Source of the DNA: a virus
Taxonomy: Duplodnaviria; Caudoviricetes
Length of the DNA stretch: 31,660 nucleotides
Virus record (IMG/VR): IMGVR_UViG_3300030207_001746
Span: 1-31,660 of that record
Reading direction: 5' to 3' (one strand)
A program made the position numbers and the translations under genes. The notes under the pieces are model-generated. The model ran no database searches, was not told the origin of the DNA, and worked only from the letters and a program-made list of their open reading frames with translations. This document shows, in pieces, positions 1-31,660 of this stretch; the first letter of the stretch is position 1, and each line of letters starts with the position of its first letter.

Positions 1-1665
1 GCTGAAACAGTTAACTTAGCCACTATATCAAGTGATAGTAGATATGGGATACTCTCTAAGTCTGGTGCCGATGCGAAGAAAATGTTTACTGATAAAGTTG
101 TACCTATATCAATAAATTACCCTTTCTTCTTTAAACCTATACAAGATGGTATGGATCGTCCAAAGTCTGAGCTTGCGTATAGAGTTCCAGCTAGTAAGTT
201 TACTCGTAAGAAAATACAGGTTAACGAACAGCTTGAAGAGATAGCAGGTCTTGACACTACGATCGACTGGAAGAATACAGGTGATAATAGCTATGATGGT
301 GAAAAGCTAAGTTTATTAGTACACGATGAGAGCGGTAAGTGGGAAAGACCTGATAACATATTAAACAACTGGCGAGTTACTAAAACCTGTCTAAGGTTAG
401 GTAGTAGAGTCGTTGGTAAGTGCATGATGGGTTCAACTAGTAATGCGCTTGATAAAGGTGGGGATAACTTTAAAAAATTATACAATGATTCTGACGTATC
501 AAGACGAAATGCTAATGGACAAACGAAGTCTGGGCTTTATTCTCTCTTTATCCCAATGGAATGGAACTATGAAGGATTTATTGACGAATACGGACTTCCA
601 GTCTTTGATAATCCATGTGATGCAGAACGACTGGGACCAGACGGTGAACTAATAGATGTAGGTGTAATAACAAGCTGGGAAAATGAAGCTGATGGTTTAA
701 GAGATGATCAAGACGCTTTGAACGAATTTTATCGTCAATTTCCTAGAACAGAAGAGCACGCGTTTAGAGATGAGACTAAAAACAGTATATTTAATTTAAT
801 TAAAATATACGAGCAAATAGATTATAACGAAGGTAGTATTCATAATGCGCCTTTTACTGTTGGTAGTTTTTCTTGGGAAAATGGGATTAAAGATACGAGA
901 GTTATATTTCACCCTGATCCCACTGGTAGATTTAAAGTAAGCTGGGTACCTCCATCTCATTTACAAAATAAACAGTTTACAAAAAATGGTATTAAGTTTC
1001 CAGGTAATGAACATGTTGGAGCATTTGGATGCGATAGTTACGACATTAGCGGTACTGTTGATGGTCGCGGTTCTAAAGGAGCTTTACACGGACTAACGAA
1101 ATTTTCTATGGAAGAAGCGCCATCAAGCACGTTCTTCCTAGAGTACATAGCAAGACCACAAACCGCAGAGATATTTTTTGAAGACGTATTAATGGCGTTA
1201 GTATTTTACGGTATGCCTTTACTTGCAGAGAACAATAAACCAAGGCTACTATATTACTTAAGACGTAGAGGCTACAGAGGGTATAGCATGAATAGACCAG
1301 ATAGAACTTGGAAAAAAATGTCCACTTCAGAAAAAGAAGTTGGTGGCATACCAAACTCTAGCGAAGACATTAAGCAAGCTCACGCGGCCGCTATAGAGAT
1401 GTACATTCAAAACCACGTTGGTCATCTTGGTGATGGTCAGTATGGAACCGTATATTTTAATGAGCTACTAAACGATTGGGCTAAGTTTGATATAAACAAA
1501 AGAACTAAACATGATGCTTCGATAAGCTCTGGTTTAGCTATCATGGCTTGCAACAGACACCTATATGCACCAAACGCTAAAATAGAAAAAACACCTTTGA
1601 ATTTGAATATATCTAAATATGATAATAAAGGGTATAACTCCCAAATAATAAACAAGCATGGCTGA
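1..1665 (+). CDS. terL: Terminase large subunit (5'-truncated)
   Basis: The frame is open from base 1 (AETVNLATISSDSRYGILSKSGADAKK-MFTDK), so the ATG at 82 is probably internal. Walker B LLVHDESGK and coupling-motif-like MGSTSN are present, as are RNase H-like nuclease acidic motifs FGCDSYD and KHDASISS. It is directly upstream of the portal, with an 8-nt ATGGCTGA overlap. Confidence 0.93.
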   Translation, partial: AETVNLATISSDSRYGILSKSGADAKKMFTDKVVPISINYPFFFKPIQDGMDRPKSELAYRVPASKFTRKKIQVNEQLEEIAGLDTTIDWKNTGDNSYDGEKLSLLVHDESGKWERPDNILNNWRVTKTCLRLGSRVVGKCMMGSTSNALDKGGDNFKKLYNDSDVSRRNANGQTKSGLYSLFIPMEWNYEGFIDEYGLPVFDNPCDAERLGPDGELIDVGVITSWENEADGLRDDQDALNEFYRQFPRTEEHAFRDETKNSIFNLIKIYEQIDYNEGSIHNAPFTVGSFSWENGIKDTRVIFHPDPTGRFKVSWVPPSHLQNKQFTKNGIKFPGNEHVGAFGCDSYDISGTVDGRGSKGALHGLTKFSMEEAPSSTFFLEYIARPQTAEIFFEDVLMALVFYGMPLLAENNKPRLLYYLRRRGYRGYSMNRPDRTWKKMSTSEKEVGGIPNSSEDIKQAHAAAIEMYIQNHVGHLGDGQYGTVYFNELLNDWAKFDINKRTKHDASISSGLAIMACNRHLYAPNAKIEKTPLNLNISKYDNKGYNSQIINKHG

Positions 1666-4039
1666 GTCAGTATATGTTAATTTTCCATCTCAAACTGTTT
1701 CTGATCTTGAAAAGATGAGTTTAGAATATGGTTTGAAAGTAGCTCAAGCTATCGAGCATGAGTGGTTTAAAGGTAACCATTCTAACAGATATCTTGATAC
1801 TCAAAACTCATTTCATAGATTAAGATTATACGCAAGAGGCGAGCAGTCTATACAAAAATATAAAGATGAATTATCTATTAACGGTGATTTATCTTACCTT
1901 AATTTAGATTGGAAGCCAGTGCCTATTATACCTAAATTTGTAGATATAGTTGTTAACGGCATGTCTGAGCGTATGTTTAACATAAAAGCATATTCTCAAG
2001 ATCAATACGGCGTTAGTAAGCGAACCGAATACATGGAGTCGATACAGCGTGATATGAGATCAAGACGATTTAACGATCAAGCACAAGAGATGTTTAACAT
2101 GGATCTTTACGAAACAGATAAAGATCTACTACCAGATACTATAGAAGAGCTTGAGCTACACATGCAGCTTACTTATAAGCAGGCGGTAGAGCTAGCAGAA
2201 GAGCAAGCTATCAACGTTCTTTTAGAAGGCAGTAACTATGATTTAATTAGAAGAAGAGTTTTATATGATCTTACTGTACTAGGCATAGGATGCGTAAAAA
2301 CTAATTTTAATTTTAGCGAGGGTGCAAAAGTTGAATATGTTGACCCTGCTGATTTAGTTTATTCTTATACTGAGTCTCCATACTTTGATGATATATACTA
2401 TATAGGTGAAGTAAAAACAATACCTATTAACGAGTTGGCAAGAGAATTTCCTCATCTTACAGCTAGTGATTTAGAGGAAATAAAAAAATCGTCTTCAAAG
2501 AGATACTACGGAACATACGGTAGACACATACAAGAGGCCGATGACAATAAAATAAAAGTATTATACTTTAATTTTAAGACGTATATGAACAGCGTTTATA
2601 AGATTAAAGAGACTGGAACAGGTGGATACAAAGCTATAGAAAAACCAGACACGTTTAATCCACCAAATAATAAAGAAGGAGGTTATTCTAGAGTACAACG
2701 ATCTGTAGAGTGCTTATTTGAAGGCGCTATGGTTTTAGGTACTGATAAGTTAATTAAGTGGAATAAAGCCGACAACATGATGCGTAGTAAATCTGACTTT
2801 AATAAAGTTAAGATGAATTATTCTCTTGTAGCTCCGCGCATGTATGAAGGTAAAATTGAATCTTTAGTTAGTAGAATTACTGGGTTTGCTGATATGATTC
2901 AGCTTACACATTTAAAATTACAGCAAGTCATGTCGCGCATGGTACCAGATGGTGTGTACCTTGATGCAGATGGTCTTGCTGAAGTTGATTTAGGCAACGG
3001 CACAAACTACAATCCACAGGAAGCGCTTAATATGTTTTTCCAAACAGGTAGTGTAATTGGTAGAAGCTTTACTGCTGATGGTGATCAAAACCCTGGTAAA
3101 ATACCTATACAAGAAATATCTAACGGAGCAGGGGCTGGTAATAAGCTGCAAGCGTTAATTGGTAATTACAATTATTATTTACAAATGATTCGTGATGTTA
3201 CCGGATTAAATGAAGCTAGAGATGCTAGCGTACCAGATCCTAAGTCATTAGTTGGTGTGCAGAAGTTAGCTGCAGCTAATTCTAATGTAGCTACGCGTCA
3301 CATTCTTAACGCAAGCTCTTTTTTAACGGTCTCTATGGCTGAAGCTTTATCTCTTAGAATATCAGACATACTTGAATATTCACCAACTGCCGATGCGTTT
3401 GTTCAAGCTATAGGAGCGCATAATGTAGCTACGCTAAAAGAGATGTCTGAGTTACATTTGTATGATTTCGGTATATTTATTGAATTAGAACCTGATGCTG
3501 AAGAAAAGCAATTGTTAGAAAACAATATACAAACAGCGTTAGCTCAACAGTTAATAGATTTAGATGATGCTATTGATATACGAGAAGTTCGTAATGTTAA
3601 ATTAGCAAATCAACTACTAAAGATCAAACGAAAGAAAAAACAAGAACGAGATCAAAAAATTGAACAAGAGAACGCACAAGCGCAAGCACAAGCAAATGCG
3701 CAAGCTCAACAAACCATTGCTCAAGCTGAGATGCAAAAAAATCAGGCAAAAGCTCAAGCGGACTTGCAACTAGAAGCAACAAGAAACGAGGGTAAATTAA
3801 AACATCTACAAGAAGAAGTTAGATTAAAGAAAGAGCTTATGGCTTACGAGTTTGAATTAAACCAAAAACTACGTAGCCAAGAACGTTCGCAAACTATGAA
3901 CGTAGAGCAGATGAAAGAGGACGGTAAAGATAGGAGAGAAAATATGAAGCAAACGAGTAAAAAGTTTGAGTCTTCAGGTAATGATATACTAGGAGGCGGA
4001 ATGGGTTTAGATAAGTTCAACCCACAAATTGGTAATTAA
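1658..4039 (+). CDS. Portal protein (793 aa)
   Basis: Follows terL. Size and motifs (PVPIIPKFVDIVVNG, IRDVTGLNEARD) are typical of P22/crAss-like podovirus portals, and the C-terminus is a long Q/A/E/K coiled-coil barrel. Confidence 0.88.
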   Translation: MAESVYVNFPSQTVSDLEKMSLEYGLKVAQAIEHEWFKGNHSNRYLDTQNSFHRLRLYARGEQSIQKYKDELSINGDLSYLNLDWKPVPIIPKFVDIVVNGMSERMFNIKAYSQDQYGVSKRTEYMESIQRDMRSRRFNDQAQEMFNMDLYETDKDLLPDTIEELELHMQLTYKQAVELAEEQAINVLLEGSNYDLIRRRVLYDLTVLGIGCVKTNFNFSEGAKVEYVDPADLVYSYTESPYFDDIYYIGEVKTIPINELAREFPHLTASDLEEIKKSSSKRYYGTYGRHIQEADDNKIKVLYFNFKTYMNSVYKIKETGTGGYKAIEKPDTFNPPNNKEGGYSRVQRSVECLFEGAMVLGTDKLIKWNKADNMMRSKSDFNKVKMNYSLVAPRMYEGKIESLVSRITGFADMIQLTHLKLQQVMSRMVPDGVYLDADGLAEVDLGNGTNYNPQEALNMFFQTGSVIGRSFTADGDQNPGKIPIQEISNGAGAGNKLQALIGNYNYYLQMIRDVTGLNEARDASVPDPKSLVGVQKLAAANSNVATRHILNASSFLTVSMAEALSLRISDILEYSPTADAFVQAIGAHNVATLKEMSELHLYDFGIFIELEPDAEEKQLLENNIQTALAQQLIDLDDAIDIREVRNVKLANQLLKIKRKKKQERDQKIEQENAQAQAQANAQAQQTIAQAEMQKNQAKAQADLQLEATRNEGKLKHLQEEVRLKKELMAYEFELNQKLRSQERSQTMNVEQMKEDGKDRRENMKQTSKKFESSGNDILGGGMGLDKFNPQIGN

Positions 4040-4053
4040 TTATATAATATTTT

Positions 4054-5202
4054 ATGATGGAACAAGAAAATCAAACAGATCTTGAGGATGTAATCCAAGA
4101 GGTCGAAAATGAAACACCTCAAGAAGAGGTTGCTGAAGAAAAACCCGAGCTTGATTTAAGCAAATTTGATAGCGCAGATGATCCTGACGTTATTAAAGTA
4201 GATTTATCTCAACCGGTAACAGAGGAAACTGCACCTGAAGAAGTGGTTGCAGAACCTGTCGATGAAAACGAAGTCGAAGCGCCAGCGTTAGAAGAGATAA
4301 CAGATGAAGTAGAAGCGCTTGAAGAAGAAGTTATAGAAGCTCTTGATGAAGCTGAAGAAACTGGTAGCGCTATACCTGAGAGTGTTCAGAAGCTGCTTGA
4401 CTTTATGGAAGACACTGGTGGAGATATCAATGATTATGTAAGACTAAATAGAGATGTTCAAGACTTAGATGATCAAGATGCTCTACGTGAGTATTATAAA
4501 GATACTAAACCTCATTTATCTTCTGAAGAAGTAGACTTTTTGATGGAAGATCAATTTGCCTATGATGAATCAATAGATGATGAGCGTGATATAAAGAGAA
4601 GAAAATTAGCCCGAAAAGAGCAAGTTGCTGAGGCTAAAGCCTATTTAGACGGGCAAAAGTCTAAGTACTATGAAGAAATTAAAGCTGGAAGCAAGCTCAC
4701 GCCTGAGCAGCAAAAAGCTATGGATTTCTTTAATAGATATAATAAAGAGTCAGAGCAAACTCAAAAAATTGCTGAAAAACAAAAGTCTGTATTTAACAAA
4801 AAGACCGAGCAGGTTTTTAATGACAAATTCAAAGGTTTTGAATATAGTGTTGGAGATAAAAAATACAGATTCAATGTTAAGAACACGGATCAGGTAAAGC
4901 AAAGCCAAAGTGATATTAATAACTTTGTTGGAAAGTTTCTAAACGAAGAGAACACGATGGAAGACGCTAGAGGTTACCACAAAGGTCTATACACAGCAAT
5001 GCACGCTGACGCTATTGCTCAACATTTTTATGAGCAAGGTAAAGCAGACGCAATAAAAGAAACAATTGCTAAATCTAAGAATATCAACACAGATGCTAGA
5101 GGAGCATATAGTGCACCTCAATCTGGAGGCATGAAGTTTAAGGTACTGGGTGATGATTCTGATTCTTTTAAATTTAAGATTAAAAGTAAAAACAAAAAGT
5201 AA
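4054..5202 (+). CDS. Probable capsid scaffolding/assembly protein (382 aa)
   Basis: Lies between portal and capsid genes. It has a very acidic low-complexity N-terminal half, a helical middle and a basic C-terminal tip (FKFKIKSKNKK), the usual scaffold layout. Confidence 0.7.
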   Translation: MMEQENQTDLEDVIQEVENETPQEEVAEEKPELDLSKFDSADDPDVIKVDLSQPVTEETAPEEVVAEPVDENEVEAPALEEITDEVEALEEEVIEALDEAEETGSAIPESVQKLLDFMEDTGGDINDYVRLNRDVQDLDDQDALREYYKDTKPHLSSEEVDFLMEDQFAYDESIDDERDIKRRKLARKEQVAEAKAYLDGQKSKYYEEIKAGSKLTPEQQKAMDFFNRYNKESEQTQKIAEKQKSVFNKKTEQVFNDKFKGFEYSVGDKKYRFNVKNTDQVKQSQSDINNFVGKFLNEENTMEDARGYHKGLYTAMHADAIAQHFYEQGKADAIKETIAKSKNINTDARGAYSAPQSGGMKFKVLGDDSDSFKFKIKSKNKK

Positions 5203-5213
5203 ATTAAGAAAAA

Positions 5214-6719
5214 ATGGCAATTACAGGAGGAGCGTTACTTAACAAAGTCCCAACTGCACAGCAGCAGACTTTAGCAAGTAACTACATTGACTTCGCAGGC
5301 GGTTCAACTGGCTGGGAGCAACAATATTTACCAGACCTAATGGAAAAAGAGGCTGAAGTGTTCGGACAAAGAACTATCTCAGGTTTCCTTTCTCAAGTAG
5401 GTGCTGAAGAGGCGATGACGTCTGACCAAGTTGTTTGGTCTGAGCAATCTCGCTTACATTTATCGTACATTGGTACAGTAGCTACTGCTGGTGATACTAA
5501 TGGTACATTCACAGTTGTAACTGATATTGACGGTTCTGCTGACGGTGAAAACGGTTTTGCTGTAGCTAATCACGGTGTTCGTGTAAACGATATCGTACTT
5601 ATCGCTACTGCAGGTATCGTAACTAAGTGTTTAGTTGTAGAGACTCCAGCAACAGCTGTTATCTCTGTTGAGCCTTACGACAAGGCTGATCTAACTGGAC
5701 ACGCTACAACTGCTAGTGGTTCTGTACTATTAGTTGTAGGTTCTGAATATGGAAAAGGCCAGAAGTACAGTGATATCACTGGTACAGCTGCTGCTGATAA
5801 GCGTACTGCTTTAACTCCAACATTCAAGTCGTTCAGCAACAAGCCAATCATTATGAAGGATTACTACGAGATCTCTGGATCTGATACTTCTCAAGTTGGT
5901 TGGGTTGAAGTTACAGGTGAAGAAGGTCAATCAGGTTACCTATGGTACCTAAAGGCTTCAGGAGACACTCGTGCTCGTTTCACTGATTACTTAGAGATGG
6001 CTATGCTTGAGTCTGAGAAGACAGAGGCTGCTTCTATCATTGGTTTTGCTGACGGACAAATACGTGGCTCTGCTGATGGTGGTGCAGGTAGCGCTGGTAC
6101 TGAAGGTTTATTCGCGGCGATTGAGTCTCGTGGAAACGTAACTTCAGGTGTTACTGGTGTTAACGCGGCTACTGACTTAGCTGAGTTTGATGCTATTCTA
6201 GCAGAGTTTGATAAGCAAGGTGCTATTGAAGAGAACATGATGTTTGTTAACCGTTCGACTAGCCTAGCTATCGATGATATGCTTGCGTCTATGAACTCTT
6301 ACGGTGCTGGTGGAACTTCTTACGGAGTGTTTGAAAATGACGAAGACATGGCTCTAAACCTTGGCTTCTCTGGTTTCCGTCGCGGATCTTACGACTTCTA
6401 CAAGTCTGACTTCCGTTACTTAAACGACAAAGCAACTCGTGGAGAGATCAACCGTATTGCTGGTTCTGCTGCTATTCGCGGTGTTATTATTCCAGCTGGT
6501 ACTTCAACTGTATACGATCAATCACTAGGTAAGAACCTTAAGCGTCCTTTCCTACACGTTCGTTACAGAGCTTCTAATACGGATAATCGTAAGATGAAGA
6601 CATGGGTGACTGGTTCGGTTGGTGCTGCAACTTCAGCGCTTGACGCGATGCAGATTCACTACTTATCTGAGCGTTGCTTAGTAACGCAAGGAGCAAACAA
6701 CTTCATGTTAATGAAGTAA
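5214..6719 (+). CDS. Major capsid protein (501 aa, HK97 fold inferred)
   Basis: Position after scaffold, Gly/Ala/Thr-rich composition, codon use typical of high expression (CGT, TTC, AAC, TAC) and a strong terminator immediately downstream. Segments YYEISGSD, YLEMAML and TEGLFAAIESRGN fit capsid backbone-helix patterns. Confidence 0.88.
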   Translation: MAITGGALLNKVPTAQQQTLASNYIDFAGGSTGWEQQYLPDLMEKEAEVFGQRTISGFLSQVGAEEAMTSDQVVWSEQSRLHLSYIGTVATAGDTNGTFTVVTDIDGSADGENGFAVANHGVRVNDIVLIATAGIVTKCLVVETPATAVISVEPYDKADLTGHATTASGSVLLVVGSEYGKGQKYSDITGTAAADKRTALTPTFKSFSNKPIIMKDYYEISGSDTSQVGWVEVTGEEGQSGYLWYLKASGDTRARFTDYLEMAMLESEKTEAASIIGFADGQIRGSADGGAGSAGTEGLFAAIESRGNVTSGVTGVNAATDLAEFDAILAEFDKQGAIEENMMFVNRSTSLAIDDMLASMNSYGAGGTSYGVFENDEDMALNLGFSGFRRGSYDFYKSDFRYLNDKATRGEINRIAGSAAIRGVIIPAGTSTVYDQSLGKNLKRPFLHVRYRASNTDNRKMKTWVTGSVGAATSALDAMQIHYLSERCLVTQGANNFMLMK

Positions 6720-6733
6720 GATTATATTTGATG

Positions 6734-6764
6734 AAACTACCCTGCCTTCGGGTGGGGTAGTTTT
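6734..6764 (+). terminator. Rho-independent terminator after the capsid gene
   Basis: AAACTACCCTGCC-TTCG-GGTGGGGTAGTTT forms a 13-bp stem with two G-U pairs and a C(UUCG)G loop, followed by the T-rich tract TTTTATATTAATTTTT. Confidence 0.85.
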
Positions 6765-6789
6765 ATATTAATTTTTATTATATTATATT

Positions 6790-7650
6790 ATGGCAAAAAA
6801 GAAAAAAGAAGAGGTTGTAGATCAACCCGTAGAAAACGTAGCTGTTGTTGAAGAAACACCTGTTACAGAAGAGACTTATGTTGAACCTAAGAAGAAGCGA
6901 GCTGGTGATACTACTAAAAAGTTAGGTGACGGCTGGGAGTTTAAAAATAGAATATATAGACTTAAAGGTAGAAAAAAGCCTTTGTCAAGATCTATTAGAA
7001 GTGCGAACGTTCATTGGTTTGACGAAGAAAAAGGTTACGAAAGAGAACTTAAATACTGTTCTAATCAAAGAACATGTTTCGTAGACGAAATGAAAGGTGA
7101 CCAACGTATGGAGCATATTGTGTTTAGAAACGGTATGCTTATAGTGGAAAAAGAAAAAACTATATTACAAAAGTTTTTATCTTTGTATCACCCAGATAGG
7201 GACATAATGTACTACGAAGAAAAGCCAGTAAGAAAAGCAGAAAATGAAATTGCTTGGCTTGAAATGGAGGTTATGGCGTTAAATAGCGCTATGGAACTAG
7301 AAGTTGATATGGCAGAGGCTGTATTAAGAGCTGAGATTGGTTCTAAGGTATCTACGATGAGTTCTAAGGAGCTTAAGAGAGATTTGATACTATTTGCTAA
7401 GAGAAACCCTAAGTTGTTCTTAGAATTAGTTACTGATGAAAATGTAGTACTAAGAAACTTTGGTATTAAAGCAACTGAACTTAATATCATCAAGCTATCT
7501 CCTGATCAAAGAACCTTTACATGGGGATCGAACGGTAGAAAATTAATGACAGTTCCTTTTGATGAACACCCATATTCCGCGTTAGCGTCTTGGTTTAAGA
7601 CAGACGAAGGTATGGAAGTTTATACAAATATAGAAAAACGATTAAAATAA
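6790..7650 (+). CDS. Hypothetical protein after the capsid gene (286 aa)
   Basis: Long ORF with an AT-rich leader, a charged disordered N-terminus and a globular core. It occupies the same slot as the gene after MCP in crAss-like genomes. Function not recognised. Confidence 0.7.
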   Translation: MAKKKKEEVVDQPVENVAVVEETPVTEETYVEPKKKRAGDTTKKLGDGWEFKNRIYRLKGRKKPLSRSIRSANVHWFDEEKGYERELKYCSNQRTCFVDEMKGDQRMEHIVFRNGMLIVEKEKTILQKFLSLYHPDRDIMYYEEKPVRKAENEIAWLEMEVMALNSAMELEVDMAEAVLRAEIGSKVSTMSSKELKRDLILFAKRNPKLFLELVTDENVVLRNFGIKATELNIIKLSPDQRTFTWGSNGRKLMTVPFDEHPYSALASWFKTDEGMEVYTNIEKRLK

Positions 7651-7663
7651 TAATCAACGGTGA

Positions 7664-7689
7664 TGCAACTACCCTTCGGGGTGGTTGCA
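7664..7689 (+). promoter_or_regulatory. Intergenic UUCG hairpin without a U-tract (RNA stability/processing element or weak terminator)
   Basis: TGCAACTACCC-TTCG-GGGTGGTTGCA forms an 11-bp stem with one G-U pair and a C(UUCG)G loop. It is followed by an A-rich, not T-rich, tract. Confidence 0.65.
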
Positions 7690-7708
7690 AAACTACAAAA
7701 AAAGAATT

Positions 7709-8446
7709 ATGGCAATAAGTGTAGACACAGTATATCAAAGAGTATTAGCCCTTGCAAACAAAGAGCAACGTGGTTATATAACTCCTCAGGAGTTTAACTT
7801 ATTGGCAAACCAGGCTCAAATACAAATATTTGAAACATATTTTTACTCTAAAAATTTAAAACAGCTTCAAGAGCCTAACAGAACAAACGAAGTTGATGAG
7901 ACTGATATACAAGAATTAATAGATAGAAAATTAGCACCGTTTCAATCATTTGAAACCGTAACAAGCGGGCATACATTTCCAGCTACTGTTGGAGCTGATG
8001 GAATACAGTATGATGTTTTTCAAACAGGTATGGTTTTTCTTGGCGACGAACCTTGTCAAAAAGTATCTATGCACGATGCGCAGCGTCTGAAGAAGTCAAC
8101 AAGGCATATGGCATCTACTGCTGATCAAGCCCCTTTCTATACTGACAACAGACTGAGTGGTAGAGATATTATTGTGTATGCCGGTAGCACAAGTGAAGAA
8201 ACTAGCAATGTTACTGTAGAGTGTTTTAGAGTACCAAAAACAGTTAACTGGGCTTACGTTGTTGTTAATGGTAAAGCAATGTATAATTCTACTTTAGCTG
8301 TAGACTTTGAGCTACACAAAGCAGAGACAGACACCGTAGTTTACAAGATATTAGAACTAGCAGGTATAGTTCTTAACAAACCTGGTCTAGTACAGATAGC
8401 TGCTGGTAAAGAAGCTTCTGAATTAGCTATTCAAAAAATCTCATAA
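7709..8446 (+). CDS. Putative head-tail adaptor/ring protein (245 aa)
   Basis: The ATG at 7709 (MAISVDTVYQRVLALANK) is preferred over the track's TTG at 7685, which lies inside the hairpin. The motif GYITPQEFNLLANQAQ and helical termini around a beta core resemble podovirus ring proteins. Confidence 0.62.
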   Translation: MAISVDTVYQRVLALANKEQRGYITPQEFNLLANQAQIQIFETYFYSKNLKQLQEPNRTNEVDETDIQELIDRKLAPFQSFETVTSGHTFPATVGADGIQYDVFQTGMVFLGDEPCQKVSMHDAQRLKKSTRHMASTADQAPFYTDNRLSGRDIIVYAGSTSEETSNVTVECFRVPKTVNWAYVVVNGKAMYNSTLAVDFELHKAETDTVVYKILELAGIVLNKPGLVQIAAGKEASELAIQKIS

Positions 8447-9369
8447 TGGGTATATTAACTTCAGCAGAAAAAACATATTACTTAACAGGCGGTGACCATG
8501 GTAATTATAGGTTTATAAGTTTAACAGAAATTATAGACTCTTTTGCGGCGACATACGTAGGCGCAGGAAAACTGTGTGAAAACGTTGTAATGGCTGATAT
8601 AACATTTCATGCAATACGATCGCTACAAGAATTAAGCTATGACACTCTTAAGTGTACAAAAGATTGGGAAGTAGTAGTACCAACCTCGCTTATGTTGGTC
8701 ATGCCTGTTGATTATGTTAATTACGTAAACTTAGCTTGGAGTGACGCAAATGGTATACAGAGAACTATATACAGAACTTCTAAAACATCTAATCCTTTAG
8801 ATATAAGCCACGAAGTGCAAGACTTTGGTGGTTTTGATACTAGCGCTTTAGGTGCTAACGATGATCTTACTACAGATGAAGACTCTACTACGTGGGGTAA
8901 TTATAAGTCTCAGACTAATGCAACTGATATAGGTGATGTTGACTCAGACGAATTTGATGATACATATGGTGATTTAATAGGTGGTAGATATGGTATTGAT
9001 CCACAGTACGCGCAGGCAAACGGTTCGTTTTATATTGATGACTCAGCCGGCAAGTTTCACTTTAGCTCTAACTTAGCAGGTAAAACTTTAGTGCTAAAAT
9101 ATATTAGTGACGGTATATCTACGTCAGCTGATAATACTTCTATAGATTTAAGCTCTTCACTAGTACCTAAATTCGCTGAAGAAGCAATATATAAGCATAT
9201 TCTTTACGGAGTGCTTTCAGCAAGAAAAGACTCACAACAAGCTTTGTTAGCTCAAATTAAAAAAGAAAGATTTGCTGAAACTAGAAAAGCTAAACTTAGA
9301 TTATCTAATTACAAATTAGAAGAACTTACACAAGTATTAAGAGGTAAGTCTAAAACAATTAAGCACTAA
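8446..9369 (+). CDS. Putative tail tubular/ring protein (P22 gp4-like slot, 307 aa)
   Basis: TAATG stop/start coupling to the previous gene. Contains RSLQELSYD, MPVDYVNY (adaptor-type LPxDY-like), LKYISDG and VPKFAEEAIYKHI. It directly precedes the muzzle gene. Confidence 0.65.
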   Translation: MGILTSAEKTYYLTGGDHGNYRFISLTEIIDSFAATYVGAGKLCENVVMADITFHAIRSLQELSYDTLKCTKDWEVVVPTSLMLVMPVDYVNYVNLAWSDANGIQRTIYRTSKTSNPLDISHEVQDFGGFDTSALGANDDLTTDEDSTTWGNYKSQTNATDIGDVDSDEFDDTYGDLIGGRYGIDPQYAQANGSFYIDDSAGKFHFSSNLAGKTLVLKYISDGISTSADNTSIDLSSSLVPKFAEEAIYKHILYGVLSARKDSQQALLAQIKKERFAETRKAKLRLSNYKLEELTQVLRGKSKTIKH

Positions 9370-9372
9370 CAC

Positions 9373-12300
9373 ATGCCAGTAGTAACACATAACTTTTCTC
9401 AAGGCAAGATGAACAAGGACATGGACGAGCGCCTTGTTCCTAATGGTCAATATAGAGAAGCAACGAATATACAGATAGCTACTTCAGATGGTTCTAACGT
9501 GGGTACTGCTCAAACTTTATTGGGTAATATTAAACGAGATACTATAAAAGTAGATACTGCCCCTGGCTATGTCTATGATGTTGCAGATACATCTACAGTA
9601 GTTGGCTGTATTAGTGATCCAGCAACAGACAATATATATTACTTTGTTTCTTCTGGTGATTTAAATAACGCTGAAGGTTCTCCAGCTATATCTAAAGACT
9701 ATATTATACAGTTTGATACTGTGGCAAGAAGTCTAAAATATGTTTTCGTAGATATATTTAAAGTAAAAGTTACTATTGCGCAGGCTAGCACTAGTAGCCA
9801 AGAGTTTTTATATATACCTAAAGGAAGTGACGTAACAAACCAAGCCGGTGGCACTCACCTTGCTAGTGCATTTAACTTTACTGGTGTTAGAATAGGTATG
9901 CATGTTACAGGCGTACTAGGAGACAACACATATAGCGTTACTGATGATATTAGAGTATCAGATATTATATACAACGCTGGTAACTCTAGCTATAAAATAA
10001 TGTTAGAGCAAAACGGCACTGCTTTTACGCCACCTACCGGTGTAGATGTTGGTGATGCTATAGAGTTTGTAGCACCAAGAGTTTTAAACTTTAACAAAAA
10101 CGTTTATATTACCGCTATAAACATATTAGATGATTTTTTGTTTTGGACTGACAACGTGTCTGAACCAAAAAAAATAAGTATATCTAGATCTATAGCAGGA
10201 ACAGGTGGTTTGAGATCAAGCAAGGGAGATACAAGTCCGTTAACAGGTTTTGCTAACGCCAATACGTCTCTTAGTTATATGACTTTTACTGGATCATTAC
10301 CGTTTTTTAATACTAGACTAGTAACTAGAACTGGTTCAATGACTTTAGCCGGTTACTCGGTTGACATATTAGGAACACCAGCTGTCATTACTAGAAATGA
10401 TAATAAACGACCTGTTTTTGTAGATGAAAGCCATATAACAGTAATAAAGCCATCACCTACACAAGCTCCAGTAATAGATGCTTTTAGAACTTCAGTACCT
10501 AGAGTTAACTCTTCTGGCGTAGAAAACCCATTGCACGGAACAATATCAAATAAATCATTCTTTGTAGATAACCAACCATTAAACAACGGAGATACCACTA
10601 GTTTTGCTCTTGACCAAGGTGCTCATTTTAAAAATGGAGATAGACTAAAACTTGTGCGACAGTCAGCGTCGACTCAAGGACCAATAGAGTTTGAAGATTA
10701 CGATATTCTAGCAAGAGTAACAAGTAATGGTACTACAGATCCTGACTCTTTACACAGTGGCTACAACATAGAAATAATATCGATGAGCAGCGAAGTATCA
10801 TCAGATGATTTAACTTGGTATGTTAGAATTGATCCAGGCGATACTTTGTTTGATTTTAAGTTTCCAAGATTTTCATACAGATATAAATTTGAAGATGGAG
10901 AATACTCTACGTTTGCTCCGTTTTCAGCGGTTGCTTTTTTAACTGGCCCTTACGACTTTATTCCAGAGCAAGGTTATAATCTTGGTATGATTAATCAAAC
11001 AAAAAGTCTTAGAATAAAAGGTTATCACCCTCAAGAATTTGATATACCTCAAGATGTTGTAGAAATAGATATACTATACAAGGAAACTAATAATCCTACA
11101 GTATATATTGTAAAAACAATAAAGCCTAGCGATGGGCATCCTATGTGGCCAGATCAAGGAAACTCTTTTTCAACAACATCAAGAGGAGAGATAGTTTTAG
11201 ATACAGATACTATTTACAGAACAGTACCTTCTAATCAACTACTTCGTCCTTACGATAACGTACCGCGTCTTGCGCAAGCACAAGAAATAAGCGCTAATAG
11301 ACTTATATATGGTAATTACTTACAGAACTACACGGTAGAAAAAGATCCTAAGTTAATCGTAGGATTTGAGTCTATTAACACTAGTTTAATAGGTGGTGAT
11401 TACGCGCCTCCGTCAGTAAAGTCTGATAGATTATATGAAGTTGGAGTAGTTTTTAGTGATAAATACGGTAGAGAAACGCCAGTAATATCATCTAAGGAGT
11501 CTACTGTAAAAGTTCCACATGCAGTAGCTGATAAAAGAAATAGATTAACTGTAAAGTTTGATATAGAAAACCTAGTTATTCCTTCTTGGGCGGAGTATTT
11601 TTCTTTTTATGTAAAAGATTCTTCTGACGAGTATTACAATATGACGATGGACAGATGGTATTATACGTCTGATGAAAACATATGGCTTTCGTTTCCTTCG
11701 TCTGAAAGAAATAAAATAACTGAAGACTCTTATATAACTCTAAAGAAAAACCATGGATCAAATGCTTACGCTGACAAAAAAGCTAGATATAAAGTTATAG
11801 ATATATCTAATGAAGTACCAGACGAAGTTAAAACAACAAGACAAAACCTTGGTAGCATTGATGTTTTTGAAGGGGCTACAGCCGCATTTGATGCTGCTAT
11901 TGGTGATGACCTTGAAAGTGGATATCCTGCTATAGGCGCAACCTTTATCACTGTAGATAGAACTTATTTTGAAGACGCTTTTGGAGATAACCTTCAAATA
12001 AAAACTCCTGATAATCTTCAGTTGCGCTTTTACGGACCAACTGATAATATGGCTTCTGAGTTATATCCCATAACAAACTTAAGTCAAATAGGTGATGAAA
12101 ATGGAGATTACAGACTAAAAATTGAAGGCATGTTTGGTCCAGACGTTGAGTTTATATTAGGCTCTCAACAGAACCCTGAACTCATGCGTTCTGATCTTGT
12201 ACTCACTTTATTTGCCGATGATACAAAAATGAAACCAGAGTATACTGGTAGATTTTTTGTAAAAATATTTAAAGACGATTTACTAGAGCAGTATATAATA

Positions 12301-15300
12301 GATCAAACAGACAGTCTTGATCAGCAATACGAGATTCTTGCTACGTGGGGTCTTAGGTATTTAAACAACAACGGTTATTGGAATGCGGGTATATATGGGT
12401 CGTCAGCTTTAGGTGTTGTACCATATAACGCAAAAGAGTGGGGAGCAGCTACTGGAACTAACTTTGAAATACTCCACGGATTTGCTGGTGCCATTGGTAG
12501 CACTTTAGCCCATCCTGGCCAACACCCTACAGAACACGTTTGGACTAATTATACTGGTGATGGTTTTAGTGATCAAACTGCTTATTATTGGGGAGGTGGA
12601 AGCGGTAGCACTTCTGATGACGCTAATGATAATTTTGATGTGTTTGGTGTTAGAGCAGGAGATTTATATTCTGACTTAGGTGGAGGAACATCAAGCGCTA
12701 GTGATGACATAGGTCCATTAAGTCCTTTAGTTGGTATTGGAAGTGGTTCTAATCAATCAGACGCCGAAGAATTTTGGTTAGGTATGGCTGGTCTTAAAGA
12801 CTTCTTTATTGATGCGTGCACAGCATACTCTTGGACTGGTAAGGGTAATCAATCTGATTATGCGCCTGACGACGATACTCCTGGAAATAACTATACGAAC
12901 AAAGAACACAAAGACGGTCAATCGTTTGATAAAAGCGAAACAGCTGCTCAAGAAGAAGATTCTGTAGCTCCACACTTTGGCACACATCAACATTTAGCAG
13001 GTAATACAGGTTATAGAAGAGGTCAACCAAGCAGAGGCATATGGGCTAATGGCGAGTGTATGGATATATCTTGGACTGGCATGGGCGCTGGGCATACAGG
13101 TGGCACGTTAAATAACAACGACTTTCCAATAGCTCACCAACTTAAAGATGTTCAAGACTCTAATATATACTCTGCGGCGTGGAAATTTATGAGGAAACTA
13201 TGTACTCCAGGCACTAGGTTTAGGTTTCAACGAGATCCTGACGGTCAAGTTTATACAACAAAGTCTTTTCACAACTTTTCAGCTGGATCAAATGAAATAG
13301 GTTGGAGCAATCAATCGAATAATCCAGGCCACGATAAAGCGGAAAACAATAACTATAATGGTTCAGACACGGGTTTTGACGGATCAATATATTTTTCTGG
13401 AACTAATAAATACACTGGTGTATTTGGTATTAGAAACCACTGGACAAATAACCAGAATGATCAATATTATGGTCACAACTTAAGACAGCGCTGGACAATA
13501 GTAGTAGACCCACCTATAGGATCTCAAGGTTCTAAGTATAATCCTATACATGGTACTGATCCAAATATAGTAACTAGTACTGACGATCCAAAGTTTAGAA
13601 GAGCGTTAAGACATGATGCCGGCATGGGTGCGCAACCAGCAAACTCTTCTTATCCTACTGACAATAGAAAAGATGCAATACAAATTGTTAGACCTTTTGA
13701 CGATGTAAACAGTGATCATTTTGCGTCTGATGCAGCGGTGTGGGAGACTGAGCCAAAAGAAGTTCCTGATCTAGATATATATTATCAAGCTAGTAATTTA
13801 AATCCTATTTACATTACAGATAAAACAAAAGAAAACGTAATACCAATAGGCTCTACTTTTACTACAAAATCATACCAGCTATTTCAAGACGCAACTCTTG
13901 ACCCTGAGTTACAAGTAATCACACATACAGTTACTAGTTGGTCTGGTACTAACGAAATTACATTTACCCCTGCTACTAGCGGAATAAACGCGTATTTCCC
14001 ATCAAGTGGTGTTTCGCAAAACACGGGAACTCAAAACAATATTACTGTTGAAAGGCCGGATGGTTCTAATCTTAATTTACACCTAATAGGTACGACTGGT
14101 AATGGTAACACTACTTTAAAAGTAAAAGGAACTCGAGGCACTGCTTTATCTAGTCAGCTAATATCTAGAGAATATAAGTTACCTTGGAGCAATTGTTGGG
14201 CTTTTGGTAATGGCGTAGAGTCTGACAGAATACGTGACGACTTTAACGCGGTGCAAATGGATACTGGCGTAAAAGCTTCTACTGTACTACCAGGTACTTT
14301 AAAAGAAGAGAGAAGAAAGCACGGTATGATTTGGTCTGGTATTTATAATTCTAATTCTGGCGTTAATGATACAAACCAATTTATACAAGCTGAGCCTATA
14401 ACAAAAGATATTAACCCCGTTTACGGTAGCATACAAAGACTTTATAATAGAAACACAAGATTAATCATAATGTGTGAAGATAAAATCCTTAGAGCAGAGA
14501 CTAACAAGGATATGTTATTTAACGCAGATGGTAATTCTCAAGTTGTAGCTAGCAACAAAGTCATTGGATCAGCAACAGCGTATCAAGGGAACTATGGTAT
14601 TGGAAAAAATCCTGAGTCATTTGCGGCGACTCCTTACAACATATATTTTGCTGACGTATTTAGAGGTCATGTACTAGTTCTAAGTGGAGAAGGTGTAAGA
14701 TCTATATCTAACAAAGGTATGAGAGATTATTTTGCTGACTTGTTTGCTAAAGACGTAGATAAAGTTGTTGGTAGTTATGACGTCAAAAAAGGTGAGTATA
14801 ATATAGCCGTGTCTAAAAAAGTTAGTGCTTCACAAATACTACCTTCTGAACAAGCAGTAGTTTCTTTTAACGAGATGTCAGATGGGTGGACTAGCTTTAA
14901 AACGTTTTATGTAAGTTCTACTATAGGTGGAAACACTTTTTTTAGAACAATGGAAGATGGCATTAGCTTAAATAATAAATACTATACTTTTTTAAATGGC
15001 CATATATGGGAGCATCACGAAAACGAAACAAGAAATAATTTCTATGGTACTCAATACACTTCAGACGTAACCGTAATATTTAACGATAATCCAGAAAGCG
15101 TTAAGAGCTGGGGCGCTATAGCATACGAAGGTACTGCTGGTAGAATAACTAATTTCGATACAGAAAGCAGCAGCTCTTGGTTAACTGGTGATTATAGCTC
15201 TGGATATGGACTTGAAACAAACAGCTCTATAACAGACGGCGAATACTATAACATTGAAGCAACAACAGCTGGCTGGTATATTGACAACATATATACCAAC

Positions 15301-15552
15301 TTACAAGAGTGTGGTGAAATTGAGTTTAAAAATAAAGAAGGTAAATACTACGGGTATCCTAGTGGAGTAACTACAGCATTAACTAATTTAGATGAAAGAG
15401 AGTTTACAGTTCAAGGTTTAGGTACTGCTTCATTAGCTCATAGCAGCCCTAGTCTTGGAGAAAGTTTAACAATAACAGTCGCAAATAATACTTCTACAAG
15501 CTACGTTGGAGCTGATGGTAGCGGTGATATTTGGGACGCAACAGCGGATTAA
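9373..15552 (+). CDS. Tail muzzle/stabilisation protein (P22 gp10/crAss muzzle-like, 2059 aa)
   Basis: The N-terminus NFSQGKMNKDMDERLVPNGQYREATNI and the motifs FWTDNVSEPKKI, NRLIYGNYLQ, YEVGVVFSDKYGRETPV, YGIGKNPESFA and SISNKGMRDYF match the beta-propeller nozzle proteins I recall from Bacteroidota podoviruses. Confidence 0.75.
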   Translation: MPVVTHNFSQGKMNKDMDERLVPNGQYREATNIQIATSDGSNVGTAQTLLGNIKRDTIKVDTAPGYVYDVADTSTVVGCISDPATDNIYYFVSSGDLNNAEGSPAISKDYIIQFDTVARSLKYVFVDIFKVKVTIAQASTSSQEFLYIPKGSDVTNQAGGTHLASAFNFTGVRIGMHVTGVLGDNTYSVTDDIRVSDIIYNAGNSSYKIMLEQNGTAFTPPTGVDVGDAIEFVAPRVLNFNKNVYITAINILDDFLFWTDNVSEPKKISISRSIAGTGGLRSSKGDTSPLTGFANANTSLSYMTFTGSLPFFNTRLVTRTGSMTLAGYSVDILGTPAVITRNDNKRPVFVDESHITVIKPSPTQAPVIDAFRTSVPRVNSSGVENPLHGTISNKSFFVDNQPLNNGDTTSFALDQGAHFKNGDRLKLVRQSASTQGPIEFEDYDILARVTSNGTTDPDSLHSGYNIEIISMSSEVSSDDLTWYVRIDPGDTLFDFKFPRFSYRYKFEDGEYSTFAPFSAVAFLTGPYDFIPEQGYNLGMINQTKSLRIKGYHPQEFDIPQDVVEIDILYKETNNPTVYIVKTIKPSDGHPMWPDQGNSFSTTSRGEIVLDTDTIYRTVPSNQLLRPYDNVPRLAQAQEISANRLIYGNYLQNYTVEKDPKLIVGFESINTSLIGGDYAPPSVKSDRLYEVGVVFSDKYGRETPVISSKESTVKVPHAVADKRNRLTVKFDIENLVIPSWAEYFSFYVKDSSDEYYNMTMDRWYYTSDENIWLSFPSSERNKITEDSYITLKKNHGSNAYADKKARYKVIDISNEVPDEVKTTRQNLGSIDVFEGATAAFDAAIGDDLESGYPAIGATFITVDRTYFEDAFGDNLQIKTPDNLQLRFYGPTDNMASELYPITNLSQIGDENGDYRLKIEGMFGPDVEFILGSQQNPELMRSDLVLTLFADDTKMKPEYTGRFFVKIFKDDLLEQYIIDQTDSLDQQYEILATWGLRYLNNNGYWNAGIYGSSALGVVPYNAKEWGAATGTNFEILHGFAGAIGSTLAHPGQHPTEHVWTNYTGDGFSDQTAYYWGGGSGSTSDDANDNFDVFGVRAGDLYSDLGGGTSSASDDIGPLSPLVGIGSGSNQSDAEEFWLGMAGLKDFFIDACTAYSWTGKGNQSDYAPDDDTPGNNYTNKEHKDGQSFDKSETAAQEEDSVAPHFGTHQHLAGNTGYRRGQPSRGIWANGECMDISWTGMGAGHTGGTLNNNDFPIAHQLKDVQDSNIYSAAWKFMRKLCTPGTRFRFQRDPDGQVYTTKSFHNFSAGSNEIGWSNQSNNPGHDKAENNNYNGSDTGFDGSIYFSGTNKYTGVFGIRNHWTNNQNDQYYGHNLRQRWTIVVDPPIGSQGSKYNPIHGTDPNIVTSTDDPKFRRALRHDAGMGAQPANSSYPTDNRKDAIQIVRPFDDVNSDHFASDAAVWETEPKEVPDLDIYYQASNLNPIYITDKTKENVIPIGSTFTTKSYQLFQDATLDPELQVITHTVTSWSGTNEITFTPATSGINAYFPSSGVSQNTGTQNNITVERPDGSNLNLHLIGTTGNGNTTLKVKGTRGTALSSQLISREYKLPWSNCWAFGNGVESDRIRDDFNAVQMDTGVKASTVLPGTLKEERRKHGMIWSGIYNSNSGVNDTNQFIQAEPITKDINPVYGSIQRLYNRNTRLIIMCEDKILRAETNKDMLFNADGNSQVVASNKVIGSATAYQGNYGIGKNPESFAATPYNIYFADVFRGHVLVLSGEGVRSISNKGMRDYFADLFAKDVDKVVGSYDVKKGEYNIAVSKKVSASQILPSEQAVVSFNEMSDGWTSFKTFYVSSTIGGNTFFRTMEDGISLNNKYYTFLNGHIWEHHENETRNNFYGTQYTSDVTVIFNDNPESVKSWGAIAYEGTAGRITNFDTESSSSWLTGDYSSGYGLETNSSITDGEYYNIEATTAGWYIDNIYTNLQECGEIEFKNKEGKYYGYPSGVTTALTNLDEREFTVQGLGTASLAHSSPSLGESLTITVANNTSTSYVGADGSGDIWDATAD

Positions 15553-15553
15553 T

Positions 15554-17710
15554 ATGGCAGACTGGTACGTAATATCAAATACATTTGATGCGGTTGGTGG
15601 AACCGCTGAAGCCGGGCAAACGGTAGAGCTTGAAATCACAGCGATGAATCCAGATTCTACAGCTGCAAATGATTGGAGTGGTGCGTTTATTAAAAAAGAA
15701 AACTTTAAAATCGGTGGAGCTACGGAAAGTCCTACTAATACTTGGACTGGAGGTAACGTAGATACTCCAGTGTCTAAAGTAGTTTTTACAGATAATCCTG
15801 TTGATGGATCTTTAGTTGGAACACCTTTTAACAAGGTTAAAGCGACGGTACACTTAAACAGCTTTACTCCTTCTTCTGCATCTACTATATACGTAGATAT
15901 AGACGAGCAAGATCTAGCGCCTGTGTTTAACGGAAGTCACGATTTTGTTTTAGAAACTACTGTAGAATTAACAGACGATTCTTTATCTAGCAACCATACT
16001 GTTACCAATGTAAACCTAACTGATATTACAGAAACAACTGTAACTGCTGGATCTGTGTTTAGAAACTCTGCGTCTTTTTTATATGGTTCAGCTACAAACG
16101 TTATACAAGAAATAACTTTTGTGGCTGATACAGGTTATTTCTATGAATACGTTCCAAGCAGTTTTGTGTTTACCTTTGGAAGTGTTTTACCAGGTAATAT
16201 TAATAACTTGCTATACGTAGCAAGCGTACTAGATGAATCTATAACTGTTAATAGTTCTAATCAAATTACGGCGTTTACAGTAACAGTATTTGCAAACGTA
16301 CTACCTTTTCTTATGGGTTTTATTGATGATTTTACGATTAACGATGGTCATAAATTAAATTTTGAAGTTCCTTTAACAGCTATAGAAGTTACCGCGACTG
16401 ACATCGTAACAGAAGTAGAGGTTCCAAGCGAAGTGCCTTCTGATGGTGGTAATTTTGAAATAACAATAACTGGTCAACCAGGTTCTGTTGGAACTGTTAA
16501 TCTTTTTAAAACAGCAAGTCTAACAGACGGTACAATAAAAACCCCTTTTGCTAGTGATCTTCTTGAGCTTAGATTTAGCGAATATGATTTTGAAAATCAA
16601 GTTTTCACTGCGTTTGATGGCGCTTCTTTTGGTTTACCAGACATTAAATTCCAAGATAGAACTGGTGATCAATTTACGTTAGATGAAAACGGTAAAGCAA
16701 CTAAAGAGTTTAAGTTAGATCCAATTTATTACGAGAATACAGCTGGGACAGCGCAGAGGTATGATTTAATTATAGAAGATAGAGGTTCACAGAAAAAAGG
16801 TAAAATTACTAAAATAAACGCTTCACGTAAAAGTATTATACAAAGAGGCTTACTTACAGGTACAATAAGTTTATCAACACTTGAATCTTCTAACTTTGCC
16901 ACTCTTCCTTCTAATATAACCTTTACTAGACCAGAAAAAATAGCTGGTGATGTTCGCGGTCAACAAACAAACTCATATATTATACATAGAGGTGGTACTG
17001 GCGGAGTGTCTTCTACTAGGTTAACACTAAATACAGCTAATGAAAACATATTGCCTGGTATGCTTATTACAGGTAGCGGTATACCTCATGGAACAACGGT
17101 ATCAAGCGTGACAAATAATTCCATAATACTAAGCTCAGCTTCTACTGTAGAAAACGATACTAGACTTAGATTTGAAAGAAATGCGGTTGACGTAGTTCCT
17201 TTTTCATTTACTGTATCACCAGCGCCAGGCAAAGTTTTAAGCGTACAAGATAGCACCCATTTAAAAGTTGGTGGAGTTAACTCAGGTGACTTAAAAAGAT
17301 TTTTACAAGGCAGCGTTTCAAATAGCACTACTGTAAATCTTCTTGATGGAATTGGTATAATCACTGGCCTTAGTTTCTTAACAGTTCAGCCTTTTACAAC
17401 TGGGTATCACGGAACAAGAGGTATAGCGCCTGGTATGATTGTAAAAGATCCTGCTGACGGAACAATAGTAGGGACTGTAGCTTCTATAACTGACGTTAAC
17501 ACTTTTGAGATGGAAGCTGCTGGTTCTGTTTCTAGCGCATCTAGCGAAATTATAATTGAACCTGCGAATCCTCACGTTACTTTAATAAACATTCAAACAA
17601 GTAAAGTAGGTAACGATATTGTTATATCTGGTAATTTAAAAGTTAGAGAGTTAGAGAAAAGCTCTACGTTCCCGATATACATAGATTCATTAATTACAAC
17701 ACACAACTAA
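15554..17710 (+). CDS. Beta-rich tail-associated structural protein (718 aa)
   Basis: The ATG at 15554 (TAA-T-ATG junction) is preferred over the track's overlapping non-ATG start at 15506. T/S/V/G-rich with Ig-like strand patterns and two 'PGMxxxG/D...TVxS' repeats. Confidence 0.65.
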   Translation: MADWYVISNTFDAVGGTAEAGQTVELEITAMNPDSTAANDWSGAFIKKENFKIGGATESPTNTWTGGNVDTPVSKVVFTDNPVDGSLVGTPFNKVKATVHLNSFTPSSASTIYVDIDEQDLAPVFNGSHDFVLETTVELTDDSLSSNHTVTNVNLTDITETTVTAGSVFRNSASFLYGSATNVIQEITFVADTGYFYEYVPSSFVFTFGSVLPGNINNLLYVASVLDESITVNSSNQITAFTVTVFANVLPFLMGFIDDFTINDGHKLNFEVPLTAIEVTATDIVTEVEVPSEVPSDGGNFEITITGQPGSVGTVNLFKTASLTDGTIKTPFASDLLELRFSEYDFENQVFTAFDGASFGLPDIKFQDRTGDQFTLDENGKATKEFKLDPIYYENTAGTAQRYDLIIEDRGSQKKGKITKINASRKSIIQRGLLTGTISLSTLESSNFATLPSNITFTRPEKIAGDVRGQQTNSYIIHRGGTGGVSSTRLTLNTANENILPGMLITGSGIPHGTTVSSVTNNSIILSSASTVENDTRLRFERNAVDVVPFSFTVSPAPGKVLSVQDSTHLKVGGVNSGDLKRFLQGSVSNSTTVNLLDGIGIITGLSFLTVQPFTTGYHGTRGIAPGMIVKDPADGTIVGTVASITDVNTFEMEAAGSVSSASSEIIIEPANPHVTLINIQTSKVGNDIVISGNLKVRELEKSSTFPIYIDSLITTHN

Positions 17711-17711
17711 T

Positions 17712-18077
17712 ATGCCTTATTCTTTAACTCTAACGTTCTCTGCGCCGTTAAACTCTTCGTGTCAAGTTGGAGATACTGCGTATTATGTAGATACTTCAAG
17801 TGACGGTGGTTTTACAAAAAACAGTGGATCTGTTGTAGAAATAGGACAGATAAGACAGATAAACAACGCTGAGTCATCTAGCCCAGTAGTTATATGTGAC
17901 ACTATATTACCAGGCGCGTTAAATAGTACTAACAAGTTTGTATTGTTTAGCAAAGACAACAAAGCTAATTTAAGTTCTATATTAGGATACTATGCTAGCG
18001 TTAAGTTCGTAAACAACTCTACAACTGAAGCAGAGCTGTTCTCTATAGGCATGGATGCTTTTGAAAGTAGTAAATAA
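17712..18077 (+). CDS. Small tail protein, possibly the detached C-terminal part of the muzzle (121 aa)
   Basis: TAA-T-ATG coupling. It ends FVLFSKDNKANLSSILGYYASVKFVNNSTTEAELFSIG, which resembles the terminal strands of nozzle proteins (from recall). Confidence 0.6.
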   Translation: MPYSLTLTFSAPLNSSCQVGDTAYYVDTSSDGGFTKNSGSVVEIGQIRQINNAESSSPVVICDTILPGALNSTNKFVLFSKDNKANLSSILGYYASVKFVNNSTTEAELFSIGMDAFESSK

Positions 18078-18123
18078 ACACTAATAAGTGTAACTATATA
18101 TCAGTATACTTTAATTAAATTTA

Positions 18124-18597
18124 ATGACTGATAACAAGTTACAAAAAAGCTTTAGAAAAGCAGTAACGCAACTCGAGCAAGATCTGTTTGAATTAGCAGA
18201 CGGAGAAAACATTATAAAAGGTACTGAAGATAAGCCTATAGTTACTGATAGTCAAATACTACCGATAGAACATTTTTTCATGGAAGGTGTATACATACGC
18301 AAGATGACAATGCGTAAAGACTCAGCGGTAGTAGGCGCAATACATAAGCACTTACATATGTGCTTTCTAACAGAAGGGCACGTGTCTGTTGCAGATGAAA
18401 AAGGAACAAAAGAGTACATAGCGCCTTGTCATATAATAGCTACACCAGGTATTAAACGTGTCTTATATGCGCATGAAAATTCAGTGTGGTATAATACCCA
18501 TAAAAATCCTACAAACACAACTAACATAGACGAGATTGAACGAGAGACGGTGTCTGTAGATTATAAACAATACGATGAATACATTAAAAATAAATAG
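18124..18597 (+). CDS. Cupin-fold (double-stranded beta-helix) protein (157 aa)
   Basis: Cupin motif-1-like GAIHKHLHMCFLTEG and motif-2-like APCHIIATPGIKRVLYAHENSVWYNTH. Confidence 0.72.
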   Translation: MTDNKLQKSFRKAVTQLEQDLFELADGENIIKGTEDKPIVTDSQILPIEHFFMEGVYIRKMTMRKDSAVVGAIHKHLHMCFLTEGHVSVADEKGTKEYIAPCHIIATPGIKRVLYAHENSVWYNTHKNPTNTTNIDEIERETVSVDYKQYDEYIKNK

Positions 18598-18600
18598 ATC

Positions 18601-19284
18601 ATGAGTTTCGCATTAGTAGTAACAGGTGCGGTAACTGCTATTGGTGGTACTATTAAAGCTATTGATGGTGCTAAAAGATCCAAAGCAGCAGCAGAGGCGG
18701 CTAAAAAAGCGGCGGCAGATTTAGACGCGCAAAAAGAAATGTTTAAAGGATTAGACACAAGTAACCCTTATCTTAATATAGAAAACGCGTACGAAGATCT
18801 TACAATAAACCAGCAAGAGGCTGAGTTTATGAAGCAACAACAGATGCAGCAACAAGCTAATTTAATGCAAGGTATGCGTGGTGCTGCTGGTGGATCTGGT
18901 ATTGCTGCGCTGGCTCAAACGTTAGCTAATCAAGGTTCGTTAGATGCGCAGAAAGCAGCGGCATCAATTGGTACGCAAGAAGCTGCTAACCAGCAGAGAG
19001 CAGCTGATGAAACATCTAAACTTGCCAGCCTTGAACGTGAGGGCGAACTTATATCTAGACAAGCTGAGATGGGTAAGATAGAATCTCTCATGGGCATGTC
19101 GGCTGACGAACTAGCAGTTCAAAGAGAGGCTCAAAGACTAGCGCAGCAACAGAAAATGGAGGGTATACAACAAGGAGTGCAAGGTTTAGGAACTGCGGCT
19201 GTTGGTGGTATATCTAAAAGTATGGGTGATGATGGCGCAGAGTTTAGAAGCGAGTATATGAAAATGATGGCCGGATCAGAATAA
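18601..19284 (+). CDS. Putative small ejection/internal virion protein (T7 gp14-like slot, 227 aa)
   Basis: Hydrophobic Gly/Ala N-terminus (MSFALVVTGAVTAIGG), Q/A-rich coiled coil and Gly-rich amphipathic segments. It is the first of three genes of increasing size. Confidence 0.62.
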   Translation: MSFALVVTGAVTAIGGTIKAIDGAKRSKAAAEAAKKAAADLDAQKEMFKGLDTSNPYLNIENAYEDLTINQQEAEFMKQQQMQQQANLMQGMRGAAGGSGIAALAQTLANQGSLDAQKAAASIGTQEAANQQRAADETSKLASLEREGELISRQAEMGKIESLMGMSADELAVQREAQRLAQQQKMEGIQQGVQGLGTAAVGGISKSMGDDGAEFRSEYMKMMAGSE

Positions 19285-19293
19285 TAAAATAAT

Positions 19294-20508
19294 ATGTCAA
19301 AAGAAGCAGCAAGCAGATCGTTAGATTATAGATTACGTGCAGACACGTTGGACCGTATTAAAGGCGCGGCAGAAGCTGGACTACGTCAAGAAGGTGATGT
19401 AATGCCAGGCGATGCACTTATTGGTCTTGGCCAACAGGCAAGCGTAGCAGTCGAAGCAGCTAGTAGAGCTAAAGAAGCAGAAAAAGAAAGGCATGAGTTA
19501 GCTGTAGAAAGTTTTAACACCGCTTTAGATAACCTTGGCTCTAGACAAAGTGCTTATTCAACAAATACATTTGATCAAGCAAAGGCTTTTGAAGAAGGTC
19601 AACGCGAAGCGTTTTTAGCCGCAGATAAAAAAACGCAGGAGACTATGCTCAAGGAAATGGGTGAGCGTAATGCGTCTATACAAGGTATGAAGGAACAAGT
19701 TACTATATTAGAAGATGTAATGAATCCTGTAGACAGTGCTGGAAACGCTACGCCTTCTGGTCTTGATTTAGAAATGCTAGAAAATATACCGGGAGGTACT
19801 GCGATGCTTAATAACATGAAAGAGTTAATAAGCCAAAAAAACACTGTGCTAAAGTACGATGAAGATAATGAAGCATACTTTGAGTATGGCGATCCACCAC
19901 AGCAGATATATAAAAAAGATGTAACCTCGTTTATTGAAATGGCTACTAAACCAGCTAACGAAGCTAAAGCGTTTGGAAATCTTATGATGAATGTTTCTGC
20001 TACAGCTATGGTCATGCCTGCGCCAGATCCTAAAGCTCAAGCCGGAGAGGATTTCCCCGTAGTTGAGCAAAAGCGTAAAGAGTTAATTAATCAAGCTAGC
20101 GATTGGGTTAACACGAACATTAATGAGAATAACGCTGGAAGGATGATGAACAGCGGATCTGTGTTTATGAACAACGGTAAAAGCTTTAGACAGATATTGC
20201 AAGATTCAGACGCTTTATTTAATGGCGTAGCATTAGATTCGTTTTTAATTAATGTAGAAAATGAGGCAACTGGTAAACCTGTAGATATTAATAATGATGG
20301 TAAGCGAGACGCAGATGATACTGCAATTATAGTAGATCTTATAGGAAACGATAGAGACAAACTCATTAGTATGATTCAAGAAGACGTTGATCTTTTTAGA
20401 ATGATTGTTATGGGCTACGTGCAAACTAACGTCAACAGTACATTTGATAACAATAGAGCAACAGCACCTATTAAAGACAGACTAGGATCTGGGTCACTTA
20501 ATAAGTAA
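19294..20508 (+). CDS. Putative middle ejection/internal virion protein (404 aa)
   Basis: Helical A/E/Q/M-rich protein between the small ejection-like gene and the giant gene. Contains a DxNxDG loop. Confidence 0.55.
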   Translation: MSKEAASRSLDYRLRADTLDRIKGAAEAGLRQEGDVMPGDALIGLGQQASVAVEAASRAKEAEKERHELAVESFNTALDNLGSRQSAYSTNTFDQAKAFEEGQREAFLAADKKTQETMLKEMGERNASIQGMKEQVTILEDVMNPVDSAGNATPSGLDLEMLENIPGGTAMLNNMKELISQKNTVLKYDEDNEAYFEYGDPPQQIYKKDVTSFIEMATKPANEAKAFGNLMMNVSATAMVMPAPDPKAQAGEDFPVVEQKRKELINQASDWVNTNINENNAGRMMNSGSVFMNNGKSFRQILQDSDALFNGVALDSFLINVENEATGKPVDINNDGKRDADDTAIIVDLIGNDRDKLISMIQEDVDLFRMIVMGYVQTNVNSTFDNNRATAPIKDRLGSGSLNK

Positions 20509-20510
20509 TA

Positions 20511-23500
20511 ATGCAAGAATTATATACAAAGTTATTTCAACAAGAGCTTTATACAAACTCGTTTGAGCAGTTTAAAATAGACTATGGTTCACCAGAGGGT
20601 GCTAGAGAACTATACAATAAACTTGCTGTACAAAGCGATTTGTATACTAATAGTTTTAGTGATTTTCAAAGAGATTACTCTATTGGTTTACCTGAATCAC
20701 AGCCTACTTCGCAGGGTAATACAGTAAAGCGTAATATAGGCAGCACTATGCTTGATGTAGGTGTCACTCGTTCTAGCGCAACTGAAGAAGACAACACAAC
20801 GACTGGACTTTTTGGAACGCAGATAAAGAGCACTTTTGATGTTTCACAAAACATACAGATGCCTGAGGTTTCCTACGATATGCCGGACACTACTGGAGTT
20901 ATTGATTTTGATCAATCATTACTTAACTTAAGCTTAGATGTACCAGAGCCAACAACTTCGCAAGTTCCCGAATATACAAATGAAAACGATCCGTTTGGCT
21001 TAGCTGCTAGCCTTGGTATAGACACGGGCACTCCTGAATATCAGAGAATGCTAGAGCTCGCGGCTCTTTTGCGCGAAGCAGAACAAAAGCGTTTAGAAGG
21101 TCCTACGCCAATGCAGATTTCTGAGGAAGAGCAGAGGATTACGGATTTAATGATGTACGGAGAAGAGCCGGTAGAAGAAGAGCCGTCAGAAGAAGATAAA
21201 GAAAAAGAGGCTCTTATAGCTAAGATGAGAGAAGAAGGCGCTGGTATTCTTGAATCACAACAACAGGGTTATAGTTCTGAAGAAAATCTTGTTAGAGCTA
21301 ACAATGCTGAAAAACCTGAGATACAAGGTATCAACAATTGGTATACTGAAAACAGTGATCGATTAAATAAAATCGAACTTGATACACCTGTAATATCACC
21401 TAACGCAACGGCAGAAGAGATTCAAAAGGCACAAGAGGCTATGCAAGAGCAGTGGTCTAATAAGGTAGAGGAGTTATATAATCAAGAGGTTGTAGAGCCG
21501 TATAACGAAGCTCTTAAAGTATATCAAAAAGCTGTAGCTACAAAAGAAAAGACAAAAGCTAGAGAAATTGTAACTGAGGTTATTAACAATAATATTGGTG
21601 GCTGGTGGTCTGAAGAGAATATGGCGAAAAACCTCAAAGAAGTACTTCCTGTTGAATACCAAATAGAAGAAGGCATTGGAGAGTACTCTGAAGGTACCGC
21701 TACGCGTCTTAGCGTTAATAATATAACTATAACTAATTCTCACGGTGTAGCAAGGAATTTTAATCTTAGAAGTAGCACGGAGTTTGCTAAAGAGCTATTT
21801 GAGTTTTTAGAAGAAGACCCTACTTTAACTGATGAAAAAGGGGAGGAGTGGGTAGAGCAAAAAGAAGCTTTTTCAAGAAATTGGCTAGATAATTATTTTG
21901 GAGAAGGCGGAAGCGGTTTCCATGCTTTTATGGACGACCCGCAACGTGTTGAAGACATACAAGCGGGAATTATTACAATAGATGATGCTCTTAAAGAAAT
22001 AAAAGGTCGTTTAGGTACTGAAGATGCTTGGACGTTATTTGGTGAAAAAGTTAGACAGGCTTATCCTGCTTTAACTGATTCAGATATAGATCACATTATT
22101 AAAGAAAGGTATCACGCCGAAATTGAGGCTCACAAAAACAAAGGTTTAGACAATTTAGCAGCTGGCTTTGATGAGAGATTATTACAAGGAGACATAACGC
22201 TTACCGAGCTCCACCCTGGCGTACCAGTTGGTGAGCATGATCCCGATAGGAATACTCTTAACTACAACGTAAATGTTTATCAAGCTAAAGAAGGACGAAC
22301 CGTAAGCATAAAAGACGCAGAACAATTCTTTAAAACATATACTGCCTCTCAGATTAATACTATTGAGGATCCTTTGATGAGAGAGTTGGCTAGCATCAAC
22401 ATGTTATTAGATAATCAAGAAAACTTGCGTTACGCTGAGATTCAATTTTATCTAAACAAAAGAGATCAGATCATACAGCAGATTAAAGAGGAAGGTGGAG
22501 AATATGAAATGCTATTTGATTTAACTACAGGGCAATTAATTAGACCAGTTGGTAAAGACAATCCATTTGTTACCGAAAATACTGAAGACGTTACTGGAGA
22601 AATACAGCAGCAAGAAAAAGAATTAAGAGCAGAATTTGCAAGTAATCCACACTTAACGCCAAGAGATATGGCTAGAGAGGCTTACGAAAAAAATGCTAAG
22701 GCTCTAGCTGTTTTAAACGCGCAGCTAAACGAAGTTCAAAGATTTGAGTTTTATCGACCGGAACTTACTTTAGAGGAACGGGTTCAAGTTAGTGAGCCTA
22801 GTACACGCGCAGGTGTAGATGTTAGAGATATGACCGTGCGCGAGGCGTTGATTAAGTCTAACTATGCTGATGGAGCCGAGGACTTTATTGAATACCATAC
22901 AGACGCATTTGGATCTAAAGTACAAGGCGGTCAGATCATGTATTTCCACGCTTTTAGCGCAGATGGAGTTGCACAGAGAAATATATTAAGGCAGCAAATG
23001 CGAGACCTTAAAATACAGCAAGAGGCATTAAAAAGAATATATCTTTTAAATGAAGATGTTATATCTATAGAAAAGAATAACGCTCAAAACTATACAAAGT
23101 TAGCTATTATGAGTCTGCCTTTTGCAGGTACTATAGGGAACATGTTAGCTCCTGAAACCATGGCTTTTGGTGGTGTTCCGACAGAAAGAGAAGTTATAGA
23201 TGAGTATATTCCTACTTTAACTAACGCTGGTATTGAAATTAGAGGAGATCAAAAAGCTTATGTTGATCGAAGTTTTGGAGAACAATTTGGCGAGGGGCTT
23301 GCTTCTAGCGCAGGTATACTTGTTGAGTTTGCCATAGCAAACAAGGCTGCAGCTGCATTAAGAACAGCTAGAATTTTTTCTGGTGGTACTAAAAGCTTAG
23401 ATATGATACTCAAAGCGCATAAAGCTAAGAGATATTGGAACGGAAAACAAGCTTTAACTGTAGCTCAAGCAACAGCAGCGGCAAACAACGCTAAATTACC

Positions 23501-26500
23501 TTTGTCAGTGTACTTAGCTCAAGGTGGTTATAACGCAACTAAAAGCGCTAGCTTAGCTTCTAAAGTTGGAGTTTTTCTAACTGAGTCTACTATTGAAGGG
23601 GCAAAGTTTGCTTCTTTGCCTTCTTCTTCAGGCGCAAGACTAGAGTCGTTTGCTACTGGTTTTGGCTTTGGTGGTGCAACACAGATTTTATCACCGATGC
23701 TAGGTACTATAAATGCGAGCACGTTTAGTCCAGCCTTTCAAAAAACTAGATTTGGCGCTATGATGGCTAACAACGCTCCAAGGCTAGAAAAAATATATAA
23801 CTTAGCGTTTAAAGGACCTTTAAGCTTCACAGTTGGTAGTGAAGTTGGAGAACTTGGACTTGCTTTGACTGACGACTTAATGGGTTACGAAGAGTTTAGT
23901 GGCATGATAGAAGAGCACTATGGCGATGGATCAAGTAACTTACAACGCTGGGCTAGCAACTGGGCTATGGGTACAGCTTTTGGTTTTACGCACGCTGCCG
24001 CTTACAAAAAAGCCGGTACAATAGAAAGTTTAAGAGAAGCTAAAAAAGAAGCAGAAGACGCTATCTTTGAAACACGAGACAACTACGTTATTAGAAATAA
24101 AAAAACAGGTGAAGTTTTTGAAGCACCTAGTAAGAAAAACTACCAGACAAAAGATTTTGAAATAATCGAAAGACCTGGTATGAGGAAGTGGCGTACTAAG
24201 AAAAAGAACGGAGAGCCCATGACTCAAGAATATCTTGTAGACATGTACCAGTTAAGTCAAAATTTATCGCAGCAATTAAGAAGAAGTGAAGATGGTTTAG
24301 ACTTAATAGATAGAACTATAGGCGCTTCAAGATTAAAGACTAGAACCTTAGAGCAAGTTAAGCACTATAAAGAAAAAGGCGCTAACGTTGAAGTAGAATA
24401 TGGTAGTCCTGAAACATACATAATACGAGATAAAAGAACTGGTAAGGTAAGAGAGGTTAACAAGAAGCCTAGTGGATCAGGCGCTGCTAACTACGAGATC
24501 TTAATGGAACCTATGGGTAATAGAAACGCAGAGGTCTATTACAAAGATAAAGACGGCAATATAATGGACGTCGGCTTAATGGGTAAAAAAGTTAAAGGCT
24601 CAACAGTAGTAGTAAGATATAACGTAGAAAAATTTGCAGAAGGATATGCTCCGCACGAGCTAGGTCACTCAGGTATGGAAATACTGTTTGGTACTAACGC
24701 TAGATTTAAAAGCGATTTCGTGCAAAAACTTATGGGTATAGCTAAAGAAATTAAACTTGGCGTAGGTCCAGATGGAGAGTTACCACTTTTTGAAAATCTT
24801 TACGATCAGATAGTAGAGCAGAACCGTTTATTTGATGTAGAAAAAACACCATGGGAAGCCGCTAAAGCAAAAGACTGGGAGCTATTTAGCCATATAGCTG
24901 AGCACTTATCTAAGCCAGAAAACTTAAGAGAGCTAAGAAAAGCAAACGCGTTTGGTAAAGTTAGAGATTTAGTTAGGCAAACTGTAGGAAAAGAATTAAA
25001 CCAAGAATATAACTTTACAAAAGAGGCAGACATAGTAGAGTTCTTTGGTAACTATATTGAAAGCATTAACAGAGGTAAGAACAGTTTAAAAGTGCTTGAG
25101 CATTTGCAAGATGTTATAGCTGAGCCAAGTAGCCCTGAGGCTAGAGAGATGGAAAGGCTTTACAACGAGCAAGGTATACATTTTACTGAAACAAGTAGAT
25201 TAGCTTCAGAGTCTAACAGACGACGTGATCTTATTAAAGAGAACGTTGATTTGTTTAAAAATAAGCCAGAAGGTTATGAGGCTAAAATGCAGGAAAATAT
25301 ACAAGCTATTAGATCAATAGATGATCTTTTAGTGATAAATAGACCTGCACAAAACGAATCAGACAACGCTAGAAAAGAAAGAGTAAATAGAATACATGCT
25401 GGCCATAAGGACGTTATGTTTAGCAAAGACTTAGTAGGTAGAGACGCTCAACGACAAGGGGAGGCTATTGATGCTATAATAAGTTCTTATAGAGGTAAGA
25501 CCATAGCTGTGGCTAAAAGTCAAGGAAGATTTGAAACGCCTACATTTGAGAACATGTCTAAGTCTGAAAGAGAAGATTTTGCATGGGATATTACTAGGCC
25601 AGAACTATTAAAACACCTAGATGCTTTTAATAGAAAGTTTAGAGAGACAGATGGAAAAGAAGGTATTGAAAATGATGATCTTGATGCTTACTTAAATTCG
25701 TACATTGTAAATAAACTAGGTACAGCATTAAAGAGACCTGGTATTGAAAAGACTGAATTTACAGGGACTACAACAGATTTAAAGCCAGGTCAAGAGCCAG
25801 CTTACACTCCTTCAGAAATGAAGTTGAACAATAAGACTGATGCTAGACTTAGAATAGATATAAGAGAAAGACTTACTGACAACGCTCCTGAAGAAAGAAA
25901 ATCAAAAATACAGGAAGGTATTAAAGAGCACGGTAAATTTGTTAAGGATTATATAGAAACAACGTCTGATGCACCTACTTCATATCGTGATTTAAAAAAT
26001 ATAAAAACTCCAAAAGAAATAGTTGACAAAGTATTTGGTAAGAACACTGCAGAGCGCATTGAAACCATAGGTAGAACTCTAGATATAGCTAAAAAATCTG
26101 CACTACCAGAAGGAACGTTATCTACTAGGACTGGTAACGTAGAACTAGAAGGTAAAGCTATTGGTGTAGCCAACACTCTACAAACAATTAATATAGCTAA
26201 AAAAGGTCAACCAGCAAACTACAAAGAGGTTTTATACGGTACTCCTAAAAAATTCGCAGAGTTTGTATCTAAAGAGACTGGAAGACTTACAGCTGAAGCA
26301 GATCCTACTGGTCAAGGCAATACACCTAAAGAATTACTTAAACTAAGTAGAGCTGAAACGCTTAAGAGGTTAGGTATAAAAGAAGTTGAAGTTGGTGGTG
26401 GTGAAGTTAGATATGACATTGACAATACGCTAGCTAAGGAATACGCTAGTGAACCTGGCTCTAAGAGCGAGAAGGCTATTGCACGAAACATAGAAGGTAT

Positions 26501-29500
26501 TAGAAAGAACTACATGGAAGAAGTAGTTAGAGGTATGACGTACCAGGTTGCCATGGAGAACTTGCCTGCTGTGTCTCAAAAGCTAGGTATTGCTACAGAG
26601 ATTTTAGCTAATCAGATTAGCGCGGGTAAAGCTAGACTTGCTAGTAAAACTTTAGAGATGAAAGATTTTACTGAGCAAATGGAGTTTTTAGATCAAATCG
26701 AAAGTAAAGAGTTTAAAGATTTGTATGAAAAAGCCGTGGCTGAAAGAGAAGAGAAGGCTTTTGAGCATGCTATGATAACTCACTTTGCAAACAACCCTGT
26801 TGAAAATATAAGCAAGACAGACATAAAGAACATTGCAAAGCAACTTGAAGCGCAGTTTACGTTTACAACTATGACGCCTAAGAGAGCTATTGAAGCGTCT
26901 ATGAAAGCCATTGCATACCCAAAAAGCTTGCAATCAATAGAGGCTAAGTATGGGTTTGAAGCTCTTGAAACAAAAAATCTATATGATACCATAGAAGGCA
27001 TTAGAGAAGGACAAGCCGCCTTTACTATGGAGGGTGGTATTATAGAGACTTTAACTCGAACTAAGGGTAAAGGAGCGTTTGAGGCTTTAATAAAAGAAGG
27101 TGTAAGTAAAGGAGCTGGTCTTGGTACTTATAGATCGCATAGAGAGTATGAAGTACGAAATAAAAGAACTGGAAAAGTAACGAAGACTAACAAGAGGCCT
27201 AGCAAATCAGAAATTGAAAACGCTGAAAATCCATTAGAAATTTTAAGCGAAACCCTTATTAAGACTGCAGAGCAGAACATGATTGAGGGAAACACCGAGT
27301 TTAGAAGCGACAACAGGTTTGCTTTGTTTGAAACAGCTGCTAAAGCACAAGAGGCTGCTGATGGTGTGTACGCTAGACTAGAGTCTGAAGGTGTTAAGCT
27401 AAAAGACTACGAAGGATCTTCACGTGCAAATTCAGACGCGGTTGGTAAGAAAAAAAGAGTATTAGAAGGAGTCACAGGAAAAGACGGAGCGTGGGATTTA
27501 AAAGCCCGCGAAGAGTTTGATAGGATAGGCGAAGAAAATAAAAAAGCTTTATTTGATGGTAAAGGAAAGTCATCTGTAGTAGAAGCAATGAAAGATATGT
27601 ACGTTAATGGCGACATAACGTACCGTCAAGTTAGGCAAATCGTTGAAGGGCAAGGAGGTCCTATGGAAGGCTTGATTAAAAAATCAGCTTCGCTAGCCGT
27701 GTTACCTGAAACGAGTAGAGCAGATATAGAGGCTGTATACGGAAAAAATTGGGTTCTTGAACATACTACTCCAGCTCAGTACGTAAAAGCTAGAATATAT
27801 GATTACATATTATCTGGAGGTAAGGCGCCACAAGCTAAAGCCTTAAAACTTACTCTTAGAGATTATCATACTACTCTTATACCAGAGTCGTTAGACACAA
27901 TGGTAAATAAAATATTAAAAACTGATTTACCATCGTTCCACGTACCAGGTATGGATCCTATAGAATCTAGGTATTATATGGCTAACCATAAATCTCCTTT
28001 TGATTTATCGTTAGTTAACTATAGAAATAATAAAGTCTATAGCAAAACAGGTTTATCTGTTGCTGAAATATCTAGAAGAGGTGCTATGCTTAGAGAGTCT
28101 TATGCAGAGATGATAAGCCCTCGTTTAGCATCAAAAAATTTAGAGCCTACCCGTATGCTTGAGCAAATGGAAACTATGAAGAAGGCTGTAGCTAATTCTA
28201 GAAATCCTCGTGCTAAGAAGAAGGGTATGAGCACGTTTGATTTTGACGAGACTTTAATTGTAGATGGAGAAAACTTCGTTGTAGCAACTAAAGATGGTAA
28301 GCGTGTAGAAATTAGTAGCGAAAAGTGGCCTATAGAAGGTCCTAAGTATGCTGAGCAAGGGTATGAATTTGACTTTTCTGATTTTGCAAATGTAAGAGGT
28401 GGTACCGACGGGCCACTGCTACAGAAGATGAGAAATCAAATAAGCAAGTATGGATCAAACAATGTGTTTGTATTGACAGCCAGACAACAAGCGTCGGCTG
28501 AACCTATACATAGTTGGCTTAAAAGCAAAGGCATAGACATACCTTTAGAAAATATTACTGGTCTAGGCAAGAGTGAAGGCGCGGCAAAGGCTCAGTGGAT
28601 GTTAGAAAAGTTTGCTGAAGGTTATAACGATATGTACTTTGTCGATGACGCTTTACCTAACGTTGAAGCTGTTAGAGAAGTGTTAAGCCAACTTGATATT
28701 AAGTCTAACGTTCAACAAGCGCGTAGACTAGCTTCGAAAGACATGAACTTAGAGTTCAATCAAATGATTGAGCGTAAAACTGGCATTGGTTACCAAAAGA
28801 TATTTAGCGGAGCTAAAGGTAAAATGCTAGGTAAGCGTAGATATACTCAGTCAATTGTAGTGCCTGGCGCTCAAGACTTTATGGGCCTTATGCAAAACTT
28901 TATGGGTAAAGGTAAACGAGGTGATGCTGACAGAGCTTTCTTTGAAGAAAACTTAGTTAAGCCTTTTGCTAGAGCTACTAAAGAAATGAACGAAGCTAGA
29001 CAAAGATCTTCTGAAGATCTTAAGGCTTTGTATAAAGATATACCTAGTGTTAAAAGAAAATTAAACAAACGACTACCTGGATCTGCTTTTACGTATGATC
29101 AAGCTATTAGGACTTACTTATGGGAGAAAAACGGTTTTAATATTCCTGAGTTATCTATGAGAGATTTAAAGTCACTGACTGATGTTGTTAACAAAGACGT
29201 TGAATTACGTAACTTTGCCGAGCAATTAAATATGATAGGTAAAGGCACGTGGGTTGAACCATCAGCTAACTGGATAGGTGAAACTATTGTATCAGATTTG
29301 TTTAACTTAAATAACAAAGCTAGACGAGCTGAATACCTACAAGAGTGGCAAGAAAATATCGACACTATATTCTCACCAACTAATCTAAATAAAATTGAAG
29401 CCACTCAAGGTAGTAAATTTAGAGAAGCTCTTGAAGATTCTATATATAGAATGAAGACAGGTTCTAATAGACCTACAGGTGCTAATAGGTTAACTAATCA

Positions 29501-31076
29501 GTTTAATAATTGGATCAACGGTTCTGTTGGAGCTACGATGTTCTTGAATATGAGATCGGCTATGCTTCAGACTATATCCGCAACAAACTACATTAACTGG
29601 TCGTTTAACAATCCGGTTGCTGCGGCAAGAGCATTTGGTAACCAAAAACAATATTGGAAAGATTTTTCTATGTTATGGAACTCACCAATGCTTAAGCAAA
29701 GAAGATCTGGTCTTGAGTATAACGTGCAAGAAGCTGAGCTTGCAGCTGCTATGGCTGGCCAGAAAAACAAGGCTAAAGCAGCTGTTGCTTGGTTAATTAA
29801 AAAAGGATTTACGCCTACGCAAGTTGCTGATAGTTTTGCAATATGTGGCGGTGGTGCTACCTACTATAGAAATAAAGTAAGAGAGCTTACGAAGCAAGGC
29901 GTAAGTAAAGCTGAGGCTCAAGAAAGAGCTTTTTTAGAATTCCAAGAGTTAACAGAAACTAATCAGCAATCATCGAGAGCAGATCTTATATCTCAACAAC
30001 AAGCGTCTGGTTTAGGTAGAACTATACTTGCGTGGTCTAATACACCTATGCAGTATATGCGTATACAAGAAAAAGCGGCTAGAGATATAGTAAACGGTAG
30101 AGGTGACTTAAAAGCTAACATGTCTAAGATCGCTTATTACGGAGTTATACAGTCAGCTATATTCTCTTCATTACAAAACGCTTTGTTTAGATGGGGACTA
30201 GAGGAAGAAGACGAAAACAACGAAGCTGATAATAAAGATTTAAACGCATCTATTGATAGAACGGTAAATACAGTTATTGATTCTCAACTTAGAGGTACTG
30301 GTGTTCTTGGTGCAGCGCTAAGTGCTATACGTAACACGGTGCTTGAGTTTGAAAAGCAAGAGGCGAAAGCTTATGACGATAGTTTTTTGAGCTCTCCAGA
30401 TCACAGTAGAACTGTTCTTCAGCTAACTAGTTTTTCTCCTGTTATAAGTTCTAAGTTACGTAAGCTATACTCAGCAGGTAATGAATGGAACTATAATAGA
30501 GAGGCTATAAGCGAGATGGGTTTTGATATTGATAATCCTGCTATACACGCTGGCGCAAACGTACTTGAAGCTGTAACTAACTTGCCTTTCGCTAGACTTG
30601 TACAGAAAGTAGATAACATACAAGGCGTGCTAGATAGTAATAACGAAACTTGGCAACGCGTGGCGTTATTAATGGGTTATCCTAAGTGGCAGCTTGGTAT
30701 TGAAGATACGGAAGTTGAAGAAGCTAAGCAAAGAGGTAGAGATAGGATCAAAGCTATAAAAGACGCTGAAAGAGAGATAGAAAAACAACAAAAAGAGATA
30801 GTAAAAGCAGATGAAGAGCTTGCGGAAATAGAAGATAATATACTTGACCAGGACGAGGAGAGAGAGCAAGGCGCGAAAGAAGTTCAATGCGCTGCGGTAA
30901 GTAGATCCGGTAAGCGATGTTCAAATATGGCTTTACCTGGTGAAAACTTCTGCACAATACATATGCCAGTGCCGCAGCAAAAAGATGAGGTACAGTGCTC
31001 ACATATAAAGAAAGACGGCAAACGTTGTAAAATGAAAACTAAAAATAAATCAGGAAAATGCTACTACCACGATTAA
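20511..31076 (+). CDS. Giant internal virion/ejection polyvalent protein (3521 aa): zincin HExxH, sigma-like module, EHxxP module, HAD phosphatase, two CCCH Zn fingers
   Basis: Uninterrupted 10.5-kb ORF in the third ejection-gene slot. HELGH at aa 1382; DFDETL at aa 2577 with LTAR and FVDD; RLAS at aa 1563, 2042, 2538 and 2739; two C-x9-C-x10-C-x2-H motifs at the C-terminus. Confidence 0.8.
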   Translation: MQELYTKLFQQELYTNSFEQFKIDYGSPEGARELYNKLAVQSDLYTNSFSDFQRDYSIGLPESQPTSQGNTVKRNIGSTMLDVGVTRSSATEEDNTTTGLFGTQIKSTFDVSQNIQMPEVSYDMPDTTGVIDFDQSLLNLSLDVPEPTTSQVPEYTNENDPFGLAASLGIDTGTPEYQRMLELAALLREAEQKRLEGPTPMQISEEEQRITDLMMYGEEPVEEEPSEEDKEKEALIAKMREEGAGILESQQQGYSSEENLVRANNAEKPEIQGINNWYTENSDRLNKIELDTPVISPNATAEEIQKAQEAMQEQWSNKVEELYNQEVVEPYNEALKVYQKAVATKEKTKAREIVTEVINNNIGGWWSEENMAKNLKEVLPVEYQIEEGIGEYSEGTATRLSVNNITITNSHGVARNFNLRSSTEFAKELFEFLEEDPTLTDEKGEEWVEQKEAFSRNWLDNYFGEGGSGFHAFMDDPQRVEDIQAGIITIDDALKEIKGRLGTEDAWTLFGEKVRQAYPALTDSDIDHIIKERYHAEIEAHKNKGLDNLAAGFDERLLQGDITLTELHPGVPVGEHDPDRNTLNYNVNVYQAKEGRTVSIKDAEQFFKTYTASQINTIEDPLMRELASINMLLDNQENLRYAEIQFYLNKRDQIIQQIKEEGGEYEMLFDLTTGQLIRPVGKDNPFVTENTEDVTGEIQQQEKELRAEFASNPHLTPRDMAREAYEKNAKALAVLNAQLNEVQRFEFYRPELTLEERVQVSEPSTRAGVDVRDMTVREALIKSNYADGAEDFIEYHTDAFGSKVQGGQIMYFHAFSADGVAQRNILRQQMRDLKIQQEALKRIYLLNEDVISIEKNNAQNYTKLAIMSLPFAGTIGNMLAPETMAFGGVPTEREVIDEYIPTLTNAGIEIRGDQKAYVDRSFGEQFGEGLASSAGILVEFAIANKAAAALRTARIFSGGTKSLDMILKAHKAKRYWNGKQALTVAQATAAANNAKLPLSVYLAQGGYNATKSASLASKVGVFLTESTIEGAKFASLPSSSGARLESFATGFGFGGATQILSPMLGTINASTFSPAFQKTRFGAMMANNAPRLEKIYNLAFKGPLSFTVGSEVGELGLALTDDLMGYEEFSGMIEEHYGDGSSNLQRWASNWAMGTAFGFTHAAAYKKAGTIESLREAKKEAEDAIFETRDNYVIRNKKTGEVFEAPSKKNYQTKDFEIIERPGMRKWRTKKKNGEPMTQEYLVDMYQLSQNLSQQLRRSEDGLDLIDRTIGASRLKTRTLEQVKHYKEKGANVEVEYGSPETYIIRDKRTGKVREVNKKPSGSGAANYEILMEPMGNRNAEVYYKDKDGNIMDVGLMGKKVKGSTVVVRYNVEKFAEGYAPHELGHSGMEILFGTNARFKSDFVQKLMGIAKEIKLGVGPDGELPLFENLYDQIVEQNRLFDVEKTPWEAAKAKDWELFSHIAEHLSKPENLRELRKANAFGKVRDLVRQTVGKELNQEYNFTKEADIVEFFGNYIESINRGKNSLKVLEHLQDVIAEPSSPEAREMERLYNEQGIHFTETSRLASESNRRRDLIKENVDLFKNKPEGYEAKMQENIQAIRSIDDLLVINRPAQNESDNARKERVNRIHAGHKDVMFSKDLVGRDAQRQGEAIDAIISSYRGKTIAVAKSQGRFETPTFENMSKSEREDFAWDITRPELLKHLDAFNRKFRETDGKEGIENDDLDAYLNSYIVNKLGTALKRPGIEKTEFTGTTTDLKPGQEPAYTPSEMKLNNKTDARLRIDIRERLTDNAPEERKSKIQEGIKEHGKFVKDYIETTSDAPTSYRDLKNIKTPKEIVDKVFGKNTAERIETIGRTLDIAKKSALPEGTLSTRTGNVELEGKAIGVANTLQTINIAKKGQPANYKEVLYGTPKKFAEFVSKETGRLTAEADPTGQGNTPKELLKLSRAETLKRLGIKEVEVGGGEVRYDIDNTLAKEYASEPGSKSEKAIARNIEGIRKNYMEEVVRGMTYQVAMENLPAVSQKLGIATEILANQISAGKARLASKTLEMKDFTEQMEFLDQIESKEFKDLYEKAVAEREEKAFEHAMITHFANNPVENISKTDIKNIAKQLEAQFTFTTMTPKRAIEASMKAIAYPKSLQSIEAKYGFEALETKNLYDTIEGIREGQAAFTMEGGIIETLTRTKGKGAFEALIKEGVSKGAGLGTYRSHREYEVRNKRTGKVTKTNKRPSKSEIENAENPLEILSETLIKTAEQNMIEGNTEFRSDNRFALFETAAKAQEAADGVYARLESEGVKLKDYEGSSRANSDAVGKKKRVLEGVTGKDGAWDLKAREEFDRIGEENKKALFDGKGKSSVVEAMKDMYVNGDITYRQVRQIVEGQGGPMEGLIKKSASLAVLPETSRADIEAVYGKNWVLEHTTPAQYVKARIYDYILSGGKAPQAKALKLTLRDYHTTLIPESLDTMVNKILKTDLPSFHVPGMDPIESRYYMANHKSPFDLSLVNYRNNKVYSKTGLSVAEISRRGAMLRESYAEMISPRLASKNLEPTRMLEQMETMKKAVANSRNPRAKKKGMSTFDFDETLIVDGENFVVATKDGKRVEISSEKWPIEGPKYAEQGYEFDFSDFANVRGGTDGPLLQKMRNQISKYGSNNVFVLTARQQASAEPIHSWLKSKGIDIPLENITGLGKSEGAAKAQWMLEKFAEGYNDMYFVDDALPNVEAVREVLSQLDIKSNVQQARRLASKDMNLEFNQMIERKTGIGYQKIFSGAKGKMLGKRRYTQSIVVPGAQDFMGLMQNFMGKGKRGDADRAFFEENLVKPFARATKEMNEARQRSSEDLKALYKDIPSVKRKLNKRLPGSAFTYDQAIRTYLWEKNGFNIPELSMRDLKSLTDVVNKDVELRNFAEQLNMIGKGTWVEPSANWIGETIVSDLFNLNNKARRAEYLQEWQENIDTIFSPTNLNKIEATQGSKFREALEDSIYRMKTGSNRPTGANRLTNQFNNWINGSVGATMFLNMRSAMLQTISATNYINWSFNNPVAAARAFGNQKQYWKDFSMLWNSPMLKQRRSGLEYNVQEAELAAAMAGQKNKAKAAVAWLIKKGFTPTQVADSFAICGGGATYYRNKVRELTKQGVSKAEAQERAFLEFQELTETNQQSSRADLISQQQASGLGRTILAWSNTPMQYMRIQEKAARDIVNGRGDLKANMSKIAYYGVIQSAIFSSLQNALFRWGLEEEDENNEADNKDLNASIDRTVNTVIDSQLRGTGVLGAALSAIRNTVLEFEKQEAKAYDDSFLSSPDHSRTVLQLTSFSPVISSKLRKLYSAGNEWNYNREAISEMGFDIDNPAIHAGANVLEAVTNLPFARLVQKVDNIQGVLDSNNETWQRVALLMGYPKWQLGIEDTEVEEAKQRGRDRIKAIKDAEREIEKQQKEIVKADEELAEIEDNILDQDEEREQGAKEVQCAAVSRSGKRCSNMALPGENFCTIHMPVPQQKDEVQCSHIKKDGKRCKMKTKNKSGKCYYHD
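20517..20678 (+). repeat. Tandem ~24-aa peptide repeat (two copies) at the N-terminus of the giant protein
   Basis: ELYTKLFQQELYTNSFEQFKIDY (20517-20585) versus ELYNKLAVQSDLYTNSFSDFQRDY (20607-20678). Confidence 0.85.
24084..27251 (+). repeat. Three dispersed copies of a ~30-aa basic module inside the giant protein
   Basis: YVIRNKKTGEV...PS...FEIIE (24084-24170), YIIRDKRTGKV...KPS...YEILME (24417-24509) and YEVRNKRTGKV...RPS...LEILSE (27147-27251). Confidence 0.8.
30888..31070 (+). repeat. Two tandem C-x9-C-x10-C-x2-H zinc-finger-like motifs
   Basis: CAAVSRSGKRCSNMALPGENFCTIH (30888-30962) and CSHIKKDGKRCKMKTKNKSGKCYYH (30996-31070), each preceded by EVQ. Confidence 0.85.
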
Positions 31077-31660
31077 GTTTATTACTAACCTTACTATTTA
31101 GCTGTACAGTACTACAAGCTCAAGAGTTAAAGAAAGCATTTAAGTTTTCTACTTTTTATGCAGCTGTCAATGGAGGTAACTCCGTGTCAGATCAGACTGT
31201 ATACTCTGTTACTAACGGGCTAACTCAAGAAACTATAGCAACACCGTTTGACTATAGCTTATCTATGGGTGTTCGTAAAATCGCTAGGTTTGGTTATGAA
31301 AACAGAGCTAACGCTTTTTATGACGGATCAGAGACATCTTGGTCTGCTGATGCTAATATAGGTAAGCGAAACGGTATAGAGTTTCTTGGAGAAGTTACAT
31401 ACGAAAGACAGCAAGGCCGGGAGTTCTTTAATCAACACCACTTTTTTCGTTACATCGGAGATAAAGTTATGGCAAAGGTTGAATACCTTGAAGACGGGTT
31501 TGCAGACATTGAATACTTTGAAGGATCACAACGATTTCGACTTAAGCTTGGTAACAAGTTTTCTTTGCACGCAGGTGTCGCACAACGTATCTCAGAGCCT
31601 TACGGATATGATCCACTTGAAGAGTGGAAGCTGGCAACAGGAGACATACACTATACTTAC
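31058..31660 (+). CDS. Secreted protein with signal peptide, probable outer-membrane beta-barrel (3'-truncated; absent from the ORF track)
   Basis: Manual translation gives 201 open codons to the window end: MLLPRLSLLLTLLFSCTVLQA-QELKKAFKFSTFYAAVNGG...FDYSLSMGVRKIARFGYE...IEFLGEVTYERQQG...FSLHAGVAQR. It overlaps the giant gene by 19 nt. Confidence 0.75.
   Translation, partial: MLLPRLSLLLTLLFSCTVLQAQELKKAFKFSTFYAAVNGGNSVSDQTVYSVTNGLTQETIATPFDYSLSMGVRKIARFGYENRANAFYDGSETSWSADANIGKRNGIEFLGEVTYERQQGREFFNQHHFFRYIGDKVMAKVEYLEDGFADIEYFEGSQRFRLKLGNKFSLHAGVAQRISEPYGYDPLEEWKLATGDIHYTY

Follow-up and report, generated by a model that had tools for sequence, protein, structure and literature searches.

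Genomic setting of the giant gene

The window, i.e., the whole stretch of 31,660 nucleotides of an uncultured, marine-type Caudoviricetes virus analysed here (IMG/VR record IMGVR_UViG_3300030207_001746), carries a head-tail-cargo block closed by an open reading frame for a protein of 3521 aa (Table 1). The position of this gene matches that of gp123 of phage phi18:3, annotated as detected by MS/MS, and that of the giant "structural protein" of elemoviruses, yet gp123 has no detectable homology to the 3521-aa protein. According to terminase and capsid sequences, the closest cultured phages belong to Elemovirus, Pervagoviridae, and Pachyviridae, and not to Crassvirales; the muzzle C-domain PF25729 was matched in the window above the cut-off. 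The 3521-aa product is likely a virion-packaged polyvalent (ejection or cargo) protein, and the products of the two small upstream genes, judging from their position, are likely companion ejection proteins. Cysteine is nearly absent from the giant protein. Its N-terminal third likely represents an envelope-spanning or anchor part.

Table 1. Features of the giant gene and its upstream neighbours (window coordinates).
Feature	Position	Strand	Remarks
Two small genes upstream of the giant ORF	18601..20508	+	227 and 404 aa
Giant ORF	20511..31076	+	3521 aa; closes the head-tail-cargo block
Variable N-terminal third	20511..24500	+	weakly hydrophobic Gly/Ala-rich stretches at aa ~860-950; tags at background
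Zincin-like metallopeptidase domain	24513..25070	+	H1382-E-L-G-H1386 (24654); third-ligand candidate E1457 (24879)
Junction tag J1	25197..25211	+	RLASE, aa 1563; protease/module 1 border
Module 1	25350..26588	+	conserved in 62/62; N-terminal part weakly sigma-70 region 2-like
Junction tag J2	26634..26648	+	RLASK, aa 2042
Module 2 core	27456..28073	+	invariant E2417/H2418, then Pro, downstream Asp; in 47/62
Junction tag J3	28122..28136	+	RLASK, aa 2538; precedes HAD module
HAD-fold phosphatase-like domain	28221..28700	+	motifs I-IV; in 56/62
Junction tag J4	28725..28739	+	RLASK, aa 2739; immediately N-terminal to conserved C-domain
C-domain	28746..30710	+	~650 aa, conserved, no known family
Two CCCH-like zinc fingers, C-terminus	30873..31073	+	DUF5763, zf-C3Hc3H, zf-TRM13_CCCH, all below cut-off

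Protease and downstream modules

Several unrelated domains are joined in one polypeptide and their combinations vary among homologues, which is a trait of polyvalent proteins: all four modules were present in 22 of 66 held-out relatives, the HAD module was missing from 16, the nuclease-like module from 8, and both from 13, while 7 proteins were truncated. Profile searches of Pfam, PHROGs, and PDB named no module of the giant protein above the cut-off, tblastn searches of GenBank phages with the HAD module and the C-domain returned no match, and no RNA polymerase catalytic domain, the type with DFDxD in Crassvirales virion polymerases, was detected in the window by profile searches, the FDFDET stretch being part of the HAD module.

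Among the hub domains described for polyvalent proteins, such as MPTase, LPD families, ART, and PBECR, the metallopeptidase (MPTase) domain was recognised by motif only, and no LPD family of Pfam was matched above the cut-off. Of the features used to recognise MPTase domains of polyvalent proteins (Iyer et al. 2017, PMC5512222), HExxH, assigned there to the first C-terminal helix, is present, and E1457 aligns as the Glu of the second C-terminal helix that would supply the third metal ligand: the H, E, and H residues are invariant, and E1457 is found in at least 90% of the 62–64 aligned proteins, a set selected for HExxH. For the zincin fold itself, a three-stranded sheet with flanking helices, profile matches over the strand-HExxH part were weak (Streptomyces zinc endoprotease 1c7k, E 0.28; PPEP 6fpc, E 4), and Peptidase_M78 was matched in 4 of 62 members. 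HExxH occurs in 120 of 162 proteins, most of the others being truncated before the motif position. It is replaced by EExxH in five examined homologues (L047, L161, L048, L075, and L143); a literature search on the activity of EExxH sites returned nothing relevant. At 50% identity, the protease profile matches 1,965 clusters.

The order of the parts is protease, sigma-2-like module, HNH-like module, HAD, and C-domain. The initial annotation described the 479-aa piece containing module 1 as running from a sigma region 2-like to an HTH-like segment; the former is weakly backed by profile matches to the sigma factor chain 8b3z (E 0.21 and 0.89), while the HTH segment found no support. The sigma-like atlas score of module 1 was 0.90–0.91, with recognition below the threshold of the tool, and no Pfam match to sigma-70 region 2 was obtained in 61 members. 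Overlooked at first in the 496-aa piece was module 2, whose Glu-His pair is invariant in 47 of 47 proteins and which, from its EH..P motif, may be akin to HNH/His-Me nucleases, where the catalytic His belongs to a beta-beta-alpha core with metal ligands; it had no Pfam or PDB match, and its profile showed no relation to that of module 1. The 201-aa piece does contain one complete HAD domain, with the full motif set D2577/D2579, T2656, K2693, and D2712/D2713, corresponding to motifs I (DxD), II (T/S), III (K), and IV (DD); across all 49 aligned proteins, these residues show little or no variation. It approached Pfam DUF2608 with an E-value of 9e-5, just under the cut-off, DUF2608 being found in 12 of 45 proteins, and had no PDB profile match. 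Searches for stand-alone modules gave 7 and 82 matches, mostly fragments; among the 11 inspected, P0187 may be a free-standing HAD. Read from motifs and weak matches of this kind, the module functions are putative, and a role of the cargo in host takeover is hypothetical.

A Ser-anchored tag at the joints

The peptide RLAS occurs four times in the protein, each time with different codons and always C-terminal to HELGH, with none in aa 1–1562 and one R-less LASK at aa 1015; the copies divide the chain into pieces of 1562, 479, 496, 201, and 783 aa. These observations of the initial annotation proved accurate. In a long Lys/Ala/Ser-rich protein, such a repeat could arise by chance. The expected number of RLAS copies is 0.077. 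Over 2000 shuffles, some 4-mer reached four copies in 5% of cases when residues were permuted globally and in 10% when they were permuted within 50-aa stretches; for three copies of some 5-mer, the corresponding values were 0.5% and 1.9%. For this protein alone the result is thus suggestive only (P 0.005–0.10), and homologues are needed to decide.

Alignment of 62 non-redundant and 66 held-out relatives showed that a tag is kept at homologous joints despite differing cargo. It is anchored by Ser and mostly reads K-F-S-K, with L/F-A-S in the clade of the window, and in both sets the corresponding joints are enriched for it about 7-fold. A leave-one-out PSSM matched 79 of 11,998 junction-window positions versus 54 of 60,797 positions elsewhere between the protease and the C-domain, and composition-kept shuffles of the junction windows gave only 12.8 ± 3.2 matches; among the held-out proteins the counts were 74 of 9,807 and 52 of 50,830, respectively. 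Upstream of HExxH and inside the C-domain, the tag rate equals background. Chance is therefore far exceeded owing to the homologue statistics rather than to the window protein alone; the junction enrichment and its held-out replication refute a chance repeat, to which we assign practically no weight.

The tag is not the literal string RLAS(K), which was rejected as the signal: R and K are not conserved in close relatives, which keep only (L/F)-A-S and drift at J3 (RFAEK, RLAEK). What stands of the proposed signal is a peptide-level junction tag, which persists across proteins less than 60% identical. The J4 tag adjoins the C-domain whichever module stands upstream. Below threshold were 17 of 62 J1, 28 of 62 J2, and 24 of 55 J3 junctions, and the frameshifted locus L037 mixes tag types. 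The windows around J1 and J2 rest on a module 1 profile whose seed was taken from between two L018 tags and so show positional homology, not an independent boundary, while those around J3 and J4 rest on the HAD and C-domain edges. Some nine of the J4 anchors had poor scores or were placed on the following helix; five of them were corrected manually, and the other four were excluded. J1–J3 lie in gap-rich, poorly conserved stretches and J4 in a short, well-conserved joint, so that, judged from alignment gaps and conservation, an exposed-linker location would fit the first three tags better than J4. Natural gene splits (L033, L037, L046, L070, L111, and L133) fall within domains, are frameshift-like, and are therefore uninformative on the joints.

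That the peptide rather than the DNA is conserved was borne out across the family: codons were identical in 94 of 182 copy pairs versus 101 expected from codon usage, and Ser codons mix TCN and AGY in 13 of 19 proteins. This lack of excess codon identity, the Ser codon switches, and the persistence of the tag in the divergent proteins mentioned above oppose the idea that the copies are roleless scars of DNA duplication or short-homology recombination. In favour of scars, the DNA flanking the copies shows a similarity slightly above random (0.372 for 47 pairs versus 0.314), the protease and C-domain trees disagree, and the J4 inserts in L063, L149, and L020 carry a duplicated HAD tail including the tag. 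On balance, we consider scars very unlikely. The family also has a mobile cargo: one DUF6934-like module sits at J1 in L016, at J2 in L041 and L156/L036/L153, and at J4 in L063, and is bracketed by tags in every instance, whereas a kinase lodged within the HAD module lacks a tag in 4 of 4 cases.

The tags of one protein also resemble each other. The 4-mer that a protein has at J4 is found again in the middle part of that same protein 34 times versus 9.0 ± 3.0 in permutations, and elsewhere only three times upstream and once in the C-domain. Site-resolved tag similarity within a protein was 13.45 versus 10.70 ± 0.27, with the protein's own tag surpassing that of the nearest relative in 40 of 62 cases, being worse in 18 and tied in 4; the held-out set gave 13.89 versus 12.11 ± 0.24 (58 proteins).

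Proposed reading of the tag and fate of the polyprotein

Since the same peptide stands at four joints, where relatives carry their own versions, it likely marks putative protease cut sites. J4 tag similarity tracks that of the protease, about 1,200 aa away (r 0.25, p 0.002, with C-domain, HAD, and module 1 controlled), whereas module 1 similarity does not track it in the same test; 52 of the 62 proteins were used, four with bad anchors and six lacking HAD being left out. Outside the window's clade the coupling is weak: it falls to r 0.14 (p 0.05), and the adjacent C-domain correlates with the tag as well (r 0.2). Tag classes were assigned by hand. L071 combines a protease of the window type and a back half of the K-F-S lineage with K-A-S-K tags, and L081 has neither the protease nor clear tags. 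No protease column clearly predicts the tag; the top mutual information value (0.30 versus a 95% null of 0.285) is confounded by kinship and was rejected as evidence.

Alternatively, the tag could be a non-proteolytic joint signal, such as a docking, unfolding/refolding, or Ser-modification site used during packaging or ejection of a beads-on-a-string chain that stays whole. The Ser anchor in 56 of 62 proteins, retention of the tags in all five EExxH variants, and the location of J4 in a conserved joint agree with this, as does the HExxH-bearing N4 virion RNA polymerase, described in passages of PMC13434306 as flexibly linked subdomains in one chain. However, unless its reader is the protein itself, such a signal would predict neither tags only downstream of the protease nor their change in step within a protein; and since some tags have Ala in place of Ser (RLAAK, RFAK, RYAK), neither Ser modification nor an N-O acyl shift is likely to apply generally. 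We regard a joint signal of this kind as rather improbable.

Cleavage by another enzyme, either a separate phage maturation protease or a host protease, seems unlikely. It too would accommodate the EExxH variants, and there is a precedent in phage SPN3US, whose prohead protease gp245, according to passages of PMC10052503, cleaves both head and ejection proteins C-terminal to AXE; as the window is part of a genome, a second protease gene could lie outside it. However, in the window no tag was found in the capsid, scaffold, muzzle, or terminase, nor, apart from KLASL at aa 140 of the first, in the two small upstream proteins, and neighbouring ORFs carried the own tag 0 times in 83,482 aa versus 1.1 expected, a comparison with little power. 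Nor would a host protease account for variants that are specific to a phage and change in step. The two systems share a short motif marking cuts in head-packed proteins, but gp245, as described in those passages, is a separate enzyme whose targets in trans are the N-terminal propeptides of numerous head proteins, the capsid protein among them, while the window tags lie in the interior of a single protein, C-terminal to the protease domain that it carries.

Self-processing of this protein class is already a published idea. Iyer et al. (2017, PMC5512222) proposed that MPTases of polyvalent proteins set domains free by autoproteolysis, either inside the head or once injected. Like these proteins, the window protein is giant and multi-domain, with variable cargo and an MPTase with HExxH and a downstream Glu; none of the LPD families named there matches it, and its sigma-2-like, HAD, and C-domain parts are absent from the terms found in that paper, whose section 8 and main-text passages yielded no cleavage-site motif. 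The zincin of phi14:2 gp65 was likewise proposed to cleave a fused polyprotein (10.1101/2020.03.07.982082; PMC10172136). The phages of crAss-like cargo proteins, including phi14:2 gp65–gp67, have a virion architecture related to that of the window (PF25729 muzzle) and likewise two small and one large cargo genes after the muzzle, but no RNA polymerase domain was detected in the window protein. N4 gp50, as described in passages of PMC13434306, is similar in its size of ~3,500 aa, ejection, membrane-type N-terminus, HExxH, and large helical C-terminal part, but differs in having a T7-like polymerase and HExxH after the cargo instead of before it, and those passages report no junction tag. It is packaged unprocessed despite its HExxH domain (PMC5512222) and was modelled as one chain after ejection (PMC13434306, in the passages cited). 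The giant Elemovirus structural protein QMP86513 (3,694 aa) is encoded at the same place in the gene order, has a zincin homologous to that of the window (E 2e-11, five proteins searched), and, by eye, shows R-F-Q, R-Q-Q, and R-M-Q words at apparent joints; its cargo is different, and neither the C-domain nor the HAD profile matched it.

Of the initial annotation's picture, what is supported is a peptide-level tag, though not literal RLAS(K), at homologous joints, downstream of a zincin with intact HExxH and third-ligand Glu and in the gene position of MS-detected virion proteins of cultured relatives; self-cleavage, injection, and host takeover by the cargo are its putative parts. As judged from sequence comparison, the four RLAS copies are this protein's own version of the Ser-anchored tag and probably the cut sites of its zincin, with cutting probably following packaging of the intact chain and its likely ejection into a flavobacterial host. 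Synteny, the near absence of Cys, and the parallels with N4 vRNAP and the crAss cargo proteins point to packaging and ejection of the intact protein, after which the zincin would cut at the tags to give separate pieces, possibly on either side of the hydrophobic residue in x-(L/F)-A-S or K-F-S-K. The N-terminal third and the protease would remain one piece at the envelope, and the sigma-2-like protein, the HNH-like nuclease, the HAD phosphatase, and the C-domain would be released. By analogy to N4 vRNAP the C-domain is possibly a packaging handle, which would explain why the cargo stays fused until after packaging.

More tentatively, one could hypothesise that a large family of marine flavobacterial-type phages, to which the 1,965 clusters point, injects a virus-like polyprotein with a built-in zinc protease that recognises a private code, that code and protease co-evolve, so that a change of the protease or its exchange by recombination alters all joints together, and that new cargo joins as tag-flanked cassettes. 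Self-processing has been proposed since 2017 for polyvalent proteins and crAss-like cargo polyproteins without sites, and our literature search found no paper giving a site code or describing such a tag. The tag splits unannotated giant proteins into real modules and predicts cut sites to the residue across hundreds of natural variants, among which different tags, EExxH variants, a protease-less homologue, and a cultured relative sharing the protease serve as controls. Should the protein's own protease be the reader of the code, small proteases with differing short specificities would become available, and private codes would mean programmable, pre-transcriptional release of effectors and a natural collection of sequence-specific proteases orthogonal to one another.

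Joints of the giant protein and its homologues

The initial annotation took RLAS(K) to be the cleavage or linker signal of a self-cleaving, injected polyprotein bearing a zincin. The four copies were found again with the codons reported, all downstream of HELGH. Taken by itself, the window's protein makes the repeat no more than suggestive, since a 4-mer with four copies arises in 5–10% of 2,000 shuffles and a 5-mer with three copies in 0.5–1.9%.

Homologous loci were obtained with a protease query (2 loci) and a C-domain query; the latter contributed the best 80 of 162 viral matches and, from metagenomes, 79 loci drawn from the best 80 of 439 matches. Of 162 proteins, including that of the window, 120 have HExxH, and 62 were kept at <80% C-domain identity. 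The modules always follow the same order: a variable N-terminus, the zincin (HExxH and Glu1457), module 1, a variable part, HAD and the C-domain. Module 1, weakly sigma region 2-like, occurs in 62/62 proteins, an EH..P core within the variable part in 47/62, and HAD in 56/62; the HAD, HNH and sigma labels follow what we take to be the motif definitions. EExxH replaces HExxH in homologues L047, L161 and L037 and in L048, L075 and L143; these two groups apparently represent separate lineages of the protease, and both retain the downstream Glu. In homologues L063, L059, L071 and L020, an AAA_33/zeta-like P-loop kinase is inserted inside HAD right behind the DxD motif, an arrangement that fuses kinase and phosphatase and resembles polynucleotide kinase-phosphatases.

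Features of the window and of homologous loci
Feature	Position (nt)	Residue (aa)	Remark
Giant protein ORF, + strand	window 20511-31076		3,521 aa
N-terminal repeat	window 20511-20680		LYTNSF x2, QELYT x2; similar repeats in syntenic giant proteins of phi38:1 and spring phage
Y-x-(I/V)-R-(N/D)-K-(K/R)-T-G-(E/K)-V, copy 1	window 24087-24150	~1193	~20 aa
Copy 2	window 24420-24483	~1304
Copy 3	window 27150-27213	~2214
HELGH		1382	protease motif
RLAS		1563, 2042, 2538, 2739	joints J1-J4
VMFSKDL	window 25413-25433	1635	family-type K/M-F-S-K word close to module 1 start
K-x-F-S-x-A-K	window ~28795-28820	~2763-2770	family consensus inside C-domain start, ~25 aa past J4
Two CCCH-like zinc fingers	window 30873-31073		end of giant protein; aligned by a minority of homologues only
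ORF directly after giant gene	window 31058-31660		signal-peptide-like start, outer-membrane-like composition
L081, homologue lacking protease domain and HAD	L081:6320-12037		1,905 aa; N-terminus runs straight into module 1
L117, homologue locus	L117:1-8542		giant gene end and next gene start both present twice; for this reason contig probably misassembled
L086, Elemovirus giant protein	L086:2483-13567	~1683, ~2079, ~2302	R-F-Q, R-Q-Q, R-M-Q, read by eye, at apparent joints downstream of homologous zincin

At J4, Ser is present in 56/62 proteins, followed by Lys in 41 and preceded by Phe in 34, and close relatives of the window, a divergent clade, retain just (L/F)-A-S; the proposed signal therefore stands as a peptide at homologous joints but not as literal RLAS. 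Within junction windows, 79 of 11,998 positions had a leave-one-out PSSM match, versus 54 of 60,797 in the rest of the cargo region, and shuffled junction windows yielded 12.8±3.2. Windows with a match numbered 17/62 at J1, 28/62 at J2 and 24/55 at J3, versus 4% of 1,222 control windows, the J1 and J2 windows having been set by a profile whose seed lay between two tags. In the alignment, gaps are abundant around J1–J3, and the J4 joint is short and conserved.

When 1.84 billion representatives were searched by profile, 1,965 protease relatives emerged, and 66 among the 150 matches listed, long enough and <60% identical to the first set, formed a held-out set. Here, tags matched 74 of 9,807 junction positions versus 52 of 50,830 elsewhere in the cargo region, with 42 matches in the 1,239 positions immediately ahead of the C-domain and background rates upstream (35/46,529) and in the C-domain (20/38,023), even though these proteins often lack HAD or the nuclease-like module. 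Enrichment at the joints in both sets bears out the expected border motif despite differing cargo. The tag is a real feature, and chance is an extremely improbable source of the repeats.

DUF6934-like cargo, found at J1 (homologue L016), J2 (L041; L156, L036, L153) and J4 (L063), is flanked by tags on both sides every time; the kinase within HAD is untagged in 4/4. J1 differs from J2 and J4 in preference: in K/R-x-S-K/R words, x is Phe in 9/68 at J1, 24/44 at J2 and 40/63 at J4.

Other short words were also seen. VMFSKDL could be a relic of an ancestral J1 tag, or chance, and K-x-F-S-x-A-K does not co-vary with the tags. The ~20-aa segment, which the closest relatives (L001, L002, L092) carry in 1–2 copies and which is absent from homologues L094, L095, L007, L093 and L006, is a small, recently spreading insert.

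Tag co-variation and the candidate reader

Tags change in step within each protein. Recurrence of a protein's own J4 word, initially noted among 43 proteins, reaches 34 occurrences in the own cargo region versus 9.0±3.0 (20,000 permutations), or 23 versus 3.3 expected in the 49 non-KFSK proteins; elsewhere, three copies of the word lie upstream and one lies in the C-domain. Site-resolved tag similarity within a protein was 13.45 versus 10.70±0.27 (held-out, 58 proteins: 13.89 versus 12.11±0.24), and own-protein similarity compared with the nearest relative's J4 was higher in 40, lower in 18 and equal in 4.

The tag is a peptide signal, because codon pairs of tag copies are identical no more often than expected (94/182 versus 101±6) and Ser codons mix TCN and AGY in 13/19 proteins. 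The repeats are thus very unlikely to be recombination scars; DNA flanks of tag copies show slightly greater similarity than random (0.372 versus 0.314), which is compatible with a longer peptide preference.

Several observations favour the protein's own protease as the reader. Tags are confined downstream of it; L071, combining a window-type protease with the back half of K-F-S lineages, has K-A-S-K tags; and L081 lacks both protease and clear tags. With classes assigned by hand (13 small, 40 aromatic, 9 unlabelled), the protease tree required 7 changes versus 11.7 when shuffled (0/500 as low) and the C-domain tree 9 (9–17/500 as low). J4 similarity tracks protease similarity with C-domain, HAD and module 1 controlled (r 0.25, p 0.002), falling to r 0.14, p 0.05 once the window's clade is omitted; module 1 similarity does not track it under the same control. 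However, the protease tree has long branches and poor resolution, the C-domain also correlates with J4 similarity, tags are retained in five EExxH homologues, the frameshifted L037 carries mixed tag types, and many individual joints score low. A joint signal acting without proteolysis is an unlikely explanation, and reading of the tags by another protease is rather improbable; tags are absent from the window's capsid, scaffold and neighbouring proteins, a comparison of low power.

Packaging, known systems and proposed mechanism

The window is a morphogenesis block on one strand, with terminase, portal, scaffold-like protein, capsid, two ring-like proteins, muzzle (matching PF25729 above cut-off) and small genes ahead of the giant ORF. 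The host is likely flavobacterial, judging from capsid and terminase matches to Elemovirus, Pervagoviridae, Pachyviridae, Maribacter phage Panino and a spring metagenome phage. All these relatives have a giant gene at the equivalent position; MS/MS underlies the annotation of its product in phi18:3 (gp123), and the elemo product is annotated as structural. Among the five syntenic giant proteins compared, the zincin is homologous in elemo (E 2e-11), with two weak ones in the spring phage and none homologous in Panino, phi38:1 or phi18:3, and the C-domain is unmatched in all five; packaging is therefore suggested by synteny, not homology. Cys is absent ahead of the C-terminal fingers in 54/62 homologues, and hydrophobic stretches number 77 in the N-terminal part, 58 in the C-domain and 11 in the cargo region (58 full-length proteins), which would fit an ejected protein; ejection of cargo proteins has been described for crAss001 (PMC10172136). 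The ORF behind the giant gene, similar to ORFs downstream in loci L111 and L117, had neither Pfam nor PHROG matches.

Iyer et al. 2017 defined MPTase polyvalent proteins, proposed autoproteolytic release and noted that N4 vRNAP is packaged unprocessed; their section on this release gives no site motif (PMC5512222). A preprint on phi14:2 raises the possibility that the zincin of gp65 cuts a fused polyprotein (10.1101/2020.03.07.982082), the HExxH domain of N4 vRNAP is described without cleavage (PMC13434306), and SPN3US gp245 cuts after AXE (PMC10052503). A further packaged polyvalent protein bearing a metallopeptidase is phi24B gp47. Searches of an open-access library turned up no description of such a junction tag.

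Building on the observed tag distribution and catalytic motifs, we consider it probable that the giant protein is made as one chain, packaged uncut and ejected, whereupon the zincin, after folding with metal, would cut at the tags. Such cutting would free the sigma-2-like, HNH-like, putative HAD phosphatase and C-domain pieces, while the N-terminal third and the protease would remain joined. The tag converts the published, siteless self-processing hypothesis into exact tests.

Follow-up and report, generated by a model that had tools for sequence, protein, structure and literature searches.

A diverged sigma-70 domain 2 within a giant, probably injected phage protein, and a candidate early promoter that it may serve

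Phage transcription is known to start from host-type promoters, through chemical modification of the polymerase of the host, or by means of a polymerase that is injected. The locus described here raises the question of whether a sigma factor carried in the virion may do the same: within the stretch of DNA analyzed (the 31,660 nucleotides of the Caudoviricetes record IMGVR_UViG_3300030207_001746, herein referred to as the window, a contig that is 58% complete), an earlier note, made from the sequence by eye, had read a complete ECF-like sigma factor inside a giant protein, between the first two of its RLAS tetrapeptides. We hypothesize, with a probability of roughly one half, that this segment is an injected and released starter sigma that would read a repeated promoter-like motif and switch on the early genes, a second sigma gene among them. 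The features on which the argument draws are collected in table 1.

Table 1. Positions of the giant gene and of the features within it (window coordinates; residue numbers of the giant in brackets).
Feature	Position	Strand	Basis or remark
Giant 3521-aa protein, likely ejection/cargo protein	20511..31076	+	ORF call
HELGH, presumed zincin-type metallopeptidase motif, candidate processing protease	24654..24668 (aa 1382-1386)	+	conservation
RLAS site 1, at the module's N-terminal border; candidate cleavage site	25197..25208	+	exact in 3 of 10 homologs (P0004-P0013)
Sigma-70-family domain 2 (regions 1.2-like, 2.1-2.4)	25350..25790 (aa 1614-1760)	+	homology chain and fold of a relative
C-terminal domain of the module, no family assignment	25791..26633 (aa 1761-2041)	+	always after sigma-2 in the family
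G-x-R-K, candidate DNA-contacting site	26496..26507 (aa 1996-1999)	+	aligns with KGTRKD of the mainstream type
Region-4.2 candidate of the earlier note	26559..26639 (aa 2017-2043)	+	conserved in close clade; sigma-4 match non-significant
RLAS site 2, C-terminal border of the module	26634..26645	+	kept in 9 of 9 homologs (P0004-P0012)
RLAS site 3	28122..28133	+	sequence match
FDFDETL, candidate HAD-type phosphatase motif I	28236..28256	+	module between RLAS 3 and RLAS 4
RLAS site 4	28725..28736	+	sequence match

Sequence comparison supports the presence of a very diverged sigma-70 domain 2 in the segment, the link from the window to the profile libraries running via the family. A family HMM built from 247 members, with neither the window's own clade nor the sister clade closest to it included, matched the window giant at aa 1644-1757 (E=3.2e-8, 20.2 bits), whereas 200 shuffles of the whole protein reached 7.0 bits at most; this bears out the sigma region 2 that had been proposed. 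The residues quoted in its favor are indeed present in the open reading frame, and the domain does lie at the proposed aa 1652-1742, but it starts earlier, at about aa 1614. Window residues F1690, L1699, F1706, N1721, and L1724 agree with columns of the region 2.2-2.4 pattern that are 79-91% conserved, the column at position 1727 holds an aromatic residue in 95% of 282 rows, and the window carries an 11-residue insert after FN. Searched alone against Pfam, PHROG, and NCBIfam as a check against sigma families, the window segment gave no relevant match. Within the family, PF04542 (Sigma70_r2) was matched by 7 of 44 members (best E 4.8e-4) and TIGR02937 by 8 of 46 modules (best E 2.5e-8), both falling below the curated cut-offs where these are shown (for TIGR02937, 33.7 bits at best, in L057, with a cut-off of 42.9 bits), and the RpoH profile matched one relative, L021 (E 3.3e-4).

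The predicted structure of a relative points the same way. The model of relative L060, whose identity to the window in the sigma-2 domain is 21%, is confident (pLDDT 82.7) and displays a sigma-2 helical bundle: sigma factors occupy ranks 1-15 of the 48,161 chains searched (best Z 7.6, a value within the range that common helical bundles attain, with rmsd 3.1 over 86 aligned residues), the nearest being SigC (2o7g), sigma-32 (8hkc), SigE (8b3z; TM 0.74), and WhiG (6pfv), with FliA (TIGR02479) among the profiles. The family pattern F[ND]P...L.[GA][WYF] aligns with region 2.2-2.3 of 8b3z. The single-sequence AlphaFold model of the window's own aa 1607-1780 has a pLDDT of 43, and no sigma factor stands among its best 40 fold-search rows. 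Sequence together with this relative's predicted fold hence supports a sigma-70-family domain 2 inside a giant protein of the ejection slot; our literature search found no paper on such a domain in a giant phage protein of this kind.

A helical bundle of this sort might also have been reused for a role unrelated to RNA polymerase, such as scaffolding, an anti-sigma decoy or DNA protection. The library matches below curated cut-offs, the structural Z below 8 and the loss of the usual 2.3-2.4 pattern in members L034, L039, L050, and L063 would agree with such reuse, which we nevertheless consider very unlikely, given that sigma factors rank first by every independent method and that the domain is kept at a fixed place in 328 clusters (at 50% identity) and co-occurs with the promoter-like motif described below.

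What follows domain 2 is a different matter. Across the family, the sigma-2 domain is tightly coupled to a C-terminal domain of 230-290 aa (about 285 residues in the window), which comes in several very diverged types (E 0.004-0.3 between types; hhalign E 0.007-0.75 for the window's domain against the others). The earlier note had placed a region 4.2 helix-turn-helix at its end, making the whole a complete ECF-like sigma with an insert of 270 residues between sigma-2 and aa 2017-2043. To the eye that segment does resemble a helix-turn-helix and is conserved in the clade, the best profile-profile match to region 4 falls there (hhalign E=0.088, probability 0.6%, non-significant), and the top Foldseek rows for L060 are full-length WhiG alignments (E=0.11-0.18, rmsd 17-18). 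Set against this, the window's C-terminal domain reaches -3.9 bits against a genuine region-4 profile, a value that 186 of 500 shuffles equal, and the equivalent stretch in relatives varies by 10-20 residues in length. Profile and PDB-sequence searches with the window's domain returned no sigma-4 or other family, aa 1964-2045 had no match in NCBIfam, the PDB matches of the window-clade C-terminal profile included no sigma, and among 45 C-terminal domains no sigma-4 appeared either in the 25 commonest of the 50 Pfam families or in PDB sequences. We therefore regard a complete ECF-like factor as most improbable, and describe these residues as an uncharacterized, fast-evolving domain.

Other leads on this domain are slight. 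In the mainstream C-terminal type a long helix begins with the KGTRKD motif, and G-x-R-K forms the only invariant columns of a 46-row alignment, whose loci were themselves collected using KGTRKD; the similarity of the window to the mainstream type at this place is weak (E 0.007-0.01). GTRKD was considered as a sigma-4 recognition helix, there being a helix-loop-helix (H258-266, H272-298), and was set aside for want of profile support. FliA profile matches in L016, L019, L031, and L060 reach as far as model positions 147-176 of 224, a weak hint in sequence of a possible likeness to sigma-3. When the whole L060 module was folded together, the fold-search rows were filled by residues 1-115 and none was listed for residues 135-335. 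An iterative HMM started from the window's domain stayed at 21 close sequences, and the ESM Atlas held no usable match for it; for relative P0129 it gave clusters without a name at 0.89 and one of Sigma70_r2 at 0.88, which we treat as no more than a lead.

The giant of this marine phage is the last of three genes (227, 404, and 3,521 aa) that follow the tail genes, and it is likely to be packaged and injected, as judged from this gene slot and from synteny and N-terminal homology with a giant annotated as structural by mass spectrometry: in phi18:3 the last giant gene, gp123, is syntenic and carries an MS/MS-based structural annotation, and family profile A3 aligns over its N-terminal ~700 aa with giants from phi38:1, phi18:3, and an Elemo phage (E 1e-8 to 2e-13), against which window-clade profile A1 reaches E=0.02 at best. 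Module-bearing giants are 2,000-3,800 aa long across the family; a tblastn search of 50,697 phage records with two module types (E<=1) gave no match, placing no module-bearing phage among cultured records. An LPD38 label considered for the C-terminal third was dropped, Pfam giving it no support. FDFDETL, which we take to be motif I of a HAD-type phosphatase, has near-invariant D2577, F2578, D2579, T2581, and L2582 in homologs, and its region had no significant match in a Pfam scan.

Several features suggest that the module may be cut free. RLAS occurs four times in the giant (aa 1563, 2042, 2538, and 2739), where its composition predicts 0.077 occurrences (P(>=4)=1.4e-6). The second site is kept in the nine homologs that reach it (P0013 ends before it) and lies where a near-invariant FS closes the module in distant relatives, F340 and S341 being present in at least 90% of 44. 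The first is altered in 7 of the 10 homologs, so that its conservation is not strict, and in the wider family a loose N-terminal border pattern is seen in 115 of 236 members over a background of 28%, a weak signal. Just upstream lies HELGH, presumably a zincin-type motif: H1382, E1383, G1385, and H1386 are invariant in 11 homologs, HExxH is near-invariant in 27 distant giants as well, and a Pfam scan of the region found no match. The module could instead stay within an ejected conduit protein, with no free sigma activity, and keep host polymerase close to the DNA as it enters, transcription then drawing in the genome. The lax first RLAS site and the placing of the module in a giant of the ejection slot would suit such a tether, as would the transcribing ejectosome that the giant proteins ejected by N4-like phages are reported to make up (PMC13434306). 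We think it rather improbable, since the repeated short border motifs and the adjacent HExxH point to release; it is also compatible with promoter recognition and so overlaps with the starter-sigma reading.

The earlier remark that no polymerase catalytic motif is visible agrees with our searches, within a contig of the completeness given above: Pfam and PHROG scans of the window giant revealed no polymerase domain, DFDGD/DFDID is absent from it (and occurs at only three, unrelated places in the other giants fetched), and PF00623, a profile by which very divergent polymerases could be overlooked, was found in 0 of 20 relatives (0 of 7 near-complete). Elsewhere, giant virion proteins carry the polymerase for early transcription, as is reported for gp66 of crAss-like phi14:2, N4 vRNAP, and the tape-fused RNAP of P23-45 (10.1101/2020.03.07.982082; PMC13434306; 10.1101/2022.12.01.518664). 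The shared logic is that early-transcription machinery would be brought in by a giant virion protein, whereas here the specificity factor alone would be delivered. Phage polyvalent proteins, according to Iyer et al. 2017 (PMC5512222), are large multidomain injected proteins with predicted processing by zincin metallopeptidases that jump-start transcription, T4 Alt included; N4-like RNAP and modifying enzymes are listed there, and "sigma" occurs 0 times in the main text. The giant is like them in its 3,521 aa, its invariant HExxH and its encoding with virion genes, and differs in its sigma domain.

The module resembles PF04542 in the helical bundle of regions 1.2-2.4, as modeled for L060, and departs from usual sigma-70 factors in being embedded in a giant protein, in scoring below curated cut-offs and in having an unassigned domain after sigma-2 where no sigma-3 or sigma-4 is detectable. 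Promoter recognition based on sigma-2 without sigma-4 is known from T4 gp55 and from the AR9 non-virion polymerase promoter-specificity subunit, in the latter of which a unique C-terminal portion is joined to a sigma-2-like one. L060 resembles both (gp55, 7d7d/7d7c chain F, Z 6.6; AR9 subunit, 7s01 chain A, Z 4.9), but these are separate proteins made during infection, whereas the present domain lies within a probable virion protein; gp55 acts on late genes, and the AR9 subunit works with a polymerase of the phage, of which we found none here.

A candidate target for the module exists in its relatives. Near-complete relatives carry 5-12 copies of a motif of fixed spacing, ACAA-N19/20-GATAATA (in fuller form ACAAAyTAAATACGA-N9-GATAATA), before early genes, where it precedes small ORFs encoded on the other strand from the virion genes; its middle block occurs in TACGA and TTAA variants. 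Six of the seven near-complete module-bearing genomes have 5-11 copies, whereas the reversed control has no more than 2, and in a set of 16 near-complete genomes collected by the motif first, the module was detected by HMM in 15 (6, and 9 of the other 10) and by eye in the 16th. Five annotated relatives have neither the module nor a stand-alone sigma gene, and the motif is not above chance in them. A single copy, at 35921-35951, occurs in one relative of the window clade (G002); the window itself and its nearest relative (G001, 86% complete) have neither motif nor stand-alone sigma, nor has G009 (91% complete), which does bear the module. These absences weigh against the starter-sigma reading, as does the contrast between a nearly invariant motif and module sequences that diverge extremely. 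A search for a late-gene promoter motif in 208 upstream regions found no clear 7-mer (best GGTTTTG, 13 copies).

Near-complete relatives also carry a separate, complete sigma-70 gene (53-71% identity; 60.2 bits with TIGR02937, above the cut-off), which is not close to the embedded domain (hhalign E=0.23) and occurs in 15 of the 16 motif-bearing genomes, so that the reader of the motif cannot be told from presence or absence of either factor. All 14 of its 14 copies examined lie 1.0-6.9 kb downstream of a motif on the same strand, 11 of them with only co-oriented ORFs in between, and the gene could therefore hardly start its own transcription. The co-occurrence of this conserved gene with the motif would fit a module that acts as a sigma decoy, occupying the sigma-2 site on core polymerase and displacing host sigmas or silencing host defense transcription, with host sigma-A or the stand-alone sigma reading the motif; so would the lack of a recognizable sigma-4 and the fast divergence of the module beside a nearly fixed motif, as in an arms-race protein. 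The position of the stand-alone gene downstream of motifs argues against this. The Bacteroidota -33/-7 promoter consensus is TTTG/TAnnTTTG, from which the phage motif differs, and the motif is rare in the four genome bins tested (1, 4, 1, and 4 copies, on few contigs in the two four-copy bins). Moreover, a phage without its own polymerase needs active core polymerase, and a pure decoy need not keep the conserved region 2.3-2.4 positions; we hold this alternative to be unlikely.

We hence return to the starter sigma. On this hypothesis, the module would be packaged in the virion and injected with the DNA, as its slot and the syntenic structural giant suggest, and the HExxH domain would cut it free at RLAS/FS. 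Sigma-2 would dock on the beta-prime clamp helices of host RNA polymerase, its regions 2.3-2.4 reading GATAAT, while the C-terminal domain would replace sigma-4 in reading the upstream ACAAAyTAAATACGA block, so that host polymerase would open the motifs before early genes. The stand-alone sigma, expressed among these, would then drive later genes in a cascade. The family-wide motif upstream of the stand-alone sigma gene lends injection and redirection of host polymerase an indirect support, drawn from genome sequences.

The wider proposal, to which we give slightly less than an even chance, is that an uncultured, marine, Flavobacteriia-type podophage family possesses a virion-injected, self-released sigma (sigma-2 plus a new reader of the upstream element), a dedicated promoter and a cascade of two sigmas. 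Phages would then have, next to promoters of the host type and polymerases in the virion, a third means of starting transcription. The C-terminal domain could represent a new fold for reading promoters, and with the candidate promoter in hand three purified components would suffice for a direct test of the starter sigma. Being foreign to Bacteroidota, such a sigma and its promoter might become an orthogonal expression system and, if the hypothesis is true, an injected sigma would be a compact further route to starting phage transcription, in a family that is large.

Because several scores agree, each of them modest, the profile and model evidence indicates that the giant protein (3521 aa) carries a genuine sigma-70-family domain 2 (herein sigma-2; aa 1614–1760), bearing out the earlier note, which had placed a sigma region 2 inside this protein. 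Compared directly with the libraries, the window's module (aa 1567–2045, between RLAS sites 1 and 2) gave no match. Homologues of the giant comprised 10 close and 63 more distant giants and 69 viral loci, and the sigma-2 family comprised 328 clusters at 50% identity (E ≤ 0.001). A first sigma-2 HMM matched 54 of the 74 loci examined; of the remaining 20, one is truncated and 19 show, by eye, a diverged sigma-2 preceding the same C-terminal domain. A profile built without the window clade recruits the window to the family at E = 2.8e-12, and one built without both that clade and its sister does so at E = 3.2e-8 (20–33 bits vs at most 7 bits for shuffled sequences). Members of the family match Sigma70_r2 (7/44 members), TIGR02937 (8/46 modules) and the FliA/WhiG, RpoH, SigI and SigK models, all under cut-offs where these were shown, and among PDB sequences the family profile matches the N-terminal domain of SigE best (E = 0.071). 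The fold evidence comes from a relative, L060; the window's own single-sequence model was of too low quality. In the L060 AlphaFold model (44-sequence alignment; pLDDT 82.7), residues 1–115 retrieve sigma-2 domains at ranks 1–15 of 48,161 chains (best Z 7.6), with SigE matched at probability 1.0 and TM 0.74; the sigma factors in the fold search include CnrH and AlgU.

The claim that a region 4.2 helix-turn-helix ends the module (27 residues, 26559–26639) is not supported: the window's C-terminal domain scores −3.9 bits against a region-4 profile from 14 real phage sigma factors, a score equalled by 186/500 shuffles. The 27 residues concerned are kept in the window's close clade and match no sigma family. 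Profile–profile alignment of the window's C-terminal domain with region 4 places its best, non-significant match on this segment (E = 0.088); sigma-4 is absent among the 25 most frequent of 50 families for 45 C-terminal domains, and a C-terminal-domain profile found no sigma among PDB sequences. The domain occurs in at least five types with four or more members each, of which types 0, 1, 2 and 5 are clearly homologous to one another, and the window's type (21 sequences) and type 3 are linked to the others only at E 0.004–0.3. It is well predicted and mostly helical in the L060 model, where KGTRKD opens a 27-residue helix; GIRKN occupies the aligned place in the window. Locus L057 (9392–10795) and protein P0140 carry, directly before GLKGTRKD, an insert that by eye resembles a region-4.2 helix-turn-helix and is lacking in most members; this insert accounts for the extension of the TIGR02937 match in L057 to model position 161.

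The window, a linear record 58% complete, carries genes for terminase, portal, capsid and tail, followed by three ORFs of 227, 404 and 3521 aa. Its capsid and portal share 27–51% identity with those of Elemovirus, Pervagoviridae (phi38:1), Pachyviridae (phi18:3), Maribacter phage Panino (Flavobacteriaceae phages) and an uncultured spring-water phage. The virus is a relative of Flavobacteriaceae phages and not a crAss-like phage proper, with which a muzzle-domain match is the sole common feature; given this kinship, its host is probably a marine flavobacterium. Both the giant gene and the promoter-like motif described below occur on contigs of one Flavobacteriaceae bin, a weak hint only, as bins can catch phage contigs. 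The N-terminal region of the giant family matches cultured giants (those of phi38:1, phi18:3 and an Elemo phage); in phi18:3, the giant occupying the corresponding slot has a structural annotation based on MS/MS. Panino has a same-slot giant with a methyltransferase-annotated domain and without the sigma module (L007:31774–37263). Directly after the window's giant lies an ORF (31058–31660) with a signal-peptide-like start, an outer-membrane-protein-like composition and no library match; relatives have a 347–392-aa ORF in this slot.

Four RLAS copies (P = 1.4e-6) separate apparent modules of the giant: a peptidase, the sigma module, an LEHT-containing module, a DxD phosphatase-like module and a C-terminal domain. 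In distant relatives FS closes the sigma module. We infer that the giant may be cleaved at these borders; the invariant HExxH is situated 180 residues further upstream, and zincin peptidases have been proposed as processors of such proteins (PMC5512222). The giant's C-terminus (30870–31076) bears two Cys/His zinc-finger-like repeats, near-invariant in the close clade (weak PF19067, PF13891). Between RLAS sites 2 and 3, a conserved VLEHTTP (27756–27773), without library match, resembles an HNH-type nuclease core. Homologous giants P0009, P0012 and P0069 contain a zeta-toxin/AAA_33-like P-loop kinase domain (PF06414, PF13671), and cargo modules are therefore swapped among giants.

Six of seven near-complete related genomes carry 5–11 copies of a promoter-like motif (consensus from 90 sites: wTTACAAAyTAAATACGA-N9-GATAATATA, fixed spacing). 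The copies precede small ORFs by 30–60 bases or less and lie on the opposite strand to the virion genes. The middle block of the motif is TACGA in most genomes and TTAA-like in G004, G007, G020 and G028. The early region or motif is missing from the window and its nearest relative, G001; within the window clade only G002 shows the motif, one site at a contig end. One perfect copy lies inside a 1.39-Mb Flavobacteriales contig (L331; G078 contig 2, about 984,300), a genome without a match to the giant's C-terminal part. Near-complete relatives also encode a separate 255-aa sigma-70 with regions 2 and 4 (TIGR02937 E = 1.8e-16) and an unusual region 4.2, GSSSYVRVSQLKKQA; it is not close to the embedded sigma-2, is likely a middle or late sigma, and was not found in the window or the G001 and G002 fragments. 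A search of 20 relatives for a PF00623 polymerase found none.

Representative motif sites and stand-alone sigma genes in related genomes
Feature	Location	Strand	Description
Motif sites	G002:35921-35951	+	ACAA-N19/20-GATAATA, one site
Motif sites	G004:56808-65633	+	repeated ACAA-N19/20-GATAATA
Motif sites	G007:23653-33564	-	repeated ACAA-N19/20-GATAATA
Stand-alone sigma	G003:61253-62020	-	conserved ~255-aa sigma-70 gene
Stand-alone sigma	G004:63847-64608	+	conserved ~255-aa sigma-70 gene
Stand-alone sigma	G007:25027-25791	-	conserved ~255-aa sigma-70 gene; further copies in other relatives

The motif is probably first read by something other than the stand-alone sigma, because that gene lies 1.0–6.9 kb downstream of a same-strand motif in 14/14 gene copies (13 genomes). 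Since the motif is unlike the Bacteroidota housekeeping consensus and is rare in four genome bins tested, the virion module is the simplest candidate for its reader. The motif varies far less than the module, and of the two sigmas it is the stand-alone one that is conserved; the observations are also consistent with a positive-feedback loop that a weak host promoter would prime. A motif-first sample (26 distinct contigs of at least 48 kb from the best 80 of 155 loci) included 16 at least 90% complete, 15 of them with the stand-alone sigma; six matched the module profile at once, a re-search with wider profiles recovered the module in nine of the remaining ten (weakest sigma-2 E = 4e-4), and in the last one it was recognised by eye. 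Five annotated relatives lack module, motif and stand-alone sigma; G009 has the module without the other two. The three travel together, and co-occurrence therefore cannot assign the motif's reader.

We found no publication that describes a sigma domain within a virion giant, or this motif; "sigma" is absent from the main text of PMC5512222, whose supplements may bear on the point, and the phage sigmas described in the available text of PMC7824862 are separately encoded only. The giant's sigma-2 is a real domain in a new setting, outside the complete sigma-70/ECF family. By analogy, the module would most likely work like a minimal phage sigma factor, delivered as virion polymerases are.
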